Shown here: piece after piece, positions 1 through 33,787 of the stretch
How positions within the stretch are numbered: the first letter of the stretch is position 1
Layout: each line of letters begins with the position of its first letter
DNA from: Candidatus Bathyarchaeum sp.
GTDB taxonomy: Archaea > Thermoproteota > Bathyarchaeia > Bathyarchaeales > Bathyarchaeaceae
Assembly: GCA_026014495.1 (NCBI GenBank)
Contig: JAOZIF010000042.1
Location: 1 to 33,787 of the forward strand
DNA: 33,787 bases
Direction: 5' to 3'
The notes under the pieces: generated by a model
What the model saw: the letters and a program-made list of their open reading frames with translations, nothing else
The model's database searches: none
What the model was told of the DNA's origin: nothing
Position numbers and translations under genes: made by a program

Positions 1-2
1 AA

Positions 3-1547
3 GGTGTATTCAACATTTTCTGGGGTCTTGTAATCTCATCAGTTATGTCTGCAGTAGGCGTAATGATTGTTGCAGGAATCCTTTCTGAATCCGAATATGG
101 TCTCGTTGCTGTTGCTTTGACTGGTCCAACTCTTATTGCAAGTTTTAGAGATTGGGGTGTAGACTGGGCAACAATAAAGTATATTGCCCAATATCGGTCA
201 GAGGGCAAAGAAGCAAACGTAAAAAGCGTTTTGGTTTCTATAGTGTTTTTTGAGATTGTGTTGGGCTTTTCTTTATCTATTCTCTCATTCTTTCTTTCAG
301 GTTTCATTGCAAACATACTGGGTCGACCTAGTATTGTACCTCTAGTTCAGATAGCATCATTCACAATCTTTGCCGAGGCGCTGCTGAAAGCTGCTCAAGC
401 CGTTTTCACAGGCTACGAAAAAATGGAATACCACAGCATAACCTCGATAGTTTATTCCAGCCTCAAAACTGGATTTATGATTTTGTTAGTAATTTTTGGT
501 TTAGGCCCCTTTGGTGCAACAATCGGAACCACAATCGCATACCTAATTTCTGGAGTAATTAGCGTAATACTTCTCTATATTGCAATCTACAAGAATCTGC
601 ATGCACAAGATGGCAGCGGTAAACTGGAACTGTTCTCAACCATCAAAACCTTGTTTAGGTATGGTTTACCCTTATCAATTTCATCAATTATTAGTGGATT
701 TCTAACACAATTTTTTGGTCTTTTACTTGCTATTTACTGCACAGACCTGCTTATGGGTAACTATCAAGTTGCCCTAAATTTTGGTTTTATCATAACTTTT
801 TTTGTTATGCCTATAATTACTGTGCTGTTGCCTGCTTTCTCTAAGCTTGACTCACAAAAAGAAGGGGATACGCTAGGAAATGTTTTCCAGTTTTCGGTGA
901 AATATGCATCACTTATTATTGTCCCCATCGCTTTTGTTGTTATAGCACTTTCTCAACCCGGAGTGTCCGCACTTTTTGGCGCCAAATATTCTTATACGCC
1001 ACTTTATCTTGCACTGTATGCTGCCACTTTTATTCAAACAGCTTTTGGGTACCTGAGTGTTGATAACATCCTAAAGAGTCAAGGAAAAACTGATTTTAAC
1101 ATGAAACTGGGTCTAACAACATCTGCTATCGGGCTCGTGTTAAACTTGGTTTTAATTCCAAACTTTGGAGTAATTGGCTTTCTTGCTACCTGCATTGTAT
1201 CTGGAATCCCCAGTTTAATAATAGCACTTTGGTGGATAAAGAAAAACTTCAACGCAACAATTGACTGGAGGTCATCAACCAAGATTGTATTTGCATCTGC
1301 ACTCGCATCTGCAATCACATACGCTGTAACCTCTCAACTCAATATGTCCAGTTGGATATCACTAGCGATTGGAACAGTAATCTTCATAGTGACCTATCTA
1401 ATTGCAACTCCATTGGTGGGCGCCATAACCCAAGCAGATGTACAAAACTTTAAAGAAATGATGAAAGGATACGGCCCACTCAGTCGCATCTTCAACCTAC
1501 TCTTTTCATTCATCGAACGATTGACAACTATCTTCCAACGAAGCTAA
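3..1547 (+). CDS. Polysaccharide/oligosaccharide flippase (Wzx/MATE-like), 5'-truncated by the window edge
   Basis: The frame is open from base 3 (GVFNIFWGLVISSVMSAVG...), so the true start lies upstream of the window. About 12-14 hydrophobic segments; 'SESEYGL', 'DWGVDWATIKYIAQY', 'LLPAFSKL' and 'LNLVLIPNFGVIG' are typical of Wzx flippases. Confidence 0.85.
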   Translation, partial: GVFNIFWGLVISSVMSAVGVMIVAGILSESEYGLVAVALTGPTLIASFRDWGVDWATIKYIAQYRSEGKEANVKSVLVSIVFFEIVLGFSLSILSFFLSGFIANILGRPSIVPLVQIASFTIFAEALLKAAQAVFTGYEKMEYHSITSIVYSSLKTGFMILLVIFGLGPFGATIGTTIAYLISGVISVILLYIAIYKNLHAQDGSGKLELFSTIKTLFRYGLPLSISSIISGFLTQFFGLLLAIYCTDLLMGNYQVALNFGFIITFFVMPIITVLLPAFSKLDSQKEGDTLGNVFQFSVKYASLIIVPIAFVVIALSQPGVSALFGAKYSYTPLYLALYAATFIQTAFGYLSVDNILKSQGKTDFNMKLGLTTSAIGLVLNLVLIPNFGVIGFLATCIVSGIPSLIIALWWIKKNFNATIDWRSSTKIVFASALASAITYAVTSQLNMSSWISLAIGTVIFIVTYLIATPLVGAITQADVQNFKEMMKGYGPLSRIFNLLFSFIERLTTIFQRS

Positions 1548-1607
1548 ACCTTGAAACAAAAATGCCAAATTAGCCTAACGAACACAAAAGTTGACGCCTG
1601 TTTTACC

Positions 1608-2180
1608 TTATTTTCTCTTAAGTTTTTCACGATACTTTTTTCTAAGCTTGACAATTTTTGGAGCAATAACTATCTTGCAGTATGCCGCTTCGGGATGGCG
1701 CCTGAAATATCTTTTATGATATTCTTCTGCTTTGTAGAACTTTTCGAATGGCTCAATTTGTGTTACTATAGGAGCATCCCAACTTTTTGCAGTGTTAAAT
1801 TCGTTGATTACCTGTTCAGCTACTTTTTTCTGGTTTTCATTGTGATAAAAGATAACTGATCGATACTGGGAACCTACATCTGCTCCTTGTCGATTAATTG
1901 TTGTTGGATCGTGGGCAGTGAAAAATATCTCTAGAATCTCTTTAAACGATATTATGATTGGATCAAATTTGACTTGAACAACTTCAGCATGCCCTGTAGT
2001 TCCTGTGCACACCTGCTCATAAGTTGGCGCCGCTACATTTCCACCAGAATAACCTGATTCAACGTTTATAACGCCCGCTATTTCATCAAACGCGGCTTCT
2101 ATGCACCAAAAGCACCCACCGCCAAGAGTAGCTGCTTCAATTGTGTCTTGGTGTTCAGGTCTAATTTTTTCGTTTTCCAT
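1608..2180 (-). CDS. msrA: Peptide-methionine (S)-S-oxide reductase
   Basis: GGGCFWC catalytic motif, SGYSGG, GHAEVV, QYRSVIF, AEEYH and a C-terminal resolving Cys. Confidence 0.97.
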
Positions 2181-2359
2181 ATAATCACATATGTATTGTT
2201 TTATTGTAGCTTAAGTTTTCTCTTTCCAGCGTTAGTTTATGTCAAAAACCAGCATTTTTAATGATACATGAGCTGTTTATGGTAAACGTTAGTGGATTAG
2301 TTAAAACTTAAAGAATATAAGAGTTAATTACCTGAAGAAATTCAAACGGGTGAGCTTCA

Positions 2360-3076
2360 TTGAAACTTCTGGTTAGCGTTGTAGACAAAACTGAAGCTGT
2401 GGACAGCATCAAAGGAGGAGCCGACATAATTGACGTTAAAAACCCAAAAGAAGGCGCACTGGGAGCCAACTTTCCTCATGTAATACGACAAGTCAAAGAT
2501 GTTATTCCCAAAACTCTTGAATTAAGTGCAACCATCGGTGATATGCCTAATCTGCCTGGAACCGCCTCTCTTGCAGCCCTAGGTGCCGCAGTTTCTGGAG
2601 TAGACTACGTTAAAGTTGGACTCTTTGGCGTAAAAAATTCTCAAGAAGCAACCACGCTGATGACTGAAGTTGTTAAGGCTGTGAAAGAATATAACCGTGG
2701 ATTGAAGACTATTGCTTGTGGTTATGCAGATTTCAAATCTGTTGGTTGCATTAGCCCTTTGGAGCTTCCAATTGTTGCATATGCGGCAAAAGCTGATGGA
2801 ATACTTGTGGATATGAAAACCAAGAATGGAAAAGACAATCTTTTCAGTTTTCTAACTGATGAACAATTAAAAGAATTTGTTACGCAAGCACACAACCATA
2901 ATCTGCTAGCAGCACTTGCTGGCTCTTTAGATACACAAGACATCTCACGAGTATACAATTTAGGCGCAGATATAATTGGAGTTAGAGGAGCAGTTTGCGC
3001 CAAAAAAGACCGTTTAGCGGGTAAACTTGAAATCGAAAAAGTTTTGGCGTTTTCTACCTTAATCCGTGGACTGTGA
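2360..3076 (+). CDS. mfnB: (5-formylfuran-3-yl)methyl phosphate (4-HFC-P) synthase, methanofuran biosynthesis
   Basis: N-terminus MKLLVSV...GGADIIDVKNPKEGALGA, SATIGD, DYVKVG, LAGSL, DIIGVRGAVC of the MfnB/UPF0264 TIM barrel. TTG start preceded by GGGTGA; next to other mfn genes. Confidence 0.95.
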   Translation: MKLLVSVVDKTEAVDSIKGGADIIDVKNPKEGALGANFPHVIRQVKDVIPKTLELSATIGDMPNLPGTASLAALGAAVSGVDYVKVGLFGVKNSQEATTLMTEVVKAVKEYNRGLKTIACGYADFKSVGCISPLELPIVAYAAKADGILVDMKTKNGKDNLFSFLTDEQLKEFVTQAHNHNLLAALAGSLDTQDISRVYNLGADIIGVRGAVCAKKDRLAGKLEIEKVLAFSTLIRGL

Positions 3077-3085
3077 ATTAATCCA

Positions 3086-3751
3086 CTACGTATTGATTTG
3101 TGTGTAAACGGTTTTTTTGTTTTCCAGAATCAGCCTGATTCTTTGGGGATGTTTGCCATTAACAACGTAGCAATCTATCTTTGTATGCAAAATCATCTTT
3201 GACAGAGCTTTGTCGACGCTTGTTCTCTTGTTCCAACCGAGCAACTCCTTGGCAGTCAATTTTTCAATGCACTTTGTATCCCTGTTTTGTTTGGGGTCCT
3301 CAGAGAAAATGCCGTCCACATCAGTGACTAAAATCAGTTTCTTTGAATGCAACAAGTCCGCGATGTAAGCGGCTATTGTGTCTGAAGTTATATCCCATGA
3401 GTTTTCTAGGGGGTCTTTGTGAAACATGAGTTTTGAAGGCAAAAAAATTGGTAGTGTTCCACTAGTAGCGTTCTCGATTTCTTCTAGATTGTAAGAAATG
3501 TGAGAGTTTGGGGCGATATTTGACAAAAACAGCCCATACTGATCCATTGCTAGTATCGCCATTTTGTGTGCAATTTTGTTTGAGAGATTATATATTCTGT
3601 CAAGCTTTCTTACTGTATCAGCGAATACGCCTCCCCCTGGTACAACAGCTATTTTGTGGGTCTTAGCTATTTTACTGACTTGTTGGCATAGCCTCACTAG
3701 GCTGGTGGGGTCCTCTGCTAAGCTTCCACCTATCTTCAGGACTGCTTCCAT
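3086..3751 (-). CDS. mfnE: Amino-acid-kinase-family protein; [5-(aminomethyl)furan-3-yl]methyl phosphate kinase
   Basis: KIGGSL, VVPGGGVFADTVR, AHKMAILAMDQYG, SWDITSDTIAA, TDVDGI; overlaps the mfnF stop. Confidence 0.88.
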   Translation of the reverse strand: MEAVLKIGGSLAEDPTSLVRLCQQVSKIAKTHKIAVVPGGGVFADTVRKLDRIYNLSNKIAHKMAILAMDQYGLFLSNIAPNSHISYNLEEIENATSGTLPIFLPSKLMFHKDPLENSWDITSDTIAAYIADLLHSKKLILVTDVDGIFSEDPKQNRDTKCIEKLTAKELLGWNKRTSVDKALSKMILHTKIDCYVVNGKHPQRIRLILENKKTVYTQINT

Positions 3752-4812
3752 GTTACAGTTTTTCCCTCCAAACTATTCGCCACAATAAGTGCCACACCAA
3801 CCGAGGGAGACACAACAGCCGCGTCAACTCCAAGCAGTTCCTTTGCGTCAACAATTTCATTAAATCCAACTTTTTCTGCAGCTTTTTTTGCCAAAAAATT
3901 TCTGCCAAGCCCAGTAACAACTGCAATCTTCTTTGGAAGCGCCTTTTTGATTCTTTCATGAACCTGATTCAATCCGTTAGCAATCTGCTTAACTTGCTTG
4001 TCATAAACAAACTTTGCAATGTCCATAATCTCCTGCTCAGTTAACATGTCCCTGTCAGCACAAACTACTCGTGCTAACCTTGCTTCTGCATCTTTTCTTG
4101 TTTTCCCTCTGGAGTCACAGGTTTCAGATGTGTAATCTTTTTTTTCTATGTTGCCTAAAAGCAGATGTACATCTCCTGACTGCGAGAACAGCTCCGAGGA
4201 AACCCGTGTCATCTTTCCTTGAACTGGAATACAGTTAACAATTGTGGCAACGTTTGTTCGTAAAGACCCTGAGTAGACAAGTTCTCCATTCTGAAGCTTT
4301 TCTAGGTCTGTTTTGCCCTCGGCAGCAATCTTGCCATTAACAACTGGAACAATGCTTGTTGTTGTGCTTCCAACGTCTATAACAATGCAGTTTGGGTTCA
4401 TCTGCGAAATCATCCAGCCTGTTGCAGCCCAGTTTGCAGAAGCTACCTTAAGAGGTTCTTTTCGGGCATCTTTAACAGACAGCAAGTTGGCTTCCACGTC
4501 AAGAACAAATGTGGACACATCACCAAAAACTTCTATTATACAATCTAGAACGTGGTTGATTCCCTCTTTTTTGGTCATGTATGCGTCTGACAGTTCAGCA
4601 GTTATGGTAACTCCAACTCCATCCAGCGCAGTTGAGTTGGTCAACCTTTTTTTTAGCCTCTCTAAAACCCTTGGAAGCTGATTTTTCCCATTTTTCCATA
4701 CGGGAAAATACTCTAGTGCTGTTTGGAGTTCCTGTATTGTTGTGTTTTGAGTTTTTAGGAACGCTACTTTGGTGTTGGCGCCTCCTATATCAAATCCAAG
4801 AACAGTTACCAC
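3736..4812 (-). CDS. mfnF: Hydantoinase A/ASKHA-fold methanofuran coupling enzyme (H4MPT-linked C1 pathway protein)
   Basis: FDIGGANTK, GVTITAELSD, ASANWAATG, DVGSTTTSI, ELVYSGSLRT, ARLARVVCAD, GLG; sits between mfnD and mfnE. Confidence 0.9.
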   Translation of the reverse strand: MVTVLGFDIGGANTKVAFLKTQNTTIQELQTALEYFPVWKNGKNQLPRVLERLKKRLTNSTALDGVGVTITAELSDAYMTKKEGINHVLDCIIEVFGDVSTFVLDVEANLLSVKDARKEPLKVASANWAATGWMISQMNPNCIVIDVGSTTTSIVPVVNGKIAAEGKTDLEKLQNGELVYSGSLRTNVATIVNCIPVQGKMTRVSSELFSQSGDVHLLLGNIEKKDYTSETCDSRGKTRKDAEARLARVVCADRDMLTEQEIMDIAKFVYDKQVKQIANGLNQVHERIKKALPKKIAVVTGLGRNFLAKKAAEKVGFNEIVDAKELLGVDAAVVSPSVGVALIVANSLEGKTVTWKQS

Positions 4813-4814
4813 CT

Positions 4815-6038
4815 TTATTCACCACCATAAAGCGCTAGAAGACGTCTTTTTGTTCGATAAAAAGCTGATTGCGCACCCCTACTGCTATTTGATGATGTAG
4901 CAACAAGAGCATAAGCTGATTTGTATGTTTCAATTGGAAATGGAGGAGATACAACATTTTTCAGCTTGTATGTTTTGGCGATACTTTTAGGATATGAAGG
5001 AACTTTTACTTTAGAGAAGACTGCATGGCCTCTTTTTTGCACATTTTTTGGCAACTTACGTTTAATCACAGCATCAACTATTGCTTGTGCTGGATTGAAC
5101 TTTACCACTTTTCTTAACCCAATGTAAGAGCTTGTAAGCCGCGGGTTAATCTCCATCACAATTGGCTCCTCATCCGTTAATATCAAATCAACGCCAACAT
5201 AACCTTTCAGCCCACTTATTGTTTCAACGGCTTTTTCTGCAGTTTTTACTGCTTTCTTCTCTAGCACATGACAGAAAGGAACTGCTCCCCCATAATATGA
5301 TGACTCCTCATCAGGCGTCGCCAACGTAACAAACTGCTGATTCAGTGTAACAGCCAAAGCTTTTTCTCCCGTAGAAAATACGCATGCGCTGGCGGCTTTT
5401 CCCTTAATCAAGTTTTGAGCAATAAATTGTTGACTCGTAGATTCTTGTGCTACTTTTTTGATTGCCTTTTTTATGTCTGTTTCATCTCTGATGATGCTTA
5501 ATCCTCCACAGCTAACCCCGTCTATTGGCTTAAAGACCAATGGATAATCCAACTGTTTGGTTAGATGTCTGATGTTTTCGGGTTTTTCGTTGATGTTTAG
5601 TAGCACGGTTTGTGGAACTTTTAGCCCTAGTTTCTTTAGTCTTTCATAATTTGTCATCTTGTTTGAAACCTGATTTATGGCGTCAACTTTGCAGTTAAGG
5701 GATGTTCCGTCCGAATCAACTATGGTCTCTAAAAGTTTTTGTAATATTTGGTTGGACTCTGGAGCAATCGCATAAACGGCATCAACCAAACTTGAAAGCT
5801 CTCTTAGTTGCACCTGAACTTCGTTGGGACTTGATATCCAGATTATCTTGTCTGCTTCGTTAGGAGGATTAAACACTCTTAGTCTTGAATCCAAAAATGT
5901 TGTAACCTCATGTCCAGCAGCTTTGTAGTCAGCAATTAAGCTCTGTAGCATTGCGTAGCCTTCGCTGAGTATGCTGCTTGGAAGTTTCGTGTTGGCGTAT
6001 CCGCCTCCAGAAACGTACTCAAATATCAAAAGATTCAA
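4815..6038 (-). CDS. mfnD: ATP-grasp tyramine--L-glutamate ligase
   Basis: IFEYVSGGG, SEGYAML, IAPES, KPIDGVSCGG, GYVGVD, EINPRLTSSY; mfn context; TTG start after GAGGG. Confidence 0.88.
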   Translation of the reverse strand: MNLLIFEYVSGGGYANTKLPSSILSEGYAMLQSLIADYKAAGHEVTTFLDSRLRVFNPPNEADKIIWISSPNEVQVQLRELSSLVDAVYAIAPESNQILQKLLETIVDSDGTSLNCKVDAINQVSNKMTNYERLKKLGLKVPQTVLLNINEKPENIRHLTKQLDYPLVFKPIDGVSCGGLSIIRDETDIKKAIKKVAQESTSQQFIAQNLIKGKAASACVFSTGEKALAVTLNQQFVTLATPDEESSYYGGAVPFCHVLEKKAVKTAEKAVETISGLKGYVGVDLILTDEEPIVMEINPRLTSSYIGLRKVVKFNPAQAIVDAVIKRKLPKNVQKRGHAVFSKVKVPSYPKSIAKTYKLKNVVSPPFPIETYKSAYALVATSSNSSRGAQSAFYRTKRRLLALYGGE

Positions 6039-6079
6039 ACTTTGCCCTCACTGTATCTGTTTTGTTATAGGGAACCATA

Positions 6080-6811
6080 ATGAAAATTATTCCTGTGATT
6101 GACGTTTTAAATGGTATTGCCGTCCATGGGGTGCGTGGCGAAAGAAAACAGTATCAACCACTAAAAAGCGTTCTATGCAAGTCTCCTGACCCGCTGGAAA
6201 TTGCTTGTGCTTTTGGGTCGTTAGATTTTGATTGCCTGTATTTGGCGGATTTAGATGCAATCTTAGCAGAGTCAGCTAACTTGAACATATACACGCGGAT
6301 TGTAAAAAAAACAGGTCTTGATTTGATGGTGGATGCAGGAACCTCAGGGCTCACCCAAGCCCGTGAAGTTATGAAAACAGGTTTGTCCAAGATTGTAATT
6401 GGCTCTGAAACTTTGAACAGTTTAGATTTCGTGAGCCAAGCCATCAGCGCCTTTGGCGCAGACAAAGTTGTAGTAAGTATAGATAACAAGGAAGGGAAAC
6501 TCTTGGGTGCCTCAGCGGCTATCCGTTCAATGGATGCTGTTTTGTTTTCTCATAAGCTTGCATGCCTAGGTGTCCGTCATGTTATTCTATTGGAGTTAGA
6601 CCGAGTGGGAACTGAGCACGGAATCAACTTGACTCTTATACGAACAATTCTTAAAGAGAGTGGAGTTGATGTGCTTGTTGGTGGAGGAATAAAAAGCCTC
6701 CAAGAACTGGAGACACTAAGGGCACTTGGTGTTTCTGGTGCATTAGTAGCCACTGTTTTGCATAACGGAAAAGTGACTATTGATGAGCTCAAAACCGCAG
6801 GTTTCTTGTAG
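6080..6811 (+). CDS. HisA/HisF-related TIM-barrel protein of the type associated with methanofuran/H4MPT genes; function unknown
   Basis: IIPVIDV, LYLADLDAI, VDAG, IVIGSET, VVVSID, LDRVGT, VGGGI. 'AVHGVRGERKQYQPL' is the signature of the non-histidine HisA-like group. No his genes nearby. Confidence 0.8.
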   Translation: MKIIPVIDVLNGIAVHGVRGERKQYQPLKSVLCKSPDPLEIACAFGSLDFDCLYLADLDAILAESANLNIYTRIVKKTGLDLMVDAGTSGLTQAREVMKTGLSKIVIGSETLNSLDFVSQAISAFGADKVVVSIDNKEGKLLGASAAIRSMDAVLFSHKLACLGVRHVILLELDRVGTEHGINLTLIRTILKESGVDVLVGGGIKSLQELETLRALGVSGALVATVLHNGKVTIDELKTAGFL

Positions 6812-6830
6812 ATGTTACTTTAAGAATTAG

Positions 6831-8036
6831 GTGAGAAGTATGCCCGCAGAGACTGAACACAAAGCAACCAAGATGCCTGAACAGGGTTTGTCCCAAAACG
6901 CAGTCCTTGACGAGCTTGAAACAAAACTTCAGCGTGACTTAACATATTCTTCAGGCAAAATCTTGTGTTCCATGTGTACAAATCCCCACAATTTTAGCAA
7001 ACAAATCTACCGCCAGTATATTGAAAAGAACTTGGGAGACCCCAGCCTTTTTCCAGCAACTACAGAACTGGAGCAAGAAACCGTAAGTATGCTGGGTTCA
7101 ATGCTTTCTAACCCCCATGCATCTGGTAGCATCGTTTCTGGCGGAACTGAAGCCAACATTGTTGCGCTCTGGGCAGCAAGAAAGCTTGCAAACAAGGAAC
7201 GTGGCGAAGTTGTTGTTCCTGTTTCTGCACATTACTCATTTGACAAGGCATGCGACCTGCTGAATCTGAAACTGGTTAAGGTTAAGCTTAACAATAATTT
7301 CCAAATTGACGTGAAAGCCGCTGAAGATGCTATCACAAAAAAAACTGTGGCAATTGTTGGAGTGGCAGGCACAACAGGACTGGGCGTTGTTGACCCCATC
7401 CGTGAACTATCAGAAATTTCTTCGAAGTATGACCTTTATTTGCATGTAGATGCTGCATTCGGGGGCTTTATGCTTCCATTCCTTAAGGAGTTGGGCTATG
7501 TTTCTTTAGATTTTGATTTTAGTTTACCCAGCGTTTGCTCGATTACTATTGATCCTCATAAAATGGGTTTGGCTCCTATCCCCGCAGGTGGACTACTGTT
7601 CAGGGGCAAATTGTTGGCTGAAGTTGTCAGCACAAAGATTCCGTATCTGTCTGGAGATGAAACAGAGCACTCTACTCTTCTGGGAACCCGGTCAGGCGCC
7701 TCTGCATTAGCAGTTTGGGCATTACTAAAACATCTTGGACGCGCAGGATACCGAGATTTAACCGAACAATGCCTCGGGCTAACATTGAAGCTTGTCGATG
7801 GGATTGAACGGATTGATGGTTTAAATGTTGTGACTAAGCCCACCTTGAATGTGGTTGGAATAAAACCCGAAAAAGTAGATGTGAATTTGATTTTTCAGGC
7901 GTTAAGACAACGTGGTTGGGCAGTTTCCCTTTTCTCAGACTACATTCGAATCGTAATTATGCCCCACACCAAACCATTACACATCAAACGTTTCCTTGAG
8001 GAGCTGCAGAAAATAGTATATGCTATAACCAAATAG
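6831..8036 (+). CDS. mfnA: PLP-dependent L-tyrosine (and L-aspartate) decarboxylase
   Basis: ILCSMCT, NLGDPSLFP, SGGTEAN, HVDAAFGG, IDPHKMG (PLP Lys), LLGTRSGA. The start may be GTG 6831 or ATG 6840/6873. Confidence 0.92.
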   Translation: MRSMPAETEHKATKMPEQGLSQNAVLDELETKLQRDLTYSSGKILCSMCTNPHNFSKQIYRQYIEKNLGDPSLFPATTELEQETVSMLGSMLSNPHASGSIVSGGTEANIVALWAARKLANKERGEVVVPVSAHYSFDKACDLLNLKLVKVKLNNNFQIDVKAAEDAITKKTVAIVGVAGTTGLGVVDPIRELSEISSKYDLYLHVDAAFGGFMLPFLKELGYVSLDFDFSLPSVCSITIDPHKMGLAPIPAGGLLFRGKLLAEVVSTKIPYLSGDETEHSTLLGTRSGASALAVWALLKHLGRAGYRDLTEQCLGLTLKLVDGIERIDGLNVVTKPTLNVVGIKPEKVDVNLIFQALRQRGWAVSLFSDYIRIVIMPHTKPLHIKRFLEELQKIVYAITK

Positions 8037-8091
8037 TGAAATCAAATTCTGCTGTTTTAAAATGAGCCTAACCTGAACAATGTTTGACTTT

Positions 8092-9336
8092 TTACTCTTC
8101 TCTTTTTGTTGGCTCTTGAACTTTAAACAGTGTCAAGAAGAGACATGGAACAAACAGGATTGCTGAAATGAGAAAAGGAAGCGCAGGAGACAAATATTGG
8201 TACATAAAACCGCCCGAGAGTTGACCCAGAGCACTTAGAATGTTGAAAAAAAAGTTGGTGCTGCCAATTATTTTTCCACGGTTATCACGTGCTACAAAAT
8301 CTGCCATTAATGCTGGGTATGCACTGTTAGACAGAATCAATGCTACGCCAAAGCAAAGAAGACTTATTGACATAACTATGATGTTTCCGTAGACAAAGCC
8401 AATCATTCCGGGAATAAACAGTAGCCAAGCTGCCATTAATGGCTTTTTTCGTCCAAGCTTGTCAACAATTTTGCCGCAAGGCAACGCTGACAAAATGTTC
8501 ACGACGGCAAACCAACTCATTAATGCTGCCCACTCAAGTTCTGTTATGCCTACAACTTCTGTGGCGTAAAAAATTAGATTAAGCGAGCACATAAACCATG
8601 CAAAATGATAGATTGCAAAACTCCCGAAAAGAAACAGCATCGCCTTTGATTGTGTTTTTAGTGCATTTGCGCTTTCAATTATGGCCTTGGGAACGTTTCT
8701 GATGGTATCAATTATTATGTTTCCTTCAGCTGTGGTTTTTAGTGTTTCTTTGAATCTTATTCTTAAAATGGCTGCTACGAGAAACGCTACGGACACTGTC
8801 ATGTACGCAATTTGCATTCCTTGTATTAGACCAAATTTAACAGCCAATACTCCTGCAATGATGGGTGAAGGAACCGAAATATAATGAAGCAGATTTACTA
8901 TTGAATAATATGTGCCTCTTTTTTCTGGGGATGTTGAGTCAGCTACAAGTGCTTGAAGTGCTGGCTGGTAAATCATGAACAGGTTTTGTAGTATCGTTGC
9001 TATCATAAAGAACTGCCAATTAGGCGCGATGGCAAACAGAAAATAAGTTAATGATATTCCAAATGTCATGATTACGGTTAGTCGCCGTCTTCCATGCTTG
9101 TCTGCGAGGTATCCTCCAGGGATTTGAACCATCGCTAATGTTGCGTATGCTGCAAAGCCGATTAATCCAACAATGTAAGGGCTGCCTCCTAGTCCTTCAA
9201 TGTACTTAGGATAGTATGTGCTGGGTATTGCTGTTGTAACAAGGATTATGGCTAATGTTACTGTGTTGATTAGTATGTTCCCTTTAATGAATGAATACTC
9301 ATTTTTTAGTTTAGACAGAATAGCCAACCGTTTCAC
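8092..9336 (-). CDS. MFS transporter
   Basis: About 12 TM segments; MFS motif A twice (GGYLADKHGRR; GKIVDKLGRK). Confidence 0.93.
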   Translation of the reverse strand: MKRLAILSKLKNEYSFIKGNILINTVTLAIILVTTAIPSTYYPKYIEGLGGSPYIVGLIGFAAYATLAMVQIPGGYLADKHGRRRLTVIMTFGISLTYFLFAIAPNWQFFMIATILQNLFMIYQPALQALVADSTSPEKRGTYYSIVNLLHYISVPSPIIAGVLAVKFGLIQGMQIAYMTVSVAFLVAAILRIRFKETLKTTAEGNIIIDTIRNVPKAIIESANALKTQSKAMLFLFGSFAIYHFAWFMCSLNLIFYATEVVGITELEWAALMSWFAVVNILSALPCGKIVDKLGRKKPLMAAWLLFIPGMIGFVYGNIIVMSISLLCFGVALILSNSAYPALMADFVARDNRGKIIGSTNFFFNILSALGQLSGGFMYQYLSPALPFLISAILFVPCLFLTLFKVQEPTKREE

Positions 9337-9378
9337 TCTTCAAAAGCACTATTTTTTTACATAAACCATTTGTGTATC

Positions 9379-10308
9379 CTACAGAATTTCTCCTACTACA
9401 TTGATGGGTTTGCGAATAAAAAAGGACAATTCGTCTAGTTTTTCTTTGCTCATTGTTGTTAGAACTACTGTAGCTGGTCCAGCGGACTTGTTTATGTCCA
9501 GTTCTGTGTTTTCACTCATTTTTAGCTGGCGCCCAATACTATACGCCAACATTTGCGCCTCCCTAATTATCCCAAACGACCCGACGGGCACAATGTCATG
9601 AATGAAACTTTTTCTAGCTAACGCGGTAACGTCTCTAAGATTAGCAATTTCTCCTCTAGCTTCTGCAGGAATTACTGCATCTCCAACTTTTGCTGTTCCT
9701 ATCGCAACTACCAAGTCGTTGGGTCTAGTTTTTCCAAGCCGCAGCTCGTCTTCGTTTGCTAGTCCAACAACTGTTATTCCTGCGCCAGTTTGTGTGGTTT
9801 CAAAATTTTCTTCTGTATTTTCCTTAATAACTTGGTTGGGTTCAAGCCCTAATTCTCTGACTTCTTTTCTTATTCCTTCAATTATTTCGTTTCCTGTGGG
9901 TTCTTTTTCTGTACCTAATGTAACTGACACCGAAATAGGGAACGCACCTGTAGCCGCAACATCCATTAATGCTACCCTTGCCAGAAACTTGCCCACAATT
10001 TTGCCGCTCGTCTTAATGTTATCCATTGGTTTGGGTCCAACTCCGCCCGACGAAGAAGACCCTACTACTATAGCGTGGCCTGTGGGCATTTTCATGATTG
10101 ACACGTCCCCGCGTGTTACGTATGAAATCTGAGATGGCTTCACTCTGAATGTTGTTGGTCTTAGTAGTGTTCCAACGTTTTCCACGAAGTGAATATAAAC
10201 AATTAATGCTTGGCGGATGACTTCCGATCTGCTAAGGTCATGTCTTTTGGCTAGTTTTTCTAAATCTTTCACAACTTTATTTGGTAAACGAACGTTTACA
10301 ACATTCAT
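9379..10308 (-). CDS. Ribbon-helix-helix DNA-binding domain fused to a degenerate CblS-like (PurM/AIR-synthase fold) domain; putative alpha-ribazole-responsive regulator
   Basis: Residues 1-40, MNVVNVRLPNKVVKDLEKLAKRHDLSRSEVIRQAL, match the CopG/NikR RHH pattern. The rest is colinear with the protein at 10916-11689 (GPKPMD, ARVALMD, EPTG, PAEARGEIA, PVGS, SAGPAT). SD GAGGTGA upstream. Confidence 0.85.
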   Translation of the reverse strand: MNVVNVRLPNKVVKDLEKLAKRHDLSRSEVIRQALIVYIHFVENVGTLLRPTTFRVKPSQISYVTRGDVSIMKMPTGHAIVVGSSSSGGVGPKPMDNIKTSGKIVGKFLARVALMDVAATGAFPISVSVTLGTEKEPTGNEIIEGIRKEVRELGLEPNQVIKENTEENFETTQTGAGITVVGLANEDELRLGKTRPNDLVVAIGTAKVGDAVIPAEARGEIANLRDVTALARKSFIHDIVPVGSFGIIREAQMLAYSIGRQLKMSENTELDINKSAGPATVVLTTMSKEKLDELSFFIRKPINVVGEIL

Positions 10309-10327
10309 TTCCCATCACCTCACACTA

Positions 10328-10344
10328 CACTTGTATTACATGTG
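10328..10344. promoter_or_regulatory. 17-bp imperfect palindrome CACTTGTA-T-TACATGTG; candidate RHH operator
   Basis: 7 of 8 arm positions pair. It abuts the + strand BRE/TATA-like GAAAACTCTTTTATTA (10344-10359) for cblT and lies between the promoter region and SD of the divergent RHH gene. Confidence 0.65.
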
Positions 10345-10403
10345 AAAACTCTTTTATTACTTACTTTTTCTCTTCATCGCTCTCTACAATGGAGACTTAA
10401 CAC

Positions 10404-10919
10404 ATGAATAAACAACAAAACATTAATTCTAAAAAAACAATCAGCGCCCTACGCGTTTCACGAATATCAATTTTCACAGCCCTTAGCGTTATCGGCTCTT
10501 TCATAACTCCATACCCTCCTCTATCCACGATAGCCCTCGACTCAAGTCCGGGCTTCTTTGCTGCACTATACTTTGGAGGGCTCGATGGATTTGTAATCAC
10601 TGGACTTGGGCACATAGTTACGGCAGTCATAAACGGTTTTCCTTTGGGAACCTTACACTACATTATTGCCCTAGGAATGGCTTTAGCCGGAGGAGCAATG
10701 GGTCTAGCAAACAAAACAAGCAAAAAATGGGGATACATACCCGCTGCCATTGTTGCAGTGGCAATTAACACGGCTCTTTCTATGGTTATGGTTCCTACGA
10801 TGGGCTGGGCTGTCACATTTACAGCTGTTACAGTTCCTTTATTGTTGGCATCTAGCCTAAATGCTATACTCGCAACGCTTGTCTATGTTGGTGTTAGAGC
10901 TAGAAGGCTTAGAAAATGA
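10404..10919 (+). CDS. cblT: ECF S-component, alpha-ribazole transporter CblT-like
   Basis: ALSVIGSFI...STIALDSSPGFFAAL...GHIVTAVINGFPLG...HYIIA matches the CblT pattern (IALDS.P, GH, GFPL). ATGA overlap with cblS. Confidence 0.75.
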   Translation: MNKQQNINSKKTISALRVSRISIFTALSVIGSFITPYPPLSTIALDSSPGFFAALYFGGLDGFVITGLGHIVTAVINGFPLGTLHYIIALGMALAGGAMGLANKTSKKWGYIPAAIVAVAINTALSMVMVPTMGWAVTFTAVTVPLLLASSLNAILATLVYVGVRARRLRK

Positions 10920-11689
10920 CCCAAAGCTGCTTTCAACCAAAAGCCATCAAAACTGCTCGTGATGTCTCAGTTTTTGAGGTCAACTCTGATTCCGTTATAG
11001 TTGTGGGATGTGACTCTGCTGGCGGAATCGGACCAAAACCTCTAGACACAATCAAAGTTAGTGGATACACTCTGGGAAGGTTCACTGCTAGAGTGGCTTT
11101 AATGGAGGTTTTCGCTGTTGGGGCAACTCCTTTTTGTTTAACTAATACCTTAGGTGTTGAACCTGACCCAACTGGATTTGAAATTGTTGAAGGCATAAAG
11201 CATGAGGTCAAACTTGCAGGATTGGAAGCATCCTTGACTTTAATTGGGAGCATGGAAAAAACTGTAGCTGTTGAGCAAACTGGGATTGGAGTAACTGTTG
11301 CTGGTTTAACCTCAAAAAAAGGTTTGAAGATGGGATTGTCTAAGCCTGACGATTTGCTTGTCACTATTGGAATTCCAAGTGTAAAAGATGGTGTTTTGCC
11401 TGCGGAAGAACGTGGTGAGATTGCAGACTTGGAAGATGTGCTAAAGTTGATAAACTGCGACTTTGTGCATGATGTGATTCCTGTTGGCTCCCAAGGCATA
11501 CTTCATGAAGTAAATGTGCTTGCCAAAGATTGTGGTTTATGTGCTAACTTGCAATTGTCTAATGTTGAAGCTAAAATGTCTGCAGGTCCAGCAACAGCGG
11601 TTGTAGTGTCTGTTTCAAAAACTGCTTTAACCGAACTTTCTGGCTTAATTAATAAGCCAATACGTGTGATTGGCTCTTTTTGTAGTTAA
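10916..11689 (+). CDS. cblS: Alpha-ribazole kinase CblS-like (AIR-synthase-related fold)
   Basis: RDVSV, VVGCDSAGGIGPKPLD, GRFTARVALMEV, EPDPTG, GSMEK, QTGIGVTV, IPVGSQG, SAGPAT; translationally coupled to cblT. Confidence 0.8.
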   Translation: MTQSCFQPKAIKTARDVSVFEVNSDSVIVVGCDSAGGIGPKPLDTIKVSGYTLGRFTARVALMEVFAVGATPFCLTNTLGVEPDPTGFEIVEGIKHEVKLAGLEASLTLIGSMEKTVAVEQTGIGVTVAGLTSKKGLKMGLSKPDDLLVTIGIPSVKDGVLPAEERGEIADLEDVLKLINCDFVHDVIPVGSQGILHEVNVLAKDCGLCANLQLSNVEAKMSAGPATAVVVSVSKTALTELSGLINKPIRVIGSFCS

Positions 11690-12030
11690 TCGGTTGAAAT
11701 AGCAGTTTTTGAGGCTTTGTTGTCAACTGTTGCCCATTTTTGTACCTAATTTTAGTGTCTAATTTTTGCCTGTTTTGTCATCTTTGTGGCAATATTTGCT
11801 TCTGTTTTACGCAAATTTCTTGAATTGGTGGCCCTCTCATCAATGAAAAGGCACTGAAATCTCAAAAAACATATTATGTTGGTGTATCTGAAAGACTTAA
11901 CAAACCTTTTAGGTAAAACTGTTGTTAGTAGCTGTTTACTCACGTAACTAATGGAGCATGATTTTTAGTCACTCAAAATCTGAATTTCGTGCTTCTTTAC
12001 GTGCTAATGGTCTAAAGAAGGAAAACAAAA

Positions 12031-12333
12031 ATGCGAAGATCAAAGATGGAAATGTATATCGACATCCTCAAGGTTATGGCACAAAATGGACCTATGAAAT
12101 TAACTCACATCATGTACAAAGCTAACGTAAACTGCAGTGTTTTAAAAGGAAACTTGGATTTTCTAACTCAACAGAACCTGATCGAGGAACAGGTCATAGT
12201 TAAGAGAAGAAACAAAACAAAAATCCGTTATGCAATCACAGAAAAAGGCAGAACAGTAATCAAATACTTCAACGAAGTCAATAATGCTCTGCACATTACT
12301 GAAGAACATGGTATCCCCGCGTTGATTCGCTAA
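12031..12333 (+). CDS. Winged helix-turn-helix protein (archaeal 'RRSK.EI..DIL' family)
   Basis: MRRSKMEMYIDIL...THIMYKANVN...L..L....LI...YAITEKG. Confidence 0.9.
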   Translation: MRRSKMEMYIDILKVMAQNGPMKLTHIMYKANVNCSVLKGNLDFLTQQNLIEEQVIVKRRNKTKIRYAITEKGRTVIKYFNEVNNALHITEEHGIPALIR

Positions 12334-12357
12334 AAAGCTAAACCTTATTTTTTTGGT

Positions 12358-12381
12358 TTTAAGCGCACATACGCGCTTAAA
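12358..12381. terminator. Hairpin between convergent genes (possible bidirectional terminator)
   Basis: TTTAAGCGC-acatac-GCGCTTAAA forms a perfect 9-bp stem, preceded by a T-run, and overlaps the stop codon of the PKD gene. Confidence 0.4.
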
Positions 12382-13819
12382 CAGCAGGGTCTTCTGACCC
12401 TGTAAACATTTCTGTAAAGCCTTTTCTTCGACGATTCCACCAAAGCATACCCAACAATGTGATAGCCGCAATTGCAATCACTACTATTCCTAATATCCAT
12501 AACGAAGTTGAATCATCAATTTTGGGTTGTTCAGTAACTGAGATGCTCATAGTGTATGTGCTTGTTGCGTTTTCGTCATCTTTCACTGTTAATGTTACGT
12601 TGTAGTCTCCTGCAGTTACGTATTTGTGGGTTGGAGCTTGGAGTTCAGACGTGTTGCCATCGCCGAAATCCCAGAACCATGAGATTGACATGTTTTCTGG
12701 GTCAACCGAGTTATCTGTAAACTGTATGTCGGTGTCTGTTTGAGCATCTGAGATGTTGCACTCAAAAGATGCTTCTGGCTGTAGGTTTATCACATTTAGG
12801 GTGTGAGTTACTGACGTTTCTGCTTCATCATTGTCCGTAACTGTTAGTGTTACTTGCCATTCCCCTTTTTGGCTGAATGTGTGAGTTGGATTTTGTAGTG
12901 TTGAATTTGTACCATCACCAAAATCCCAGACCCAGGAATTTATTGTTCCATCAGAATCGAATGATGTGTCAGTGATGTTTACTGTGTCTTGGATGCTTGG
13001 GTTAGTTAAAGAAAATGTAAAGTTAGCTATTGGGCTTCTGTTAAGAACGTTAACGCGGCATGTATCCTCGGATGTCGCGCCTATGCTGTCAGTTACAATT
13101 AATTTGCATGTTTTGATTCCTTTCTGAGTATAGGTGTATGATACATTTTCTCCATTGGCGTCTATAACACCGTCGTTTTCAAAGTCCCACTCAAACTTAA
13201 CGATAGATGAGCCTTCTGAAGCTGTCGAAAATGTGCCCTCAAAGTTCACTTCTTCACTTGTGTAGACTGTTTGGTCTGCACCTGCATTGGCGAGCGGAGA
13301 ATCATAATTATCAAAAATGTCAAACCATAGATTTGTGTCATTTTCATCTGGTTGTTCGCTTCCATCGTGTTCGCCTGACGTTTTATAGTACTCTGCATCT
13401 GTGACTGTTTCATCGCCGCCCAACGCATTTGTCGCAATGTTGTATGTGCATTCAAAAGATGTTTCTGGACTACCACTGACATCTGCAATTTCATTCGATT
13501 TGTACACTGTTATTGTGATAACCACGTTTTGTTCTTCGATATTGAATGAGTCTGCTCGGTCAACTATGATGTCATCGCCAGTTTTGTCGCAGATATACTC
13601 GTTTGTTATCGATGTTTTGTCATCGTTTACTGTGATTTTATATTTCCAGTGAATGTTGTTTTGAGGAACAGTTCCGCTGTCATCAACGCTTTGGATTCTG
13701 TAAATTTTTACCCATATTGTCGGAGTATTTTCAACTGCGGCGACAGTGTATGTAAATATTCCTAAACTAAGAATGCTCGATAGCATTATTGTTAGTGCAA
13801 TTTGTTTTGTTCTTTTCAT
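12377..13819 (-). CDS. Secreted, C-terminally anchored cell-surface protein with three PKD domains
   Basis: N-terminal signal peptide; three repeats of W.WDF(E/G)DG...P.H.(Y/F)...G...V.LTV.D; C-terminal TM helix followed by RRRK. Confidence 0.9.
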   Translation of the reverse strand: MKRTKQIALTIMLSSILSLGIFTYTVAAVENTPTIWVKIYRIQSVDDSGTVPQNNIHWKYKITVNDDKTSITNEYICDKTGDDIIVDRADSFNIEEQNVVITITVYKSNEIADVSGSPETSFECTYNIATNALGGDETVTDAEYYKTSGEHDGSEQPDENDTNLWFDIFDNYDSPLANAGADQTVYTSEEVNFEGTFSTASEGSSIVKFEWDFENDGVIDANGENVSYTYTQKGIKTCKLIVTDSIGATSEDTCRVNVLNRSPIANFTFSLTNPSIQDTVNITDTSFDSDGTINSWVWDFGDGTNSTLQNPTHTFSQKGEWQVTLTVTDNDEAETSVTHTLNVINLQPEASFECNISDAQTDTDIQFTDNSVDPENMSISWFWDFGDGNTSELQAPTHKYVTAGDYNVTLTVKDDENATSTYTMSISVTEQPKIDDSTSLWILGIVVIAIAAITLLGMLWWNRRRKGFTEMFTGSEDPAV

Positions 13820-14029
13820 TTCTTTACGCCTCAGAATTTGAGCTGACTATGTTTACATGTCCTAAATATTGATATAACTTTTATGATATGCACGTTTTCA
13901 TTATAATTTATGAATATACATTAAATGCTATTATGAAATATATATTATTTAATAAATACAATTTAATAGAATTAATGATGACAAAAACATGAAAAAAAGA
14001 GAGGGATTTTTAGTCCACATGGATTAGTC

Positions 14030-15721
14030 TTAGTCTGTTTCAGATACTTTGCTTATTCTAAGCATTATCCCCGCAACAATTTTGATTGCCGCTGCAACAA
14101 TGAACATGTACGAGCCAATAGCTAAGCCCCAGCTTATGTCTAGAGTTCCACTGGAATTGATTGTATCCATAAAGTTGCCCCCAAATGGTGAAGCTGACAT
14201 TGCTGATACCATATCTGTTACTTGTTGCGGTAATGGTTGTCCTCCAGAAAAGGCATCTGCAAATGATGTTATCAGTCCAGTCAACATGGCTATGAATATT
14301 ATTATGATTATTATTGGAATCAGCGAAGTGATGCCGCTTATTATGTATTTTCTTGAGAGGTTCTTTGGTTTTTCAGCTCCAATGATGTCTAAGCCTGTCA
14401 TTACGGCACTTGCTAGAAAGATTATGCTGAAAGGTATTCCTAATCCAAACAGTGTGGTTAACCCTTGGTCGCTTTGTAGTGTATTGATTCTTAGTCCGTT
14501 AACACCGTCGATAAGCACCAGTTCTGCTGTTCCTGCTGTCTTGATTACTGTTGTTTGAATGTCTCCTGTAACCACGTACCACGGCAAGAAAAGTGCAACA
14601 AGGTAAACTGCAACGCCGACAATTCCTAGAATTACGGCAATCGCTGATTTTGAGCGCAATATTTTGATTATGTTCAAGTTTCCCTTTCTTTTTAGATTAA
14701 TAATCTTCCAAATCTTGTAGCCTGCAATGGCTGCGATTATTGCTGCAAATATGTAGATGAAATAGAATACCACTAAGCTGGCGGTGAGCCATGTTTGGTC
14801 TACTACAAACTTGTCTGTTCCCCAACTTACTGGGTTTAACCATTTTTCTGCATTTTCGTTTTGTCCTGGTCCGCTTGGACCTGCTGCGCCCATGTATGTG
14901 TCTATTGTGTTAGCCCAGTTTCCCCATTTTCCTCCAAAGTCTAGCCAGTCTTGGGATGCTGGATGGTTGCCTGTGCCCTTTTCTCCTAAAAGCACTATCT
15001 CTACGTCTTCTGGTTTAAGTGCATAAGCATTCCCCAGTGTATCACTTTCTGTTCCAAGTTTACCCTGATACGACCTAAAGTAGCTGGCATGGGAACCCAA
15101 CGCCACATAAACTGTCGGGTGTGTGTCATCTACCGTTTCTATATCTTGCCATTCAGCCATTTCTCCTGCGTGGTGCTGTGAATAAACTGCGTATAGAGGG
15201 GTTTCAGTTGAATCTAATACTACTTGAATCATTTCCCAGTCTCCTTGGTGCTGGTTTAATGTTCCTGGGTTGTAGGCGTAGAAGAACCAGTACTGAATTA
15301 CAATGTATTGGGCTTCACTTGTTATGTGGGCATAAATTTTGTCTCCGTAGGCTTCGCGGTTTTGTGTATAATCTTGTGCTATTTCTTTATAGCCGCCCAA
15401 AGTGTTGTTCAAGAAGTAGTCTTCTGTTGTATATTGTGAGATGCTTGATTGCGTTGGTGAACTCTCAATTAATGTATTTATTTCGCCGACTTTCATGTAA
15501 AGCTCAGAGTTTTCTATATGATAATTGACGTCAGTGGGGAAGAATTTTTCTCCAGCTGCAAAATAGAGGACTGGCGCATACATTGAAGCTAGTTGATTCT
15601 CTTTTGAATCTACTATTCCATCATTGTCTGAATCCTCTTGGGCTATAACACTAGTAATTGGAGATATGGCAAATAACCCTGTTACTAGAAGAGCTAATAG
15701 TAAAATTGCACATTTTCTCAT
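14030..15721 (-). CDS. Membrane protein with an extracellular Vps62-like domain and a multi-pass C-terminal region
   Basis: Signal peptide, DSDNDGIVD Ca-loop-like motif, then YAPVLYF..GEKFFP, IQYWFFYAYN, HQGDWE, YSQH, HPTVYVALGSHASY, GGKWG, GPSGP; about five hydrophobic helices follow. Confidence 0.75.
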   Translation of the reverse strand: MRKCAILLLALLVTGLFAISPITSVIAQEDSDNDGIVDSKENQLASMYAPVLYFAAGEKFFPTDVNYHIENSELYMKVGEINTLIESSPTQSSISQYTTEDYFLNNTLGGYKEIAQDYTQNREAYGDKIYAHITSEAQYIVIQYWFFYAYNPGTLNQHQGDWEMIQVVLDSTETPLYAVYSQHHAGEMAEWQDIETVDDTHPTVYVALGSHASYFRSYQGKLGTESDTLGNAYALKPEDVEIVLLGEKGTGNHPASQDWLDFGGKWGNWANTIDTYMGAAGPSGPGQNENAEKWLNPVSWGTDKFVVDQTWLTASLVVFYFIYIFAAIIAAIAGYKIWKIINLKRKGNLNIIKILRSKSAIAVILGIVGVAVYLVALFLPWYVVTGDIQTTVIKTAGTAELVLIDGVNGLRINTLQSDQGLTTLFGLGIPFSIIFLASAVMTGLDIIGAEKPKNLSRKYIISGITSLIPIIIIIIFIAMLTGLITSFADAFSGGQPLPQQVTDMVSAMSASPFGGNFMDTINSSGTLDISWGLAIGSYMFIVAAAIKIVAGIMLRISKVSETD

Positions 15722-15775
15722 AATTGTATCACCATAAATTCTTTCAACCGTTTAGTCTCTTTTTGCCTATAAGTT

Positions 15776-15991
15776 TTAGCTAGCTACAATTGTTTGCTCT
15801 TCAATGGTTGTCTGCTTTTTTCTTTTCATTAGGCGTGGACTAAAATAAACAAAGATTGCAATGACTGTTAGGACAATTGCGAATGGTGTTATCCAGTCAT
15901 ACCTTAAGAGCCTATTCAGTAGGAGTAACGCAACTACAAACCAAACAATAATTGCTGCAACTGTTCTAACATGCAACTGTCTGTTCCTCAC
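15776..15991 (-). CDS. Small two-TM membrane protein, unknown function
   Basis: Two clear hydrophobic helices with a basic C-terminal tail; GTG start; same strand and directly upstream of the Vps62-like gene. Confidence 0.6.
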   Translation of the reverse strand: MRNRQLHVRTVAAIIVWFVVALLLLNRLLRYDWITPFAIVLTVIAIFVYFSPRLMKRKKQTTIEEQTIVAS

Positions 15992-16181
15992 TCACATCTG
16001 TTAATCATTATTCTGCTATAACTGTTCTCAATTTTTGGTAGTCAGGGTTCTGAATGTTTATTCATTTTTTCAAGTTATTCTGGTGTTAGTATTGATATAT
16101 ACCTATACATACTATTAATTAAAGAAAAACTTAATCTAAGCGAACATTAGATTTTGTCGAAAGGATTACGAAAATAAGCTG

Positions 16182-17327
16182 ATGATTATGAGCGATGAGA
16201 ACAATGAACGTGCAGTAATCAGGGGTCTTAGGGGTGTTGCTGCAGCTACAACACAAATTAGTTTTGTAGATCCACTTGGAGCACTTTATTATTCAGGCTA
16301 TAACATCGACGATTTAGTGGATAATGCAACATATGAAGAAGTAGTTTACCTTTTGTTAAACAACAAATTGCCTACACAAACAGAGCTAACTAACCTCCAG
16401 TCTAAACTTTTCTCTGAAATGAGGCTACCTAAGCAAGTTGTTGAACGAATAAAATCGGCTTCGCCTACTTGTCATCCAATGGAAATTTTGCGCACCGAAG
16501 TTTCTCATCTTGGAGAATTTGACCCTGACCCAGACAATACTTCTGATTCGGCAAACAAACAAAGAGCAATTAGTATAATATCTAAAGTTCCTACAATAAT
16601 CTCGTTTCTCCACAGAACCCGCACAAAACAAGAGGCTGTTGCTCCTGTTAAGGGCTTTAGTTTTGCTGAGAACTTTTTGTACATGTTTCGTGGCAGACCA
16701 GCAGACCAGCAAGAAAAAAATGCTATGGAACGCTACATGATACTGCATGCGGATCATGGACTTAATGCTTCAACTTTTGCTGCTCGTGTGACCGCCGGAA
16801 CGGGTTCTGACTTGTATTCTGCTGTAACTTCTGCTGTTGGTACGCTTAAGGGCTCATTTCATGGTGGAGCTAGCGAGAGGGTGATGAAGATGCTCTATGA
16901 AATAAACAGTCTCGATGAAGTTGAGGAATACATACAGACCATGCTTGATGACAAAAAGAAAATCATGGGCTTTGGTCATAGGGTCTATAAATCTGAAGAT
17001 CCCCGTTCAAAACATCTTAGAGAAATGGCTGAAAGTTTGTGCCACCAAAAAGACACTTTGTCTATTTATAATAAATGTAAAAAAATTGAGCTTACAGTTC
17101 ACGATAAAAAGGGCATTTTTCCTAATGTGGACTTTTATGCGGCATTAGTTATGCACGCTTTGGGAGTGCCCCGAGACTTCTTTACATCATTCTTTGCTTG
17201 TAGCAGAGTAAGTGGATGGGTTGCCCATACTTTAGAGCAGTATGTAGATGCGATTCTTATTCGTCCAACATCCAAGTATATCGGCGAGTATGGAAGAGAG
17301 TTTGTTCCAATCGAAAAACGCAGCTAA
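16182..17327 (+). CDS. Si-type citrate synthase / 2-methylcitrate synthase family
   Basis: GLRGV, LYYSGY, LHADHGLNASTFAARV, HGGA, MGFGHRVYKSEDPR, FPNVDFY, RVSGWVAH, RP...Y.G. Start at ATG 16182 or 16188. Confidence 0.93.
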   Translation: MIMSDENNERAVIRGLRGVAAATTQISFVDPLGALYYSGYNIDDLVDNATYEEVVYLLLNNKLPTQTELTNLQSKLFSEMRLPKQVVERIKSASPTCHPMEILRTEVSHLGEFDPDPDNTSDSANKQRAISIISKVPTIISFLHRTRTKQEAVAPVKGFSFAENFLYMFRGRPADQQEKNAMERYMILHADHGLNASTFAARVTAGTGSDLYSAVTSAVGTLKGSFHGGASERVMKMLYEINSLDEVEEYIQTMLDDKKKIMGFGHRVYKSEDPRSKHLREMAESLCHQKDTLSIYNKCKKIELTVHDKKGIFPNVDFYAALVMHALGVPRDFFTSFFACSRVSGWVAHTLEQYVDAILIRPTSKYIGEYGREFVPIEKRS

Positions 17328-17342
17328 ATGTTACGGCACAAT

Positions 17343-18197
17343 CTATAATCCAGCAGCCAGTTCCTTCACTTTCTCTAGATTTCCAACATCGCTGCGTCTA
17401 GAATCTTTAGGTGTCTCCATTATCAGAGGCAATGTTCCTAGCCTGCTTGCTAGAACGTTTCTGAAGCCTTCTTCGCCAATTTTTCCCATGCCTATGTGTT
17501 CGTGACGGTCTATTCGTGAGTTCAAGTCTCCTTTTGAGTCATTTAGGTGAACAAGTTTAATCTTCTCAAACCCTATTGTGTCATCAGCTTGTTTGAGTGT
17601 TGTTCCTATGGTTTCTTTTGTTCTGAGGTCGTAGCCTGCAGCAAAAGCGTGGCTGGTGTCAAAGCATACTCCAACACGTTCAGGATGTTTTAGTCGTTTG
17701 ATAATGTATTGTATGTCTTCGAATGTGCTGCCCATGCTGTTTTTTGTTCCAGCGGTGTTTTCAAGAAGCAACATAACCCTTCCATCAGTAACATTGAGGG
17801 ATTTGTTGATTCCATTGATTAATCGGGTAAACCCTGTTTGCATGCCTACTCCCAGGTGGCTGCCTAGATGGGTCACCAAGTATGGAATCTTTAGTTGATT
17901 GCATCTTTTTAGTTCTGATGTAAGTGTTTTCACGGATTTTTCGTAGACATCATCTTTTGGAGACGCTAAATTCGGAAGATAAGGCATGTGAGCAAAAACA
18001 GGGTTAATGCTGTGCTTTTTCACCTTGTTGGAGAAAGCTTTAGTATCCTCCGTGACTAGTTCTTTTGAATACCACTGTCTGGGGTTACTGGTGAAAATCT
18101 GGAACGTGTTACAGTCCAGTTCGATGGCTCTATCTACTGCTGTGTCAATAGACCCATGAATTGAGACATGAAACCCGATTCTCAAACAGACCACCAA
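17343..18197 (-). CDS. nfo: Endonuclease IV (AP endonuclease)
   Basis: IGFHVSI, FQIFTSNPRQW, HMPYLPNLAS, VTHLGS, LLENTAG, GVCFDTSHAFAAG, HLNDSK, DRHEHIG, METP. The real start is probably TTG 18185. Confidence 0.96.
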   Translation of the reverse strand: MVVCLRIGFHVSIHGSIDTAVDRAIELDCNTFQIFTSNPRQWYSKELVTEDTKAFSNKVKKHSINPVFAHMPYLPNLASPKDDVYEKSVKTLTSELKRCNQLKIPYLVTHLGSHLGVGMQTGFTRLINGINKSLNVTDGRVMLLLENTAGTKNSMGSTFEDIQYIIKRLKHPERVGVCFDTSHAFAAGYDLRTKETIGTTLKQADDTIGFEKIKLVHLNDSKGDLNSRIDRHEHIGMGKIGEEGFRNVLASRLGTLPLIMETPKDSRRSDVGNLEKVKELAAGL

Positions 18198-18314
18198 ACA
18201 ACATTTGCATGGTTGATATTATGTAAAAACGTTGTTCTGTGTGTTTGTCGTAAAATCAAAAGCTTTTTTGGGTAGTTTATATTTTAAACTCGTAACTAGA
18301 AATGGTGAATCTAA

Positions 18315-18548
18315 ATGAGTGAACCTGTAGAAACTCGGGTGAAAAATGCTCTTGAACAAGTAAGACCACAACTGCAAGCTGACGGCGGAGACCTAGAATA
18401 CGTCGGATTCGATAACGGCATCGTAAAAGTGAAACTTAAAGGCTCATGCAGCGGATGCCCAATGTCTGCAATGACTCTGCAATGGGGAGTTGAAAACTTC
18501 CTCAAAAAGCACATACCTGAAGTAAAAAAGGTAGAAGCAGTACAGTAA
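18315..18548 (+). CDS. NifU/NfuA C-terminal-domain Fe-S carrier protein
   Basis: VRPQLQADGGD, LKGSCSGCPMS (CxxC), L..GVE..L. Confidence 0.95.
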   Translation: MSEPVETRVKNALEQVRPQLQADGGDLEYVGFDNGIVKVKLKGSCSGCPMSAMTLQWGVENFLKKHIPEVKKVEAVQ

Positions 18549-18654
18549 CCAATTCCCTTCAACTTTTTCCTTCAGTTTTTATTTCCTAATTTTGTTATTT
18601 ACGTCTTGTTTGCTTATTGCTGATGCTCAAGTTTTCTGAGCATTTTGGATGATA

Positions 18655-19194
18655 TTATTTCATCTTTTTTTGTTTCTTTAGTTCTTCTTCAATTTCTTCT
18701 ATAAAGCCAGAGACGTTAGGTAGTAACTTCAAGAGTTGGTTTATTGTTGTGCAGCTTTTTTGGTATGCCTCAAAGTTTTCCATCTCTTCCCTGTTGGCTT
18801 CCAATGTTTTCTTCATTTTTTCAAGTTCTAGAATTTGCTCATCCATGATGCTTTCTGTTCTCAAAAAGTAGCGAGGAGAAATGAAAGGCAGCTTCTCCAT
18901 TTTATAGCTGTGCTTGTGAGTACCCGGAACCATTTCTTTGGCGATGATGTTCATCTTTAGTAGTTGGCGCACCGATTTTGAGATAGTTCCTGCTGAGAAT
19001 CCTGTTAATTTCTGCAATTCTTGTTGAGTCAAATTTTTTCTGATGTAAAAATATGTCATGACCTTAGAAATGATTATGTGGCGTCCAGTGAATTCCAAAG
19101 CTTTTGCTGCAAAAAACTCTATTATTTCTTTTTCGATTTCTCTGATTTCTGGGGCGTATCCATGAGGGTCCTGTAGATTCTTGTCTGGGTTCAT
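18655..19194 (-). CDS. GbsR/MarR-family winged-helix transcriptional regulator
   Basis: LTQQELQKLTGFSAGTISKSVRQL helix-turn-helix, wing VPGTHKHSY, C-terminal coiled coil. Confidence 0.8.
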   Translation of the reverse strand: MNPDKNLQDPHGYAPEIREIEKEIIEFFAAKALEFTGRHIIISKVMTYFYIRKNLTQQELQKLTGFSAGTISKSVRQLLKMNIIAKEMVPGTHKHSYKMEKLPFISPRYFLRTESIMDEQILELEKMKKTLEANREEMENFEAYQKSCTTINQLLKLLPNVSGFIEEIEEELKKQKKMK

Positions 19195-19721
19195 TAGTTT
19201 TGTTCGCTCCCGTTTTTATCTGAGATTTGTGTTAACATTTTTTGTGTTGCTTTTTCTATTGCAGGAAAGATAGCATTCATTTTGTTGATGAACTCGTTTA
19301 TGTTTTGGTAGCCTTTTTTGTTTGAAATGTGTGGTTGGTCTAGTTTGGCTTTGATTTTGTTGAGGAATTCTTTTTGTTGAGCAAAATATTCGAAGATATT
19401 GGTTACTGAACGAGACCCTGGTTGTGTGATTGTTCCTTCGAGTTCGTAGTTGTATTCTCTTGTTTGTGGGTCTTGGGTTTTGTGGATTATGCCCATCTTT
19501 TCTAGGGATTGAAGAATGTTTGAGATTGTTCCCATGCTGTAGCCTGTGTGTTCTCGTAATTGTTTTTGGGTGATTTTTTTGTGGATGTAGGTGAGTGCGG
19601 TGATTTTGGAGTGTTTTGGTGTTCGTCCTTTGAGGTAACTTAGGCTTGTTAGTGTGTCGACAAGTTTGTTTTCTATTTCTTTGAGTGTTTGTTCGGCGGT
19701 TTGGGTGTTATTGGGTTTCAT
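19194..19721 (-). CDS. GbsR/MarR-family winged-helix transcriptional regulator (paralog of the adjacent gene)
   Basis: ITQKQLREHTGYSMGTISNILQSLEKMG helix-turn-helix; TAATG stop/start overlap with the downstream paralog. Confidence 0.8.
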   Translation of the reverse strand: MKPNNTQTAEQTLKEIENKLVDTLTSLSYLKGRTPKHSKITALTYIHKKITQKQLREHTGYSMGTISNILQSLEKMGIIHKTQDPQTREYNYELEGTITQPGSRSVTNIFEYFAQQKEFLNKIKAKLDQPHISNKKGYQNINEFINKMNAIFPAIEKATQKMLTQISDKNGSEQN

Positions 19722-19757
19722 TATGTTTGCTAGTTTGTTTGTGGTTGATATAAACGT

Positions 19758-19783
19758 TTTTCATTTTTCGTGAATTTTGAAAA
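19758..19783. promoter_or_regulatory. Operator copy 1 (TTTTCATTTTTCGTGAATTTTGAAAA)
   Basis: 20 of 26 positions match copy 2. Overlaps the BRE of both divergent promoters: minus-strand GAAAAA-CG-TTTATATC at 19762-19747 and plus-strand GAAAA-GC-TTTAAATA at 19779-19793. Confidence 0.55.
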
Positions 19784-19815
19784 GCTTTAAATATTTGTCA
19801 CTACCAATAACACAC

Positions 19816-19841
19816 GTTTCAATATTCATGAAATTTGAAAC
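19816..19841. promoter_or_regulatory. Operator copy 2, 26-bp palindrome GTTTCAATATTCATGAAATTTGAAAC
   Basis: 11 of 13 arm positions pair. Lies 23 bp after the TATA box (the expected TSS region) and immediately before the SD AGGTGG of the ABC ATPase. Confidence 0.7.
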
Positions 19842-19853
19842 AGGTGGAAATAA

Positions 19854-20804
19854 ATGACAACACCTCAAACAATCAAAACAACCGCCCTCACCAAATACTA
19901 CGGCAAACACATCGGCATAACAAACCTCAATTTACAAGTCAACCAAGGAGAAATCTTCGGCTTTCTAGGACCAAACGGCGCAGGAAAAACCACAACCATC
20001 AGACTACTACTCAACATGATACGCCCCACATCAGGAAAAGCCACAATCTTCGGATACGACACCCAACTAGATTCACAACAAATCCACAACCAAATAGCAT
20101 ATCTGCCTGGAGAAATGGGATTCCCAAAAAACTGGACCTCACAAAGAATCCTAGAATACATGTTCAAATTATACAACCGAAAAATCAACTGGAAATCAGT
20201 CAAAGAACTTGCACAACAACTGAACCTTGACATGGACAAAAAAGTTCAGGAACTCTCAAAAGGCAACAAACAAAAAATCGGCATAATCTTAACTCTAGTT
20301 CCAGACGTGGACCTTCTTATCTTGGATGAACCCACTTCCGGTTTAGACCCACTAATTAAAAACGAATTTTACAAGCTATTAGCCAAAAAACAACTAGAAT
20401 CAAACTGCACAGTATTTCTTAGCTCCCACCAGCTAGAGGAAGTAGAAAAAGTTGCTCATCGTGTAGGCATCATTAACAGAGGTTCTTTGGTTGAAGTGGC
20501 AACTCTATCGCATCTAAAAGACCTTGCATTTAAGCATGTTGAAGTGCAGCTAGTTTCTTCAGAAGACACAAAGAAGCTTCCAGTACAGTTAACAAAGGCT
20601 GTCAAGAATCTGACTGTGCAAAATTCTAGTCTTGCTTTCTTGTGTACCCGAAACAATCTTGATGCTGTATTGTCGTGGCTACAGAGTGTTCCCTACAGTG
20701 ACGTGAACATCAGAAACTCGACACTAGAAGACATCTTCCTTGAATATTACCAAGTGTCGCCCTATGAAAACCATCCCAATAACAAAAAACAGGAGGCATC
20801 CTAA
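19854..20804 (+). CDS. ABC exporter ATP-binding subunit (ABC-2/DrrA type)
   Basis: Walker A GPNGAGKTT, signature LSKGNKQK, Walker B LLILDEPTSGLD, SSH switch. Confidence 0.96.
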   Translation: MTTPQTIKTTALTKYYGKHIGITNLNLQVNQGEIFGFLGPNGAGKTTTIRLLLNMIRPTSGKATIFGYDTQLDSQQIHNQIAYLPGEMGFPKNWTSQRILEYMFKLYNRKINWKSVKELAQQLNLDMDKKVQELSKGNKQKIGIILTLVPDVDLLILDEPTSGLDPLIKNEFYKLLAKKQLESNCTVFLSSHQLEEVEKVAHRVGIINRGSLVEVATLSHLKDLAFKHVEVQLVSSEDTKKLPVQLTKAVKNLTVQNSSLAFLCTRNNLDAVLSWLQSVPYSDVNIRNSTLEDIFLEYYQVSPYENHPNNKKQEAS

Positions 20805-20806
20805 AG

Positions 20807-21631
20807 ATGTGGAAGTCATTTATCATCACAAAAGAAGACGTTTTCGACAAAAAATTGTCCATTCTAGGAGTTGGCATTCTCGTCGGTTTGATGGGATTGT
20901 ATATAATTAATATGTTCAACTCGTTGGACATCAGTCAACTGGAAGACTACATAAACAGCCTACCCGAATCCATGCTTGCACTGTTAGGCGGAGAACTCGA
21001 CATAACCAATCCATACTCTCTACTTAGCTCGTACATCTATTCTTTCATGTGGCTGTACTGTGGCATTTATCTTGTTTACGTTGCAAGCAGTCTATTACCA
21101 CAAGACGTAGAAAACCACACAATCGACTTAACTCTTTCAAAACCTGTATCCCGAGAAGAATACCTGCTCGGAAAAATATCATTCATTTACGTGTTCATTA
21201 TAGGCCTGATGGCAATCATCACCGTGTTTGTAGCATTAGGCATGGTTTCGTCAGACCTTTTCATCCAAGAAGGCCTATACTGGGACCGTGTAGCTGTTGT
21301 GTTCTTGATAACAACACTGCATCTTGGAACCTTAGTGATGACCGCAGTTTTTGCTTCAACCATCTTTCTTGACGCCAAAAAAACCACATTAGCAGCGGTA
21401 ATTGTGATGTTTATCATGTTCTTTATCGGTGACTTCTCGCCAGTAATGAGTCCCGACATCGGCAAAACTATGCAGTATTTCTCAACGTGGTTCTACTACG
21501 ACACTGCGCAACTTTTTGGAGCAGGAAACTATGCAAACCTTGGACTCGACGTGCTTGTGTTAGGTGCAATCAATGTAGCATTGGTTATTGGAAGCTTGAT
21601 TGTGTTCCGAAAACGGGACATCCCCGTTTAA
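20807..21631 (+). CDS. ABC-2 type permease subunit
   Basis: About six TM segments; 'TIDLTLSKPVSREEYLLGK' EAA-like loop; ends FRKRDIPV. Confidence 0.9.
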   Translation: MWKSFIITKEDVFDKKLSILGVGILVGLMGLYIINMFNSLDISQLEDYINSLPESMLALLGGELDITNPYSLLSSYIYSFMWLYCGIYLVYVASSLLPQDVENHTIDLTLSKPVSREEYLLGKISFIYVFIIGLMAIITVFVALGMVSSDLFIQEGLYWDRVAVVFLITTLHLGTLVMTAVFASTIFLDAKKTTLAAVIVMFIMFFIGDFSPVMSPDIGKTMQYFSTWFYYDTAQLFGAGNYANLGLDVLVLGAINVALVIGSLIVFRKRDIPV

Positions 21632-21711
21632 TTTCCCCCATTTCTTTGTTAAGCTGCAAAAAAGATGGTAAGAACTAAAAACTATCCACACCACTATTTT
21701 GTAGATTAACC

Positions 21712-22245
21712 ATGAGCACCAAAATCAACAACACAGTAATAGAGCTTGTTCAGGGAGACATAACCCAGCAAACCACAGACGCCATAGTTAACGCTGCAAA
21801 CGCTGCACTGCAGTTAGGCGGCGGGGTCGCAGGAGCAATCAGAAGACATGGCGGACCTGCAATTCAAGAAGAATGCAACAAGATAGGTGGCACCCGTGTG
21901 GGAGGGGCAGTTATAACAACTGGCGGAAACTTGGCGGCTAAACATGTGATTCATGCTGTGGGTCCAATACATGGGGACGATCATGAGGATGAAAAACTCA
22001 AGGATGCAACTTTGAACTCTTTAAAGTTGGCTGACAAGAACCGCTTGAGCACTATCGTTTTTCCTGCAATAAGCACTGGAATCTTTGGTTTTCCAAAAGA
22101 CCGATGTGCAACGATTATGCTTTCAACGGTAATCGCGTATCTGGAAGGTCCAACAGGGCTGGAGCGGGTGGTTTTTTGTCTTTACGATAAAGAAACCCTA
22201 AATATTTTTGAGGATGCTCTTAGGTCTTTGACTCACAACCGCTGA
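21712..22245 (+). CDS. MacroD-type macrodomain protein (O-acetyl-ADP-ribose deacetylase / ADP-ribosyl hydrolase)
   Basis: QGDIT, DAIVNAAN, GGGVAGAI, VIHAVGP, FPAISTGIFGFP. Confidence 0.96.
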   Translation: MSTKINNTVIELVQGDITQQTTDAIVNAANAALQLGGGVAGAIRRHGGPAIQEECNKIGGTRVGGAVITTGGNLAAKHVIHAVGPIHGDDHEDEKLKDATLNSLKLADKNRLSTIVFPAISTGIFGFPKDRCATIMLSTVIAYLEGPTGLERVVFCLYDKETLNIFEDALRSLTHNR

Positions 22246-22250
22246 ACTGT

Positions 22251-24926
22251 TTACTCCTTTAGGTTGAGTGTTGCTTTTGTTACGTCTTGTGAGTGTTCGA
22301 TACTGAATCCCATCCTCTTTACGAGGCTAATAGCTCTGTGGTTGTCGGGTAGCATGAATGCGTAAACTGTTTCCAGTTGCTTGTCTTTGCAGATTTCTAT
22401 CATGTAATCCACCATCTTGGAGCCTAAGCCTAGTCCCTGCCAAGGGTCTGCGACAATGAATGCTATTTCACCAGTTTTTCCGTCAGGTTCGATGATTAGC
22501 CTTACAACACCCAAAATGTGTCGTTGTTCTTTTTCTTTTAGTTCTGCAACTATGCCTATTTCTCTGTCGTAATCAATGTTGGAGTAGCGAACCCTCACTT
22601 CATGTGGTGTGTCTTTGATTATCTGAAAGAACCTGTAGCGTATGGACTGTTCTGAAAAGTTTTTGAACATTTCAAGCCACAGCGGCTCATCCTCAGGCTT
22701 TATAGGCCTTAACAGGACACTTCTGCCGTCACGCATCTTCCATGCGATTTCATACTTTTTTGGGTACGGGCTTATCACTAAATGTTCATGGGGCTCAAAT
22801 TTTGTTGAAGCATGAGCTTTGTCGATTACTATTTTGGCGTCAAGAGCTAATGCATCGTTTTGGTTGACTAACAATGGGTTGATGTCTACCTGTTTTATTT
22901 GCGGAAAATCAACAAGCAACTGAGAAAGCCGCACCACGATCTCTTCTAGCGGCTTAAGGTTTGCTGGTGACAAGTTTTTGTAGCCTCTTGCTTCTTCAAT
23001 TATTCTTCTAGCCAAGGCCTGATTTAGAGGAGGAATACCCACTGCGGCGTCATCAAAAACTTCGTCGCCATTGTTCATTCCAAACAGTATTATTGGACCA
23101 AACAGCGAGTCCGTTTTTGCTCCTAGCCTCATTTTGTATCCTTGTTTTTTGTTCATGGGCTGAATTGAGACTCCGAGAATTGTTGCTTCTGGTTTTTGCT
23201 CTTTAATCTGTTTCATAGCTTTGCGGTATGCTTCTCGCAGTTCAATATCCGATTTGATGCCAACCCTTATTGCTTCAGTGTCTGATTTAGGGTCAATTTG
23301 TGGTGAAAGAATCTTTAAAATCAGCGGATAGCCGATACTGGATGCTACAAAAACTGCTTGGTCTTCTGTTTCTGCAGTTAATGTTTGTATGACTGGAATC
23401 TTGTAGTTTTCCAGAATCTGTTTCGATTCTATTTCAGTTAGGGTTTCCCTGTTTTCTTTTGCAGCTTCCCTGATTACCACAGTTATGGGACGTTTAGGAG
23501 GTGAACTGTCCACAGGCAACTCTTCAGGGGTCTGATACAGCAGTTCAAGGTTGCGTTTGTATTGATTCATGTACAGGTATGTCTTGATTGCCTGCTCTGG
23601 CGTAGAATATGTTGGAATACTGTTCTGGTTAAGAATCCTGTTTGCTTCTTCCACTTCTGCATAGCCCATAAATGACGTTAAAACTGGTTTACCAAACTCT
23701 TTTTTCTCACAAAGTTTGCTAACAGTTTTTGCGACCTCCACAGAGTCTGCCAGACCTTGAGGCGCATAAATTATCAGTAAACCGTCAACGTTTTTGTCGC
23801 TAAGACATACATTAATCGATGTTTCATATCTGTCAGTTTTTGCATCTCCTAAGATGTCGATTGGATTTGCTTTGCTACAGTGAGAAGGCAAAGTATCGTC
23901 TAATTTTTCGACAGAACTTGGGTCTAATTTGGCTAATTTTCCTCCTCCCGCTATAAGTGCATCCGCAGCCATGATTCCTGCGCCTCCTGTGTTTGTGATT
24001 ATGGCTAGGTTTGCTCCTCTTGGAAGCGGTTGGACTCCTAAAACTTCTGCACAGTTGAAGAGGTCGCCGATTTCTTCTACGCGAACTATTCCAACACGCT
24101 TAAACGCGGCTCCATATGCCACATCTTCACTTGCTTGTGCTCCAGTGTGAGCGGCTATTGCTTTGGCGGTTTCATCAAATTTTCCTGCCTTCACAACGAT
24201 TATTGGCTTTGTTCTGGCAAAGTGTCTTGCTGCGCTCATGAATTTTCTGGCGCTAGTTATTCCTTCAACATACATTAGTATGCTTCTGGTTTTGGGGTCG
24301 GTGCCAAAGTAGTCGATTAGGTCTCCGAAGTCAATGTCAATCATGGAGCCTACTGAAACAAAGTTGCTAAATCCGATGTTTTCGTGGGTTGCCCAGTCGA
24401 GAACTGCGGAGCCTAACGCGCCGCTCTGAGAAATGAATGCTATGTTTCCCTGTTTGGGGAGTTTGTTTGTGAATGTTGCGTTAAGGTTAATGCTTGGGCG
24501 AATTACTCCTAGGCAGTTTGGACCCACTATTCTCATGTTGTACTTTCTTTTTGTTTCAAGAATTTTGTTCTCTAATTCTTTGCCTTTTGGTCCTGCCTCT
24601 TTGAATCCTGCTGAAATAATTATAGCTCCAACTATTCCTGCTTTGCCGCACTGCTCAACTATGTCTGGAACTGTTTTAGCTGGGGTCGCAATAACCGCCA
24701 AGTCAACAGTTTCTGGGAGTTGCGCAACATTTTGATATGCTTTAAAACCCAAAATTTGTGTTTTATGAATGTTAACTGGGTACACTTTTGCTTGGTAACC
24801 CGCTTTGGTGAGGTTCTTCATTAAAGCATATCCAACAGAGCCTTCTTCATCGCTTGCCCCAACTACGGCGATGCTTTTAGGCTCAAAAATCTTTTCAAGG
24901 TTTAATGTAACCATTCTTAAGCACAC
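22251..24926 (-). CDS. Pat/PatZ-type protein lysine acetyltransferase (NDP-forming acyl-CoA synthetase-like domains plus C-terminal GNAT)
   Basis: CoA-binding IAVVGAS/YPVN/GPNCLG, SQSGALG, AHTGA, NPIDILGDA, ATP-grasp-like region (DINPL), GNAT with LRPIKPED, DYDRE and WQGLGLG. The real start is probably ATG 24914. Confidence 0.9.
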   Translation of the reverse strand: MCLRMVTLNLEKIFEPKSIAVVGASDEEGSVGYALMKNLTKAGYQAKVYPVNIHKTQILGFKAYQNVAQLPETVDLAVIATPAKTVPDIVEQCGKAGIVGAIIISAGFKEAGPKGKELENKILETKRKYNMRIVGPNCLGVIRPSINLNATFTNKLPKQGNIAFISQSGALGSAVLDWATHENIGFSNFVSVGSMIDIDFGDLIDYFGTDPKTRSILMYVEGITSARKFMSAARHFARTKPIIVVKAGKFDETAKAIAAHTGAQASEDVAYGAAFKRVGIVRVEEIGDLFNCAEVLGVQPLPRGANLAIITNTGGAGIMAADALIAGGGKLAKLDPSSVEKLDDTLPSHCSKANPIDILGDAKTDRYETSINVCLSDKNVDGLLIIYAPQGLADSVEVAKTVSKLCEKKEFGKPVLTSFMGYAEVEEANRILNQNSIPTYSTPEQAIKTYLYMNQYKRNLELLYQTPEELPVDSSPPKRPITVVIREAAKENRETLTEIESKQILENYKIPVIQTLTAETEDQAVFVASSIGYPLILKILSPQIDPKSDTEAIRVGIKSDIELREAYRKAMKQIKEQKPEATILGVSIQPMNKKQGYKMRLGAKTDSLFGPIILFGMNNGDEVFDDAAVGIPPLNQALARRIIEEARGYKNLSPANLKPLEEIVVRLSQLLVDFPQIKQVDINPLLVNQNDALALDAKIVIDKAHASTKFEPHEHLVISPYPKKYEIAWKMRDGRSVLLRPIKPEDEPLWLEMFKNFSEQSIRYRFFQIIKDTPHEVRVRYSNIDYDREIGIVAELKEKEQRHILGVVRLIIEPDGKTGEIAFIVADPWQGLGLGSKMVDYMIEICKDKQLETVYAFMLPDNHRAISLVKRMGFSIEHSQDVTKATLNLKE

Positions 24927-25124
24927 TCTTCTTTTGCTGGTTACCGCTTTTTAGTCAACAAAATACACTGTAAACTCTCATACTTATCCTCATCCATTAA
25001 CCCTCTGCGTTATTAAACGGAAAAAAACGGATTAAACGTAAAAAGAAGAACATTAAAGGTTTAAAAGCGAATGAAAAACTTAAATACTGCCTTAAATAAA
25101 AAAGAGGCTACGAAGGGGTTTGTT

Positions 25125-25346
25125 ATGAAGAATCCAGAATTATCTGTAGCTCCAATGCACCGAATCTGCAAGAAAGCAGGAGCAAGCAGAGTAAGCGAGG
25201 CAGCTGCGAAAGCACTGGCAAAAGAGCTTGATGACATAGGAGTCAAAATAGCCAAAGAAGCTATTGATTATGCTATGCATGCTGGAAGAAAAACCGTTAA
25301 AGCAGAAGACATCGAGATAGCCTCACGAAAAGTCTTAGAAAAATAA
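25125..25346 (+). CDS. Archaeal histone (HMf family)
   Basis: [20 protein letters not shown]...[12 protein letters not shown] histone fold. ATG 25125 has an AAGGGG SD and a BRE/TATA (GAAAAACTTAAATA, 25073-25086) upstream. Confidence 0.95.
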
Positions 25347-25472
25347 ACAGACTTGCCTACCTTTTTTCCTAGAGGCACAAATTTTGCCTCTCTATTTAGT
25401 TAGTGAAAAACTTTATATTCTCTGCCGAAATTGCAGTAGCTAGAATTCACTCGTAAAACAGGAAGGATTTGT

Positions 25473-27107
25473 ATGGCATATTTAACTACACAAGGCGGAC
25501 AACCCGTTCTTATTCTTAAAGAAGGAACCTCACGCAAACGTGGAAAGGAAGCTCAAACAAATAACATTATGGCTGCAAAAGTCATAGCCGAAGTTTTGAG
25601 GACCACTCTGGGACCTCGTGGCATGGATAAAATGCTCATTGATGGTTTAGGTGACATAACCATAACCAACGATGGAGCATCAATACTTGACGAGATTGAC
25701 GTTCAGCATCCAGCTGCAAAAATGATGGTGGAAATAGCAAAAACCCAAGACGATATGGTTGGTGATGGAACCACTACCTCTGTAATCTTGGCTGGAGAGC
25801 TTTTGCGAAAAGCAGAAGAACTGCTAAACCAAAACATTCACCCAACAGTTATTGTGAAAGGATACCGAAAAGCTGTTGAAAAAGCTGTGGATGCTTTAGG
25901 CAAATTGGCGATAACAGTTGACATTGATGACCGTGAAACCCTAAAGAAAGTTTCCATGACTTCCATGGGAAGCAAAGCAGTAGGTAATGCTCGAAGTCAC
26001 TTGTCTGACATCACTATTGATGCGGTTAAACTGATAGCTGAGAAACGTGGCGATAAGACTATCGCAGATATTGATAATATTCAGCGTGTTAAGAAAGTTG
26101 GAAAGAGCCTATTTGATACTGAGCTTATCAAAGGCATAATCATCGACAAAGAGATTGTTCATGCAGGTATGCCCAAGCGTGTTGAAAATGCAAAGATTGC
26201 TCTGCTTGATTCTCCTCTAGAAGTGGAGAAGACCGAGTTTTCAGCTGAAATTAGAATACGTGATCCTACGCAGATGCAAGCTTTCTTAGATAAAGAGACC
26301 AGTATGCTCAAGGGTATGGTTTCAAAGGTTAAAGCTTCAGGTGCAACTGTTCTTTTCTGCCAGAAAGGTGTTGACGATATGGCTCAACATTTCCTAGCAA
26401 AGGAAGGAGTTATTGTTGCGCGAAGAGTTAAGCAATCAGACATGGAGAAACTAGCTCGAGCCACTGGAGGAAAGGTCATCACAAAATTGGATGACTTGAA
26501 GAGTGCAGACTTAGGTGAAGCAGGAATCGTTGAAGAGCGTAAGGTTGGAGACGATAAGATGGTCTTTGTAGAAAAATGCAAAGAACCCCGCTCAGTTGCG
26601 ATTCTCATTCGTGCTGGTCTAGAAAGAATGGTTGATGAAGCAGACCGGGCAATGAACGATGCTTTGTCAGTTGTTGCTGATGTAGTTAAAGATAACATGA
26701 TTGTTGCTGGTGGCGGTGCCACAGAAGCTGAAATTGCGAAAGTTCTTCGTGGCTTTGCTACAAAGGTTGGCGGCAGGGAGCAGCTTGCAATAGAAGCATT
26801 TGCTGATTCGCTGGAAGTTGTTCCTAAAACTTTGGCTGAAAACGCTGGTTTAGAATCAATTGATATTCTTGTTGGGTTGAGGGCTGCTCACGAAAAGAAG
26901 AACGGTCACTTGATGGGCGTTGATGTTTTCAAGGGAGAAATCGTTAACAGCTACGAGAGTGGAGTCATTGAGCCCTTGAAAGTTAAGGAGCAGGCAATGA
27001 AGTCAGCCGCGGAAGTTTCTTCCATGATATTGAGAATTGACGACGTGATTGCTTCGACTAAACCCAAAGAAGGGGCTCCTCCAGGCGGAATGCCTGAGGG
27101 CTACTAA
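25473..27107 (+). CDS. Thermosome subunit (group II chaperonin)
   Basis: [33 protein letters not shown], and a GGMP tail. Confidence 0.98.
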
Positions 27108-27122
27108 AAGCCATAACTGGGA

Positions 27123-27160
27123 TTTTTTTTCCCTTTTTTCTTTTTGTTTATTTTTTTCTT
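27123..27160 (+). terminator. Oligo-T terminator after the thermosome gene
   Basis: Four consecutive T-runs (T8, T6, T5, T7) starting 15 bp after the stop, typical of archaeal intrinsic terminators. Confidence 0.6.
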
Positions 27161-27310
27161 TCAGTCTTATTCTTTAGGCTTGTAGAAAAGTTAATCTGTT
27201 TTCTTGATTACATTCATTTTATCCATGTGCTGTTGGATAGATAACCTAAAACTAGGTTTACGAAGTTTAGAATTAATACACTAACAGTGTAGTGGCTGAG
27301 TGAAAAAACT

Positions 27311-28291
27311 ATGGTGAAAAAAAAGATTAATGAGCCCCTCACGTTGGGTGTTGACCTTGGAGGCACCAAAGTCAATGTGGCATTAGTGGATGCTAAGGGT
27401 CAACTTGTGTATGCCCATAACTCGCTGATTCATGCTTCAAAGGAACCAAAAAAAGTCATTGATGATATCTTGTCGGGAATAGATGTTTGTCTCCGAAAAA
27501 CAGGTAAAGAAGCTAAAGCTCTTGGAATCGGCGTAGCCGCCCAAGTGGACACAAAAGGCGTTGTGCATGGTTCTCCTAACTTAGGGTGGAAAAATTTTCC
27601 CTTAAAGCAAAAACTGGAGCAAATAGTCAAATTGCCTGTGGCTGTGACCAATGATGTTCGTGCAGCTACCTTAGCCGAATGGAAGTATGGTTCAGGAAGA
27701 GGCGTAGACGATTTGGCGGTTCTTTTTGTTGGCACTGGTGTAGGTGGGGGAGTCATAAGTGGCGGACATGTTCTTTCTGGTTGCACTAACAGTGCCGGAG
27801 AGTTGGGACACATTACACTTGTTCATGATGGACGAAAGTGCCGTTGCCCTAACAAAGGCTGCATAGAGGCTTATGTGGGCGGTTGGGCAATAGCTGAACG
27901 CGCTCAAGAGGCTATTAGACTTGTTTCACAACAAGGAAAACATTTAGTGTCTTTAGCAGGCGGTGCCAAGAACATTACTGCAGCTAATGTGAGCAAAGCT
28001 TACCATGAAGGCGACCTTTTATCTCGACATATAGTTGAGGAAACTGGGCACTACTTGGCTGCTGGAGCGGTTAGCATCGTTAATGCCTTCAATCCTTGCA
28101 TTCTTGTCCTTGGAGGCGGCGTAATCGACGGTATTCCAGAGCTTATTCAAATCGTGAAAAACGACATTCAAAACATGGCATTGGAATCTGCTGTTAAAAA
28201 CTTGAAAATCGTTAAAGCTGCGTTGGGCGCAAATACGGGGGCAATTGGAGCAGCTGCACTGGCACAAGAACTGGTACAATTACCACAATAG
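27311..28291 (+). CDS. ROK-family sugar kinase (probable ATP-dependent glucokinase)
   Basis: GVDLGGTK, NDVRAA..AE, GTGVGGG, GELGH, CRCPNKGCIEAY zinc motif, VLGGGV; no N-terminal HTH. Confidence 0.93.
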   Translation: MVKKKINEPLTLGVDLGGTKVNVALVDAKGQLVYAHNSLIHASKEPKKVIDDILSGIDVCLRKTGKEAKALGIGVAAQVDTKGVVHGSPNLGWKNFPLKQKLEQIVKLPVAVTNDVRAATLAEWKYGSGRGVDDLAVLFVGTGVGGGVISGGHVLSGCTNSAGELGHITLVHDGRKCRCPNKGCIEAYVGGWAIAERAQEAIRLVSQQGKHLVSLAGGAKNITAANVSKAYHEGDLLSRHIVEETGHYLAAGAVSIVNAFNPCILVLGGGVIDGIPELIQIVKNDIQNMALESAVKNLKIVKAALGANTGAIGAAALAQELVQLPQ

Positions 28292-28376
28292 CTTTCTTTT
28301 TGTTTTATTGTTTTAACTGCTGTTATGCAAAAGGTTAAAGTTCTGCAATGCAAAGTTTGTTAGACGAGGAATTCAA

Positions 28377-28628
28377 ATGGCAGTGATAGCATACGTGTTA
28401 GTTACATTGAATCCAGGTAGCGAGAAGAATATACTCCAAAAAGTTGCAGATTTCAAAGAAGTCACACGCGTAAGCATGACTTACGGAGAATATGATGGTT
28501 TGCTACAAGTAAGCACTGACACTTTAGATGAACTAAACGAGTTTCTAACCGATAAACTCAGAGCACTGCCTGACATCTTCCAAACTGCCACACTGATAGT
28601 AGCTAAAACTCATGTCAGTCCAAACTAA
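28377..28628 (+). CDS. Stand-alone Lrp/AsnC ligand-binding (RAM) domain protein
   Basis: AYVLV, V..V..TYGEYD.L..V, T.TLIV; no HTH. Confidence 0.88.
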   Translation: MAVIAYVLVTLNPGSEKNILQKVADFKEVTRVSMTYGEYDGLLQVSTDTLDELNEFLTDKLRALPDIFQTATLIVAKTHVSPN

Positions 28629-28825
28629 AGTTCTGAAAATTCAATATTACAAACTTAGTTTATTCACACTTCTGTGCGGCATATTAGGATACAAATAGAG
28701 GTACATTGTTGAAAACTAACTTTTTTTCTGAAAAAATCTGCACAGCACACATTTACTAAAAAAGTTCACACAAGCATTAGCATACAACAAGAACTAGATT
28801 TTTCCAAAACTCATCCAATCCTAGT

Positions 28826-30022
28826 TTATGTGTATTTGTGAAAGCCTTTTCCCTCTTTTTTGCCAGTCCAGCCCTTTTGTACGTAATCTTTGAGCAGAGA
28901 ACACGGTTTGTACAAGCTAATTGGGTATTTACTGTAGGCTGCCTCCAACTTATTTAGTATCCAATCTAACCCCTTGGTGTCGGCGTATTCGCAGGGACCA
29001 AAAGGCCATCCTGTGCCCAGCTTCATTCCTAAATCTATGCTCTCTGGCTCTGCAACACCTTCAAGAATCATCCACGCAGCCTCATTGGCGGCAACCGCCC
29101 AAGAGCGCTCCACATCATACTTTTTCTTCAACTCTTTGGATATGGATGGTCTGCCTTTGCTCCAATCATAAAAGCCCATCCCCGTTTTTTGACCTAGCTT
29201 TTTTGCTTTGACTAAAGGCTCAGTAATTTCCAAGCGTGGCTGGAATCTTTTGCCGTGAGCTTTGTGCAGTATCTTGCTGGCGTCATATTCGACGTCTACG
29301 CCAACAAAATCAACAAGCTCAAACCAGCCCATCGGAAATTTGCCCCTGTATTTTACAGCTGCATCTATCTCCTGCATGGTTGCTTCTTTGCGGCTGTATG
29401 TCCAGAAAGCCTCGTTAAAAACTGCCACAAGAATCCTGCTGACAATAAATCCCCTTGCATCTTTTTTACACAGTATTGGAGTCTTTCCAAGCGATTTGCT
29501 TACCTCCATTATTGCGTTAACCGTTTGGTTGCTGGTTTGTTCACCTTTGATAACTTCAATAAGTTGCGTTAACTGCGGCGGAATAAACCAGTGCATCCCA
29601 ACTGTCTTCGCGGCTCTGTTTGTTGCATTTCCCATCTCTGTTACGCTCAAAGTGGACGTGTTAGTTGCTATGATTGTGTGAGCTGGCGCAACTTTGTCAA
29701 TGTTGGAGAAAACCTGCTTTTTCAGCTCCATTTTCTCTGAAACACACTCCAAAGCCAAATCAGCATCCTTCACCGCTTTCTCATAAGAGGTGGTTGTTGT
29801 TATCTTTGACAAAACCGCTTGAGCTTCACTGTTGCTAATTGTGCCCCTTTTCACGAACTTGCTAAGACTCCACTCAATCTCCTCAACAGCTTTTGCTAAA
29901 CTGTCTTTGTTTCGGCTCACAAGGCTCACGTAATAGCCTTTCACTGCGAAAGTCTGCGCTATCCCATGACCCATCAATCCAGTTCCAATAACTGCTACCC
30001 GCTGAATCTTTTTACCTGACGT
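28826..30022 (-). CDS. 3-hydroxyacyl-CoA dehydrogenase (NAD-binding domain plus two C-terminal domains); no canonical start before its Rossmann motif
   Basis: The frame continues upstream of the tracked TTG 29977 as ACG-S-G-K-K-I-Q-R-V-A-V-I-G-T-G-L-M-G-H-G (GxGxxG). Other motifs: E..SEKMELK, TNTSTL, GMHW, P.G.FEL.D.VG.D, LGQKTG.GFY. The start is placed at ACG 30022 by inference. Confidence 0.85.
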   Translation of the reverse strand, partial: TSGKKIQRVAVIGTGLMGHGIAQTFAVKGYYVSLVSRNKDSLAKAVEEIEWSLSKFVKRGTISNSEAQAVLSKITTTTSYEKAVKDADLALECVSEKMELKKQVFSNIDKVAPAHTIIATNTSTLSVTEMGNATNRAAKTVGMHWFIPPQLTQLIEVIKGEQTSNQTVNAIMEVSKSLGKTPILCKKDARGFIVSRILVAVFNEAFWTYSRKEATMQEIDAAVKYRGKFPMGWFELVDFVGVDVEYDASKILHKAHGKRFQPRLEITEPLVKAKKLGQKTGMGFYDWSKGRPSISKELKKKYDVERSWAVAANEAAWMILEGVAEPESIDLGMKLGTGWPFGPCEYADTKGLDWILNKLEAAYSKYPISLYKPCSLLKDYVQKGWTGKKEGKGFHKYT

Positions 30023-30040
30023 TTCTTTCGCCCTCTTTTT

Positions 30041-30472
30041 CTATAATGGAACAAACTCGTAGGCAACTTTGTCAGAGAAAACCTTTGCCACCAGCTTAAC
30101 TTTCATGCCCGCCTTCACTTTCTCTCTTTTAATGCCTGTTAGCCAAGCTAACGCCTTAATGCCCTCCTTGAGCTGAGCAACAGCAACAATGTACGGTGGC
30201 TCCTTTGAGAAGCTGGCTGGCTTCACAAAAACCTGAGTGAACGTAACAATCTCGCCCTCGCCATCTAATTTGGTCCACTCCACTTCAGATGAGCCACACT
30301 CTCCACAATCAGCAACAGGCGGAAAATGCAGCACACCACACTTTTGGCATGTTGTAGCGTAAACTTTTCCCTCTTTAAGCCCCTCCCAAAACTTTGAGGT
30401 CCTGCTTATGGGCAGATTATAGGTTATCTGCAAAGTTCTGGAGCTTTTCAACGATAACGGCTTATCAACCAT
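30041..30472 (-). CDS. DUF35 Zn-ribbon/OB-fold protein (thiolase partner, acyl-CoA binding)
   Basis: FWEGLKEGK, CQKCG..HFPP..DCGECGS, GEIVTFT, PYIVAVAQL, GMKV; directly downstream of the thiolase. Confidence 0.93.
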   Translation of the reverse strand: MVDKPLSLKSSRTLQITYNLPISRTSKFWEGLKEGKVYATTCQKCGVLHFPPVADCGECGSSEVEWTKLDGEGEIVTFTQVFVKPASFSKEPPYIVAVAQLKEGIKALAWLTGIKREKVKAGMKVKLVAKVFSDKVAYEFVPL

Positions 30473-30476
30473 TCTT

Positions 30477-31643
30477 TCATCTCCGAAGTATCGTCACATA
30501 GCCGTAGTGACCTGTTCCCCCAGTGTTATGTGCCAAGGCAACATAATTTTTCATTGGCGCCTGCCTACTTTTTGGTTTAACCTCTTCACGCAACTGTTTT
30601 GTCAACTCAGCAAGCATAGAAACACCAGTAGTTCCAATCGGGTGACCCTTAGCCTTCAATCCACCATCAACATTAACTGGGATTCTGCCGCCCACTTCTG
30701 TTTCGCCTTCACGCACCATTTTGGCTCCTTTACCTTTTTTACAAAAGCCCAAGTCCTCATAAGCCATAATCTCTGCGATAGTAAAGCAATCATGAACATT
30801 TGCCACATCCACATCTTTTGGCAAGATTCCTGCAATATTATACGCCATCTTTGATGCTTTTACAGAAGCCTCTAACCCAACGTACGTTTCTCTCTTGGAA
30901 ATGTTTGCAGTATCCGAACTAACCCCAATTGCTTCTATCCACACAGGGTCTTCTACTCCAAGCTCTTTGACTTTTGCTTCAGAAGCTAAAACCACGGCTG
31001 CCGCGCCATCAGTTATCGGACAGCAATCATAGAGCTTTAATGGCCATGCAACCATGCTGGAAGCAAGTGCCTTCTCCACGGTTATCTCGTGCTGCAGATG
31101 AGCCCGTGGATTCATAGCACCATACTTGTGGCTTTTAACGGCAACCAAAGCAAGGTCTTCTTCGGTGGTGCCATATTTTTCCATATGCTGGACTGCGTGA
31201 ATTGCGTAATATGCTGGGAACGTCATGCCAAAATTTTCGAACTCCCACATGTAATATCCTGCTCTGCCAATCATCTCCATCACAGTTGGCATGTCTATTT
31301 GTCTCATCTTTTCTGCTCCAACAACCAAAGCCGTGTCCATTTGACCACTCCTAACCGCAGAATAGGCATTGAATGCGGCGGCGCTTCCTGAAGCACAAGC
31401 TGCTTCACATCTGACCAGTCCTGCTCCGGTTAGACCACAGTATTCTGCTATAACAACGGCGGGCAAGGGCTCCTCTGACCAAACACCCATCGAACCTAGA
31501 GACATGTATGGTATTTCTTTGGCTGTTAAGTCTGCACTTTGAAGGGCTGGATTTATTGCCTCAAACGATAACTCAGAGAGATTAACATCTGACCTGTCCC
31601 CAAATCTGCTGTGACCCACCCCAATAATCGCTACTCTATTCGT
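30477..31643 (-). CDS. Archaeal/SCP2-type thiolase (acetyl-CoA C-acyltransferase); no canonical in-frame start before its conserved N-terminus
   Basis: CEAACASG (catalytic Cys), CCPITDGAAA, VHDCF, NVDGGLKAKGHPIG, AHNTGG. The frame extends past the tracked GTG 31619 as ACG-N-R-V-A-I-I-G-V-G, bounded by TGA at 31649-31647. Confidence 0.88.
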   Translation of the reverse strand, partial: TNRVAIIGVGHSRFGDRSDVNLSELSFEAINPALQSADLTAKEIPYMSLGSMGVWSEEPLPAVVIAEYCGLTGAGLVRCEAACASGSAAAFNAYSAVRSGQMDTALVVGAEKMRQIDMPTVMEMIGRAGYYMWEFENFGMTFPAYYAIHAVQHMEKYGTTEEDLALVAVKSHKYGAMNPRAHLQHEITVEKALASSMVAWPLKLYDCCPITDGAAAVVLASEAKVKELGVEDPVWIEAIGVSSDTANISKRETYVGLEASVKASKMAYNIAGILPKDVDVANVHDCFTIAEIMAYEDLGFCKKGKGAKMVREGETEVGGRIPVNVDGGLKAKGHPIGTTGVSMLAELTKQLREEVKPKSRQAPMKNYVALAHNTGGTGHYGYVTILRR

Positions 31644-31687
31644 TTTTCATCCCTGCCCAACACTGCTATTCTGACTTTACAGTCTCC

Positions 31688-32488
31688 CTATTTTTTGTTT
31701 CTCTGAGACACAAACGCCTCTATTCTTTCTTTTGTTTCTTTTTCAGAAAAAAGTAGGGCAAAATCTTCTGTTTCCTTCTTTAATCCACAATCAAATAAAC
31801 TTTGGGCTACAGAATTTACGGCAAGCTTTGCATACTTTAGAGCTACTGGCGAGTGTTTAACCAGTTTTTGAGCTAACCCTTCTACATCAGCCTCCAGCTC
31901 ATTTGAGGGAACGACTTTGTCCACCAAACCAATCTTTAATGCTTCGTTGGCTTGTATTGTGTCCCCTGTCATTATCAACTGTTTAGCATTAGACACTCCA
32001 ACTACTGCAGGTAGCCTTTGTGTTGCCCCCCACGCCGGAACCAACCCCAATTTTATTTCAGGACATCCCAGTTCTGCGTTATCAGAGGCAATTCTGAAGT
32101 CACATGCTAACGCTAGTTCCAGCCCTCCACCTAAAGCATAGCCCTTAATTGCTGCTATAACAGGTTTAGAACATGCCTCTATTTTCGTGAAAACTTGTTG
32201 TCCCTTTATTGAGAATTGTGCCGCAGTTTCTGGCGTGAGACTGCAAAGTTCTGTGAGGTCTGCCCCAGCACTGAATGCCTTTTCTCCATTGCTCACAAAT
32301 ATAACACATCTAGTATTCTCATCTTTTTCAATCATGTCTAGTGCGTTTGAGAGTTCCTGAAGCATAACCGAGTTTATTGCATTGAGTTTGTCTGCTCTGT
32401 CCAAAATTATCCATGCTATGTGCTGTTTGTTTTTGAGCTTTATTGTCTTGTAGCTGCTGGACATGTTAGACATCTCAGAACAATGCAT
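31688..32488 (-). CDS. Enoyl-CoA hydratase (crotonase)
   Basis: LDRADKLNAI, AFSAGADL, GYALGGGLELALACD and PEIKLG (both catalytic Glu). The start is probably ATG 32473 or 32464. Confidence 0.93.
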   Translation of the reverse strand: MHCSEMSNMSSSYKTIKLKNKQHIAWIILDRADKLNAINSVMLQELSNALDMIEKDENTRCVIFVSNGEKAFSAGADLTELCSLTPETAAQFSIKGQQVFTKIEACSKPVIAAIKGYALGGGLELALACDFRIASDNAELGCPEIKLGLVPAWGATQRLPAVVGVSNAKQLIMTGDTIQANEALKIGLVDKVVPSNELEADVEGLAQKLVKHSPVALKYAKLAVNSVAQSLFDCGLKKETEDFALLFSEKETKERIEAFVSQRNKK

Positions 32489-32492
32489 GCTT

Positions 32493-33641
32493 TTAGTATG
32501 ACTTGAGTAACTGCTTTAGAATGGCTAACCTCTGAATTTCAGATGTTCCCTCATAAATCTCGGTTACTCTTGCGTCCCTGTAGGCACGCTCAACCTTATA
32601 ATCACCCAGATAACCATAACCGCCCAAAGTCTGAATTGCAGCATCAGCCGCCCTAACCGCAACACTGCTTGCGTAAAGTTTCGCCATAGAAGTCAACATT
32701 GGGTCCACCTTGTTTTGGTCGATACTACACGCCGCCTTATACATCAACAGTCTTGCTGCCTCAATTTCTGTTGCCACTTGAGCTAGTTTGGCGCCTATCT
32801 GCTGAAACCGTATTATTGGCTGCCCCGCGGATTCTCTTTTTTGTGCATAATTAACTGCAATTTCAAGGGCTCCCTGAGCTGTTCCTATTGCCTGAGCCGC
32901 GATGGAGGTTCTGCTTATTGTGAAAAACTCCATAGAATAACTAAAACCCTCACCCTGTTTTCCTAGCAGACTTTTTTCACTCACTCTAACATCTTTAAAC
33001 GAAACTTCTCCTGTTGTTACACACCTGATTCCCATCTTGTTTGACAACTTAGTGACCGACAGTCCGTTTGCTTCCTTGTTTACTATGAACAAAGATTGAC
33101 TCTTGCGTGGAAGCTCTCTACTTCCTGTCTGGCACAAAACTATGAAAAAATCAGCAATGGGCGCATTTGTTATGAGCGTTTTTGTCCCATTAATCACCCA
33201 CTCTTTTCCATCCTTAACTGCAATAGTATCCACTGTCGATATGTCAGTTCCACGGGATGGCTCCGTAAATGCAGCAGCTGATATACTGTCTCCACGGCAT
33301 AAATGCGGCAAGTAAATGTTCTTTTGCTCCTCTGTTCCTTTAAGCAAAAGCAAATCGCTTCCAAAAGTTCCAATCATACACGCCAACCCCAAAGACGAGT
33401 CTGCCCTACACATTTCTTCCATAGCTAAACAAGACGCCAAATACCCCTCTCCGATACCTCCATACTTTTCTGGAATAAACCGACTCGAAAATCCATGCTT
33501 TGCAGCCTTACGGTAAAGCTCCATGGGAAAAACTTCATTTTTATCCAACTCTAGAGCAAGTTTTGAATCGAATTCTTTTTCGCAAAAAGTCCTGACAGAA
33601 TCCTTCAATTTCAGTTGCTGTTTAGTTAACTCAAAGTCCAT
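32493..33641 (-). CDS. Acyl-CoA dehydrogenase
   Basis: AFTEPSRGTD, WVINGTK..IT, KMGIR, FQQI, LGGYGY, IYEGTSEIQR (catalytic Glu); SD GGTGG. Confidence 0.96.
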   Translation of the reverse strand: MDFELTKQQLKLKDSVRTFCEKEFDSKLALELDKNEVFPMELYRKAAKHGFSSRFIPEKYGGIGEGYLASCLAMEEMCRADSSLGLACMIGTFGSDLLLLKGTEEQKNIYLPHLCRGDSISAAAFTEPSRGTDISTVDTIAVKDGKEWVINGTKTLITNAPIADFFIVLCQTGSRELPRKSQSLFIVNKEANGLSVTKLSNKMGIRCVTTGEVSFKDVRVSEKSLLGKQGEGFSYSMEFFTISRTSIAAQAIGTAQGALEIAVNYAQKRESAGQPIIRFQQIGAKLAQVATEIEAARLLMYKAACSIDQNKVDPMLTSMAKLYASSVAVRAADAAIQTLGGYGYLGDYKVERAYRDARVTEIYEGTSEIQRLAILKQLLKSY

Positions 33642-33787
33642 CAGAGTCCACCAACATCTAACCTGAAGGTAACTAGGAAAATAAAACTGTTCTCAAACAA
33701 AAAACGGTGATTTGAAAATGCGGTACGTTTATTAGATTTCTAAAGCATATTATATATTAAGATTTATTTTCCATCCAAGCGGGGGAA

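Follow-up and report, generated by a model that had tools for sequence, protein, structure and literature searches.

Why should an archaeon encode an RHH DNA-binding domain fused to a CblS-like module, divergently from the genes of an alpha-ribazole kinase and its transporter? This arrangement is found in Candidatus Bathyarchaeum sp. (assembly GCA_026014495.1, genome of 2.19 Mb) on contig JAOZIF010000042.1, from which we analysed a stretch of 33,787 nt, called the window in the following; its relevant features are given in Table 1. We consider it likely that the fusion is a one-component transcription factor, in which a module derived from CblS senses alpha-ribazole or its phosphate and the RHH domain reads the predicted operator in front of the gene.

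Table 1. Features of the fusion locus and of the divergent cblT-cblS pair (positions in the window)
Feature	Position	Strand	Remarks
RHH + CblS-like (PurM-fold) fusion gene, proposed regulator	9379..10308	-	ORF, 309 aa, ATG start
CblS-like PurM-fold module, aa 61-309, proposed ligand sensor	9382..10128	-	N-domain ~61-185, C-domain ~186-309
Ser85 codon, replacing family-invariant Asp (CblS D33)	10054..10056	-	alignment
Linker, aa 44-60	10129..10179	-	low-confidence model; pLDDT <50 at aa 46-53
RHH DNA-binding domain, aa 1-43	10180..10308	-	Pfam RHH_1; strand residues N5, R7; helices 10-22, 27-43
18-bp palindrome ACACTAC-ACTT-GTATTAC, putative operator	10322..10339	.	two GTAnTAC-type half-sites, 11 bp centre-to-centre
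TATA-like CTTTTAT, 11 bp from operator, probably common to both divergent genes	10351..10357	.	archaeal promoter consensus
cblT, ECF-type S component, predicted alpha-ribazole transporter, proposed regulated gene	10404..10919	+	Pfam ECF_trnsprt, E 8.5e-13
cblS, stand-alone alpha-ribazole kinase homolog	10916..11689	+	overlaps cblT by ATGA

Both parts of the fusion are recognised by profile searches. Pfam RHH_1 matches residues 4-36 with 31.9 bits (cut-off 20.5), which places this part in the RHH superfamily, and Pfam AIRS matches residues 71-155 with 29.2 bits (cut-off 24). With BLASTP, the fusion and the stand-alone protein encoded on the opposite strand share 47% identity over 245 residues (E = 7e-75). 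An earlier, sequence-only reading of this DNA had described the same architecture, an N-terminal RHH joined to a full-length CblS paralog, and the strings that it listed as common to both proteins (PAEARGEIA/PAEERGEIA, KPINVVG/KPIRVIG and GPKPMD/GPKPLD) are present in the alignment. More than 1100 homologs of the fusion were found; nearly all of the best 120 among these are 308-320 residues long and have an identical architecture. The AlphaFold model (pLDDT 85.6) contains both RHH helices, and a Foldseek search returns SelD, ThiL, PurL, HypE and PurM with E values around 1e-13 (TM 0.5-0.6 for the first four). HMM and structure prediction, which the sequence-only reading had proposed as a check, thus recover an RHH and a PurM fold. 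Sequence searches of the PDB, with the fusion as a query and with a CblS profile, gave only a weak match to PurM.

The identity of the two genes on the opposite strand, which had been named CblT and CblS from the sequence alone, can be assessed independently of the fusion. The cblT product shows 44% identity over 71 residues to an S component from a riboswitch-controlled clostridial cob operon. For the cblS product, the nearest Atlas clusters are annotated as "alpha-ribazole kinase" (0.96-0.97), the TM to a CblS cluster is 0.90, and every invariant residue of the CblS family is retained. Homologs of CblS are encoded in cobS-cblT-cblS and cbiA-cblT-cblS-cobU-cobS operons, and the clostridial version of the latter stands under a cobalamin riboswitch (RF00174); no riboswitch was found in the 33,787-nt window. 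Clusters, fold match and homologous operons agree, and judged by these comparisons the two ORFs are a real CblT/CblS pair. In Listeria innocua, CblS is described as alpha-ribazole kinase and CblT as the transporter, according to the part of PMC6461909 that cites Gray and Escalante-Semerena 2010.

Of 17 fusion-bearing genomes, seven have the fusion adjacent to cblTS, and the other ten have no cblS. The linkage to cblT/cblS that had been expected of the homologs is thus seen in the former group and not in the latter. In the ten genomes the fusion is the sole CblS-like protein, CobT is encoded next to CobS, and nine of the ten have a gene for an S component of the P0241-like family. CobS is found in 16 of the 17 fusion genomes, as compared with 57 of 201 genomes overall. 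In a midpoint-rooted tree, the fusions form a monophyletic clade (support 100/96) that is sister to the archaeal CblS clade (98/82) and nested among CblS-family sequences; together with the identity to the adjacent CblS this makes them members of that family by sequence. The branches within the clade are short, which speaks for purifying selection, and in sequence the fusion is conserved more strongly than the stand-alone enzyme. The shared strings mentioned above had been interpreted as a sign of local duplication in this archaeon. We rejected a recent local duplication because the fusions form one old clade; by the tree, the fusion event is old and common to Bathyarchaeia and Methanophagales.

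To describe what sets the sensor module apart, we compared 37 stand-alone CblS proteins with 29 fusions, using the numbering of the CblS of the window. At position D33, all 37 stand-alone proteins have Asp, whereas each of the 29 fusions has T, S or I there. Further replacements are R15 by G (26 of 29 fusions), C32 by S (21), E64 by D (27) and S112 by N (25). From the phosphoryl-transfer set R15, D16, D33 and E64, the fusions keep D16 alone and so lack the residue pattern of the CblS family. Four motif changes noticed in the single copy (RD to GD, CDS to SSS, ME to MD and IGS to KEN) are therefore real, and they hold family-wide. The PVG(S/T)xG and SAGPAT motifs of the C-domain are retained in the fusions, in line with the earlier observation on PVGS and SAGPAT. 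On the other hand, the contrast between TEEN in the fusion and MEKT in the stand-alone copy does not mark a loss; we rejected TEEN as a lost motif because the CblS family at large has EEN as its consensus, and it is the K of MEKT that sets the bathyarchaeal stand-alone copies apart. An hhalign comparison places D16, D33 and E64 of CblS on the GDD, NMD and ISD motifs of ThiL, so that D33 corresponds to the Asp47-type ligand of Mg2+ and the gamma-phosphate. The roles of Asp30, Asp47 and Asp75 have been described for PaThiL, where Asp47 is a strictly conserved metal ligand (PMC13254938). The CblS-like module of the fusion is, going by these residues, probably non-catalytic.

Potentially, the fusion could be a trigger enzyme instead, that is, still a kinase of alpha-ribazole or a related nucleoside that in addition represses its own promoter and that of the transporter. 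In the genomes without cblS it would then be the only kinase for whatever the P0241-like S component brings into the cell. About 23 of the 29 positions conserved in CblS are retained in the fusions, and the fusion has kept its D68, D96, D116 and E166, with D68 and D116 being the two remaining metal-binding acidic residues; since these are kept, some residual catalysis or nucleotide binding may persist. The strong conservation of the fusion sequence would fit as well, and so would the ten genomes in which the fusion is the sole CblS-like protein and which have an operator-bearing S-component gene (see below); a bifunctional enzyme-repressor would account for them too. However, the equivalent of ThiL Asp47 is missing from every fusion and the adjacent, otherwise invariant R15 and C32 are replaced. 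In seven genomes an intact cblS is retained as a gene of its own next to the fusion, and in the cblS-less genomes the presence of CobT beside CobS means that no kinase is needed to obtain alpha-ribazole phosphate. The universal absence of the metal ligand points to a sensor only, unlike trigger enzymes, which are active. We therefore regard a trigger enzyme as unlikely, though not negligibly so.

The predicted homodimer of the fusion has a median ipSAE of 0.81 in three runs (best control 0.00). Among proteins of solved structure, this mark was attained by 20 out of 30 homo-pairs and by 1 out of 23 single chains; for the fusion it may partly reflect likeness to solved dimers of the PurM and RHH families. 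At least 86% of the contacts agree between the runs, and the pLDDT of the partners is at least 84. The predicted interface takes in residues 1-42 of the RHH and 58-185 of the N-domain, with residues 1-10 touching across the chains; with the Pfam and Foldseek matches, this amounts to a two-domain alpha/beta PurM/AIRS fold with a predicted dimer through the N-domain sheets. The sequence-only reading had suggested, as an alternative, a heterodimer with CblS. Such a complex, formed through the PurM-fold interface, could tether the kinase to DNA or modulate its activity; active sites of the PurM family do lie at dimer interfaces, and seven genomes have the genes of the two paralogs next to each other. 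But an obligate pairing is disfavoured because cblS is missing from 10 of the 17 fusion genomes, where protein and operator are just as well conserved. Moreover, a heterodimer would contain only one RHH chain where the RHH fold requires two, and in the tree the fusion and CblS are long-separate clades. We consider the heterodimer very improbable.

What does the RHH domain recognise? Residues N5, R7, S28 and R32 of this domain are invariant among the 29 fusions, and the palindrome of the window belongs to a family of sites of the type GTAYTAC-N4-GTARTRC. Automatic matching located such a site upstream of the fusion gene at 15 of 17 loci, at a distance of 1-14 bp from the start codon; at the remaining two (L007 and L015) it was seen by eye, so that none of the 17 fusion promoters in this initial set lacks the operator. 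It is absent from a distant fusion lineage (L074/L075), in which the neighbouring gene encodes an ADP-ribosylglycohydrolase. A PWM gives the operator of the window, the only such site there, 19.9 bits, and this is the sole site of at least 18 bits in the genome. The next-best score is 16.9 bits; like the sites with 14.8 and 14.7 bits it falls within a coding region, and we accepted none of the three as a target. Shuffled sequence contained no site of 16 bits or more. The module of operator, 11 bp and CTTTTAT recurs at fusion promoters and at distant S-component promoters; we assign CTTTTAT as the probable TATA box, and likewise the BRE and the transcription start, by the archaeal promoter consensus.

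Note that the counts of the pattern in five whole genomes equal those of a reversed-pattern control and thus show no enrichment. The inference of a regulon therefore rests on orthologous placement and not on enrichment, and only sites at orthologous promoters were counted as evidence. With a PWM trained on fusion promoters alone, the P0241-like genes of fusion-bearing genomes all have upstream sites (9 of 9, with 14.4-24.8 bits). There is no site at the sole P0241-like gene found in a genome without the fusion (n = 1), and seven cblTS loci from fusion-less genomes score at most 2.7 bits. In Methanophagales, a site of 24.4 bits lies between the fusion and an operon consisting of a 47-aa ORF, CbpB and cobT. 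Further sites are found upstream of an archaeal cobT (25.4 bits, locus L076) and of an ECF S gene (22.2 bits, locus L079). The occurrence of the 18-bp palindrome at fusion promoters and, elsewhere, at promoters of S-component and cobT genes is new here. The P0241-like family itself has no Pfam match; its likeness to QueT/ECF S clusters (0.89-0.93) is feature-based only. In one genus (g8), an operon of ECF-S, GHMP-kinase and cytidylyltransferase genes is convergent with the fusion. We rejected it as a target, its promoter match reaching only 6.5 bits. The convergent arrangement is confined to close relatives.

Could the palindrome simply be part of a promoter or a terminator, and the RHH an inert extension on an enzyme, with no regulatory target? 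The lack of genome-wide enrichment and the derivation of the promoter elements from a consensus would agree with this. Yet the identical 18-bp type recurs at the non-homologous promoters of cblT, P0241-like genes, cobT, the CbpB operon and ECF S genes, in two phyla and only in genomes that encode the fusion, and N5 and R7, the residues predicted to contact the bases, are invariant. We give this explanation hardly any credence. As for the proposal that the fusion controls cblTS, the operator in the shared promoter argues for it, while the ten genomes without cblS show that the regulon is not tied to cblTS.

The breadth of the regulon raises the question of the signal. The same regulator might respond to ATP/ADP, the free lower-ligand base, NaMN or the complete cobamide: besides cblTS, the regulon takes in cobT and an S component whose substrate is unassigned, and a nucleotide with its Mg might still be bound by the acidic residues that were kept. 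On the other hand, it is the gamma-phosphate and Mg side of the ATP site that has changed, whereas the kept motifs of the C-domain would, by analogy with ThiL, form the pocket of the acceptor substrate; and alpha-ribazole phosphate or its precursors are the only metabolites common to all controlled genes. Another signal thus appears quite improbable to us.

For the sensor of alpha-ribazole or its phosphate, we propose the following mechanism. Two chains would pair through the RHH and the N-domain of the PurM fold, giving one DNA-reading beta-ribbon per dimer, and, by analogy with Arc and CopG, each half-site of the operator would be taken by one of two dimers. Self-repression is predicted because the operator sits between the TATA-like box and the start codon of the regulator, over the expected start of transcription. 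With respect to the divergent cblT-cblS operon, the operator lies just upstream of the putative BRE/TATA, where the protein might either activate the operon or block TFB/TBP. The C-terminal module, which descends from CblS, keeps the residues of the substrate side and of the dimer interface and has lost, with the neighbouring Arg and Cys, the Asp that holds Mg2+ on the gamma-phosphate of ATP. It would most likely bind alpha-ribazole or alpha-ribazole-5'-phosphate without turnover, and this would alter DNA binding. In further lineages, this protein would act through its operator on cobT or other S-component genes. As all controlled genes feed the pool of alpha-ribazole phosphate, feedback by this pool is the most economical logic. 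In essence, this agrees with the earlier idea that a CblS paralog became the sensor of an RHH regulator, to which the loss of Asp, the operator and the sites at cblTS and cobT lend support; only the conversion did not take place in this archaeon.

How does the fusion compare with known systems? Its sensor module resembles CblS of Listeria innocua over the full length and has the same two-domain PurM fold. It departs from CblS in having an RHH at its N-terminus and in the absence of the Asp, Arg and Cys that are invariant on the side of phosphoryl transfer; it also forms a clade of its own and is found in ten genomes without cblTS. Like NikR, it is a one-component protein with an N-terminal RHH, a C-terminal oligomerising ligand domain and a palindrome, here predicted to be bound, at the promoter of an uptake system. 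The sensor of NikR, however, is an ACT-like, metal-binding tetramerisation domain, whereas that of the fusion is a PurM-fold pseudo-enzyme with a predicted organic nucleoside or nucleotide ligand; judged by its domains, the fusion works like NikR but stands outside the NikR family. In PutA, BirA and NadR, a DNA-binding domain (an RHH in PutA) is likewise attached to an enzyme fold of the regulated pathway, but these proteins are catalytically active, while every member of the fusion family lacks the strictly conserved catalytic metal ligand. In Thermococcales, the wHTH regulators SurR, TrmBL1 and Tgr repress from operators downstream of TATA and activate from operators upstream of BRE/TATA. 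The geometry of the fusion operator, with respect to its own gene and to the cargo gene, matches this rule; folds and sensors are unrelated, and a dual role of the fusion is suggested by the position of the sites.

Bacterial cobamide genes are largely controlled by riboswitches, and to our knowledge little has been described of their regulation in archaea. The cobalamin riboswitch is the functional counterpart of the fusion, as it controls the clostridial cblT-cblS operon; it is, however, an RNA that senses the complete corrinoid, whereas the fusion is a protein that probably senses the lower-ligand nucleoside or nucleotide. As the sequence-only reading had supposed, our literature search found no account of the RHH + CblS-like architecture, and the papers searched describe no regulator that reads the lower-ligand branch of the cobamide pathway. 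The full claim would be that the fusion is the first protein transcription factor that senses a cobamide lower-ligand nucleoside or nucleotide, made from a dead salvage kinase and serving Bathyarchaeia and ANME-1-type Methanophagales as an archaeal counterpart of the B12 riboswitch, and that it represses its own gene and controls, positively or negatively, cblTS, cobT and S-component genes through one 18-bp operator. We see this claim as evenly poised between holding and failing.

In summary, although the hosts are uncultured or hard to grow, the family provides a specific protein and a specific 18-bp operator to work with, and the candidate ligands are few. It would clearly exemplify how a pseudo-enzyme can be recruited as a sensor, and how one regulator-operator pair can be rewired onto differing supply routes, namely a salvage transporter with its kinase, another S component, and cobT of the de novo route. 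In addition, it points to substrates for the QueT-like family of S components and may link the CbpB "cobopeptide" radical-SAM operon with the control of the lower ligand.

The fusion gene of the window encodes an RHH domain (Pfam RHH_1 at residues 4-36, 31.9 bits with a cut-off of 20.5) followed by an AIRS domain (residues 71-155, 29.2 bits, cut-off 24), and its C-terminal 245 residues are 47% identical (E 7e-75) to the stand-alone AIRS protein encoded nearby. The architecture proposed in the sequence-only reading, an RHH fused to a full-length CblS paralog, was thus recovered, and all the strings it had listed as shared are found in the alignment of both proteins. In the genome from which the window comes (2.19 Mb, 93% complete) these two are the sole copies of the CblS-like subfamily; seven further ORFs with an AIRS-domain match encode other enzymes, ThiL-like and PurM-like ones among them.

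The adjoining MFS transporter gene may be co-transcribed with the fusion or reflect mere genus-level synteny; the arrangement (75% identity) recurs only in two genomes of the same genus (L003 and L004). Further away, this bathyarchaeon has a gene set of the methanofuran or beta-alanine type, made up of genes for an MfnA tyrosine decarboxylase (476 bits), an MfnD-like ATP-grasp protein that scores below the NCBIfam cut-off and a HisA/HisF-family barrel (TIGR00734-like). The coordinates of all features are collected in the table.

Features of the window and of related contigs
Feature	Position	Strand	Remarks
MfnD-like, HisA/HisF-family and MfnA genes	4815-8036		
MFS transporter gene	8092-9336	-	414 aa; 42 bp downstream of the fusion, same strand
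Fusion gene	9379-10308	-	309-aa ORF, ATG start
Operator	10322-10339	.	window sequence ACACTACACTTGTATTAC
TATA-like CTTTTAT	10351-10357	.	spaced from the operator as in fusion promoters
cblT	10404-10919	+	171-aa ECF-type S component; ECF_trnsprt, E 8.5e-13; divergent from the fusion
cblS	10916-11689	+	257-aa AIRS protein; ATGA overlap with the S-component gene; divergent from the fusion
Winged-helix gene	12031-12333	+	100 aa; matches HTH_45 and, at 55 bits and so slightly below the cut-off of 60, the Sso10a chromatin-protein family
CobS paralogs, same genome	C193:45325-46011; C49:29169-29951		
47-aa ORF-CbpB-CobT operon	L072 2363-3883		
PfkB-family kinase; ECF S component	L079 2-889; 1941-2420		flank the fusion
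Distant fusion loci	L074 1-993; L075 105-1127		
Genus g8 operon and fusion	L034 8943-11101		

An alignment was made of 37 stand-alone proteins, from archaea and bacteria, and 29 fusions, the most distant of which share 35% identity with the window copy. In the stand-alone family, 29 positions reach a conservation of 90% or more. The fusions retain about 23 of these, together with the C-domain motifs PVG(S/T)xG and SAGPAT, as had been read from the window. The motif losses noted there (RD to GD, CDS to SSS, ME to MD and IGS to KEN) turned out to be family-wide: in the numbering of the window's CblS, R15 is replaced by Gly in 26/29 fusions, C32 by Ser in 21/29, E64 by Asp in 27/29 and S112 by Asn in 25/29, while D33 is Thr, Ser or Ile in all 29 and Asp in none. 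A further difference, TEEN in the fusion and MEKT in the stand-alone copy, is not a loss, because EEN is the family consensus. In a profile alignment to the ThiL of the same genome, D16, D33 and E64 of CblS fall onto the ThiL motifs GDD, NMD and ISD, with an exact match of the D16-D33 spacing; the equivalents in P. aeruginosa ThiL are Asp30, Asp47 and Asp75 (PMC13254938). Taken with this mapping, the replacement of D33, R15 and C32 argues that the fusion specifically lacks one metal ligand and two of its neighbours on the phosphoryl-transfer side.

The AlphaFold model of the fusion (29-row alignment; pLDDT 85.6, pTM 0.76) contains RHH helices at 10-22 and 27-43, a floppy linker at 46-53 and a two-domain body, which Foldseek places in the PurM superfamily (SelD 3u0o, ThiL 6xep and 8yku, PurL, HypE and PurM; E about 1e-13, TM 0.5-0.6), so that HMM and structure prediction both bear out the domains assigned by the sequence-only reading. 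When two copies were modelled, the ipSAE was 0.81 (median of three runs) against 0.00 for the best control; of proteins solved as homo-pairs 20 of 30 reached that mark, and of those solved as single chains one of 23. At least 86% of the contacts agreed between runs, with a partner pLDDT of at least 84, and a single two-fold interface takes in the RHH (residues 1-42) together with the N-domain sheet (58-185). The prediction supports a dimer, and may in part recall solved dimers of the PurM family and of RHH proteins.

None of the NCBIfam models names the window's S component or AIRS protein, and the top database matches of both are unnamed bathyarchaeal proteins. We nevertheless take them for CblT and CblS on several grounds. 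In the Atlas, the AIRS protein lies nearest to Bacillota clusters named "alpha-ribazole kinase" (0.96-0.97), its stored model matches a "CblS" cluster with a TM of 0.90, and an exhaustive HMMER search delimits a small CblS family (485 representative clusters at E <= 0.001). In Proteiniclasticum ruminis a member (its cluster representative is 37% identical) belongs to the operon cbiA - ECF S - AIRS - cobU - cobS - cbiP - cbiB, which is preceded by a cobalamin riboswitch (123 bits) and whose S component is 44% identical to that of the window over 71 aa. Another member, from Alicyclobacillus, is fused to precorrin-2 dehydrogenase, and one bathyarchaeal family has the gene order cobS-cblT-cblS. 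The Alicyclobacillus proteins (P0324 and P0413, 475 aa, with a precorrin-2 dehydrogenase/SirC-like N-terminus and a CblS-like C-terminus) are a second, bacterial, fusion of the family. For the function of CblS and CblT we follow PMC6461909, citing Gray and Escalante-Semerena 2010. CblT could draw its energy from an EcfT homolog elsewhere in the genome.

More than 1100 homologs of the fusion are found in databases; the best 120 of them are nearly all 308-320 aa long, 69-88% identical and, where named, from Bathyarchaeota or Ca. Bathyarchaeum, and Methanophagales hold a further cluster. In the maximum-likelihood tree the fusions form one clade (100/96) with short internal branches, sister (98/82) to the archaeal stand-alone clade, which points to an old, single duplication and fusion and not to the local duplication suggested earlier.

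Among 201 genomes of the class, 25 have a family member: seven share the window's arrangement, with the fusion divergent from cblT-cblS, ten have the fusion and no cblS anywhere in the genome, seven have cblTS without the fusion, and one (G137) has only a fragment cut by the contig end. The linkage to cblT and cblS proposed before is therefore real as a divergent arrangement and does not extend to 10 of the 17 fusion genomes. This makes an obligate heterodimer of the fusion with CblS unlikely. The main rival is that the fusion is an active kinase and repressor in one, a "trigger enzyme", which would account for the genomes without cblS; these, however, have CobT, and the residue lost is a strictly conserved metal ligand. 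CobS is encoded in 16/17 fusion genomes vs 57/201 overall. An archaeal CobT-like gene lies beside CobS in the fusion-bearing families f1 and f2, and CobT is found in 0/22 genomes of the family with the cobS-cblT-cblS order. Families f1 and f2 also have two CobS paralogs (about 135 and about 90 bits).

An alignment of the 160 bp upstream of 17 fusion genes revealed a palindromic element of 18 bp (GTATTAC-N4-GTAATAC type), in which GTAGTGT occurs as a variant half-site. In the 15 automatically matched loci, its distance to the start codon is 1-14 bp, and a TATA-like ATAAAAG precedes it by 11 bp; it is visible by eye in the other two (L007 and L015), and so is present in 17/17 loci, with or without adjacent cblTS. 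By a matrix (PWM) trained on these sites, the window operator scores 19.9 bits and is the sole site of at least 18 bits in its genome, the next best (16.9 bits) being within a coding region; shuffled sequence gave no site of at least 16 bits. A palindrome noted separately before, at 10328-10344, is centred on the TATA-proximal half-site; the comparative data define an element of two half-sites. Each GTAnTAC half-site is itself palindromic, with an 11-bp spacing between the two centres that is also that of the Arc operator; we infer that two dimers may bind.

Scanning five genomes for the pattern yielded no excess of hits over the reversed control. Two extra perfect sites (in G193 and G157) both lie ahead of orthologs of P0241, a 190-aa multi-pass membrane protein that on one metagenome contig is encoded divergently from the fusion. 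P0241 has no Pfam family, and its nearest named Atlas clusters, QueT/ECF S components (0.89-0.93), are a lead only. Class-wide, a P0241-like gene is present in nine of the ten fusion-only genomes, in no cblTS genome and in one genome without the fusion. All nine have an operator (14.4-24.8 bits) 60-120 bp upstream, mostly in an operator-N11-CTTTTAT module, whereas the copy without a fusion has none (best match 5.7 bits, inside the gene).

Other promoters carry it too. In Methanophagales a 24.4-bit site separates the fusion from an operon of a 47-aa ORF, the "cobopeptide" radical-SAM/SPASM enzyme CbpB (TIGR04163, 554 bits) and a bacterial-type CobT (TIGR03160, 459 bits), which suggests that the unexplained cobopeptide system belongs to lower-ligand metabolism. 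Another contig has a 25.4-bit site ahead of an archaeal-type cobT (TIGR00303, partial ORF). On a 2.7-kb contig (L079) a 22.2-bit site follows the fusion stop codon and precedes an ECF S gene; there is no CblS on it, and the PfkB protein encoded upstream may be a non-orthologous nucleoside kinase of the salvage route. In contrast, the seven cblTS loci of genomes without the fusion score at most 2.7 bits; the operator thus travels with the regulator and not with any single target gene. Were the palindrome purely structural, its recurrence at unrelated promoters, confined to genomes that encode the fusion, would be left unexplained.

Two cases differ. A distant fusion lineage (L074/L075), divergent from an ADP-ribosylglycohydrolase gene, shows no operator match; its 64-bp spacer holds a different, AT-rich palindrome, perhaps reflecting a switch of specificity. 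The fusion of genus g8 faces, in convergent orientation, an operon of an ECF S component, a GHMP kinase and a cytidylyltransferase-like protein, perhaps for a pantoate/CoA or another vitamin salvage route; at the promoter of this operon the operator-like match reaches only 6.5 bits.

What the analysis shows by computation is the domain architecture, the absence of the Asp across the whole family, the operator with its uniqueness and its co-occurrence with the regulator, and the identity of the linked genes; the mechanism we propose runs as follows. Pairs of fusion dimers would occupy the operator. In the promoter of the fusion gene itself, the site falls downstream of the TATA box and ahead of the start codon, covering the expected transcription start, which suggests auto-repression. 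At the cargo promoters the operator lies just upstream of BRE/TATA, the position from which Thermococcales regulators such as SurR and TrmBL1 activate, so the fusion may activate there or, equally possibly, occlude TFB. The targets identified are all either suppliers of the alpha-ribazole-phosphate pool or S-component genes. The ligand would be alpha-ribazole or alpha-ribazole-5'-phosphate, because the pocket is conserved on its acceptor side and the targets have no other metabolite in common; possibly the fusion senses a different compound. Feedback by alpha-ribazole-P would be the simplest logic.

In the full-text literature (RHH with AIR synthase or PurM-like; alpha-ribazole with CblT, archaea or regulator) we found neither this architecture, in keeping with the earlier claim of novelty, nor a protein regulator of lower-ligand supply. 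RHH one-component regulators with an enzyme-derived sensor, such as NikR, PutA and BirA, are already known, and the fusion is of the same kind; new are the sensor fold, the operator and the regulon. Through the fusion, archaeal cobamide regulation becomes directly testable.
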